Positions 1 through 31,744 of a stretch of DNA of 31,744 nucleotides are shown here, piece after piece; positions within the stretch are counted from its first letter, which is position 1, and each line of letters begins with the position of its first letter. Both the position numbers and the translations under genes were made by a program. The notes beneath the pieces are model-generated. The model made no database searches and was not told the DNA's origin. It saw nothing but the letters and a program-made list of their open reading frames with translations. This DNA is from Spirochaetota bacterium (GTDB lineage Bacteria; Spirochaetota; UBA4802; JAFGDQ01): positions 1 to 31,744 of the forward strand of contig JAZDKB010000034.1 in NCBI GenBank assembly GCA_043803405.1, given 5' to 3'.

Positions 1-132
1 TTTAATACGTTCTCACTTATCCTTCTATCCATAAAGGCTGCCTCCTTTGTTTTTTAACTTCGCAACTTAAAACTCTTAAAGAAGGTGGCCTTTATCCTTA
101 TTTTGTCAACTCACTACTAACATAGTAAACCC
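1..132 (-). mobile_element. Left end of a putative insertion sequence (reads outward, truncated by the contig end), including the first codons of a probable transposase (ATG at 32, MDRRISENVL...)
   Basis: 1-141 is the exact reverse complement of 31604-31744. It contains TTGACA, an RBS-sequestering hairpin, AGGAGG and an ATG opening a frame that runs off the edge. Family not determinable from 10 codons; inner boundary uncertain by a few nt. Confidence 0.65.
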
Positions 133-212
133 TCTCTGCTTCGCAAAGAGGGGGAATTGTGATATTTTTCTCCCCTTCTCTTTTTAAAGAGAAGGGGCCG
201 GGGGGATGAGTT
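130..212. repeat. REP-like double-hairpin intergenic repeat abutting the IS end
   Basis: Hairpins CCCTCTCTGC-TTC-GCAAAGAGGG (130-152) and CCCCTTCTCTTT-TT-AAAGAGAAGGGG (172-197), then GGGGGATGAGTT. A diverged inverted copy lies at 31494-31615. Confidence 0.8.
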
Positions 213-265
213 AAACAAGGTTTCTTCAGCGTGAGGCAGCCCTGCATGTACGCGGGAGGCGGAAA

Positions 266-307
266 CCGGTACAATAGTACCGGGGGCTTGCCCCGGGGAA
301 TTTTATT
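266..307. repeat. GC-rich palindromes CCGGTAC-aata-GTACCGG and GGGGCTTGCCCC (dispersed repeat, possible terminator role for the minus-strand operon)
   Basis: 283-307 GGGGCTTGCCCCGGGGAATTTTATT matches 27281-27305 at 24 of 25 positions. Confidence 0.6.
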
Positions 308-1487
308 TAATTATATTGTCCGCGGTAAGAAGAAGCCTGTTGCCTGATGGTATCGAATTCACCAGTACTCCTTCAAGAGTAACGATATCGCCGTTCTTAA
401 TATCTTTAAAATCCTTTTCGTAATATACGTCGATTATGCCTTTAAATATATCGTCCTTTTTGTAATCGATAAGCAGGTTAAACGTGCAGGACGTGTTCTT
501 CCTTTTAATATTCGCAATCTTGCCTTTCCATTTTATTGATGAATCTCTGTACAGGTAAGGTTTGCGGAAAACCTGGTCTGGAGGTATATCGCTGTAAGTT
601 TTATATTCTATGCCGGAAATAAATTTGCGCAGAAATTCGTTCTTTTCCTTAACTCTGTAATTCGCGTTACTGTTATCGATTTTATTTATGATCACGATTG
701 CATCGTTATTTTTTTCGTTCTTGATCAGATGTTTGGCTTTATTAAAATCGTTTATAATCTCATCGTTTGAATAGTAAAAAACAGGCGGCTTAACCTTCAG
801 TATTTTATCTACCAGGTCATACTGCAAAAGGGCAATGTCTATAGTATCAATAGGAAGCTGTTTTTTAGTTTCATGCTTAATCGGAACAGCTTTAAAAATA
901 TTGAAATAGTACAATGCCCCTCCTGCGGCAGCCAGCAGAAAAATGATCAGTATAATAATTATGATTTTTAAGAAATTAAACCTGCTTTTACTTACTTGTT
1001 TTTTTATTTTTTGATCCAGGGGTTTGCCGTAAAATGACTTAAAATTTTTTACAGTAAGATTCGGACCTGGGATATAAACATAATCTTTTAACCTTGCGTT
1101 TTTCTGGAAGATGGAGAAGTCTTTTTGTCCCCGCAGATCACGCAGCGCTCTGTTTAAATATTTATCATTAGGACAGCTGTTCAATTTGTCAATGTAAGCA
1201 GTAAGAACGGAATGCGTATCCGGGCCGGATTTAAGAATCAGGAAAGCTTCAAGGTGAATCAAAGGGAGATATTTCGCGTCAATAGCGCGGACTTTCCTGA
1301 TCATGGAATCGGCATCGCCGAACCTGTTCGAAAGCAGGTAGTTGACACATAGTAAAAAGTACGGGTAAGAATCTTTAGGACTAAATGATATTATTTTTTC
1401 CAGTATTGCAATTGACTCAGAAAATCTTTTTTTTCTGAAATCAATAAAAGCGTCCTTTATCAGGAGGTGCAATCCGGAATTAATCAT
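303..1487 (-). CDS. TPR-containing single-pass membrane protein with a probable C-terminal OB-fold-like domain
   Basis: 394-aa ORF. N-terminal TPR-like helices (FSESIAILEKIISFSPKDSYPYFLL), hydrophobic TM around aa 172-195, beta-rich C-terminus (IKWKGKIANI...NGDIVTLEGVL). Confidence 0.7.
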   Translation of the reverse strand: MINSGLHLLIKDAFIDFRKKRFSESIAILEKIISFSPKDSYPYFLLCVNYLLSNRFGDADSMIRKVRAIDAKYLPLIHLEAFLILKSGPDTHSVLTAYIDKLNSCPNDKYLNRALRDLRGQKDFSIFQKNARLKDYVYIPGPNLTVKNFKSFYGKPLDQKIKKQVSKSRFNFLKIIIIILIIFLLAAAGGALYYFNIFKAVPIKHETKKQLPIDTIDIALLQYDLVDKILKVKPPVFYYSNDEIINDFNKAKHLIKNEKNNDAIVIINKIDNSNANYRVKEKNEFLRKFISGIEYKTYSDIPPDQVFRKPYLYRDSSIKWKGKIANIKRKNTSCTFNLLIDYKKDDIFKGIIDVYYEKDFKDIKNGDIVTLEGVLVNSIPSGNRLLLTADNIIK

Positions 1488-1729
1488 TGTTTGAATTTTT
1501 TTATTACCTGATCTATTAACGAACCGTCTTTATCTTTGTTGCGGCCAAGCCAGTAACCGATTCCCATGAAAATCAGTAAAAGAAGTGTTTTGAATATACC
1601 GAGCGTAAAAAGCAGTATACCGAGTATAAGTCCTATAACAATCCCTATAGCTGTCGCAGGATTATTATTTATCCATTCTTTAATAAAAGGTATAATATTC
1701 TTATTAAACTTAAACTTTAACTCTCTCAA
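1484..1729 (-). CDS. DUF2273-like small integral membrane protein
   Basis: Two TM helices with the pattern GIVIGLILGILLFTLGIFKTLLLLIFMGIGYWLG. Overlaps both neighbours; TTG start uncertain. Confidence 0.75.
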   Translation of the reverse strand: MRELKFKFNKNIIPFIKEWINNNPATAIGIVIGLILGILLFTLGIFKTLLLLIFMGIGYWLGRNKDKDGSLIDQVIKKFKQ

Positions 1730-2273
1730 CGTATTCCCCCTTTCTGGTATCTATTTTAATAGTATCGCCCTCATTGACAAACAGCGGGACAAAGATTTGC
1801 GCGCCTGTTTCAACCTTTACAGGCTTTAACACATTTGTAGCAGTATCACCTTTTATTCCAGGCTCTGCGTACACTACTTTTAAATTTACGAATGTCGGCG
1901 GCTCTATCGATATTGGTTTCTCATTATACATCATTACCTGAACTGTATCCCCTTCTTTTATATAATCAGTAAGATCATCTGCCAGCTTTTTACTTATTGG
2001 TTCCTGTTCGTATGTTTCCATATCCATAAATATCAGAGAATCGCCTTCGCTGTAAAGATACTGCATACTTTTATTGTCGATTGTTATATCTTCTATTTTT
2101 TCACCCGCGCGGAATGTCCTGTCTATAGTAGTTCCTTTTGTCAGTGATTTCAGCTTTGTCCGGACAAATGCTCCTCCTTTGCCGGGTTTAACATGCTGAA
2201 ATTCAACTACAGTAAATATGTCTCCTTCAACTTTTATGGCCATTCCTCTTTTAAAATCATTGCTTGAAATCAT
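1710..2273 (-). CDS. efp: Translation elongation factor P
   Basis: HVKPGKGGAFVR, PGIKGDTA, VPLFVNEGD..IDTR motifs; 187 aa. Confidence 0.98.
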   Translation of the reverse strand: MISSNDFKRGMAIKVEGDIFTVVEFQHVKPGKGGAFVRTKLKSLTKGTTIDRTFRAGEKIEDITIDNKSMQYLYSEGDSLIFMDMETYEQEPISKKLADDLTDYIKEGDTVQVMMYNEKPISIEPPTFVNLKVVYAEPGIKGDTATNVLKPVKVETGAQIFVPLFVNEGDTIKIDTRKGEYVERVKV

Positions 2274-2295
2274 TCAAGACCTCATATTAAAAAAA

Positions 2296-3369
2296 TTATA
2301 AAATTATTATTTCTTTCGATGCTTTGGTTAAAATTTCGCATCCGTTTTCGCAGGCAATTACGACATCTTCAATCCTTACTCCGCCCTTATCCGGCAAATA
2401 TATACCGGGTTCAACCGTAAACGGAATATTCTTTTTCAATCTATATTTATCGCCTTTCTTTAAAGCAGGGCTTTCATGTATTTCAAGCCCAACTCCGTGG
2501 CCCAGGGAATGACCGAAAGCAGGGCCATAGCCTTCTTTTGCGATAATATCCCGTGCGATCTTATCCAGTCTGCCGGTCATGATCCCCGGCTTTACCTGGG
2601 AAATTGCCTCTTCCTGCGCTTTCCTGACAATACCGTATATTTTTTTAAACTCGGCAGAAATATTTCCAAAAAATATTGTGCGGCTTAAATCTGAATTATA
2701 TCCGTTAAAAACGCATCCCATGTCAATTAATAAAATATCTTTAGTTTCAATTTTTTTCGTCATTGATGGGATATAGTGAGGCATGGACGATCCTTTGCCG
2801 GACGCTATTATAGTATCGAAGGAGGATTTCCTGCACCCGTTTTTTCTGTAAAAATATTCAACTTCAACAGCTATATCCCACTCGGTCATACCCGGCTTTA
2901 TTATTTTTAAAAGATGATCAAAGCATGAATCTGCAATCGCTACAGCTTTTTTTAAATTTTCCAGTTCGTGTTCATCTTTGACTATCCTTAAAGATCCTAC
3001 CTCATCGTTTGCGGGTAAAATCTTAATATTTTTCAGCTGTTTTTTATAGTTTAGAAAGCCGGCGAGGGGAATCAGTTGTTCTACAAATAATCTGCCTTTA
3101 ATGAAATCGCGCAATAATCCCGGAAAATCATTCTTCTGCTCTCTAATCTCAATATGTTCCGGTAAAATGGATTTTGTGTATTCCGTATATCTGGAATCAG
3201 TTATGAAAACAATCCTGTCTTTGCTTATAAGCAAGTGGCCATAGCTTCCTTCAAAACCGGTTAAGTAATATATATTAGTAAGATTTGAAACAAGGTAAGG
3301 AAGCTTTCCTGACTTTTTCAGGATTTTTTCTAATTGCTCAAGCCTCATATAAGATTTTAATGTATTCAA
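2296..3369 (-). CDS. Xaa-Pro aminopeptidase (M24B, YqhT/PepP-like); start may be the ATG at 3348
   Basis: Metal ligands DMG...SD, GHSLGHG.G.EIHE, TVEPGIY, GVRIED. Sits in the aroQ-peptidase-efp gene order also seen in Firmicutes. Confidence 0.93.
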   Translation of the reverse strand: MNTLKSYMRLEQLEKILKKSGKLPYLVSNLTNIYYLTGFEGSYGHLLISKDRIVFITDSRYTEYTKSILPEHIEIREQKNDFPGLLRDFIKGRLFVEQLIPLAGFLNYKKQLKNIKILPANDEVGSLRIVKDEHELENLKKAVAIADSCFDHLLKIIKPGMTEWDIAVEVEYFYRKNGCRKSSFDTIIASGKGSSMPHYIPSMTKKIETKDILLIDMGCVFNGYNSDLSRTIFFGNISAEFKKIYGIVRKAQEEAISQVKPGIMTGRLDKIARDIIAKEGYGPAFGHSLGHGVGLEIHESPALKKGDKYRLKKNIPFTVEPGIYLPDKGGVRIEDVVIACENGCEILTKASKEIIIL

Positions 3370-3374
3370 TGTGG

Positions 3375-3833
3375 TTAACTTTTTTGTTTTCGGGAGTTGC
3401 TAAAATGATTAATAAGCGCGCTAATACCCAGTATATATGAATAATGCCCGAATCCCGAGATCTGGCCGATACAGACAGGTGCAATGAAGGATTTTTTTCT
3501 GAATTCTTCCCTTGAATGAATATTGGACAGATGAACTTCCACTGCAGGAATATTTACTGCTTTAATTGCATCGCTGATAGCAATCGATGTGTGAGTATAT
3601 GCCGCGGGGTTAATTACAAGGCCGTCGTAATTTCTGTTTTTTTGTATAATATCCACAATTTCCCCTTCGCTGTTTGATTGATATATGTTCACTTCGATAT
3701 TATTTTTTCCTGAAAAGTCTTTGATGATTTTATTTATTTCATCGAAAGAAAGATTGCCGTAAATTTCGGGCTCTCTTGTGCCCAGAAGATTCAGGTTCGG
3801 TCCGTGTATAATTACTATTTTTTGCTGTGCCAT
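3375..3833 (-). CDS. aroQ: Type II 3-dehydroquinate dehydratase
   Basis: [50 protein letters not shown] motifs. Confidence 0.98.
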
Positions 3834-3931
3834 GGTTTTATTAGAAAAGTATTAATTTTTATTCCACGTACTATGTGATATCAATAATTTAAAAAGATTT
3901 GCGATTGTCCTGGTTCTTTAGAAAAACGTCC

Positions 3932-6757
3932 CTAGTCTTTGTAACCGAAATATTCAACGAGATTTTCAGCCTGTATTTTCAGCAGCCTGTTATCGCTGCT
4001 GTTAATAATATCGGATAAAAGTTTTTTTGAAAGCGCAACATTTCCAAGTTCACTTGATAAAATTGCCAGATCGAATTTTCCATGTATCGAAAATTTATTT
4101 TCAGGATTGCTGCTGTCCGCAATTCTTTTGAAATATTTAAACGCAAGATTCTGGTCTTTATTATTCAGTAAACTGATTAAACCGAGATAGTATATAGCTT
4201 CAAATTTATATTCGCTTTCAACATCAGCAAGCTTGTAATAATAATAATAAGAAGTTTTATAATTGTTTGTATTGTAGTTCAACCTTGCAAACATGCAGTT
4301 AATCAGAAGATTGTTCCCCGGATATGACTGCAAATACCCGCCGTATTCATTAAATAAATTTATATCTTTTATTTTAAAATAATATAAAAAATTTTCTTTA
4401 ATAACCATTTCTTTATAAGCAGCTTTGGCTGCTATATTAAGAAATTTTTTTGTTAAAGCAATGGCTTCTTTCTCGTTCCCGTACCTGAAGTATGCGACTA
4501 TCAGCAGTGCATTTTTTCTGACCTGCAGTTCTTCATTTTTAATTTCTTTCAGTGTTTGAATTGCGGATTCATATTTCTCTTCTTTAATGTTTATTTCGGC
4601 AATCTCGGTTTTTGCGGTATCTGCGTATGCCGAGGAGGGCGACTCTGCCAGGATTCTCTTCAGATAAACAAGTGCATTCTCAGAGTCATTTTTTTTAACG
4701 AAATATACGCTGAGTTCATAAAGAGCTTCGGCATGCATATTTATATTTTTCTGAATTAGATCGGCAGCTTTTTTTGCATTTAAAATATCATCGAACCTGA
4801 GTGAGCATTTTACAATATTAAAAAGATCCTCCTCTCCTAAATCTACCAGTTTCCACTCCAGATAGGAATCATAAGCTGTTTTATAATCATTGATATAATA
4901 ATAACTCCTGCCCTTATATAATGAAAGTTGCTTCAATGTATAATCATCCATCGGAGGAGTTTTTTCGCCGGAATTCAATATCCATATTATTCTTTTATAC
5001 ATGCCAAGCCTTTCAAGCGATATTATACGGTAAAGATATACGGATGCAGCATTTTCTCTCCATTGGACAGATAGATATTGCCTGTAATAATATTCTGCTT
5101 CCTTATACTCCTTTTTCAGGAAAGCGTCATCTCCCTGGCTTAGCAGAATATAGCCGGCTGGTTCGGAGTTCCCATATCTGGTTAAAATTATATCAAATAT
5201 AAATTTTCCGGATTTGCCATTGTCGGTTAAAAATTTAGCGTATTTATAAAGAATATTTTCAACGCCTTTTTCCCGCGGATAATAATTCATTAATACTGCT
5301 GCTGTTCTTTCCGCATTTTTCAAATCGCGTTTCTGCTTATATATATCGAGCAGCAGCACATAAGCGTCATATTTTTTTTCGGTCTTTTGAAGATTTATAT
5401 ATTTATTTAAATGGTTTATTGCTTCATCTTTCTGATTGTTTTTAAGATGAGAAACTGCAAGGTAATAATATGCTTCATTAATATAGATCGAGAACGGATT
5501 AATTTCTTTAATTTTATTAAATCCGGTTTTTGCTTTTTCGAAATCACCTTTTTCAAGATACGCGATTGCAAGCATGAACTGGATTTGATCTATATTTTTG
5601 TCAAAGGAATAATTATTTACCAGTTCTACAAGTATGGATTCCGCCTCGTCGAATTTCCGGATTTTTGAATATGCCTTACTTAATAACAATAAGGCTTCTT
5701 TTTTTTCCTGCTGGGATTCCAGCTTTGATGCTTCCTTAAGGCATTTGATTGCTTCTTCTATATTATCATCAAAATATAACCTGGCAAGTTCCATGGAAGC
5801 TCTGCCTTTCAGGGACGGATCAGCATTGGATTTTCTTATCTGTTCAAGCAGGTCTTCAGCATCTTTAGAATTATTGTCTTTAATGTAAAGCCTGGCCAGT
5901 TCATATTTTGCATAATAGATCCACTTCGATTCCTTTCCTGTCGATAAAAACGTCTTCAAATGGAGCACTGCGAAATTAAGATTGCCTGTGGCTATATACG
6001 ATAAAGCCCTGTAGTATTGTACATCGTAGTATGGCTTTTCCGTCAGCAGGGTCTCGTCCATACCGGAAAATATTTTTATTGCCATTAAGTGTTTATCTTT
6101 AATCTGGTAAGCTCTTCCTGTAATGAGCTTTGCCATTGATAATGTTTTCGAATCAACTTTGGAATTTAATATAGGCAGTAAAAAGTTAATCGCTTCGTCG
6201 TAATTTTCATTTAAAAAATATGCTTCACCTATGTTCAGCCTTTTCTGGTTATTCCGGCCTAGATCCTCGCACTTGGAAAGGGATTTCATCCATTCGATTA
6301 TTGCTTCATCGTAGCGGCGCTGGTTAAAATATATCCTGCCTATACGATCATAAGACTGGGCAATATATTCATTATTTTTGCTTTGATCGATGTATTTGTT
6401 AAATTCGTTAATTGCACGGATATTATCATTCAGCAGGAAGTAGGATTCTGCTATCCAGTATCTGGACAGCAGGCACAGGTCAGTGGCAGTGCATGAAGAA
6501 ATAAACCTGTTGAACTCAAAAATTGCATCCTGGTATTTTTTCTGATTAAATATGGAAAGAGCCAGGTAATACCATGCTTTATCCCTGTATTCATTATCAC
6601 CGGACTCAATTATTTTCCGGAAAAGCAGTCCCGAATTGCCGAAATTGCCGGATTTAAAGGCTTCAAATCCCTGTTCAAACAATGCCTGTGAGTTATTTGC
6701 GGGGAAAACATTGAATGTAAATGCTAAAAGGATAATTATAGAGAATATAATCTTCAT
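3932..6757 (-). CDS. Large exported tetratricopeptide-repeat protein (CpoB/BamD-like TPR arrays)
   Basis: Many TPR units (e.g. AWYYLALSIFNQKKYQDAIFEFNRF). A signal-peptide-like N-terminus begins at the ATG at 6757 (MKIIFSIIILLAFTFNVF); the ORF track extends to 6814. Confidence 0.85.
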   Translation of the reverse strand: MKIIFSIIILLAFTFNVFPANNSQALFEQGFEAFKSGNFGNSGLLFRKIIESGDNEYRDKAWYYLALSIFNQKKYQDAIFEFNRFISSCTATDLCLLSRYWIAESYFLLNDNIRAINEFNKYIDQSKNNEYIAQSYDRIGRIYFNQRRYDEAIIEWMKSLSKCEDLGRNNQKRLNIGEAYFLNENYDEAINFLLPILNSKVDSKTLSMAKLITGRAYQIKDKHLMAIKIFSGMDETLLTEKPYYDVQYYRALSYIATGNLNFAVLHLKTFLSTGKESKWIYYAKYELARLYIKDNNSKDAEDLLEQIRKSNADPSLKGRASMELARLYFDDNIEEAIKCLKEASKLESQQEKKEALLLLSKAYSKIRKFDEAESILVELVNNYSFDKNIDQIQFMLAIAYLEKGDFEKAKTGFNKIKEINPFSIYINEAYYYLAVSHLKNNQKDEAINHLNKYINLQKTEKKYDAYVLLLDIYKQKRDLKNAERTAAVLMNYYPREKGVENILYKYAKFLTDNGKSGKFIFDIILTRYGNSEPAGYILLSQGDDAFLKKEYKEAEYYYRQYLSVQWRENAASVYLYRIISLERLGMYKRIIWILNSGEKTPPMDDYTLKQLSLYKGRSYYYINDYKTAYDSYLEWKLVDLGEEDLFNIVKCSLRFDDILNAKKAADLIQKNINMHAEALYELSVYFVKKNDSENALVYLKRILAESPSSAYADTAKTEIAEINIKEEKYESAIQTLKEIKNEELQVRKNALLIVAYFRYGNEKEAIALTKKFLNIAAKAAYKEMVIKENFLYYFKIKDINLFNEYGGYLQSYPGNNLLINCMFARLNYNTNNYKTSYYYYYKLADVESEYKFEAIYYLGLISLLNNKDQNLAFKYFKRIADSSNPENKFSIHGKFDLAILSSELGNVALSKKLLSDIINSSDNRLLKIQAENLVEYFGYKD

Positions 6758-6848
6758 GATGAAAGTACTGATATAGTTAATATAGAAATGTACGCAGAAA
6801 AAAGATATTTTCATTTAAATAATAATTAGTCAACTCGTTTATTTTTTT

Positions 6849-8516
6849 CTACATTTTTTCCGGAGCGCTTACTCCCAGAAGTGCCAGGCCGTTTTTAAGT
6901 ATTATTTTTACGCCGTCGCATAAGGTAAGATACGCGTTGGTAATTTCAGGATTATCCGAAAGAACCCTGTGCTCGGAATAGAATTTGTGATAACGCTGGG
7001 CTAATTTTAACAGGTAATTGGCGATTCTGTGAGGTTCGTGGGCTTTTGCTGAGTCGGATACATCCTCAGGGAATCTGGTCATTAATTTCAAAAGCGCAGT
7101 AGCTTCCGGATTATTCAGATATGCTGCATCTGCTTTTTCCGGCTTATATTCCATGCCTCTTTTGGAAGCTTCCCTGAAGATCGAACAAATCCTGGCATGG
7201 GCGTACTGTAAATAGAAAACAGGATTTTCGGAACTCTCCCGCTTTGCAAGCGCTAAATCGAAATCGAGATGGCTTTCCAGAGAGCGCATAATAAAAAAGT
7301 ACCTGGCAGCATCCGTGCCTATATCTTCCAGCAGATCCGCCATTGTGGAAAATTTACCTAGCCTTTTGGACATTTTCAATGCTTCGCCGTCCAGTATCAG
7401 GTTTACCTGCTGAGCAGTGAGAATAGTCAGTTTATTATCCTCGAATCCCAGTGCTTTCATGGCGCCCTTTAGCCGCGCTATATATCCGTGATGGTCCGGT
7501 CCCCAGATATCTATTAAAAGATCGTAGCCGCGGTCAATTTTATTTTTATGATACGCAATGTCGGCAAGAAGGTAGGTGGGCCTGCCGTCTTCTCTCTGTA
7601 CGACCCTGTCCTTATCGTCTCCGAAATCCGTAGACCTGAAAACTTTTTTTCCTTCTTCCGTGTATATTACACCCTTCGATTCCAGCGCTTTTAGAGTAGT
7701 TTCAACTTCATTGTTTCTGTGCAGGTTCTTTTCGGAAAACCATGTTTGATATTTAATATTAAACTTTTCAAGATCCAGTTTTTGTCTGCTTACGTTATAC
7801 TCAACAGCTTTGCCTGCCAGAAATTCAATAAGATCCATCTCATCAGTCTTTGAGCTGATTTCGCTGCTGAAATTATTTTTACAGTAAGCGGCAATGTCTT
7901 TTACATATTCGCCGCGGTAGCCGTCTTCCGGAAATTCCGATGTTTCGCCGGATAATTCTTTTAATCGTGCCAGTACGGATTTGCCTAAAAGAAATACCTG
8001 GTTGCCGAAGTCGTTTATATAAAATTCCCTGTCTACAATTTCTCCGGAAGCTTCCAGAAGATTCGCGATGGTGTCACCGACTGCTCCGGCTCTTGCTGAT
8101 ACAATATTCAGCGGGCCTGTCGGATTAGCTGAAACAAATTCCAGGTTAATTTTCAAAGGAGAATTCTTTTTGTTTTTGCCATAAGCATCGCCGGATTTTA
8201 CAATGTCCATCAGGCTGTCAAAAAGAAATTTACTGGAAAGAAAGATGTTAATAAAGCCGGGTTTTGCTATTTCAACTTTTTCTATTATATCAGATGACTC
8301 AATATATTCTTTAAGGACATTGCCGATAATTAAAGGCGATTTTTTAAGCAGCCTTGCGGACTCAAGCGCGAATGACGACGCATAATCGCCGAAAGATTCT
8401 TCTTTCGGATACTCGATTTTTATTTCGTTAAAACCGGCATTTTCCAGTTTGTTCGATTCGATTGCCGAATATACAGCGGCTGAAACTATATCTTTAATTT
8501 TTTCTCTTATTAGCAA
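6849..8516 (-). CDS. argS: Arginine--tRNA ligase
   Basis: FGDYAS, KPGFIN, EFVSANPTGP, GDDKDRV, WGPDHHGY, KMSKR, NPVFYLQYAHARICS, C-terminal GVSAPEKM; TTG start. Confidence 0.98.
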   Translation of the reverse strand: MLIREKIKDIVSAAVYSAIESNKLENAGFNEIKIEYPKEESFGDYASSFALESARLLKKSPLIIGNVLKEYIESSDIIEKVEIAKPGFINIFLSSKFLFDSLMDIVKSGDAYGKNKKNSPLKINLEFVSANPTGPLNIVSARAGAVGDTIANLLEASGEIVDREFYINDFGNQVFLLGKSVLARLKELSGETSEFPEDGYRGEYVKDIAAYCKNNFSSEISSKTDEMDLIEFLAGKAVEYNVSRQKLDLEKFNIKYQTWFSEKNLHRNNEVETTLKALESKGVIYTEEGKKVFRSTDFGDDKDRVVQREDGRPTYLLADIAYHKNKIDRGYDLLIDIWGPDHHGYIARLKGAMKALGFEDNKLTILTAQQVNLILDGEALKMSKRLGKFSTMADLLEDIGTDAARYFFIMRSLESHLDFDLALAKRESSENPVFYLQYAHARICSIFREASKRGMEYKPEKADAAYLNNPEATALLKLMTRFPEDVSDSAKAHEPHRIANYLLKLAQRYHKFYSEHRVLSDNPEITNAYLTLCDGVKIILKNGLALLGVSAPEKM

Positions 8517-8739
8517 AACATAACCTCATTAAATGAATCTAATTCAAATAAAGCATTTTGGAATAAATATTTTGTCAACTCTATAATAAAAAAGTTGCAA
8601 TTATATTGACAATACAAGATTATTAAAGGATCATGCTATTTATTCCCTTTGTAATCCAGCGACCAGTTTAAATATGTTTAATATTATTAAATACTTCATT
8701 ATATCTATTTATTATAAATCAAATTAAACGGAGTGATGT
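8517..8739. promoter_or_regulatory. Divergent AT-rich promoter region between argS and the cyclase
   Basis: TTGACA at 8606-8611 (+) followed 17 nt later by GATCAT; TTGACA on the minus strand at 8573-8578. The -10 boxes are weak. Confidence 0.4.
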
Positions 8740-10986
8740 ATGGCAAATGAATTTTTAAAAATGGATAAAAGCCGTCTTTTTGCTCTTTTAATATCAATTA
8801 TAATATTTGTTTTTTTAGCACTGGTTTACAGCCGCCTGTCGTTATTTGATGCTATGGAAAACAGCGCCGTGGACTTTAAGTTTTATTTAAAAGCACCTGA
8901 CCAGAGGACAGAGAAAATAAACGAAGGTGCTACTTTAGTTAAGAAAAATCCAAAAGCAAGAAATGATCTTATTATTTTAGGTATTGATGAAACTACTATC
9001 AGGACTTTTAACGGTACAGGGATAAACTGGCCATTCCCGTGGAACGTTCATGCAAAACTGGCAAAATTTGTAGGATCGGGAAATCCTTTAGCGGTTTTTT
9101 TTGATATAATGTTCCTGGACCACAAAGAACACGAAAAGGAATTCGCCGAGGCAATAAAAAGCACAAAAAGTGTATTTCTGGACTATTCATTTGAGACTGC
9201 TGAATATGATAAAAAATATCCGGATATAGACGCAAGGATGGGAATTGTCAACAAGAACCTTATTGCCCGCGATCCGAACGATAACTTTTCCATGTGGGTA
9301 GAGGAGGCGGTTCCTCCTGTTCCTGCCCTTGCCGGCGCTTCCACCGGAGTCGGATTTGCCAATGTGAGACCGGATATCGATCACATAAACAGGAAAATGC
9401 CTTTAATCATTAAGTATAATGAAAAAAAGGGAATGATAATAAATTCGTTAATTGAAGCAGTCAACAAGCAGGCAGGATTATCGGTTAATCGCCTGGATTT
9501 AAAAAAGAATATTAAAAAATTAGGAATTAATCCGGATAAATATTCCGAAATTCTGAAGAACGTTTCTGAAAGCTTTGGCGTTACCGGAGATATGAAATTG
9601 AATTCAGATAATTTTTCCACCCTGGATCAGTTTCTGGATTACTTGAACAACAAAATGAGTTCATATTATCCGAGTATAGATTTGTTGCTGGTGATGCAGT
9701 ATTATGGTATTACGAATAAAGATATTGAAGTTAAGATGGGTGATTATATTAAACTAAAGAATCTCCCTCCGGATAAAATGGCAAAACCTAATTCGGCGCG
9801 GGAGATCAGAATTCCTGTTGATGAACAGGGGTTCATGGATATTAATTTTATCGGCGGATTCGGTAGTTTTAACTATTATCCTTATCTTTATTTTCACCAG
9901 GATGGGAAATTCAATAATCCTTCTCTTCAAAATAAAATATTGCTGGTTGCCGCGTTTGCTTCTACGGGAATAGCGACTGACCGGCATAAATCGCCTTACG
10001 GAGATTTATACGGCATTGAACACCATGCGAATACTCTTAATACAATTTTAAATCAGGATTTCATTAAAAAGCTGAATACATGGCAGAATATTCTTATTTT
10101 ACTTGTTATAGCGATAATAATGGGTTTGTTCCTGTCCAGATTATCAATTGTTAAGTCAATTATTCTTACTGCTGTATTAATATTGGTATACATAGTAGGT
10201 TCACAGGTATTATTTGAGACAAAGAATCTTATATTTATTTATTTTACAGCTTTATTACAAATTGGCGTTACATTTGCTTTGATTATTTCTTACCGTGTTG
10301 TAACTGAGCAAAAAGAGAAAAGATATATAAGGCAGACGTTTTCAAAGCTTGTTGCCAAGTCCGTTGTTGATGAGCTTCTAAAGGATCCGGAGAAATTAAA
10401 ACTGGGCGGTGAAAAAAAACCTGTTACCGTTTTGTTTTCCGACATAAGAGGTTTTACATCCCTTACGGAAAAAATGCCTTCGGAAGCGCTTGTTCAGCAT
10501 TTAAACGAATATCTTGAGGCTATGTCGAATGTAATTATAAAATATGAGGGGACGCTGGACAAATACATCGGCGATGCGATCATGGCTTTCTGGGGAGCGC
10601 CTATACCGCAGGAGAACCATGCTCTTCTAGCCTGCAGGGCTGCTGTTGAAATGATGGAAGTTTTGAAAAAAATGAACGAGGAGTGGGTCAACAGGAAGCC
10701 TGAACCGAAACAGCCTCTTAACATAGGAATCGGGCTGAACACCGGGGATATGCACGTTGCTCTGATGGGTTCATCCACCAGAATGAATTATACATTAATA
10801 GGCGATAATGTTAATCTTGGCTCAAGGGTTGAAGGACTTAATAAAGAGTACAAGACTAATATAATTATTACCGAATTCACATATGAACAGGTAAAGAACG
10901 ATATAATTGCGCGTGAACTCGATCTGGTGCGCGTAAAAGGCAAAGCGTTGCCTGCCAAGATATATGAACTGATCGACATGAAATAA
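8740..10986 (+). CDS. CHASE2-domain class III adenylate cyclase
   Basis: N-terminal TM, CHASE2 motifs (IILGIDE, WPFPW, FDIMF, GFANV.PD.D..NR, YPS, GIEHHAN), 3 TMs, cyclase motifs FSDIRGFT, DKYIGDAIMAFWGAP, NYTLIGDNVNLGSRVEG. The Lys/Thr specificity residues point to ATP. Confidence 0.95.
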   Translation: MANEFLKMDKSRLFALLISIIIFVFLALVYSRLSLFDAMENSAVDFKFYLKAPDQRTEKINEGATLVKKNPKARNDLIILGIDETTIRTFNGTGINWPFPWNVHAKLAKFVGSGNPLAVFFDIMFLDHKEHEKEFAEAIKSTKSVFLDYSFETAEYDKKYPDIDARMGIVNKNLIARDPNDNFSMWVEEAVPPVPALAGASTGVGFANVRPDIDHINRKMPLIIKYNEKKGMIINSLIEAVNKQAGLSVNRLDLKKNIKKLGINPDKYSEILKNVSESFGVTGDMKLNSDNFSTLDQFLDYLNNKMSSYYPSIDLLLVMQYYGITNKDIEVKMGDYIKLKNLPPDKMAKPNSAREIRIPVDEQGFMDINFIGGFGSFNYYPYLYFHQDGKFNNPSLQNKILLVAAFASTGIATDRHKSPYGDLYGIEHHANTLNTILNQDFIKKLNTWQNILILLVIAIIMGLFLSRLSIVKSIILTAVLILVYIVGSQVLFETKNLIFIYFTALLQIGVTFALIISYRVVTEQKEKRYIRQTFSKLVAKSVVDELLKDPEKLKLGGEKKPVTVLFSDIRGFTSLTEKMPSEALVQHLNEYLEAMSNVIIKYEGTLDKYIGDAIMAFWGAPIPQENHALLACRAAVEMMEVLKKMNEEWVNRKPEPKQPLNIGIGLNTGDMHVALMGSSTRMNYTLIGDNVNLGSRVEGLNKEYKTNIIITEFTYEQVKNDIIARELDLVRVKGKALPAKIYELIDMK

Positions 10987-11001
10987 CGCCTGTTTTATAC
11001 A

Positions 11002-12171
11002 ATGCCGGCAAAGGCTATGATAAAGAAAAAAATCAATACAATACATGAACGAAATAAAATTACAGAAAGGATTATAAATGCCGCTGTAAAAAGAAAAAGC
11101 TTTCTGATATGCGGTCATGAGAATCCGGATGAGGACTGCATTGCATCGATGATTGCTTTTGCCATTCTCTTAACAAAATTCGATAAAACAGTGCAGCTGT
11201 ACATAAACGGATTTATTAATGAAAATCTGAACTACCTTCTTAATATCTGCAAATACAATTCTATAAAAGTTATTAATGATAAAAGCAATTTAAAAAGAAG
11301 CATTGATACAATTGTAATTTGCGATACTGCAAAAAAATCAATGCTTGATATTAATAACAGGATACGCAGTCTCTTTAAAAAAAAGGAAATTATTAAGATC
11401 GAGATCGATCATCATATCGGAGGGGACAGCGAATATATCGGAGATAGAAAATATTCTCTTGTTGATGAGGCTTCCTCGGCTTCTGAACTTGTAGGATTTA
11501 TCGCATTAAAATTGAGAAATATGAAAAATATTTTAATGCACTTTTTTATCCTGGATCCATTTTCAAGGAATTTCATTCTTGCCATTCTAACCGGTATTGT
11601 AGGCGATACCAACATGGGACAGTATTTAAAGTCCAAAAGAGAAAAGGTATATTATAAGATATTTTCAAATATGTACAACAGTATGCTTATGAAACTTACT
11701 GTAAGGGAGACAAATTTAACCAGGATAGAGGACATATCAAAAGCCCTGCATAGTTTAACAATTCAGGAAGAGGGATGTTATAATTACGTTATCCGGAAAA
11801 AACAATTTATGAACTCAATCGGCTATGTCATTCTCCGGAAAAAAGAGATGGATTATATTAAAAAGCATTTCGATTATGATGTTCTTATCACAGTAGTTAA
11901 AACCATAGCGGATGAACTGGCTGAGGAGAGCGGTAAATTAAGCATGGTGGTTTATTATGACGACCATGGCGACGAAAAAATTTATCAGTTCAGGATGCGG
12001 AGATCGCAGATTTTTAAGAAATTCGATTTAAGAAAGGTCATGGATATTTTTAATATTGCCGATGGCGGAGGACACGAAGGCGCTGTCGGATTCAGATTTT
12101 CTGTCAGCACAGTTAACGATATTGAAGAATACTCAAACAACCTGCTTTCAACAATAGACAAAAGGATTTAA
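11002..12171 (+). CDS. DHH/DHHA1 family phosphoesterase
   Basis: GHENPDEDCIAS, ICDT, IDHH, GIVGDT, GGGHEGAVG motifs. Confidence 0.9.
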   Translation: MPAKAMIKKKINTIHERNKITERIINAAVKRKSFLICGHENPDEDCIASMIAFAILLTKFDKTVQLYINGFINENLNYLLNICKYNSIKVINDKSNLKRSIDTIVICDTAKKSMLDINNRIRSLFKKKEIIKIEIDHHIGGDSEYIGDRKYSLVDEASSASELVGFIALKLRNMKNILMHFFILDPFSRNFILAILTGIVGDTNMGQYLKSKREKVYYKIFSNMYNSMLMKLTVRETNLTRIEDISKALHSLTIQEEGCYNYVIRKKQFMNSIGYVILRKKEMDYIKKHFDYDVLITVVKTIADELAEESGKLSMVVYYDDHGDEKIYQFRMRRSQIFKKFDLRKVMDIFNIADGGGHEGAVGFRFSVSTVNDIEEYSNNLLSTIDKRI

Positions 12172-12175
12172 TTTA

Positions 12176-14443
12176 CTAACTTTTCAGCTGGATCAATTCG
12201 TAATCTGCCATTTTGTAATCTTCGTCGATATTTTTTACTTTTTCAAAGCAGCGGGCCGCTTCTTCTTTAAGACCGCTTTCCTTGTATGACATGCCAAGAG
12301 CAAACAAAGCATTGACAAAGTTCGTGTCTATATTTAAAGCTTTCTGAAACAATTCAACAGCAGTGTCAAAATCCGCAATTTTATAAGCAGCTGCACCTGC
12401 CAGATAATAAGCGAATTTGTTGTCCTTATCTCTTTCCGTATATTTATGTATCGTATTAAGAACTTTTGTGAAATCGTTTGCCCTGAAATAACATTTTGCC
12501 AGATTATACAACAGCCTTTGATTTTCGGGGTATTGTTCGAGTCCTTTTTTTAAAAGATCGATTGCTTCAAAGTTCTTCTTCTCGTTAATGAGATTTTTTA
12601 CGTTTTTGATTATATCAATAGTTACATCTCTTTTCAACTCTATTATTAAAAGAGTAATATCATCCTGAACCTGCATGCCGCCTGTAAAATTCTGAAGATC
12701 ATCAATAATAAAATTGGTGAATTCCCGCAGCTGCATGTTCTTGTTTTCCAGGATTGTTTTTTCAAATCTTTCATTGGAATAATGCTCTTTAGCGGAATTG
12801 GAGGCTTCGGGTATTCCGTCCGTGTAAAGAATAAGCCTGTCGCCGTAGTTTAATTTAGTTGTTTTTTCCTCGTATGTTTCTTTCGCATCTTCTATTGCTC
12901 CAATAAAAAGGCCGCCCGTGTCGAGAGTCTCGATCCTGTTCTCGGAATTGCGCAATATGATCGCTTTCTGATGGCTGGCATTGGAGTAGGTTACATTGTA
13001 TTCCTCGTCTATCAGCACCATAAAACATGTTAAATAGTCCTGGCTTTTAACATGCTCCAGCAGTTCCTGATTTACTTCCCTGAATATTTTTTTAGGCGAA
13101 TTATATTTTAAGAACGCGTTTCCAAATGAAACTTTTGCCATTGTGGTTACAAGAGCTGCCGGAATCCCATGACCGGACACGTCTGCGACATATAAAACAA
13201 TTTTATTCCCCTCCATCTGGTGTACATCGTAAAAATCCCCGCCTATCTTATCCATGGAAAAATATTTTACCGAGAATGTAAGCTCGTTCCAGTCGTTAAT
13301 TCTGCCGGGCAGAATGCCCCTCTGGATTGTGCCTGCCATATCAAGCTGCTTCTGTATAAGATCGTCCCGTTCTTTCAGATTAGAAAGTGCTTTGCGTAGT
13401 TCCGCGGTCCTTTCTTCAACCTTTGCTTCGAGATTTTTTCTGTGCTCAATAATTTCCCTGTCCATTTGCAGAATCAAATATTCTACAGTGCTGAATTCTC
13501 TTTCCAGCGGAAGAAAATTGAATTTTGCTTCAACTCCCTTTGCTATATCCTGTGACACCCTGCTTATATCCCTGAAAATTCTTAAAATGGAGTTTGCTGT
13601 TGTGTTGATTATAATCATTACTGCAAATATTGAAATGATAAAGTAAATGATAAAACCGATCAAATCTATGTTCGCTTCCAGCTTTCCCTGCTTTATTAGA
13701 AGGCCGAAAGCAAAAAGAGCGATCAGCATAAAAACGATTATAATATTGAATTTTACTCTTAGCTTAAGAAAAGATTTCGGCTGAAGATAATTATTTCTTC
13801 TTCTTAACTCGTTAAAACATGCGGCTCTTTCCCGGCTTGTGATTGTGTCTGTTAAAATATATGTAGATAAGGCCGAGATTATAATGATGAACAAATGTAA
13901 AATGATAAATATTTTTATATAATCCAGGAAAAACACAAAGAATATCTCGGCAGGATACTGCAGGTCTTCACCGTATTGTTTAATCTCAAAGTATGATATT
14001 GTAAATGTGATTGCTCCTGCGGTAATCGTAAGGAGCAGATTGATCAGCATATTATATCCGGGTATTTTCGTTAATTGATTATATAACCTGTTAAGATCTT
14101 CGTCTTTAATATCAGGATTTAATGTATTCCCGTGAATATTTTTATTTATGTGTCTAAGGGGTTTGTAAAAGGCCGGGATTTTAATAAAAGATAGCAGCCC
14201 GAATTGCAGGCAGTACAGGAATTCTATTATCATAAATATGACAGGCTGGCGTACCAGATCAATAAAACGGATGATGTCCCCGTAAATCATTGATTTTACT
14301 TTAATATCGATTACAGATGTAATAAGAAAATTTAAAATGGCAGATTCCAGAACCATGATGGCTAAAATCATCATGAATGTGCTTAAAGCGATCGCAGCTG
14401 TATAACTGAATTTCCTGGCAAAAAAATAAAATATTCGCGCCAT
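12176..14443 (-). CDS. Membrane-bound SpoIIE/RsbU-like PP2C phosphatase with C-terminal TPRs
   Basis: About 6 TMs, coiled coil (LEAKVEERTAEL), GGDFYD, ADVSGHGIPAA, YTDGIPEA, DDITL, then TPR repeats. Confidence 0.93.
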   Translation of the reverse strand: MARIFYFFARKFSYTAAIALSTFMMILAIMVLESAILNFLITSVIDIKVKSMIYGDIIRFIDLVRQPVIFMIIEFLYCLQFGLLSFIKIPAFYKPLRHINKNIHGNTLNPDIKDEDLNRLYNQLTKIPGYNMLINLLLTITAGAITFTISYFEIKQYGEDLQYPAEIFFVFFLDYIKIFIILHLFIIIISALSTYILTDTITSRERAACFNELRRRNNYLQPKSFLKLRVKFNIIIVFMLIALFAFGLLIKQGKLEANIDLIGFIIYFIISIFAVMIIINTTANSILRIFRDISRVSQDIAKGVEAKFNFLPLEREFSTVEYLILQMDREIIEHRKNLEAKVEERTAELRKALSNLKERDDLIQKQLDMAGTIQRGILPGRINDWNELTFSVKYFSMDKIGGDFYDVHQMEGNKIVLYVADVSGHGIPAALVTTMAKVSFGNAFLKYNSPKKIFREVNQELLEHVKSQDYLTCFMVLIDEEYNVTYSNASHQKAIILRNSENRIETLDTGGLFIGAIEDAKETYEEKTTKLNYGDRLILYTDGIPEASNSAKEHYSNERFEKTILENKNMQLREFTNFIIDDLQNFTGGMQVQDDITLLIIELKRDVTIDIIKNVKNLINEKKNFEAIDLLKKGLEQYPENQRLLYNLAKCYFRANDFTKVLNTIHKYTERDKDNKFAYYLAGAAAYKIADFDTAVELFQKALNIDTNFVNALFALGMSYKESGLKEEAARCFEKVKNIDEDYKMADYELIQLKS

Positions 14444-14454
14444 TTGTTTAACTC

Positions 14455-15654
14455 CTATTTCCTGTCAATGATTGTCGGATCCTTGGCACATCTGAAGCCC
14501 GCAATATTGTCTGTATATAAATTCGGCAGTCCGCCAACACGCCTGTCCGTAGTTCTAACTTCTTCCTTTGAGTTGAACCATGACCCACCTCTTATGACTT
14601 TAACCTGCTTACCGAACATTTTATTAGAATATGAATTTCCTGCGTATGCATTGTACCACGATGATGTCCACTCAGCAGCATTGCCCGACATGTTTACAAT
14701 GCCGTATACCGAATCTCCGAATCTCCTGAACATATAAACAGGCAGCAGCCCTTTGCCGAACTTCTTTTTAGTATCTTCGCCGATTTTTCCTGTAACCCAG
14801 AATTCCAGAGAGTTGGCCTTTGAAGGATCGAATGCATTTCCCCATGGATAAAATAATGGCTTTTCAATATAAGAGAAGGATTCATCCTGGTTTTTTATCA
14901 GTTCAAGTCCTTTGCCTCTTGCAGCTTTTTCCCATTCTTCTTCGGTTGGAAGGCGCTTGTGCGCCCATTCCGCGTATTTTAGTGCTTCGTGGTATGATAC
15001 CAGTACTGGATTATCGTTTGATCCTTCATTGTATTTGCCTTTCTGCCAGGATGCAGGCGGTTTTGAATTTGTTTTACTTATAAATATATAATAATCGGAA
15101 TTCGAAACTTCATATTTATCAATATAAAAGTCGTCTATGTTAATAATTTGCTGTGGTTTCTCATCCTTGTCACCTGTATCTGATCCGAACAGGAATTCTC
15201 CCCCGGGGATCAAAATCATTTCCTTGTAATCTATACTTGTAAATATAATATCTTTATAGATATCTTTTTGCGTTTTTAATTCAATTGTAGGTTCCTGTTT
15301 TGCTGTTGTCTTTTTTGATTCTTCCTGTTCTTCATCTTTTAAGTAACCAATTGTTGCGCCTGCATTAATCATGTTTTTTTCTTTTAACGAGTATTCGGCA
15401 AGCGCTCTTAAAACGAGTTTGTTGCTTTCCGTAAACGGGCTAAGAATGATAATCGAAACTTTACCTATTTCAGCATTATCATCAATGATAGAGTAAGTTT
15501 CTTTATCCGGTATCCTGTCCAGCAATACTGTGATGAACTTGTCTTTTCTTACTGTCTCGACTTTGCCTATTTTATCGTACAATGGTTTCTGTGCAAGGGA
15601 GTATCCTGCGGCTACAATTAAAGCACTTATTATGATTAAAATATATTTTAGCAT
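14455..15654 (-). CDS. Exported FGE-sulfatase (SUMF1/EgtB/PvdO) domain protein
   Basis: Signal peptide; IPGGEFLFGS, FYIDKYEVSN, RLPTEEEWEKAARG, YPWG, MSGNAAEW, RGGSW, GFRCA. Confidence 0.92.
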   Translation of the reverse strand: MLKYILIIISALIVAAGYSLAQKPLYDKIGKVETVRKDKFITVLLDRIPDKETYSIIDDNAEIGKVSIIILSPFTESNKLVLRALAEYSLKEKNMINAGATIGYLKDEEQEESKKTTAKQEPTIELKTQKDIYKDIIFTSIDYKEMILIPGGEFLFGSDTGDKDEKPQQIINIDDFYIDKYEVSNSDYYIFISKTNSKPPASWQKGKYNEGSNDNPVLVSYHEALKYAEWAHKRLPTEEEWEKAARGKGLELIKNQDESFSYIEKPLFYPWGNAFDPSKANSLEFWVTGKIGEDTKKKFGKGLLPVYMFRRFGDSVYGIVNMSGNAAEWTSSWYNAYAGNSYSNKMFGKQVKVIRGGSWFNSKEEVRTTDRRVGGLPNLYTDNIAGFRCAKDPTIIDRK

Positions 15655-15660
15655 ATTTAC

Positions 15661-16314
15661 TTATTCTTGATATATAGATTTGTCGGGCCATCTGAGGCAG
15701 GTTAATACTCCTCCATAGCACGCCCCTGTATCTATCCCGATTATATTTGTGTCCTTATTAAAATATATTTCCTTATTCTGTCCGCTAAGGATTGAGCAGG
15801 GCGTGTGCCCAAAAATAATCGTTTTTTCCCATTTTCTTGGATCTCTGAAAAATTTGTCCCTTATCCATAACATGTCATAGGATGATTGTGCTTCTATATT
15901 ATATATTTTCGGATTTAAGCCTGCGTGAACAGCAATAAAATCTTCACTTTCAAAATATTGTGTAAGATTATTGAAAAATACCTGATGATTAAGCGGTATG
16001 GTGAAACTCCCGAGATTTTTTTTATAGCTTTTGATTGTCGCCATTCCGCCGTTTTCCATGTAATTCTGATAATCGAGCGAGCTGCTTTTATATTTTAACA
16101 GCATATCTTCGTGATTTCCTTTGAGGAATATCGTGTTATTTTCTTTCGACAGGCTTATTAAATATTCTATTACTTCGTAAGAATCCGGACCCCTGTCTAT
16201 ATAATCTCCAAGAAAAATAAGCGTATCATTATCTGAAATAAGATTTTTAATCTTGCTATACAGATTATCAAGGTGGTCAATGCAGCCGTGAATGTCACCG
16301 ATTAAATAGTACAT
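15661..16314 (-). CDS. PPP-family Ser/Thr protein phosphatase (calcineurin-like metallophosphoesterase)
   Basis: GDIHG, GDYIDRG, GNHE, VHAG, FGHTP, IDTG motifs. Confidence 0.95.
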   Translation of the reverse strand: MYYLIGDIHGCIDHLDNLYSKIKNLISDNDTLIFLGDYIDRGPDSYEVIEYLISLSKENNTIFLKGNHEDMLLKYKSSSLDYQNYMENGGMATIKSYKKNLGSFTIPLNHQVFFNNLTQYFESEDFIAVHAGLNPKIYNIEAQSSYDMLWIRDKFFRDPRKWEKTIIFGHTPCSILSGQNKEIYFNKDTNIIGIDTGACYGGVLTCLRWPDKSIYQE

Positions 16315-16321
16315 AGTGTTT

Positions 16322-17275
16322 TTATTTACGGGAATTCTTAATAAATTCAGATAAGTCTTTATATAGATAACTAATCGTCTTTTCGCCTTCTGCCAGGCTT
16401 TCCGCGTCCATTATCCCGAATATCCATTCCTTAAATACTGAAGCAAATATATAATCGTTATCTTTTACTTTTAAAAAGGCTGTTTGTGATTCTCCGGCGC
16501 CGCTAAGGATAAACCTGCTTTGATCGTTTTTAAGAAGGCCGGAGAATTCCCTGAGGGACAAATGGCGAGTCTCTCTTTTTGCAAAAAAAACAGTTTTTGT
16601 TTTCCCGGAGATTTCAAATTTTCTTGTAAATATTTCTTTTAATATCCGGAGTATTGGATGTCCTTCTATCCTGTAAACAAGTGATTTCCTGTTATCTGTT
16701 CCTCCGAACAGCGAAAGATAAGAGGGCAGGGGATCGCTGTTCTTTATTTTACCGCAGATGATCTCCGTAAACATCCTGCAATCCTGTATTCCATCGATGT
16801 ATCCGCGGACAGGTTTTGCAATAATATAATATTGTCCTTTTCTGGAGAATAATCCCTGCTCCGTTGAATATGAATCATCTCCTTCGTTCTCTTCTGTGTT
16901 TTCAGTTTTTACTTTCTTTTCTTTTTCCGGTTGTGTGTCGGAATTCTTTTCCATGCTGAGTACACCGAAAGCCTTTAACGGCGATTCCATTGCATAGATT
17001 TCAACTTTAAGCGCGATATCGGTTCCGGATATTTTTTTGTATTTTGCCGTAAAGAGTTCTTTGAATCCGTAAGTATAAAGGAGGCGTATTCTTTCAGGGT
17101 CTTTTATGAATTCTTTTATGTTTCCTGGAGTATAGTATTCAGGGGAACCGTCTGTTACCCAGCCCGGGATTTCAACATCACGCGGGAGTATATCCTCGGT
17201 TTTGTCGGATTCCTGAAACAGCGCGCAGGAGAGTGTATTTAATGCCAGCAGCAAAAATAATATTTTCTTGTTCAT
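16322..17275 (-). CDS. Putative lipoprotein (possibly DUF6599-like)
   Basis: Lipobox-like TLS-C after a hydrophobic stretch; VEIYAMESPLKAFG and KGQYYI patterns. Family call is tentative. Confidence 0.65.
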   Translation of the reverse strand: MNKKILFLLLALNTLSCALFQESDKTEDILPRDVEIPGWVTDGSPEYYTPGNIKEFIKDPERIRLLYTYGFKELFTAKYKKISGTDIALKVEIYAMESPLKAFGVLSMEKNSDTQPEKEKKVKTENTEENEGDDSYSTEQGLFSRKGQYYIIAKPVRGYIDGIQDCRMFTEIICGKIKNSDPLPSYLSLFGGTDNRKSLVYRIEGHPILRILKEIFTRKFEISGKTKTVFFAKRETRHLSLREFSGLLKNDQSRFILSGAGESQTAFLKVKDNDYIFASVFKEWIFGIMDAESLAEGEKTISYLYKDLSEFIKNSRK

Positions 17276-17305
17276 TGTTATCCTTATAATTAATTAATTT
17301 GTATG

Positions 17306-18319
17306 TTATCTGTGTTCATCTGCGTTCATCTGAGGTAAATTTCCTGCGAAGTGACAGGACACCAGATGATCTTCTTCTCCGGGTTTATTATACTTTTCTA
17401 GCACAGGGATCACATTTTTGCAAATATCTTTTGCGTACCGGCACCTGGTGTGAAAAGTACATCCGGAAGGCGGGTTCACCGGAGAAGGCACATCTCCATG
17501 CAGCACTATTCTTTGTCCTTTGTATAGCGGATCTGGCCTAGGGATCGCGGATATGAGCGCCATTGTGTACGGATGCATGGGGTTACTGTATATTGTATCG
17601 GCATCGGCAAGCTCCGCTATTTTTCCCAGATACATTACAGCGATCCTGTCAGATACGTGCTTCACAACAGTAAGGTCGTGCGAAATAAAAACGTATGTCA
17701 GGTCCAGCTCGCTCTGAAGTTCCAGGAGGAGATTCAGTATTTGCGACTGAATGGATACATCGAGAGCTGAAACCGGCTCGTCGCAGATGATCAGCTTAGG
17801 GTTAAGAGCGATCGCGCGCGCAATACCTATCCTCTGCCGCTGGCCGCCGGAGAATTCATGAGGATACCGGGTGAGGGCGCTTTCCGGAAGCCCGACCTTC
17901 GCCAGGAGGCGCAATGCCTTTTCTTTTCTCTCATCCGCGGTTCCGATTTTATGTATGATAAAAGGCTCTTCGATTATATATCCTACAGTATGTCTTGAAT
18001 TAAGAGATTCAAACGGATCCTGAAAGATGATCTGCATATCACGTCTGGCTGCGCGCAGATCCTTCGGCTTTAAGTGAGATATGTTTTTGTTCTCGAAATG
18101 AACCTCCCCGTGGGTCAGGTTGTAGAGCTTAAGGATCGCCCTGCCGACCGTAGTTTTTCCGCACCCGGACTCGCCAACAAGCCCGATTGTTTCACCGCGC
18201 TTAACATTGAACGAGACACCGTCCACTGCCTTTACAGTATTGATCTGCTTGTAAAAAATTCCGCCCTTTACCGGGAAGTGCATTTTAAGGTCTTTGACCA
18301 GCAACAGGTAATTATTCAT
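17306..18319 (-). CDS. oppF: Oligopeptide/dipeptide ABC transporter ATP-binding subunit (OppF/DppF type)
   Basis: [31 protein letters not shown]-terminal oligo-HPY domain with Cys motif. Confidence 0.92.
17308..17337. repeat. Three degenerate 10-bp tandem units ATCTG(T/C)GTTC forming the 3' end of the oppF-like gene
   Basis: atctgtgttc atctgcgttc atctgaggta; on the minus strand it encodes the terminal PQMNADEHR. Confidence 0.7.
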
Positions 18320-18384
18320 TTTTTTGTTTGATGTTTGCTCAATTTGTTTTTTCCAAAATAGCTATGTTTAGCAATAAACTAATG

Positions 18385-19380
18385 TCATCCGGCTGCGTTC
18401 AATCTGAAACAGCTCGCGTAATGCTCTTCAGAGATATACACTTCTTCAGGAGATTCACTAATGCATCTTTCGAAAGCCTCGGGGCACCTGTTCCGGAAGC
18501 GGCAGCCTTTCGGATATTCCGATATGGCAGGCACAATGCCGCTGATCGTCGCGAGTTTGCTTTTGCGTTCGGTGTCCAGTCTGGGTATTGACGCGAACAG
18601 GCCTTTTGTGTACGGGTGCGCGGGCTCGTAAAAAAGCTTTTGCACAGGGGCGCGCTCCACGATCTTGCCCGCATACATTACAAGCACGTCGTCGCATATC
18701 TGCGCTATTACGCCGAGATTATGCGTAATGAATATCATGGACATGCCGGATTCTTTCTGCAGCTCTTTGATGAGCTCAAGTATCTGCGCCTGTATTGTTA
18801 CATCGAGAGCTGTAGTAGGCTCGTCCGCGATCAGAATAGCGGGCTTAAGGCTCAGTGCCATCGCGATCATTACCCGCTGCCTCATCCCGCCCGATAGCTG
18901 ATGCGGGTATTCGTTTATCTTTTGTTCCGGGTCGGATATCCCGGCTTTCTTTAACAGATCAATGCTTTCTTTTAAAATATCGCTTTTGCTCATACCGGGA
19001 TTATGCAGCAAAAATGTTTCCGCCATCTGCTTGCCGATTGAATGAACGGGATTAAGCGCAGTCATCGGCTCCTGAAATATCATGGAGATATTGTTGCCGC
19101 GAATGCTGTGAAGCTCATCAGGCGACAGTTTAAGGATATCCTTATCTTTAAATAAAATCTCTCCTTTGAGATACTGTCCCGACGGCTTCGGCAACAGCCG
19201 CATTACGGAAAGCGCTGTTACGGTTTTTCCGCAGCCCGATTCGCCAACAATGCCAAGGGTAGCGTTCGGCCGCAGCTTAAAGCTAACGCCGTCAACCGCG
19301 CGCAAAAGACCTGCCTCGGTCCGGAATGCTGCGACAAGGTCTTTTACTTCAAGGATGGCTCCGGTTTGTGATTGTGACAA
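18385..19380 (-). CDS. oppD: Oligopeptide/dipeptide ABC transporter ATP-binding subunit (OppD/DppD type)
   Basis: [52 protein letters not shown] start with GGAG RBS. Confidence 0.92.
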   Translation of the reverse strand: MSQSQTGAILEVKDLVAAFRTEAGLLRAVDGVSFKLRPNATLGIVGESGCGKTVTALSVMRLLPKPSGQYLKGEILFKDKDILKLSPDELHSIRGNNISMIFQEPMTALNPVHSIGKQMAETFLLHNPGMSKSDILKESIDLLKKAGISDPEQKINEYPHQLSGGMRQRVMIAMALSLKPAILIADEPTTALDVTIQAQILELIKELQKESGMSMIFITHNLGVIAQICDDVLVMYAGKIVERAPVQKLFYEPAHPYTKGLFASIPRLDTERKSKLATISGIVPAISEYPKGCRFRNRCPEAFERCISESPEEVYISEEHYASCFRLNAAG

Positions 19381-19401
19381 AAGTGTCTCCGTCGATAATG
19401 A

Positions 19402-19722
19402 TTAAGCTGCTACCTGTATTCCTTCTCTATGAGCAATTTCGACAATTACACTGCTGTTGTTGGCTATCCATTCTTTTTCTCCGCAGGCTATCGGCTCAAT
19501 TCTGCTGTCTATTCGTGCAGCTGTTTTCCACAAAAGTCCAATATCTTCCAGTTTTTTTTGATTGTCAAAAGTCGGAGAGACAACGATCAGGTCTAAATCG
19601 CTCATGGAATTATTTGTATCCTTGGCAAAGGAACCGTAAATAACGGCAAACAATACCGGAATACCCTTACATCGCAATGACTCAATGTATTTCTGTATGA
19701 TTATAATTGTTGAATTATCCAT
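19402..19722 (-). CDS. Minimal nucleotidyltransferase (MNT) domain protein, putative antitoxin
   Basis: Exact GS-X10-DXD motif (GSFAKDTNNSMSDLD); 106 aa; overlaps the HEPN gene. Confidence 0.9.
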   Translation of the reverse strand: MDNSTIIIIQKYIESLRCKGIPVLFAVIYGSFAKDTNNSMSDLDLIVVSPTFDNQKKLEDIGLLWKTAARIDSRIEPIACGEKEWIANNSSVIVEIAHREGIQVAA

Positions 19723-20078
19723 AGACGTACTTCCTTTGCTTTGTTTAAATATGATTTTGCAGTTTGAATATCAGGAGACTGTATTCTTGAATCAGGGTAT
19801 CTCCCTTCGATATTGAAAGCATTCATTTCTGCAAGTATATCAAGTTGAGAATCATTTGGATTTATATCAGCGATTTCACAAAGCCTGACTAAGTTGTGTA
19901 TTCTCGGTGGAATATCGTTAGTTTTTTTACATATCAGCGCTTTAAGCAATTTCTCAAGGGATAAATGAATAAAGAAAAGTCCATGGCGGATTTTGTAATT
20001 ATCAATTAAATTACTCGCGACATCCCAATCTTCATCAGAACTTTGATGCCAGTATTGTATTTGTTTTTCTATATCCAT
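19701..20078 (-). CDS. HEPN domain protein (partner of the MNT)
   Basis: FFIHLSLEKLLKA, PPRIHNL..L, EGRYPD motifs of the stand-alone HEPN family. Confidence 0.9.
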   Translation of the reverse strand: MDIEKQIQYWHQSSDEDWDVASNLIDNYKIRHGLFFIHLSLEKLLKALICKKTNDIPPRIHNLVRLCEIADINPNDSQLDILAEMNAFNIEGRYPDSRIQSPDIQTAKSYLNKAKEVRLWIIQQL

Positions 20079-20092
20079 AATTTATTTTTTAT

Positions 20093-20629
20093 TTAATTAG
20101 TCTTATAAAAGTCTTCCGGTATGATGTCCATTAATATAATATTATGAACCTGAAGGTTTCGTATAAGCGCTTTTCTTCTTTCGCCTATCTTTTTAAAACC
20201 AATTTTTTCGTAACAGTTAATCCCTTTTTCATTGGCAGAATATACGCGAAGCATTATATTGAACAGGTTTAAATATTTGAATGCATAATTCAGAAGTAAA
20301 TGCAGCGCTTCCGATCCATAACCTCTGTTCCAGAAGTTTTTGTCTCCTATTATAATTCCGATTTCCGCTGTCTGGTTTATATGATCGATGTCGAGCAGCC
20401 CACAGCTTCCGATCAATTGATTAGTCAGCTTATCTATAATGCTGTAGTTATGCTCTTTACAGAGCGAAGAAAGTATTCCCTTCTCGCTTTCAATTGAAAG
20501 AGATTGAGGTGCCAGCTTGGTATATAAAGTCACCTCAAGATCATTGAGCCACACGGCAAATCTTTCCGCGTCGTTTATATCCATTGGGGAAAGATAACAT
20601 TTCTCACCGATTAATTTTTTAATATGCAT
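20093..20629 (-). CDS. RimJ/RimL-family GNAT N-acetyltransferase
   Basis: AEIGIIIGDKNFWNRGYGSEAL (acetyl-CoA binding), N..GINCYEKIGF. Confidence 0.92.
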   Translation of the reverse strand: MHIKKLIGEKCYLSPMDINDAERFAVWLNDLEVTLYTKLAPQSLSIESEKGILSSLCKEHNYSIIDKLTNQLIGSCGLLDIDHINQTAEIGIIIGDKNFWNRGYGSEALHLLLNYAFKYLNLFNIMLRVYSANEKGINCYEKIGFKKIGERRKALIRNLQVHNIILMDIIPEDFYKTN

Positions 20630-20699
20630 AGTACCTTTTTAATTATCTTTTTTGGATAATATTTTACATATTATAATAGTTCTGTTTTATCTGAAAATA

Positions 20700-22565
20700 T
20701 CATCTGCTTTTATACGTCGTATCAATTATCGTCACAGGCGTAAACGCTCTCCCGGATTTCATTGCCTTTAACGTATCTTCTTTTTCCTTCTCGTCTATCC
20801 AGAAAAGGCCGCCGTATTTGCTTTCCCACGGCTCATATTCCTCGAACAATGATGTAGATGTTTTTGTTCCAGGGATATTCGGGAAATGAATCCATCGCCA
20901 GTATAAATGCCTCACATAAGGAACCTGGTACAACGGTATCCATGCACACATATCATGTATCTTTTGCTGTATAATATGGCTTAACCTGATTTTTCCCGCA
21001 GTGCTTTTCGATTTGTCGTATGTATCAATGAGCCTGTCCATTTCCTTATCGTCAGTATTCGTTATATTGTTCGTCTGCGGTTTATGCGCGTTTGCGGAAT
21101 GGAACGACTGCCACGGATCCGGACGCAGGTTGGGGCTGCTGAATCCTGTAAACGCGATCTCGTGTTTCTTCTCCATTTCTTTTTTGTAAGCAGCGCTCGG
21201 GTCGAGCAATTCGAGTTTTAGCTCAATGCCGGCTTTCTTTGCTTCTTCCTTCAGAAAGATCATGCGCGATGTGTGTTCATCAACACCGTATGTGACTGTT
21301 ACAGAATATCTTTCCCCGTTCTTTGCCCATATACCGTCCGCTCCTCTTTTCCATCCGGATTTCTGCATGTAAAGTTCACTTTTTTTAATATCAAACTCTC
21401 TTGCCCTGATATTCCTGTTTGTCCATTCCCCGTAACCGGTATCGAAATTATGAAGACGCTTGTAATCGCCTCTTAGTATTTGCGCATTAAGTTTATCAAA
21501 ATTAATTGCATGGGCAAGCGCATAGCGCAGGTTAATATCCTTAAAGATCGGTTTATCCAGGTTCAGGTAAAGCCCTACAGTTGGCTGCTTTACATCATTA
21601 TAAAACCATATCCTGTGAACATAGCCTTTATTGTATATTTCCCCTTTCGCCTTTTCATGCCATATCGTCGGCAGAGTAGCACCAAAAGCGTCTAGCTGGG
21701 CTTTTTTAAAATATTCGTATTCCACATTCATATCTCTTACTACCGTATATTTTATCTTATCAACGTTGTAACGGTTCCTGTAGTATCTTAAATCCTTTGC
21801 CCACCAGTCTTTTTTCCTTTCAAAGATCAGGTGCTTGCCTTTGGAGTAATCGGTTAGGATATAAGGCCCGGTGTTCGGTTCAATTGCCCAGTTGTAATCT
21901 TTAACAAAGTCTTTAGTAAGTTTTTTGTAAAAATGTTTCGGCCTTGGCTGCATTTCCAGATGGAACCAGAGGTCCGGGTACGCTTCAGGTGAGGAGATGG
22001 AAATTGTTTTATCGTCGTATTTTATTATTTTATCAAAATGCCTTATAAAATTATCGTTGTGCCATGGGTCGCGGATATATTTTGAACGCATAAATTCAAG
22101 CGTGAATATAAAGTCATCCGCAGTAACAGGGACGCCGTCTGACCAGGCAGCGTTTTTATGTATTCTGAAATACATTGTTTTGCCGCTGTCGTCATAAGCC
22201 CAGTGGCTCGCTAAAACCGGAATGAGCCTGTGTGTGTTCGGATGAAGCCCAACAAGAAGCAGGTTGTTGTCGCCGAAAAGCGATCTGGTGCCCGAGTTCG
22301 CGTCCGGCCCTATAGTTCTGAATGTCAGCGGAAAGCTGCGTATCGCGAAATTCATTGTCCCGCCTTTCTTTGCATTCAGCGACGCGAACGTCGGATCGGT
22401 CTCATTGGTCGTCCACCTTATATTTTTCGGCAGCTCGTGAGCGCTGTAATCAAGCGGCGCTGCCTCTTTCAAATCAGCCTCGTTCTCTCCCTCATCAGTG
22501 CCGCCGCACATCAGGTTTGATATAAGGAACAGCGCAAATATTACCGGATATATTTTTTTTTTCAT
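20700..22565 (-). CDS. ABC transporter family-5 solute-binding lipoprotein, YejA-like
   Basis: Lipobox-like Cys; AKKGG, WSDGVPVTADD, GPY...ERKKDWWAKDL...RYNVDKI...RD..V..EYFK, a YejA-type pattern. Confidence 0.9.
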   Translation of the reverse strand: MKKKIYPVIFALFLISNLMCGGTDEGENEADLKEAAPLDYSAHELPKNIRWTTNETDPTFASLNAKKGGTMNFAIRSFPLTFRTIGPDANSGTRSLFGDNNLLLVGLHPNTHRLIPVLASHWAYDDSGKTMYFRIHKNAAWSDGVPVTADDFIFTLEFMRSKYIRDPWHNDNFIRHFDKIIKYDDKTISISSPEAYPDLWFHLEMQPRPKHFYKKLTKDFVKDYNWAIEPNTGPYILTDYSKGKHLIFERKKDWWAKDLRYYRNRYNVDKIKYTVVRDMNVEYEYFKKAQLDAFGATLPTIWHEKAKGEIYNKGYVHRIWFYNDVKQPTVGLYLNLDKPIFKDINLRYALAHAINFDKLNAQILRGDYKRLHNFDTGYGEWTNRNIRAREFDIKKSELYMQKSGWKRGADGIWAKNGERYSVTVTYGVDEHTSRMIFLKEEAKKAGIELKLELLDPSAAYKKEMEKKHEIAFTGFSSPNLRPDPWQSFHSANAHKPQTNNITNTDDKEMDRLIDTYDKSKSTAGKIRLSHIIQQKIHDMCAWIPLYQVPYVRHLYWRWIHFPNIPGTKTSTSLFEEYEPWESKYGGLFWIDEKEKEDTLKAMKSGRAFTPVTIIDTTYKSR

Positions 22566-22757
22566 CGTAATACTCCTTAAAAGTCCACTATTTATTTAGA
22601 TTAGATTATTATCAGGCAGAACATAAATGCTGTAGTCAAGCTCGATTTGGATTCTTCAGCGGTTCCGGATTCATTACCCAGCTTAGCATAATTTAAGGAA
22701 CTCTGATTATAAAGAGATATAAAACAGAAATAACTATATTAATTAAATTTCTCTTAA

Positions 22758-23132
22758 TTAAAATAATTTTAAATTTTGTAAAATTTCAGCAATTTTAATA
22801 AAATGTGTGTCATTAGTCATGATAGGAATATTTTTATTTATACATAGTGTAGCCAGTACTGCATCCTGAAATGGAATAGTAAGCCCTTGTGTTTTTAATT
22901 TATTCAAATTATTACCGACATCTTGCCAAATATCATCGTCTATGCTTAACCACTGAAGTTCTTTGATTGCTTCAGTAATATCAACCTTATCTTTTTCGGT
23001 TCTGGCTCCATGAATCAATTCGGATAAAATAATTCCGCAGGTAGCGATATCATCTTTATCTATTAGGTTTTCGAAATCCGACCTTTTGTTTTTTAAATAA
23101 TCGATTATTATATTCGTATCTGCAAGTATCAT
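22758..23132 (-). CDS. vapC: PIN-domain VapC-like toxin
   Basis: ILADTNIIID, SELIHG, PFQDAVLA, TNDTHF acidic PIN residues. Confidence 0.9.
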   Translation of the reverse strand: MILADTNIIIDYLKNKRSDFENLIDKDDIATCGIILSELIHGARTEKDKVDITEAIKELQWLSIDDDIWQDVGNNLNKLKTQGLTIPFQDAVLATLCINKNIPIMTNDTHFIKIAEILQNLKLF

Positions 23133-23344
23133 ATCAAACTTTTATTCCTTAAAGAAAGAATTGAATCTTCATCAAGATTTATCTTTCCCTTTAGATTCTT
23201 TAGTTTTTTATCCTTTTCTTTTATGTTCTTTTCAGGTAAATCTTCTATTAATATTATTTCCATTCTTTTACCGATAAATTTGGACAGCGCCGGGATTTTT
23301 ATAGTGTCTGATTCAATAGTAATATTAAATTTTAATGCTTCCAT
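23129..23344 (-). CDS. Putative VapB-like antitoxin
   Basis: 71 aa, directly upstream of the PIN gene with a 4-nt ATGA overlap; GAGGTG RBS. Confidence 0.75.
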   Translation of the reverse strand: MEALKFNITIESDTIKIPALSKFIGKRMEIILIEDLPEKNIKEKDKKLKNLKGKINLDEDSILSLRNKSLI

Positions 23345-23392
23345 TTAAACACCTCTAATCGAATTCTAGTTTAAAAGAGATCAATAAATATA

Positions 23393-23407
23393 ATATTTGT
23401 CAAATAT
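23393..23407. promoter_or_regulatory. Palindrome ATATTTG-T-CAAATAT containing a minus-strand TTGACA; candidate vapBC operator or promoter
   Basis: Perfect 7-bp arms about 50 nt upstream of the antitoxin start. AT-rich, so chance is possible. Confidence 0.3.
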
Positions 23408-23439
23408 ATTCGGTAAATTTTATATTAACATCAAATATT

Positions 23440-24492
23440 TTATTCATAAGTCGTATGCATCTTCGGATCGAACGCCTCTCTTATGGCCTCGCCTATAAAC
23501 GTAACCATTGTTAATACCAGTATCAGCGCTGTAATAATGGAAACGCCTATCCACCACGCGCTGGTGGTAAATTCGGACGCTTCGCTTAAAAGCTGCCCCC
23601 AGCTTGGCGTCGGTGCCGGCAGCCCGAATCCGAGATAGTCGAGCGCAGTAAGGGCAGTTATGCCGCCGGCGATTGAAAAAGGAATAAACGTCACTATTAT
23701 TGAAATCGTATTCGGTATTATATGCTTAAATATTATCCGCGTATTGCGTGCGCCCAAAGCTCTCGCAGCAAGCACATATTCTCTTTCTTTCTCCTTGTAA
23801 GTAGCAGTCCTCATATACCATGTCATGCCTATCCAGTCAAAGATTACCATTATAATTAAAAGAGAAAAGAAGCTCGGAATTATTATGGACGAAATTATTA
23901 TAATAGCATAAAGATACGGGATGTTGGTCCATATCTCTATTATGCGCTGAAAGAACAGATCGAATTTGCCGCCCAGAAAGCCCATAAGGCATCCGATAGA
24001 AATTCCTATCAGGTAATTTGAGCATAACAGAATCAAAGAGAAAAATATTGCTATTCTGAAACCGTATATAAGTCTTGCGGCAATGTCGCGTCCGGTTTTG
24101 TCCGTGCCCAGAAAATGCCGGTCTTCCATTGAAGGAGCAAACGGAGGAAAGCTGTTATCTTTTAGGTCATTCTCAAACGCGTTATATGGTACAGGAGGCA
24201 GTATCACATAGTTACTGTTCTCCGGCGTTCTGCCGAAGGTTCCGGCAAGCTCCCTGTAATTGGTTTCGTATTCGTAATCGAGTCCGAATACCTTTCCCGG
24301 TATAATATCGCCATAAGTCGGGAAATAATAACTACCGTTGTATTTAATGAGCAGCGCCCTGTTGCTCACTATCAGTTCTGCAAATATCGAAATTAAAATA
24401 AGAAGACAAAAAATAATGAAGGATATATATCCTCTTTTTATTCTTTTAAATCTGCGTATCTGCTTTATTGTTAAAGGATTTAGATTGAACAT
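23440..24492 (-). CDS. ABC transporter permease, YejE/OppC-like
   Basis: LNPLT...RRFKRIKRGYIS, HFLGTDKTGRDIAARLIYGFR, EAA-like EYVLAARALGA, PTPSWG. ATG at 24492 preferred over 24522. Confidence 0.92.
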   Translation of the reverse strand: MFNLNPLTIKQIRRFKRIKRGYISFIIFCLLILISIFAELIVSNRALLIKYNGSYYFPTYGDIIPGKVFGLDYEYETNYRELAGTFGRTPENSNYVILPPVPYNAFENDLKDNSFPPFAPSMEDRHFLGTDKTGRDIAARLIYGFRIAIFFSLILLCSNYLIGISIGCLMGFLGGKFDLFFQRIIEIWTNIPYLYAIIIISSIIIPSFFSLLIIMVIFDWIGMTWYMRTATYKEKEREYVLAARALGARNTRIIFKHIIPNTISIIVTFIPFSIAGGITALTALDYLGFGLPAPTPSWGQLLSEASEFTTSAWWIGVSIITALILVLTMVTFIGEAIREAFDPKMHTTYE

Positions 24493-24505
24493 GATATTAT
24501 TTATT

Positions 24506-25522
24506 TTACTTAAACTGAACACGCGGATCGACTATCGCCACGCATACATCAGATAATATATTTCCTATCATGAATAATAATGATGATATTACAAGTATTC
24601 CCATTACAACCGGATAGTCCCTTTCTATTACAGATTCAAGCCCAAGGAGTCCCATGCCGTCTATATTGAATATTTTTTCAACAAGGTATGATCCCATCAG
24701 GATCATTGAAATATTATTCCCGAAATTTGTCGCTAGCGGAATAAGGCTGTTCCTGAAAGCGTGTTTAAAAACTGCTTTTTTAAAAGGAAGGCCTTTTGCT
24801 ATCGCAGTCCTCATGAAGTCGGAAGCAAGGTGATCCATGAGAGAATTTTTCATTATGAATGTCATTACGGCAAAGCTGCCTGCCATATACGAAATTAACG
24901 GAAGAATAGCGTGATAGATGAGGTCGCCTATCTTGCCGGCAAAACTTAAACTGTTAAAGTCGTCTCCTGTAAATCCGCCAAGCGGAAAAATATCCAGCCA
25001 CGAAGAGAAAGTAATAAGAAGAATGATCGCGACAACATAGTTCGGGATCGCGTATCCTATGAACACTATTATGGAAGTCGTATTGTCTATTGCGGTTCTG
25101 TGCTTAATTGCTTTTAACACGCCGAGGGGAATGCAGACCGAATATCCCAGAATCAATGCAAAGATGCCGTAGAACAAAGAAACCGGCAGTTTGCTTTTTA
25201 TAATGTCCCATACCGGCTCGTAATAACGCGTCGAATTACCCAGGTCGAATTGAAGCACTTTTCCGAGCCATAAAAAATAGCTCACGAGAACGGGTTTGTC
25301 GAAGCCGTAATATCTTTTCAGTTCGTTAAGCTGATCTTCGGAAAGCGGCGCCTGACTTACTCTGTGCGATCCGGGCATGGAAGCAGCGGCCTGCTGAGCC
25401 TGCGCAAGCATCCTTTCAATAGGGCCGCCTGGTACAAAGCGCGTTATAGTGAATACCATTAAAGATATTCCGAGGAATGTAGGAATTATCAATAACAGCC
25501 TTCTGATAAAATATGATTTCAT
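24506..25522 (-). CDS. ABC transporter permease, YejB/OppB-like
   Basis: YFIRRLLLIIPTFLGI...VPGGPIE, YGFDKP, TAIAKGL, HAFRNS, RDYPVVMG, VDPRV. Confidence 0.93.
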   Translation of the reverse strand: MKSYFIRRLLLIIPTFLGISLMVFTITRFVPGGPIERMLAQAQQAAASMPGSHRVSQAPLSEDQLNELKRYYGFDKPVLVSYFLWLGKVLQFDLGNSTRYYEPVWDIIKSKLPVSLFYGIFALILGYSVCIPLGVLKAIKHRTAIDNTTSIIVFIGYAIPNYVVAIILLITFSSWLDIFPLGGFTGDDFNSLSFAGKIGDLIYHAILPLISYMAGSFAVMTFIMKNSLMDHLASDFMRTAIAKGLPFKKAVFKHAFRNSLIPLATNFGNNISMILMGSYLVEKIFNIDGMGLLGLESVIERDYPVVMGILVISSLLFMIGNILSDVCVAIVDPRVQFK

Positions 25523-25787
25523 TAAGTTGCAGTTTCCTGTAAAATAAAAACAATATTATACATTATTTTTTATTTATAAAAGGGACATAATGTCAAGAAA
25601 TATTTGGGAATAAGATATTTACCTGTTTTAAATCAAAAAAGGTGTATTATTTTTTCAGGATTCTTTTAAGAACAGAATAAAAAATATCTGGAAAAAATTC
25701 AGCCATTTATTATAATTGATATTGTTTATCCTGAAAAAATATTATATCTTGAATTGAGATAATTTTTTTAAAAGAATTGATCTGAAA

Positions 25788-27011
25788 ATGACAACAGAAA
25801 GACTTAAAATAGACCTGAGTTATCTTGGACCGGAAAGTATATTGATCTATCCGTTATATACTGAAAAAGGCGAAAAGATACTGGAAGCGAGAACTGCACT
25901 CTCAGTAGATATAATCAATAATATTATTCAGAGGCATGGTAAGGTAGTTTATTACTCCTTTGCCGATGAAATGGGGAACATACCGAACCACAGAATTTTC
26001 AGTGCATTGCATAAATCGCGCGAAATAATGGATGACATAATCCATACCGACAAAATCAGCAAAGCCAGGTACCGGGAGTCCGAAGAGCTCGTTGAGCTGA
26101 TGTTAAACGATCTTGTTTCATCTGAGACCGACACGATCAAGCTCCTTAAGGACTTGAATTCTTATGATGATTATACTTATAATCATTCCGTAAATGTACT
26201 GCTTCTTGCAGCAGTATTCGCCAACAAAATGAAAAAATACTCTATGGATGAGATGAAATCCCTGATGCTTGGCGCTTTCCTTCACGATATCGGTAAAATG
26301 AAGCTGGATAAACAGCTATTAAACAAGAAAGGAAAGCTTGATGTTTCCGAATTTCAAAAGATGAAAAGGCATCCTCAGCTTGGCTATGAAATAATAAAAG
26401 GCATTGCCGGATCGGATACGATAGTTCAGCAGTGTATTCTGTTCCATCATGAAAAATTTAATAATAAAGGATATTACGGGCTGCCTTATGAACATTTGCC
26501 TACATATCCTAAAATAATTGCCATTTGCGATGTTTTTGATGCTTTGACTTCCCGAAGGCCTTACAGGAGCGCAGCTTCCCCGGCAATTGCGCTAAAGACT
26601 TTGTTAAACTCTATCAATAATCATTTTGATTATGATCTGGTTGATAAATTTATAAATATGCTTGGGCCTTTTGTAAATAATACAAGACACTTTTACGGAA
26701 AGCACGAAATTTGCGAACTTAACACACAGGAACTTGCGCTTATAGTCGGACTGGGCGAAAAGGATATTTTAAAGCCTGACGTTTTTGTTTTCTGCAAATA
26801 TCAGAAAACAAAAAATAAAATAAACGTAAAATTTTACGAGAAGCCATTCAAGGTGAATCTGCAAAATGATGAACACAGGTTTATGATGAATGTTTTAAGC
26901 AATGAGTATCAGGTATATTCACTTAAGAACAGACTACTTGAAAAGACTCTTTTAAAAATGGAAGCGATGGGGCCTGTTACATTTAATTTTGAATCAAAAA
27001 CGATTAATTAG
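25788..27011 (+). CDS. HD-GYP-like cyclic-dinucleotide phosphodiesterase (GYY variant)
   Basis: DDYTYNHS, LHDIGK, HPQLG, HHEKFNNKGYY, DVFDALTSRRPYR. Confidence 0.9.
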   Translation: MTTERLKIDLSYLGPESILIYPLYTEKGEKILEARTALSVDIINNIIQRHGKVVYYSFADEMGNIPNHRIFSALHKSREIMDDIIHTDKISKARYRESEELVELMLNDLVSSETDTIKLLKDLNSYDDYTYNHSVNVLLLAAVFANKMKKYSMDEMKSLMLGAFLHDIGKMKLDKQLLNKKGKLDVSEFQKMKRHPQLGYEIIKGIAGSDTIVQQCILFHHEKFNNKGYYGLPYEHLPTYPKIIAICDVFDALTSRRPYRSAASPAIALKTLLNSINNHFDYDLVDKFINMLGPFVNNTRHFYGKHEICELNTQELALIVGLGEKDILKPDVFVFCKYQKTKNKINVKFYEKPFKVNLQNDEHRFMMNVLSNEYQVYSLKNRLLEKTLLKMEAMGPVTFNFESKTIN

Positions 27012-27136
27012 TTCTTAATTGAGTTGATATTTTATTTATTATAAAAAAATTCCTTGACAAGCAATTTATTTATAGTTTTTATATCATCAACAAATATAAT
27101 ACAAAGTAAAAAATAATAAATTAAGATAATTAAAAA

Positions 27137-27193
27137 ATGACCAACTTTCAAACCATGGCCTTCACCTTTAGTAACTTTAAATTTACAGGATGA
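27137..27193 (+). CDS. Phe-rich attenuator leader peptide MTNFQTMAFTFSNFKFTG
   Basis: 18 codons with 5 Phe, followed by mutually exclusive hairpins and a U-tailed terminator. Too short for the ORF track; no strong Shine-Dalgarno. Confidence 0.7.
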   Translation: MTNFQTMAFTFSNFKFTG

Positions 27194-27244
27194 AGACTGC
27201 TCATGGAATGAAGAGATTCTTAAGTCGAAAACAAACCGTGGGCA
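27153..27244 (+). promoter_or_regulatory. Attenuator protector (1:2) and antiterminator (2:3) helices
   Basis: 1:2 = CCATG..CTTCA.CCT..GTAA (27153-27174) with TTAC.AGG.TGAAG..CATGG (27183-27206). 2:3 = TGCTCATGG (27198-27206) with CCGTGGGCA (27236-27244), 9 bp including 2 G-U. Confidence 0.7.
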
Positions 27245-27262
27245 AAAACCCACGGTTTTTTT
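27233..27262 (+). terminator. Intrinsic terminator (attenuator 3:4 hairpin)
   Basis: AAACCGTGGG-CAAAAA-CCCACGGTTT, with a run of 7 T at 27256-27262; about 80 nt upstream of the dehydratase start. Confidence 0.85.
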
Positions 27263-27278
27263 GTTTTAGGGCACAACA

Positions 27279-27305
27279 CAGGGGCTTGCCCCTGGGAATT
27301 TTATT
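27279..27305. repeat. CAGGGGCTTGCCCCTG palindrome; second copy of the 283-307 repeat
   Basis: 24/25 identity with 283-307. Confidence 0.6.
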
Positions 27306-27342
27306 ATAGTTTTAAAAAATACAAATACAATTGGGGGAAAGT

Positions 27343-28590
27343 ATGTCTTTGGAGAAAAAAGCAGTAAGAAAAAAAATTAAAACCGCCGAAGCCATGGGCA
27401 AATATATGGCTGCTTATTATTATGAACTTGATAGTGCTTCAAAGAAAGGAGATAAAAAAATAGCATGGTGCACAAGCGTTGGGCCTGCCGAATTATTAAG
27501 GGCAATGGGTTTTCTGATTTACTTCCCTGAAACGCACGCTGCAATGCTGGGAAGTACGCGAATGTCGACTGATTATATTCCCTATGCTACGGCTCTGGGA
27601 TATTCTCCCGATGTCTGCTCATATATGACATCGGATATCGGGGCATTTACTCAGGGTGTAACACCGCTGTCTAAAGCATTTCCCGGTATAACAAGCATTC
27701 CCAAACCGGATGTTCTTGTTTTTAATACGAATCAGTGCAGGGATGTTCAGGACTGGTTCGAGTGGTATGCAAGGAAATATAAAGTTCCGGTTATGGGGGT
27801 AAGCGGAAACAGGAGCGTTATAGACAGCAAGGAAAGTATTGTAACATCGATGAAAAAACAGATCGAGGAGCTGGTTGATCCTCTCGAAAAGATTTCCGGA
27901 AATAAATTCGATATTGATAAATTAAAGGATGCAGTCGGGCTTTCACGCAAATGTTCCGACCTCTGGAAAGAGACGCTTGAATCGGCCTCTGCTGTTCCCG
28001 GGCCTTTGACTTTCTTTGACGGCTGCACTCTTATGGGCCCGGCTGTTGTCGGCAGGGGCACTCAGGCTGCTGTCGATATTTACACCGATCTGCTTAACGA
28101 GATGAAAGAGAGAATAAAAAACAAGGAGGGCGCTATTCCGGAGGAGAAATTCCGTCTTTACTGGGATGGCATGCCGGTATGGGGAAGGCTGGGCGCGCAT
28201 TCCCAGATGTTCGCTGAATTAAAAGCGAATGTTCTTGCTTCCACTTACTGCAGCAGCTGGATATTCACTGCTCTTGAAGCTGCCGATCCGTTCAGGAGCA
28301 TGGCACAGGCGTACACTGACTTGTTTATTGTCCGCTCCGATGAATACAAAGAACAGTATGTTAAAGATAAAATAGATTTGTATAAGGTTGACGGCATAAT
28401 TTATCATGACTCAAAGACATGCCCTAATAATACAAATTGCCGTTATGGTTTATCCAAACGCATAGAAGAAAGAACCGGCTTGCCGGGTCTTACTATTTAT
28501 GGCGATCTGAACGATCTAAGATGTCTTTCGGATGAACAGACAAAGACGAATGTAGAAGCATTTATTGAGCAGCTCGCGGAAAATAAATAA
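27343..28590 (+). CDS. 2-hydroxyacyl-CoA dehydratase family subunit (HgdA/FldB/HadB/BcrB-like, HGD-D domain)
   Basis: IAWCTSVGPAELLRAMG..FPE, GYSPDVCSY, PKPDVL...NQC, FRLYWDG.P.W, VDGIIYH...C, GDLND. ATG at 27343 has a GGGGG RBS (track start 27331). Confidence 0.9.
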   Translation: MSLEKKAVRKKIKTAEAMGKYMAAYYYELDSASKKGDKKIAWCTSVGPAELLRAMGFLIYFPETHAAMLGSTRMSTDYIPYATALGYSPDVCSYMTSDIGAFTQGVTPLSKAFPGITSIPKPDVLVFNTNQCRDVQDWFEWYARKYKVPVMGVSGNRSVIDSKESIVTSMKKQIEELVDPLEKISGNKFDIDKLKDAVGLSRKCSDLWKETLESASAVPGPLTFFDGCTLMGPAVVGRGTQAAVDIYTDLLNEMKERIKNKEGAIPEEKFRLYWDGMPVWGRLGAHSQMFAELKANVLASTYCSSWIFTALEAADPFRSMAQAYTDLFIVRSDEYKEQYVKDKIDLYKVDGIIYHDSKTCPNNTNCRYGLSKRIEERTGLPGLTIYGDLNDLRCLSDEQTKTNVEAFIEQLAENK

Positions 28591-28613
28591 ATAATAATAA
28601 CCGGTAAAATCCT

Positions 28614-29996
28614 ATGGCGCTTACAAAAAACATAATTAATGATCTGAAAAAATTAGCAGGGGAGGGCGGCGTTTTAAGTGCAGAGGCCGACCTGGCCGCG
28701 TACTCCTATGACGGGACAACTAACTGGCAGTCGATGCCGGAAGCAGTTGTGTTCACGGCCACTGCTGAGCAAATATCCGGCATAATGAAGCTGGCAAGCG
28801 CGAATACGATACCTGTAACAATGCGCGGAGCAGGCACGTGCCTCAGCGGAGGGCCTGTGCCTGTTGCGGGCGGGATTGTCATCTGCACAACGCGCATGAA
28901 CAGGATCATTGAGATCGATAAAGAAAATTTTACCGTGACTGCCGAAGCCGGCGTTGTTTTGAACAATATGAATCTGGAGCTTGCTAAAAACAAACTCTTT
29001 TTCCCGCCCGATCCGCAGAGCTTTCTGGCAGCAACAATAGGCGGCTGCGTTTCCGAAGGCGCCGGCGGCCCGTACGCAGTAAAGTACGGCGTATTCAAGC
29101 ATTATATACTCGGCATGACTGTTGTACTGGTCAACGGCACGGTCATGAATCTGGGCGGGAACACTGTGAAGAACGTGACAGGCTACGATCTTCCGCAGCT
29201 GATATGCGGCTCCGAGGGCACTTTGTGCGCCGTAACGCAGGTGAAGCTTCGGGTGCTGCCGCGTCCTGAGGCTGTGCAGACTATCATGGCTGTATTCAAC
29301 GATGTTACTGATTCAGGGCGCGCTGTGCACCTGGTGCGGTCGAGCGGGGTTATCCCTGCAAAGATCGAGATGATAGACAACTGGGTGATACGCCGCATTG
29401 AAGAAGCAATGCCGATGAACCTGCCTTTGACTGCGGATGCGATTCTTCTGTTTGAGCTTAACGGCACACGCGAGACCATTGCAAAGGAAAACGATTTAGT
29501 CGTAAAGCTGTGTAAAGAAGCAGGGGCAGTGGATGTACGGCCTGCCAGGGATGCAAAGGATTCGGACAATCTATGGGCTGCGCGTAGGGCAGGCTTCTCA
29601 ATGATTTACGGAGCAGCAGCGACTGTTATGGCTGAGGATGTTGTTGTACCCACAAGCAAAATACCTGAATTTATTGACCGGATCAAGCAGATACGAAAGA
29701 AATATGATGTAACAACAGTAATAATAGGCCATGCGGGGGACGGGAACCTGCATCCTTCTGTGCTCACGGATAAAAAAGACGCGGAACATTACGCGAGGTC
29801 CGAAAAGGCTGTTGAGGAGATATTTAAAACAGCGCTGGAACTTGGTGGGGCGATATCCGGCGAGCACGGCATAGGACTTGAGAAAAAGAGATTTTTGAAG
29901 CAGGCGATATCTCGGGAAGAAATTACGCTCCTGAAAGAAATAAAGAAAGTCTTTGATCCTAAGGGCATACTGAACCCGGGCAAGATATGGGAGTAA
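28614..29996 (+). CDS. glcD: FAD-linked 2-hydroxy-acid oxidoreductase, GlcD/D-lactate dehydrogenase family
   Basis: RGAGTCLSGG, PPDPQS, TIGG, KYG, VKNVTGYDL, GSEGTL, HAGDGNLH, ISGEHGIG, FDPKGILNPGK. Symbol reflects the family; substrate unknown. Confidence 0.88.
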   Translation: MALTKNIINDLKKLAGEGGVLSAEADLAAYSYDGTTNWQSMPEAVVFTATAEQISGIMKLASANTIPVTMRGAGTCLSGGPVPVAGGIVICTTRMNRIIEIDKENFTVTAEAGVVLNNMNLELAKNKLFFPPDPQSFLAATIGGCVSEGAGGPYAVKYGVFKHYILGMTVVLVNGTVMNLGGNTVKNVTGYDLPQLICGSEGTLCAVTQVKLRVLPRPEAVQTIMAVFNDVTDSGRAVHLVRSSGVIPAKIEMIDNWVIRRIEEAMPMNLPLTADAILLFELNGTRETIAKENDLVVKLCKEAGAVDVRPARDAKDSDNLWAARRAGFSMIYGAAATVMAEDVVVPTSKIPEFIDRIKQIRKKYDVTTVIIGHAGDGNLHPSVLTDKKDAEHYARSEKAVEEIFKTALELGGAISGEHGIGLEKKRFLKQAISREEITLLKEIKKVFDPKGILNPGKIWE

Positions 29997-30043
29997 AAAT
30001 AGAAATAAGAACATTAATGAGAGTTAGCGAAGTGTTCGGCTTG

Positions 30044-30157
30044 TCAGTTAAATGTAATTATCATCAATTTTAAGGCGGCAGGATGCCGCCGCAAGCCGCT
30101 TCTTACAGGAAGTAAGCATTAGCGGCGAGAAAATTGATGATAATTACATTTAACTGA
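30044..30157. repeat. 114-bp palindromic (MITE/REP-like) element with perfect 28-bp terminal inverted repeats and two internal GC hairpins
   Basis: TCAGTTAAATGTAATTATCATCAATTTT (30044-30071) and its exact reverse complement (30130-30157). Confidence 0.85.
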
Positions 30158-30204
30158 ATAATCTTTATTACTGGTTAATTTTATTAACATGCGGAGACTG
30201 TGAA

Positions 30205-31440
30205 ATGGCATATCCTATATTAAAAGACTCAACGGATGCTTGCATGAAATGCGGTTTCTGCATGTCCAACTGCCCTGTGTACAATATCGACAAGCTGGAA
30301 GCGCATGTTGCGCGTGGCCGCAACATGCTTATACAGCTTGCTGAAAACAAAAAAATCGTTCCGGATAATTATTATAAATCCATTTTGTATTATTGTCTTT
30401 TGTGCGGCCGGTGCGAGGCAATGTGCCCTGCAAAGGTATTGTCCAATACTATAACCTTAAAGGCAAGGAAAGAGCTGATAAAGCAGACCGGGCTGTCGCT
30501 TATGCAGCGCCTTGTTTACAGGGGTTTGATAAAGCACCGTTCGTTCTTTGCGCGGCTGGGAGCTTTGGCGACGCTTGTTCCGGGACTGACTGCGAAAGAG
30601 AATCAGCCGATCCGTCATTTCCCGGATATTGTTTCAGCAGCACTGACCGGCGTATCCTTCCCAAGATTATCCGTACCGTTTTTGACGAAGCGTGTTAAAA
30701 AGAAAGCGAAGAGTGAAAGCGTGTGGCAGGCCGCAAAGATCGCGTTTTTCTCAGGCTGCCTTACCGAGTTCTTTTTCGCGAGTACAGGCACAGACATGAT
30801 TTCTATATTACAGCAGGCAGGGTACAACGTCGATCTTCCGGAGCAGACATGCTGCGGTCTTGCAGTGTACTCTGCAGGGGATTTCGATACTGCTGTTGTA
30901 ATGGCAAAACGCAACATTGATTCATTATCCGGATACGATTATATTGTCACTGGCTGCGCGAGTTGCAGTTCAACTTTGAAAGGCTACGTGAACTGGTTCG
31001 ATGAAGGAGAATATAAACAGAAGGCAGTTGAGCTTTCAAAGAAAGTGAAGGACTTTGCACAGTTTATTGTTCAGCAGGATATTAAACCGAAAGGCGTCTC
31101 GGGCAAACCATTAAAGGTTACGTATCATGATCCATGCCATCTTCGATGGAAGCAGGGCATACTTGCAGAGCCGAGGGCTGTGCTTAAAAATATTGACGGA
31201 GTCGAGTTTGTCGAGATGGAGGGCGCGGATTCGTGCTGCGGTCTTGGCGGATCGTTCGGGATTACGCACCCGGACGTTAGCAAAGCTATACAGGCAAAGA
31301 AAGTCGAAGCAATAAAAAAAAGCGGAGCGGACGTCGTTGTCACATCTTGCCCGGGCTGCATGATACAGCTAATGGACGGCCTGCGCCGCTATAAGCTGCC
31401 TGTAAAGGTAATGCATATAGCGGAACTGATGAAGAAGTAG
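30205..31440 (+). CDS. glcF: GlcF-like Fe-S subunit (2x[4Fe-4S] plus two CCG domains)
   Basis: CMKCGFCMSNCP, CLLCGRCEAMCP, FSGC, TCCG, CASC, YHDPCH, SCCG, SCPGC. Confidence 0.9.
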   Translation: MAYPILKDSTDACMKCGFCMSNCPVYNIDKLEAHVARGRNMLIQLAENKKIVPDNYYKSILYYCLLCGRCEAMCPAKVLSNTITLKARKELIKQTGLSLMQRLVYRGLIKHRSFFARLGALATLVPGLTAKENQPIRHFPDIVSAALTGVSFPRLSVPFLTKRVKKKAKSESVWQAAKIAFFSGCLTEFFFASTGTDMISILQQAGYNVDLPEQTCCGLAVYSAGDFDTAVVMAKRNIDSLSGYDYIVTGCASCSSTLKGYVNWFDEGEYKQKAVELSKKVKDFAQFIVQQDIKPKGVSGKPLKVTYHDPCHLRWKQGILAEPRAVLKNIDGVEFVEMEGADSCCGLGGSFGITHPDVSKAIQAKKVEAIKKSGADVVVTSCPGCMIQLMDGLRRYKLPVKVMHIAELMKK

Positions 31441-31493
31441 ATGTAAACTTGGCCGGATAAGCAGGACTGCCTAATTTTAAAAGTGTGGCTAAA

Positions 31494-31615
31494 AACTCAT
31501 CCCCCATCCCCTTGCGCGGAGCCTCCCTTTGGGACTCTTTAAAAAGAGAAGGGGAGAAAAACATCCAATTCCCCGTGCAAAGCCTACCATGGGACTCTTT
31601 GCAAAGCAGAGAGGG
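31494..31615. repeat. REP-like double-hairpin repeat (inverted, diverged copy of 130-212) carrying two micro-insertions
   Basis: Aligns with the reverse complement of 130-212 once 31514-31534 and 31575-31594 are removed. Confidence 0.8.
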
Positions 31616-31744
31616 TTTACTATGTTAGTAGTGAGTTGACAAAATAAGGATAAAGGCCACCTTCTTTAAGAGTTTTAAGTTGCGAAGTTAAAAAACAAAG
31701 GAGGCAGCCTTTATGGATAGAAGGATAAGTGAGAACGTATTAAA
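31613..31744 (+). mobile_element. Left end of a putative insertion sequence with the start of a probable transposase (ATG 31713, MDRRISENVL...), truncated by the contig end
   Basis: Identical to the reverse complement of 1-132. TTGACA 31636-31641, AGGAGG 31699-31704, hairpin covering RBS and start. Confidence 0.65.

Follow-up and report, generated by a model that had tools for sequence, protein, structure and literature searches.

Contig Ends and Their Features

The window, i.e., the whole stretch of DNA analyzed here, is the entire 31,744-nt contig C34 of a Spirochaetota bacterium (JAZDKB010000034.1). The assembly (GCA_043803405.1) consists of 54 contigs with a total length of 3.98 Mb. An earlier note based on the letters alone had claimed that positions 1–141 equal the reverse complement of 31604–31744. 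We confirmed this identity and found that the match stops at exactly 141 nt; the junctions that the note had read at both ends are likewise borne out by the letters of the window. Since 50 of the 53 contig-end pairs listed for this assembly have 139–141 nt in common, the length of 141 nt reflects the assembler overlap and is no measure of the element. The identical stretch is made up of 129 nt of the left end of an insertion sequence (IS), a GG core and 10 nt of a REP-like repeat. The IS proper occupies positions 1–129 and 31616–31744, and the repeat begins at 132. The features of the window are as follows.

1–32, minus strand: initial 32 nt of the recombinase ORF, which runs off the contig (358 aa as read on contigs C18 and C45)
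33–129, minus strand: left non-coding end of the IS, 97 nt
113–125, minus strand: left sub-terminal inverted repeat, matching the right-end repeat with one extra base
124–119: −10-like hexamer of the predicted circle-junction promoter, inside the left sub-terminal inverted repeat
130–131, minus strand: GG core dinucleotide, common to target and IS end, as deduced from filled and empty sites in relatives
132–137, minus strand: putative left target half-site; 5/6 positions match the left target guide of the right-end RNA
132–211, minus strand: left part of an interrupted double-hairpin REP-like repeat
31496–31613, plus strand: left part of the other interrupted REP-like repeat, which has diverged and contains two inserted modules
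31608–31613: putative left target half-site, second copy
31614–31615, plus strand: GG core dinucleotide, second copy
31616–31712, plus strand: left non-coding end of the second IS copy
31620–31632: sub-terminal inverted repeat of the second IS copy
31713–31744, plus strand: start of the second copy's recombinase ORF, 32 nt

The two IS copies are inverted relative to each other, so that the enclosed 31.5-kb segment would be inverted by homologous recombination of one copy with the other; its orientation is not given by the assembly. Reading C34 as a composite transposon was ruled out, because both outermost ends would then be right ends. The enclosed segment also contains an ORF of 394 aa (303–1487) downstream of the elongation factor P gene, which has no Pfam match and is kept at 45–55% identity in four of the five relatives searched.

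Copies, Flanks, and the REP-like Repeat

The genome contains three left ends (two on C34, one on C18) and three right ends (on C45, C52, and C10). The earlier proposal of two recent hits by one element at one hairpin base therefore stands as to the element and the base of the repeat, and fails as to the number of copies, which is three. Recency is suggested by one observation, the near-identity of the ends: the left end on C18 is identical over 135 nt, and the right ends differ among themselves by 0–1 nt over 137 nt. When all junctions were collected, each of the three right flanks proved to be the G-rich 3′ arm of the REP-like repeat. Two of the three left flanks are the hairpin of this repeat, and the third, on C18, does not lie directly in a repeat. 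Copies of the repeat that contain no IS are present on C9, C3, and C30, and comparison with the filled sites suggests that the GG core is common to both.

The repeat is palindromic and dispersed. Its arm motif occurs at 40 genomic loci, including the three right flanks, compared with one or two in each of three locally shuffled genomes. The two loci of the window can be aligned inward of the junction as a hairpin repeat, as claimed previously, with substitutions and two insertions of ~20 nt. Only the left arm, as a double hairpin, folds better than its shuffles (z = −4.5, 0/200 shuffles as good); the right arm shows no such gain (z = −1.0, 37/200 as good). The repeat copies listed carry no terminal GTAG or CGTC tag, and the main text of PMC3733652 does not contain the tail motif of the repeat. 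An Rfam scan of seven loci returned one tRNA with an overlapping sub-threshold match, and nothing for the repeat or for the right-end RNA described below. As possible partners of the repeat we also weighed four DUF559 genes (on C53, C10, and C18; L075–L078), most of which are flanked by G/C-rich hairpin repeats that are related to this one and not identical with it. Two of these genes lie within ~4 kb of the right end on C10.

The third left end adjoins the right end of a second IS110 element (C18:291271-292768; L001:5272-6770) that is 28% identical to the first, is broken by one in-frame stop, and has 12-bp inverted repeats of its own. Because the third copy sits flush against this right end, two unrelated elements likely share a target, a few bases apart. 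Segments in the right end of the second element appear to match the same repeat arm. A hairpin of the repeat family lies upstream of this element on C18, and if C18 is paired with C10, removing both IS110 elements would leave a site that resembles the IS-free repeats of C3 and C30. Past the repeat arm at the C45 right end, by ~110 nt, lies a two-ORF element (L005:1200-2530), which by its motifs appears to resemble the IS3 family.

We considered the possibility that the assembly misleads, so that the real copies number fewer than three and the contig ends represent one collapsed repeat or a mixture of strains. The shared identity exactly equals the assembler overlap, and the recombinase ORF was assembled once only: it begins on C18, runs off this contig, and ends on C45. 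This join may itself mix copies. In one relative (G006), the orthologue of the window gene at 30205–31440 is followed directly by a gene that is found on C45, which suggests that the right end of the window continues into the C45 flank; for the left end of the window, no synteny link to C52 or C10 was found in four relatives. On the other hand, an artifact of this kind does not account for three left flanks and three right flanks that are all distinct, and a closed relative genome (G334, 61% identity) contains seven full copies, each inside its own repeat. We therefore consider this explanation very unlikely. Contigs of three public DNA runs, compared with window positions 1–1500 and with the right end on C45, extend over neither junction. 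A different collapsed multi-copy repeat, probably another IS, breaks the ends of C1, C21, C27, C29, C30, C32, and C36, and also those of C2, C3, C4, C15, C32, C33, and C43.

Recombinase and End Anatomy

The ORF of 358 residues is an IS110-family recombinase. A Pfam scan identified the RuvC-like domain PF01548 (38 bits, cutoff 29) and the Tnp domain PF02371 (88.8 bits, cutoff 21.3), and the NCBIfam IS110 model NF033542 scored 183 bits against a cutoff of 140. The ten best fold matches of an AlphaFold model with a mean pLDDT of 79 are recombinases of IS621 and ISCro4. From the short leader and an N-terminus (MDRRISENVL) that did not look like an IS110 start, the earlier note had drawn the suggestion of an IS256-like element and of a different targeting mechanism. 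The first is refuted and the second finds no support: the scan gave PF01548 and PF02371 only, with no IS256 or Mutator-type DDE domain, all three lines of evidence place the ORF in the IS110 family, and a non-coding guide complementary to the target accompanies it (see below). As in the IS1111 group, it is the right end that contains the guide RNA, and the leader is accordingly short. A search of a plasmid collection returned four distant matches at ~33% identity.

The non-coding ends measure 97 nt (left) and 230 nt (right), which corresponds to the long region downstream of the gene in IS1111-type elements. The two ends form a sub-terminal inverted repeat in which 12 bases pair and one extra base, on the left, is bulged out; similarly offset but shorter inverted repeats are found in four relatives. 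A short left end, a long right end, and sub-terminal inverted repeats are the anatomy described for the IS1111 group in the accessible parts of PMC11187229 and PMC11208160, and judged by sequence the end anatomy of this element is IS1111-type. The terminal extensions of IS1111 are 7 bp (left) and 3 bp (right); the corresponding values here shift with the chosen start of the repeat and with the side to which the GG is assigned.

Core Dinucleotide and Crossover Point

The closed genome G334 provides the clearest view of the core. Its seven copies lie in a palindromic repeat different from the one studied here, and all six empty-site rows listed (5/7 loci) have one GG common to the left and right flanks. 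A second relative (G044) yielded six pattern matches, of which four are repeat-like empty sites, two of them with the predicted G count. A GG core with no duplication beyond it is thus seen in G334, and for the present element we infer the same from the paralogous empty repeats on C9, C3, and C30. Under this definition the empty target would contain five consecutive G, the number present in the closest empty copy (C9). Joining the ends through GG places a −35-like hexamer of the right end at a spacing of 17 nt from the −10-like hexamer of the left end in four of five lineages; in the fifth (L022), the predicted spacing is 20 nt. IS621 has this junction-promoter arrangement according to the accessible text of PMC11208158. 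We also considered a donor junction with three Gs, which the donor loop of the RNA matches over 10 nt. The G334 empty sites disfavor it in 6/6 rows, and two of the four repeat-like empty sites in G044 as well as the 17-nt promoter spacing fit two Gs.

Predicted Guide RNA of the Right End

A segment of about 115 nt within the right end (C45:54407-54292) is conserved in G334, in G044, in a Chloroflexia metagenome-assembled genome (MAG), and in metagenome relatives. Over 11 distinct sequences this region supports an RNA scaffold of three helices with 16 pairs, in which 98.9% of the cells are paired (0/500 shuffles as high; slid controls ≤47%), and RNAalifold arrived independently at the same three helices. 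Two-sided changes occur in five pairs, a modest covariation because six of the 11 sequences come from one lineage. The variable columns of the RNA lie on both sides of the inner hairpin, with complementarity to the right flank of the insertion in the 5′ segment and a match to the left flank and GG in the 3′ segment. This order, top-strand match before bottom-strand match, is that of IS1111, for which the rule is given in the accessible part of PMC11187229. A second RNA unit has the same layout, matches both IS ends in 11/11 aligned sequences, and is nearly invariant. When the right end was folded as a single sequence (z = −2.85), the two target guides paired with one another, and this fold was left out of the loop model.

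The earlier note had recommended a look for a non-coding guide with complementarity to the target. The right end contains such a guide, and it covaries with the target over five lineages. Among all 120 permutations of guides and targets, the lineages' own pairing ranks first for the left guide (17.8, mean 10.1), for the right guide (36.7, mean 25.4), and for both together; the lineages are few (n = 5), and scoring of the right guide tolerated displacement by as much as 2 nt to either side in every comparison. For this element, the mean match is 5.0/6 on the left and 6.7/8 on the right. Weaker cases concern the left guide, which matches 2/6 positions in L022 and on average 3.3/6 in G334, below the 3.7 that the G334 guide reaches on the flanks of the present genome. 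Two of 13 left flanks of the Chloroflexia type (L025 and L027) are unlike the guide. Twenty-one genomic sites differ from the guide-encoded target at no more than three positions; the tail motif of the REP-like repeat was scored in only six of these, and eight further sites are copies of another G-rich hairpin repeat. The predicted guide is therefore not exclusive to the REP-like repeat.

Model for RNA-Guided Insertion

Comparison of sequences establishes the family, the ends, the repeat flanks, a conserved right-end RNA scaffold, guide segments that correspond to the target and change along with it, and, in relatives, the core. Taken together, both ends of the contig are very probably the left end of one IS110-family element with IS1111-type ends, which is present in three copies and which likely inserted by RNA guidance at GG in the 3′ arm of the REP-like repeat. 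By analogy to IS621 and ISEc11, the element would form a circle, the junction of which would join the −35-like hexamer of the right end to the −10-like hexamer of the left end and could drive production of recombinase and RNA. The recombinase would bind the guide RNA, the first loop of which would pair with the two target strands and the second loop with those of the junction. Strand exchange at the GG core would be serine-mediated and would leave no duplication beyond the core. How IS621 exits its donor site, by cut-out or copy-out, is not settled in the accessible part of bioRxiv 10.64898/2026.08.31.748434.

Alternatively, the recombinase protein may recognize the DNA hairpin itself, and the RNA matches may be incidental. 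The insertion point does lie within a hairpin arm, and there is precedent: the target choice of IS1397 and ISKpn1 is attributed to the protein in the available sections of PMC1525189. G-rich matches also arise easily, as off-diagonal right-guide scores of 5–6/8 indicate. What makes recognition by the protein highly improbable is that relatives at 61–68% identity combine the same scaffold with unrelated targets, to which their guides are altered accordingly (rank 1/120). That the REP-like sequence belongs to the element as a variable portion, as the inward alignment of the two window copies might suggest, or that the element is IS256-like, has a negligible chance, being refuted by the flank of the third copy, which diverges 4 nt beyond the core, by empty repeats without the IS, by relatives with the same ends and unrelated flanks, and by a Pfam scan that found no IS256 domain.

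Active Site and Relatives

Returning to the RNA-guided IS110 element, we examined its active site, which is predicted from alignment to comprise Glu20, Glu67, Asp105, Asp108, and Ser278. Position D11 of IS621 corresponds to Glu20, which is aligned to an Asp of the neighboring IS110 element. Of the best 120 among 1932 homologues, 107 have Glu and 13 have Asp at this first DEDD position; the 13 are scattered over six groups of a quick tree computed without support values. The residue that follows, T12 in IS621, is Asp in 120/120, and E67, D105, and D108 are equally invariant. S278 aligns with the catalytic Ser of IS621 and is Ser in 102 and Thr in 18 of these homologues. The seven near-identical copies in G334 carry Glu (one was translated), which suggests recent mobility with this residue. 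We found neither the term EEDD nor papers on this clade in the literature searched; most subscription papers lie outside it, and the result is no proof of the clade being unpublished. At least one representative is contained in Supplementary Table 1 of PMC11208160 (row 638), and as far as the accessible part of this source goes, its first strand is unaligned and the clade has no ISfinder member.

Relatives differ in the register of the right guide. By our own reading of the alignments, the register is the same in this element and G334, lies one base outward in G044 and L022, and one base inward in the Chloroflexia type. In the genome of the latter, three of four pattern matches are empty sites with a single G (control 0), and a metagenome copy of this type (L024) has an A at this position. 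Target and donor may therefore share one base or none in this lineage.

Several peculiarities of individual relatives were noted. The element of the Chloroflexia MAG (L008–L015, L047–L049) inserts at a short non-repeat motif that, when empty, has just one G in common with the donor core, and its right end is ~200 nt longer, with an extra palindromic segment. One copy has a direct duplication of ~60 nt at its left junction (L012:1290-1400). The L022 element (1380–1400; about 2890–2930) lies ~270 nt downstream of a match to a group II intron domain (RF01998, 44.3 bits). We take its insertion site to resemble an intron domain V–VI. The left junction of this copy seems to have three extra bases.

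These observations raise the speculative and, in our estimate, rather doubtful idea of a bridge-recombinase clade with a rebuilt active site (Glu-Asp for Asp-Thr at the first metal ligand) and an elastic target geometry, comprising three guide registers and, in one lineage, core sharing of one base or none. If true, the clade would escape the core-dinucleotide constraint that limits IS621-type tools. The clade constitutes a natural reprogramming series: one conserved scaffold is directed to three different repeats, to a position downstream of a group II intron domain, and to a short motif that is not a repeat. Its features, a GG core, an apparently mobile Glu-for-Asp active site, and one branch that may have no matched core, bear on how the crossover point is set and on the targeting range of genome-editing tools derived from bridge recombinases.

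Comparison with Known Systems

Guidance of an IS110-family element into REP repeats is a textbook phenomenon. It is well documented that IS110 elements with 2-bp cores target REPs (PMC1525189, PMC12288879, and PMC13604230), and the precedents IS621, ISPa11, and ISPpu10 named in the earlier note represent the same known mechanism. The mechanism is thus already known, and the value of the present case lies in the clade, which is apparently an uncharacterized variant.

Insertion in or near REPs is also found for IS1397 and ISKpn1 (IS3 family) and for ISRm5 (IS256 family), which have transposases of other families. A further parallel is provided by ISPpu9 and ISPpu10 of Pseudomonas putida, two IS110 elements on REPs in one genome with a 2-bp core (PMC1525189, accessible part). 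Similarly, the second, broken IS110 element described here appears to share the repeat arm of the first. In the accessible text of PMC12288879, ISPpu9 is described as having no junction promoter and no need of the downstream RNA Ssr9, whereas a junction promoter with 17-nt spacing is predicted here.

With the bridge recombinases of IS621 and ISCro4 (PDB 8WT6 and 9T56), the element shares a RuvC-like domain together with a Tnp domain, an aligned catalytic Ser, the two-loop logic of the RNA, a 2-nt core, the junction promoter (here predicted), and, in the case of IS621, a REP target. It differs from them in sequence (~21% identity), in the position of the RNA (right end instead of left), in the reversed order of the guides, in the core (GG instead of CT), and in the residues E20-D21, which are D11-T12 there.

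The element also resembles the IS1111 group with a right-end seekRNA or bridge RNA (ISEc11, ISPa11, and ISKpn4), which according to the accessible parts of PMC11187229 and PMC11208160 also has the long region downstream of the gene, sub-terminal inverted repeats, a top-strand match that comes first, and natural reprogramming among close relatives. One of its members, ISPa11, also targets REPs. The element described here departs from this group in that its target and the repeat containing it are new, its first DEDD residue is Glu with an invariant Asp directly after it, and its inverted repeats are offset by one base, an offset that is conserved.

Follow-up and report, generated by a model that had tools for sequence, protein, structure and literature searches.

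The window analysed here, a 31,744-nucleotide stretch of an uncultured spirochaete's genome that makes up an entire contig (C34) and terminates in the end of an insertion sequence (IS), raises the question of why a gene from the 2-hydroxyacyl-CoA dehydratase family, whose members are known as fermentative, dehydrating enzymes, should lie behind an attenuator rich in Phe codons. We infer, with a probability of roughly 0.6, that the genes form part of an operon for Phe/Tyr supply in which the 3-aryl-lactate pathway is reversed, leading from (hydroxy)cinnamoyl-CoA through aryl-lactate and aryl-pyruvate to Phe or Tyr; this would be a natural anabolic use of the family in the hydrating direction. 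No description of the module was found in the literature searched, which contained few subscription papers. The arrangement reported in the preliminary description, a Phe-rich attenuator ahead of dehydratase, GlcD-like and GlcF-like genes, is present in full, with leader, terminator and three co-oriented open reading frames (ORFs; Table 1).

Table 1. Features of the attenuator and of the genes behind it (positions within the window).
Feature	Position	Strand	Remarks
TTGACA, possible -35 box (weak)	27054..27059	+	no convincing -10 at canonical spacing
Leader peptide ORF	27137..27193	+	18 codons, Phe at codons 4, 9, 11, 14 and 16; contains a segment able to pair with segment 2
Attenuator segment 2, antiterminator 5' arm	27199..27206	+	5 nt past the leader stop in 5/5 leaders
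Intrinsic terminator (segments 3:4) and U tract	27233..27266	+	10 pairs; hairpin proper 27233-27258, then a T run
Segment 3	27236-27243	+	also serves as antiterminator 3' arm
Alpha-type 2-hydroxyacyl-CoA dehydratase family protein	27343..28590	+	PF06050, 415 aa; subfamily with no beta subunit encoded nearby
FAD-linked D-2-hydroxyacid dehydrogenase (GlcD/LctD/LDHD type)	28614..29996	+	PF01565+PF02913
Palindromic intergenic repeat	30037..30164	.	about 24 loci in the genome
GlcF-like Fe-S subunit	30205..31440	+	Fer4 + 2x CCG; two 4Fe-4S motifs
Insertion sequence end at contig break	31610..31744	+	

The leader encodes MTNFQTMAFTFSNFKFTG; five of its 18 codons specify Phe, and its Phe content ranks first among the 146 terminator-bearing short ORFs found genome-wide in a set of 3612 gene-upstream short ORFs. 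This exceeds what chance predicts: the probability of at least 5 Phe in 17 codons is 0.001 when Phe is as frequent as in coding sequence, and 0.015 when an AT-rich frequency of 9% is assumed. Behind it, a conserved antiterminator and a U-tailed terminator are mutually exclusive. In a ribosome model that assumed a 10-nt leading footprint and was applied to five leaders, the predicted antiterminator probability was 1.00 for a ribosome placed on the regulatory codons and fell to 0.00-0.05 for one placed on the stop codon; the modelled ribosome blocked the antiterminator at the stop and left it free when stalled in all five. A ribosome paused at Phe codons (Tyr codons in the relatives) would leave the antiterminator free, and one that arrives at the stop would block it and let the terminator form, so that the genes should be read under starvation. 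The modelled geometry is biosynthetic, and its conservation supports the starvation logic assumed earlier. Equilibrium folding of the full leader favoured the terminator in every modelled state, and the switch would therefore rely on co-transcriptional timing. Terminator pairing was kept in 50 of 50 cells, with one pair altered on both sides in two of the five sequences; covariation was weak, as 47 of 500 shuffles equalled the observed level. The TTGACA motif, which also lies 5' of the leaders of the relatives G001 and G002, was absent from the promoter-scan output. A Val-rich leader with terminator precedes the biosynthetic acetolactate synthase of the source genome, which therefore employs leader-attenuation logic. 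Between 26900 and 31744 no Rfam attenuator model matched, and a riboswitch or Rfam family reading of the leader was dropped for lack of a match. The leader-peptide attenuators pheL/pheA and pheM/pheST have in common with this element a short leader rich in cognate codons, alternative 2:3 and 3:4 hairpins and a U tract; the spirochaete attenuator differs in having no Rfam match, in having a single conserved RNA scaffold whose leaders may be rich in Tyr, in Phe or in both, and in controlling a radical-enzyme module.

An aromatic leader with the same element precedes the orthologue in three of the four relatives that have one (G001, G002 and G006), and no leader was found in the fourth, G005. The relatives' leaders contain 5-9 Tyr and 0-3 Phe, being Tyr-rich or Tyr+Phe-rich, and the sensed signal is thus aromatic rather than Phe alone; with Tyr predominating, the original Phe-only reading is ruled out. 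G001 carries a second leader, ahead of a thioesterase-activator-CoA ligase set. Leaders remain intact in four genomes in all, and their spacing stays constant although the sensed codon differs; the same attenuator scaffold has been adapted to Tyr as well as to Phe. A scan for leaders across 185 loci (2.13 Mb) yielded 26 candidates, four of which are the family leaders; three further candidates were checked and rejected. The attenuator motif was found at 24 places in 19 of the 122 genomes of the order, five of these places being family leaders, and no leader was found at the module loci of three Desulfobacterales.

The dehydratase is by sequence clearly closest to HadB alpha (E-value 3e-48, against 5e-30 and 4e-22 for the others), at 27% identity and with a HadB model score of 223 (cut-off 750). 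It has the alpha-subunit fold (TM 0.87 to HadB alpha, PDB 3O3M, versus 0.85-0.86 to MbdO) with three cluster Cys and the active-site Ser and Glu; S45, E63, C92, C132 and C360 are invariant in the dehydratase alignment, in roles that we take to be those of the HadBC structure. The conserved Glu is also mentioned in a passage of PMC5897657. The subfamily is large and loosely annotated (of 8000 candidates that were scored, 7055 reached E≤1e-100). The beta subunit, which the preliminary description proposed to look for in gene neighbourhoods, was not found: the genome's other two PF06050 genes encode double-cubane proteins, both lying in their own cluster with their own ATPase and so unlikely as the missing partner, and a second dehydratase subunit occurs at none of 160 loci of sister enzymes. 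Nor do the five family operons or the three Desulfobacterales loci contain a class III CoA-transferase (FldA/HadA). A grouping with benzoyl-CoA reductase, envisaged at the outset as possible, gave way on scores below cut-off (BcrB 155.6 versus 486.55; BzdO 83.8 versus 448.6), missing subunits and the lack of a bcr context. Class I benzoyl-CoA reductases (BcrBC/BzdNO/MbdON) do have a homologous fold; the spirochaete enzyme differs in its lower scores, in having no second catalytic subunit and in its one ATPase type.

The low identity to HadB, the nearly equal closeness of the fold to MbdO and the missing beta subunit would suit a radical enzyme other than an arylacrylyl-CoA (de)hydratase, one that reduces or dehydroxylates an aromatic CoA ester, thereby connecting the skeletons of Tyr and Phe, or that acts on a non-aromatic substrate. 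We consider this quite unlikely, given the HadB alpha match, the single activator type that accompanies the dehydratase, relatives of 61-70% identity whose neighbours (PaaK, IorAB, a PanE-like reductase, ligases and beta-oxidation genes) fit phenyllactyl-CoA chemistry, and a D-2-hydroxyacid dehydrogenase partner that implies a 2-hydroxyacid. Under the supply reading, the closest known systems are FldABC with FldI of Clostridium sporogenes and HadBC with HadI, which match the module in alpha fold, in the aligned Ser, Glu and three Cys, and in an ASKHA activator; the proposed substrate pair would be common to FldABC/FldI, as described in part of PMC5897657. The spirochaete module differs from both in lacking a detectable beta subunit, in its starvation attenuator, in its proposed reversed direction, and in pairing with a thioesterase and a flavin/Fe-S dehydrogenase where they use a class III CoA-transferase and an NADH-dependent reductase.

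In the GlcD-like protein the catalytic Arg-His-His-Glu-His subsite A is kept (R324, H373, H380, E417 and H418), V338 replaces the glycolate-specifying Tyr of GlcD, and Ala340 and Ser382 are small; these pocket residues are no more than suggestive of aryl-lactate activity. Mouse LDHD oxidises D-phenyllactate, according to a section of PMC10589216. The GlcF-like protein is presumably the electron-exit partner. GlcDEF, LctD (7QH2) and mouse LDHD (8JDC) resemble the pair in the FAD domain, the fully kept 2-hydroxyacid/metal site and the GlcF-like partner. As had been predicted, databases label this GlcD clade glycolate oxidase, a label that we reject because both scores lie below cut-off (GlcD 455.9 versus 567.9; GlcF 140.4 versus 333), the operon has no GlcE, and the pocket is not narrowed. 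The repeat between the two genes is an insertion, as nothing separates them in G005 and G006, where they are directly adjacent; a TwoAYGGAY-like match, below threshold, proved to be this repeat. G001 and G002 have no GlcD orthologue, only a paralogue of 51-53% identity in another cluster, and a PanE-like gene adjoins the G006 operon on the opposite strand; both observations weigh against the main reading.

Across the relatives the full module comprises dehydratase, activator, PqsE-like thioesterase, GlcD and GlcF, with the hydrolase directly 3' of the dehydratase in 4/4, GlcD/F in 2/4 and the activator in 3/4; all three Desulfobacterales loci nearest the subclade member P0027 have the order hydrolase-GlcD-GlcF-activator-dehydratase. 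Within the window the module is incomplete, at three genes. The orthologous ATP-dependent activator was located outside it, on contig C45 (51027-51803; it shares 84-86% identity with the activators in the G001 and G002 operons); C45 runs at its end into the IS that also terminates C34. A CoA ligase, also anticipated, lies inside the operon of only one of the five family genomes (G001). The source genome lacks the thioesterase gene of the operon, a loss that counts against the main reading; the remaining copy is 52-55% identical to operon copies and 72% to a non-operon paralogue. Because the activator is cut off by the IS break and the one thioesterase left elsewhere is a paralogue, the module may be partly uncoupled in this genome. 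The best solved relative of the module hydrolase is PqsE, a 2-aminobenzoylacetyl-CoA thioesterase (E-value 2e-15, residues 14-219); the metal motif is kept, the match is distant, and the thioesterase role is a prediction.

The direction of the chemistry is indicated by the partners. At the 160 other loci, sister enzymes pair with CoA ligases and a PanE-like reductase (activator 132, PanE-like 114, AMP ligase 107, ADP-forming ligase 101, PaaK 59, IorA 58) and never with the hydrolase or GlcD (0 each); the swap of thioesterase and GlcD for ligase and PanE-like reductase therefore points to hydration. In the proposed route, cinnamoyl- or 4-hydroxycinnamoyl-CoA would come either from a CoA ligase or from arylpropionyl-CoA by way of an acyl-CoA dehydrogenase, and the ATP-dependent activator would prime the 4Fe-4S enzyme to add water, giving (R)-aryl-lactyl-CoA. 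The PqsE-like metallo-hydrolase would then split the thioester and pull the uphill hydration, GlcD/GlcF would oxidise D-aryl-lactate to phenylpyruvate or 4-hydroxyphenylpyruvate, and a general aminotransferase would complete Phe or Tyr. LctD-type enzymes are reversible in anaerobes. Aryl-lactyl-CoA dehydration is reversible and favoured forward, as part of PMC5897657 states, and pull by hydrolysis is therefore essential to a hydrating route. That favoured direction, the reversibility of the dehydrogenase type and the ligase within the G001 operon would also fit the ordinary FldBC course, in which GlcD/F reduce aryl-pyruvate, the product is activated elsewhere and dehydrated, and the hydrolase frees cinnamate as electron sink or disposal. 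This course is very unlikely, as the modelled switch, open when Phe/Tyr are scarce and closed when they are plentiful, would drain precursor, and loci apparently built for dehydration use the PanE-like reductase and ligases.

The source genome had been thought possibly to lack prephenate dehydratase, which is false: PheA and TyrA are both present, so that the route would there supplement them. This pheA/tyrA copy is divergent, was probably reacquired after an ancestral loss in the genus, and its pheA has no such leader. In G000, G001 and G002, pheA/tyrA are deleted at scpB-cmk; prephenate dehydratase and true TyrA were not found in G001 or G002 by a search confined to types other than PheC, and a weak PDH match in G001 is proC. 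The proposal of a reversed phenyllactate route to Phe has thus been strengthened by the conserved geometry, the PqsE-like thioesterase, the partner swap and pheA/tyrA loss in sisters, and has shed the Phe-only signal, the absence of PheA and the beta subunit. Weighing against the main reading, PheA and TyrA are also present in G005, G006 and the three Desulfobacterales carriers, and G005 and the latter lack the leader.

Those leaderless carriers, the G001/G002 GlcD/F paralogue beside IorAB and a TetR gene, and the hydrolase loss and IS-split activator of the source genome would accord with a mainly catabolic one-carbon shortening in the same direction, from arylacrylyl-CoA through aryl-lactate to aryl-pyruvate, which IOR would convert into arylacetyl-CoA; the attenuator would then be a local add-on now decaying in the source genome. 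We regard it as unlikely: four genomes keep fixed-spacing leaders while the sensed codon shifts, G001 has duplicated the element, and repression under abundant Phe/Tyr would bring a catabolic pathway no clear benefit. Distinctly improbable, too, is that the module forms the last part of a de novo route bypassing prephenate dehydratase and dehydrogenase, for example one in which benzoyl- or 4-hydroxybenzoyl-CoA, or an acid derived from chorismate, is extended to (hydroxy)cinnamoyl-CoA. In full, and with the same low likelihood, a beta-less ketyl-radical hydratase would convert internally made (hydroxy)cinnamoyl-CoA toward aryl-pyruvate, so that the genus could delete pheA and tyrA and keep the shikimate trunk and chorismate mutase. 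G001 and G002, in which the two enzymes were not found, do keep chorismate synthase and a stand-alone chorismate mutase, and a class II DAHP synthase faces their operon end and likewise adjoins the source-genome activator; against this, thiolase, 3-hydroxyacyl-CoA dehydrogenase and lyase occur in none of the five family operons, and chorismate is needed anyway, as precursor also of Trp, folate and quinones.

If the supply reading is true, anaerobes could recover Phe and Tyr from lignin- or fermentation-derived C6-C3 acids, a large dehydratase subfamily and a GlcD clade labelled glycolate oxidase would gain a testable function, and the scoring of pheA/tyrA-negative metagenome-assembled genomes as auxotrophs would alter. 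Arylacetate salvage by a CoA ligase and indolepyruvate:ferredoxin oxidoreductase, in methanogens and rumen bacteria, likewise yields aryl-pyruvates for Phe and Tyr from environmental aromatic acids; it adds CO2 to a C6-C2 acid, whereas the proposed route would leave the C6-C3 skeleton intact, with water as the molecule added. PaaK-ACT-IorAB or CoA ligase-IorAB clusters and peptide uptake are alternative ways to do without pheA/tyrA, and a paaK-ACT-iorAB cluster is present in the source genome.

A Phe-rich attenuator, as proposed in the preliminary description, precedes three co-oriented genes (encoding a PF06050 protein, an FAD-linked oxidase and an Fe-S/CCG protein) on C34, the 31,744-base contig that forms the window in a 3.98 Mb, 94% complete genome (G000) whose proteins have closest named relatives labelled Spirochaetes. 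Its leader ranked first for Phe among 146 short ORFs with a terminator, drawn from 3,612 short gene-upstream ORFs. Close orthologues of the first gene, the dehydratase (72–78%), were found among 61 relatives in two same-genus (G001, G002) and two same-family (G005, G006) genomes; a matching RNA element lies upstream of the dehydratase in G001, G002 and G006, and was not found within 450 bases upstream in G005. The leaders contain 5 Tyr and 2 Phe codons in G001, 7 Tyr and 3 Phe in G002 and 9 Tyr in G006, and a second copy of the element in G001, between the first and second genes, has a leader with 9 Tyr and 1 Phe. In all five leaders the stop codon lies 5 nt ahead of the 5′ arm of the antiterminator. 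When the effect of a ribosome on folding was modelled with an assumed footprint, the antiterminator probability was 1.00 with the ribosome at the regulatory codons and 0.00–0.05 at the stop codon; on the complete leader the terminator was favoured in every modelled state, and the switch therefore depends on timing. Terminator pairing was kept in all 50 cells, and one pair changed on both sides, a signal that is weak alone (47 of 500 shuffles). In the model the switch is on when starved, and by the leader codons the signal is Tyr/Phe; the starvation logic first proposed holds, a signal of Phe alone does not; at the sequence level the regulation is well supported. The same ORF scan revealed a Val-rich leader with a strong terminator ahead of a biosynthetic acetolactate synthase (L327); classical attenuation therefore operates in G000.

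Coordinates of features in the window and at other loci
Feature	Genome, contig or locus	Coordinates	Remark
Leader ORF	C34	27137-27193	5 Phe among 18 codons
Terminator	C34	27233-27258	10 pairs, T run after
Dehydratase gene	C34	27343-28590	first gene
Palindromic repeat	C34	30037-30164	about 24 loci in genome
Insertion sequence, same end	C34	1-135 and 31610-31744	also present on C18
Oligopeptide ABC transporter operon	C34	17306-25522
Acetolactate synthase leader region	G000, L327	C6:14800-16693
Regulator-ligase-transporter unit	G000, L279	C47:4206-10067
Nitrogenase-like cluster	G000, L013	C15:16685-29373
Molybdoenzyme pair	G693, L306	15612-19506	G693 only

The best reading of the module, at a probability of roughly 0.6, is a series in which an arylacrylyl-CoA would be hydrated by the dehydratase, the aryl-lactyl-CoA thioester hydrolysed, the aryl-lactate oxidised to the oxo acid, and the oxo acid transaminated. 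Among 160 related loci (the best 80 of 446 plus the best 80 of 464 confirmed matches, many loci being short; mostly Desulfobacterales among the named ones), partners comprised an activator (132), a PanE-like reductase (114), AMP-forming (107) and ADP-forming (101) ligases, PaaK (59) and IorA (58), part of the set also having thiolase and benzoyl-CoA pathway genes; the hydrolase and GlcD occurred in none and a distant GlcF in one. The neighbourhood survey suggested at the outset thus recovered the activator but, in the same best-80-plus-80 set, a second (beta) subunit in 0 of 160. These ligase/reductase loci look like degradation in strict anaerobes from phenylacetate or phenylpyruvate through phenyllactyl-CoA and cinnamoyl-CoA to benzoyl-CoA. 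Across loci L019-L098 and L163-L242 a conserved cluster runs iorAB-paaK-panE-like-activator-dehydratase (no beta)-ADP-forming ligase-AMP ligase-thiolase, with 3-hydroxyacyl-CoA dehydrogenase and Had added in part of them. Mainly catabolic chain shortening by the module is unlikely.

The family operons read dehydratase-hydrolase-activator in G002, the same followed by an AMP ligase in G001, dehydratase-hydrolase-GlcD-GlcF and then the contig end in G005, and the complete five-gene set in G006. In a quick tree with SH-aLRT support only, the five family dehydratases fell in a 56-row subclade (support 99) with deltaproteobacterial proteins, separately from the 11 ligase/reductase loci that the tree contained. 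Searching 401 genomes (a Desulfobacterales-centred order sample) with one subclade member as query gave 8 matches, the three closest reading hydrolase-GlcD-GlcF-activator-dehydratase (the activator seemingly interrupted in G580); of the remaining five, the three examined were of the ligase type. Directly upstream of the five-gene module in one genome only, G693, lies a co-oriented pyrogallol-transhydroxylase-like molybdoenzyme pair. In a search of 122 genomes from the window's order, only the five family genomes with the dehydratase orthologue yielded the hydrolase; among solved structures the hydrolase matches PqsE best (E=2e-15), a 2-aminobenzoylacetyl-CoA thioesterase. The exchange of ligases and reductases leading into the CoA ester for a thioesterase and flavin dehydrogenase leading out, together with the starvation switch, is our main argument for the hydrating direction. 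Reversal of the dehydration could be paid for by thioester hydrolysis, at about −30 kJ/mol. Aryl-lactyl-CoA dehydration is described, in the accessible text of PMC5897657, as reversible with the forward direction favoured; the ordinary reductive direction, which this preference would suit, is very unlikely for the module with its exchanged partners.

The best solved relative of the dehydratase is HadB alpha (E=3e-48), followed by MbdO (5e-30) and BzdO (4e-22); the predicted structure (pLDDT 91) gave a TM of 0.87 to HadB alpha and 0.85–0.86 to MbdO, and S45, E63, C92, C132 and C360 are unchanged across 49 sequences. Its score lies under the model cut-offs of HadB, BcrB and BzdO. Set beside the kinship with HadB alpha, different radical chemistry is quite improbable. 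As candidates for a second subunit, the other two PF06050 genes of G000 are unlikely, both being double-cubane proteins in a separate cluster. The order's other families widely carry a second dehydratase type (33–38% identical; L134-L142), which has a second PF06050 subunit and in many cases is accompanied by a CoA ligase and an IclR regulator. Among solved structures the GlcD-like dehydrogenase is matched best by LctD, a glycolate oxidase and mouse LDHD. It keeps each of the five residues assigned to subsite A in the accessible text of PMC10589216, where LDHD is reported to oxidise D-2-hydroxy-3-phenylpropionate and the glycolate specificity of Escherichia coli GlcD is ascribed to a Tyr at the position of V338; subsite B comprises L77, F328, V338, A340 and S382, and that Tyr is missing from all of the 119 closest homologues. 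Judged by these residues, the pocket appears compatible with an aryl substrate.

The activator orthologue of G000 is on C45, 84–86% identical to the G001 and G002 activators, and faces a class II DAHP synthase, as in both relatives. The ends of C34 and C45 run into one insertion sequence, making a join plausible from synteny; three left flanks compete for the link. The operon copy of the hydrolase is missing in G000, with a paralogue on C27, and C47 has a homologue (57%) of the G001 operon ligase upstream of TRAP transporter genes. This unit (L279), with a GntR-type regulator and an AMP-forming CoA ligase, is a candidate for aromatic acid uptake and activation. A multicopy palindrome separates GlcD from GlcF, just below the Rfam threshold for TwoAYGGAY (38.9 versus 43 bits).

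Upstream of cmk lies pheA in G003, G004 (further relatives), G005 and G006, with tyrA in G003, G005 and G006 and aroF in G004. Inside contigs of G000, G001 and G002, scpB and cmk adjoin, and the loss of pheA/tyrA there is therefore real. Searches of G001 (90% complete) and G002 (93%) gave neither prephenate dehydratase (PDT) nor a true TyrA; both genomes retain chorismate synthase and have mixed Tyr/Phe leaders. Stand-alone chorismate mutases of 99–104 aa occur in G001 and G002 (L283, L284), with no copy detected in G000. The idea that G000 might lack prephenate dehydratase was not borne out, as it carries pheA-aroF-tyrA on C13. Its PheA is 44–46% identical to full-length family copies, themselves sharing 56%, and its TyrA 33–34% versus 48–56% for the family copies compared, values that suggest reacquisition of both. 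PheA and TyrA are both present in G005, G006 and three Desulfobacterales carriers. Against strict dependence on the route stand these five genomes and IorAB clusters offering C6-C2 salvage. A de novo bypass, which would suit G001 and G002, is improbable. Upstream of ispE in those two genomes (L276, L277) are a CoA ligase, GlcD and GlcF paralogues, a second CoA ligase, IorA, IorB and TetR, a cluster type not found at the corresponding position in G000. Arylacetate salvage exists in methanogens. G000, G001 and G002 each encode 10–11 class I/II aminotransferases.

The feature itself is real, and its chemistry, as we infer it, is well constrained. All parts come from known families; the proposed direction, the partner set, the missing beta subunit and the aromatic attenuation set the module apart. 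No account of the module or its regulation was found in literature coverage that takes in few subscription journals; PMC13416013, in its accessible text, only repeats FldABC plus a hypothetical phenylpyruvate-to-benzoyl-CoA route. Elsewhere in the window, an oligopeptide ABC transporter operon is broken by a PIN gene, a GNAT gene and a HEPN/nucleotidyltransferase pair. Cluster L013 of G000 unites two double-cubane proteins, an ATPase, a MetNIQ-like transporter, a radical SAM protein, NifH, two nitrogenase-like subunits and a class V aminotransferase, and resembles a sulfur-scavenging nitrogenase-like system.

Follow-up and report, generated by a model that had tools for sequence, protein, structure and literature searches.

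The codons of an attenuator name the product that its operon supplies. What product, then, is named by a phenylalanine-rich leader that stands in front of a radical 2-hydroxyacyl-CoA dehydratase in a spirochaete? The window examined here—the whole 31,744-nt stretch of DNA, which is the entire contig C34 of genome G000—raises this question. The original prediction placed a phenylalanine-type transcription attenuator there, and sequence, translation and fold bear out its upstream open reading frame (uORF), its antiterminator (27198–27206 paired with 27236–27244) and its terminator (27233–27262). The answer we favor, and regard as evenly poised, is that this is a ribosome-controlled phenylalanine attenuator, on when charged tRNA-Phe is scarce, and that its operon makes phenylpyruvate, and from it phenylalanine, out of cinnamoyl-CoA.

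Anatomy and folding of the leader

The leader and its immediate surroundings comprise these parts:

27054..27059, + strand: TTGACA after an A-tract, candidate -35 box of the leader's own promoter; motif position kept in the genus
27137..27193, + strand: leader uORF of 18 codons, MTNFQTMAFTFSNFKFTG, with ATG at 27137 and TGA at 27191–27193
27153..27206, + strand: 1:2 hairpin (protector or pause hairpin) of the minimum free energy fold, 5' arm about 27153–27174, 3' arm 27183–27206
27198..27206, + strand: core of segment 2 (5' arm of the antiterminator), starting 4 nt past the uORF stop
27203..27211, + strand: ATG-GAA-TGA, inside segment 2, with a second stop in the uORF frame six codons past the first
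27233..27264, + strand: intrinsic terminator, segment 3 at 27233–27244 and segment 4 at 27249–27258, then a U-run
27279..27305, + strand: remnant of a dispersed repeat, with many copies elsewhere in the genome, absent from the leaders of relatives

Phenylalanine occupies uORF codons 4, 9, 11, 14 and 16, as translation verifies. The frame has no Tyr, no tandem Phe and four aromatic codons in eight, and is the weakest among the five leaders of its family. Its Shine–Dalgarno sequence is as weak as the original prediction warned, the duplex being worth -0.4 kcal/mol versus -8.4 kcal/mol for the dehydratase gene. The terminator stem is 10 bp long (27233–27258), and 27236–27244 is the part of segment 3 that can pair with the antiterminator instead. 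TTGACA lies 182–185 nt upstream of the terminator in G000 and in two relatives, G001 and G002, although the upstream genes differ, and this constancy of position makes it a likely -35 box for a promoter that the leader has to itself. In G000 it is not followed by a -10 box at canonical spacing (16–18 nt), and a consensus promoter scan did not call the site. An RNA run (0.09 share) gave three short contigs, all of them inside genes and none on the leader.

All five leaders of the family have a second in-frame stop, TGA in four and TAA in one. The ATG-GAA-TGA of G000 aligns to the L-P-M-D-stop with which other leaders, those of Desulfobacterota, end, and it is likely from this alignment to be a relic of that longer end; alternatively, translation might re-initiate there and so keep segment 2 covered. 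G000 encodes tRNA-Sec, and the leader stops are likewise TGA in four of the five and TAA in one; the one TAA makes general read-through of the stop by tRNA-Sec unlikely. A second hairpin, at 27279–27294, was considered as part of the attenuator and rejected, being the dispersed genome repeat. That palindromic repeat also occurs near window positions 283–307, and its pattern has 14 matches in the genome.

The leader region folds at z = -4.73, with none of 200 shuffles as good, and it contains a mutually exclusive antiterminator and terminator that share one segment. The helix energies are -16.1 kcal/mol for 1:2, -14.8 for 2:3 and -15.8 for 3:4. Among the 26 intergenic terminators that a scripted scan found ahead of same-strand genes in G000, this one alone has a biased uORF together with an antiterminator duplex, and the duplex ranks first among the 17 terminators that have enough upstream DNA. 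Enrichment in phenylalanine by itself singles out one of six short ORFs, the leader uORF, from what is a tiny background.

Folding was then constrained by a ribosome, with the transcript ending at segment 3 and the footprint assumed to be 9 or 12 nt (PMC4833913 states one of up to 12 nt). With the ribosomal A site anywhere at codons 2–16, the probability of the 2:3 helix in the G000 leader is 0.96–0.98; at the uORF stop it is 0.16 with the 9-nt footprint and 0.0 with the 12-nt footprint. All five family leaders show an equal step with ribosome position. The geometry originally proposed thus stands in computation—a ribosome at the stop codon blocks segment 2, and one on a Phe codon frees it—but it is not specific to Phe. 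Stalling at any codon from 2 to 16, Thr included, works, so that specificity for Phe or Thr can come only from comparison with relatives. The proposed 1:2 protector forms in the minimum free energy fold, but does not hold segment 2 at equilibrium, for the probability of 2:3 in ribosome-free RNA is 0.90 (0.68–1.0 across the five leaders). Since 1:2 does not dominate over 2:3 at equilibrium, any protector role would be kinetic. On full-length RNA the terminator always prevails (0.999), and this, taken with the value of 0.90, means that the decision itself must be kinetic. In the mechanism we propose, a ribosome arriving at the stop codon (27191) would cover segment 2, 3:4 would form and RNA polymerase would stop; with the ribosome held at a Phe codon, segment 2 would stay accessible and could pair with segment 3 ahead of the synthesis of segment 4.

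Conservation among spirochaetes and the wider leader family

Orthologs of the dehydratase, 65–78% identical, occur in five of 60 relatives, and in three of these (G001, G002 and G006) a uORF and an antiterminator stand ahead of the gene. The uORFs read MINNQFMAYSYYFFYYYYPNG in G002, MINNQSMAHSYYYFFYYSTV in G001 and MKALLRALNYYYYYYYYYLNS in G006. Across the phylum, the leader pattern matches four of 401 sampled genomes, all of this family and close kin of one another, always before the orthologous dehydratase, with no control matches; in all four, the dehydratase directly follows the terminator as first gene. That copy is the sole one in G000 and in G002. G001 has a second copy, with a Tyr run, ahead of the next gene, which encodes the thioesterase. 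G005 has the operon (dehydratase 76% identical) and no leader; in G015 the activator gene is upstream of the dehydratase.

The core of segment 2 and the 4-nt spacer after the stop are identical in all five family leaders. The leaders of the relatives carry runs of 7–9 aromatic codons, up to nine Tyr in a row, mixing TAT and TAC; G000 has none, and codons 9 and 11, which are Tyr in G002, are Phe in G000. Thr sensing, which the four Thr codons had made an alternative, is disfavored, because these codons are not kept in the relatives. The comparison refines the original prediction: the spirochaete leaders would sense both Tyr and Phe, and the G000 copy would be a weaker, Phe-only version.

Similar leaders extend well beyond the spirochaetes. 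A pattern of the terminator alone, independent of the uORF, found at least 120 stretches in metagenomes; 80 loci were fetched, and the 75 matches with at least 150 nt upstream were analyzed. Four or more F/Y/W codons in eight occur in uORFs of 29 of the 75 (shuffles: mean 3.1, maximum 7), and five or more in 28 (mean 0.54, maximum 4). The antiterminator duplex of the 29 averages -17.1 versus -8.7 kcal/mol; among the remaining 46 are leaders of Leu, Ala and Trp type as well as unrelated terminators. Shikimate genes follow 17 of the 29, homologs of the operon's thioesterase-like gene six, amino-acid-type ABC binding proteins two and a GNAT-like protein one, the remaining three loci containing no downstream gene. 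Several of these leaders share both their N-terminus and their C-terminal end with the spirochaete leaders; in them segment 2 lies inside the last uORF codons, whereas an earlier stop precedes it in the spirochaetes. Some neighbors merit mention in their own right. Branched-chain-type ABC binding proteins at three loci (L144, L173 and L196) are likely to be aromatic amino acid importers; Phe-rich leaders were called at L144 and L196, and L173 has too little upstream DNA to call one. At two others (L163:2501 and L184:1493), Ala-rich leaders with the same terminator, candidate alanine-sensing attenuators, precede an aminotransferase of the PRK06855 family. On the reverse strand of L200, before 1512, a leader with a Trp run lies ahead of the alpha gene of an indolepyruvate:ferredoxin oxidoreductase (IOR), which suggests a biosynthetic use of this enzyme.

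The exact terminator pattern matches only two of 50 genomes that have more distant dehydratase homologs, so it undercounts and a covariance model is needed. One was built from 32 leaders, seeded with the fixed terminator, and it matches 89 of the 101 genomes in the class to which G416 belongs, Desulfobacteria, at 123 places. We examined 71 of these matches: the top 30, and 41 chosen mostly as second matches. The top 30 all have 6–8 aromatic codons in eight and all precede shikimate entry genes (five assigned by profile scans, the remainder by N-termini). Among 40 further downstream genes, 37 belong to aromatic biosynthesis: the 40 comprise 10 DeoC-family aldolases of the ADH-synthase type, eight DAHP synthases, two fusions of DAHP synthase with prephenate dehydratase (PDT), 13 trpE, one trpD-like gene, three pheA, one leuA and two others. 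Leaders with Trp clusters precede all 13 trpE genes, and Phe-only runs precede both fusions (L375 and L381). In other families of the same spirochaete order, DAHP synthase is preceded by F/Y/W leaders and trpE by a leader with a Trp run. At one further locus (L365, G663:C1141) two Trp-rich leaders stand back to back and divergent, one before trpE and the other before DAHP synthase. The leader family is, then, common in Desulfobacteria, with codons matched to products. Because the codons track the downstream product, the polarity of the switch is likely to be on in starvation, and for the G000 copy itself we consider this response to phenylalanine starvation fairly probable.

Covariation was checked on an alignment (A2) of 34 leaders, 33 of them not named in the training set, near-duplicates of training rows being possible. 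Helix 3:4 is 97.9% paired, with 23 cells changed on both sides and none of 500 shuffles equaling it; the alignment is fitted to this stem, on which its compensatory figures therefore depend. Changes in helix 2:3 are mostly one-sided (both sides change in one cell here and in two in another comparison); this helix was not part of the model, and 92.8% of its cells are paired versus 30–53% when it is slid. Kinship inflates the pairing and covariation figures alike.

The operon and its metabolic setting

Downstream of the leader the window holds:

27343..28590, + strand: lone HadB/FldB-like (alpha-type) 2-hydroxyacyl-CoA dehydratase subunit (PF06050)
28614..29996, + strand: GlcD-type FAD-linked 2-hydroxy-acid dehydrogenase subunit (TIGR00387, 456 bits, below the cut-off)
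30205..31440, + strand: GlcF/LdhH-type Fe–S subunit (domain and family profile matches)
31610..31744, + strand: start of an insertion sequence (IS) at the contig end, matching an IS copy on contig C18

All three operon genes are intact in G000. The dehydratase scores best against HadB among NCBIfam profiles (223 bits, below the cut-off of 750) and against 3o3m_A in the PDB (E 2.7e-48). Its S45, E63, C92, C132 and C360 align to identical residues of 3o3m_A, and we take these to be the active-site serine and glutamate and the cluster cysteines. One review mentions, among such residues, only a conserved glutamate (PMC5897657). The operon has no beta subunit; the only other G000 match is a 425-aa protein, 21% identical, with its own activator, on C15. 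An ORF from 31714, tried as a beta subunit, was rejected as the start of the transposase. The ATP-dependent activator is encoded inside the operon in G001, G002 and G006 and on C45 in G000, where it is 83% identical to that of G002 and sits beside the same class II DAHP synthase. The 3' end of the C18 copy of the IS matches the end of C45, so the activator gene would lie behind the other end of the IS in which C34 ends. Window positions 1–150 and 31595–31744 are inverted copies, both of them the start of this IS.

The operon of G006 encodes dehydratase, a protein of metallo-beta-lactamase (MBL) fold, GlcD, GlcF and activator; those of G001 and G002 are without GlcD/F, and that of G001 adds a CoA ligase. 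The MBL protein of the relatives, the thioesterase-like protein above, matches PqsE best in the PDB (E 4e-14, residues 19–220). Its operon ortholog is missing from G000, where the only relative found is a 55% paralog on C27. Phe/Tyr leaders precede homologs 41–56% identical (the 56% figure covers just 55 residues) in six of the 29 metagenome loci and in G496. In two other genomes, enoyl-CoA hydratase, MBL, dehydratase and activator genes occur in a row, the MBL gene without a leader. A further observation concerns the loci L175:2573–4192, L179:2582–5029 and L172: a 540-aa protein with GNAT-like features and no Pfam match follows a Phe/Tyr leader by itself and, at 62% identity, matches the C-terminal half of a protein that also carries a PqsE-like domain; it was not found in G000. 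Among 80 more distant dehydratase homologs, mostly of Desulfobacterales type, 75 have an activator within 3 kb, 59 an ADP-forming ligase and 56 an AMP-forming ligase, and none an MBL or GlcD gene; none has such a leader, and the activator is directly upstream in most.

In three relatives (G003, G004 and G006), pheA-(aroF)-tyrA follows scpB, and in G000, G001 and G002 scpB abuts cmk: on this synteny the genus has evidently lost pheA-tyrA from between scpB and cmk. G001 and G002 (90 and 93% complete) have chorismate synthase and a lone chorismate mutase; neither a PDT nor a genuine PDH was matched in either of them. One weak PDH match in G001 was set aside; by neighborhood and N-terminus, read by eye, it looks like ProC. 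In G000, a pheA-aroF-tyrA cassette (L121/L123, C13 83416–86439) lies before comM, a site at which the relatives have none. Its PheA is 44–46% identical to the full-length PheAs of the family, which share 56–67% mutually, and its TyrA 33–40%, versus 49–63% within the family; a cassette so divergent was likely re-acquired. The covariance model (R1) has no match at this pheA. A general anticorrelation between the operon or its MBL gene and pheA/tyrA was tested and failed: both genes are present in G000, G005 and G006, and in all five Desulfobacterota genomes that have the thioesterase-like gene.

Where might cinnamoyl-CoA come from? Oah scores above its cut-off in all five family genomes tested, and in 16 of 20 dehydratase-bearing comparison genomes. 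Its presence in all five makes intermediates of the benzoyl-CoA pathway plausible as a source, and fits catabolic use equally. Two enzymes of the anaerobic benzoyl-CoA pathway score above the cut-off in G000, Had and Oah (L401; C29 45667–46773 and 55771–56910). G000 also has a PaaK-IorAB cluster, which could be another route of phenylpyruvate supply. In G001 (C54; L276/L395) and G002 (C1; L277/L396), genes for a paralogous GlcD/GlcF pair, for acyl-CoA ligases and for IorAB form a single run, which links this type of dehydrogenase to the metabolism of aryl 2-oxo acids.

The route proposed, the 3-aryllactate pathway in reverse, likely turns cinnamoyl-type CoA esters into arylpyruvates. Its first step would be a hydration by the ATP-activated radical dehydratase, in which cinnamoyl-CoA—or p-coumaroyl-CoA, under a Tyr-sensing leader—becomes (R)-aryllactyl-CoA; the PqsE-like thioesterase would release aryllactate, pulling the uphill hydration; and the GlcD/GlcF-type enzyme would oxidize aryllactate to arylpyruvate for transamination. 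Dehydration of aryllactyl-CoA can be reversed, though the forward direction is preferred (PMC5897657); the reverse reaction would have to be drawn along by hydrolysis of the thioester and by oxidation. In G000, a sensor of Tyr/Phe would have narrowed to Phe alone, and the paralog on C27 would have to take over the thioesterase step. We infer both the supply role of the operon and the reversal of the dehydratase, reading the substrate from the leader alone. At its fullest, the proposal is tentative, a possibility we would not put on a par with the shorter version given at the outset: these spirochaetes would make Phe and Tyr by a reversed 3-aryllactate (Stickland) pathway, in which a one-subunit radical enzyme alpha-hydrates cinnamoyl- or coumaroyl-CoA and the reaction is drawn onward by a thioesterase resembling PqsE and by a flavin dehydrogenase; the leader would have been borrowed from a shikimate operon of Desulfobacterota; the pathway would replace the deleted pheA-tyrA in G001 and G002; and single-base codon changes would have retuned the G000 leader from Tyr/Phe to Phe.

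Competing explanations and known systems

Could the G000 leader be simply an inherited attenuator in decay? With pheA-aroF-tyrA re-acquired, selection would have relaxed and the Tyr run eroded, leaving a poorly translated uORF and an operon mostly terminated or insensitive to Phe. The absence of Tyr and of tandem Phe, against runs of 7–9 aromatic codons in the relatives, agrees with this, as do the -0.4 kcal/mol Shine–Dalgarno duplex, the loss of the thioesterase gene, the IS behind glcF and the divergence of PheA and TyrA given above. Yet the frame is open, spacer, segment 2, second stop and terminator are intact, and so are the three operon genes; Tyr codons 9 and 11 of G002 read Phe in G000 rather than random residues; and Phe-only leaders do occur elsewhere, before the DAHP synthase–PDT fusions. 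We think decay rather unlikely, though worth keeping in mind. That the hairpin is nothing but the terminator of the HD-GYP gene, which ends at 27011 on the same strand, and that the uORF either owes its Phe codons to chance and AT-rich DNA or senses Thr, we find scarcely credible, four Thr codons and weak Shine–Dalgarno sequence notwithstanding: the leader is conserved, and TTGACA retained, in G001 and G002, next to another upstream gene of divergent orientation, the relatives have not kept the Thr codons, and 29 of 75 metagenome matches have aromatic uORFs versus 3.1 in shuffles.

Two further explanations concern the operon more than the leader. The attenuator might work as proposed and the dehydratase not run in reverse; starvation would turn on the recovery of aryllactate, through thioesterase and dehydrogenase, to arylpyruvate, or some other supply step, with the dehydratase a passenger or acting on another substrate. 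Thermodynamics disfavor hydration, and the thioesterase-like gene occurs alone behind Tyr/Phe leaders (L197, L203 and G496) and, in L179, fused to a GNAT-like domain. The dehydratase is, however, first after the terminator in all four leader-bearing genomes, and the sole leader site in G000 and G002, and on balance we consider this account unlikely. The operon might instead be catabolic, leading from phenyllactyl-CoA through cinnamoyl-CoA to benzoyl-CoA, and its leader induced by amino acid excess in the manner of TnaC, or captured without matching logic. This is the known direction of FldBC and HadBC, one proposed also in a sulfate reducer (PMC13416013), and Oah in the five genomes tested, with Had in G000, accords with it. 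But stalling at any codon gives read-through, and runs of hungry codons precede biosynthetic genes in 67 of the 70 class loci that have a downstream gene; an arrest peptide would be conserved in sequence, and the leader peptide is not; and four of five family loci lack the ligase that usually accompanies the dehydratase, an oxidizing dehydrogenase or hydrolase being present. Catabolic use thus strikes us as very improbable, and a starvation-responsive supply operon remains the reading we prefer.

If that reading is correct, there is a further route to Phe and Tyr, from lignin-type C6–C3 acids. The leader codons point a widespread but uncharacterized radical dehydratase of one subunit, together with a hydrolase resembling PqsE, toward aromatic amino acid supply—the opposite of the textbook direction of the dehydratase family—and give substrates to test. 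What is new here comprises the Phe-only variant, the GlcD/F partners, the deletion of pheA-tyrA recognized by synteny and the census of a leader family that, although present in 89 of 101 sampled Desulfobacteria genomes, is not in Rfam. In the literature searched, outside subscription journals, we found no paper that describes this deltaproteobacterial leader family or a dehydratase of this kind used in reverse, nor any example, in the same search, of a tested tyrosine-sensing attenuator. Lopatovskaya et al. 2010 (Mol Biol 44:128), as cited in PMC4833913, may already list some of these leaders. Attenuators have been predicted before tyrA operons in other groups (PMC1173090).

Among known systems, the closest in design are pheL (pheA) and pheM (pheST) of E. 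coli, which likewise have a short Phe-rich uORF, alternative hairpins and an intrinsic terminator, and which read out charged tRNA-Phe (PMC11802643, PMC3082878). The leader studied here differs in its target, an operon for a radical dehydratase, and in its host, a member of Spirochaetota. At gathering scores, Rfam has no match to the window or to the G000 leader, nor to the leader even at E up to 1, and no T-box or riboswitch family matches. Weak sub-threshold matches to Leu, Thr and Phe leaders are confined to the copies of relatives, the best of which reaches 28.6 bits against RF01859 (Phe_leader), whose gathering score is 55; with no match of its own, and a PF06050 gene rather than pheA downstream, the G000 leader is, judged by sequence, not a member of the enterobacterial pheL family. 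The aroR-aroF leader of Corynebacterium glutamicum, too, controls aromatic supply by Phe/Tyr codons, but has only Phe-Tyr-Phe and does not respond to Tyr availability (Neshat et al. 2014, as cited in PMC11802643), whereas in the spirochaete relatives as many as nine Tyr codons follow one another, ahead of an unrelated target; these nine-Tyr leaders are direct candidates for a tyrosine-sensing attenuator.

With HadBC and HadI (3o3m) and FldABC of Clostridium sporogenes, the operon shares an alpha-type subunit, alignable over residues 22–415, and an activator of the BcrAD/BadFG family. It differs in having no beta subunit, CoA-transferase or NADH-linked reductase, a PqsE-like hydrolase and GlcD/F instead, and a starvation-type leader, from which the opposite direction is predicted. 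PqsE of Pseudomonas aeruginosa is the best solved match, though a distant one, of the relatives' MBL-fold gene, and names of its PDB entries include 2-aminobenzoylacetyl-CoA thioesterase; for the MBL protein such activity is a prediction, and G000 differs in having no operon ortholog. In Methanococcus, an aryl-acid route makes aromatic amino acids by way of arylacetate, a CoA ligase and indolepyruvate oxidoreductase. That route also salvages aryl acids into arylpyruvates, and G000 has a PaaK-IorAB cluster; but it carboxylates a C2 acid, and the route proposed here would hydrate a C3 enoyl-CoA. Set beside all of these, the switch is classical, of the pheL, pheM, trpL and aroR type, and the novelty lies in the pathway it is predicted to regulate.
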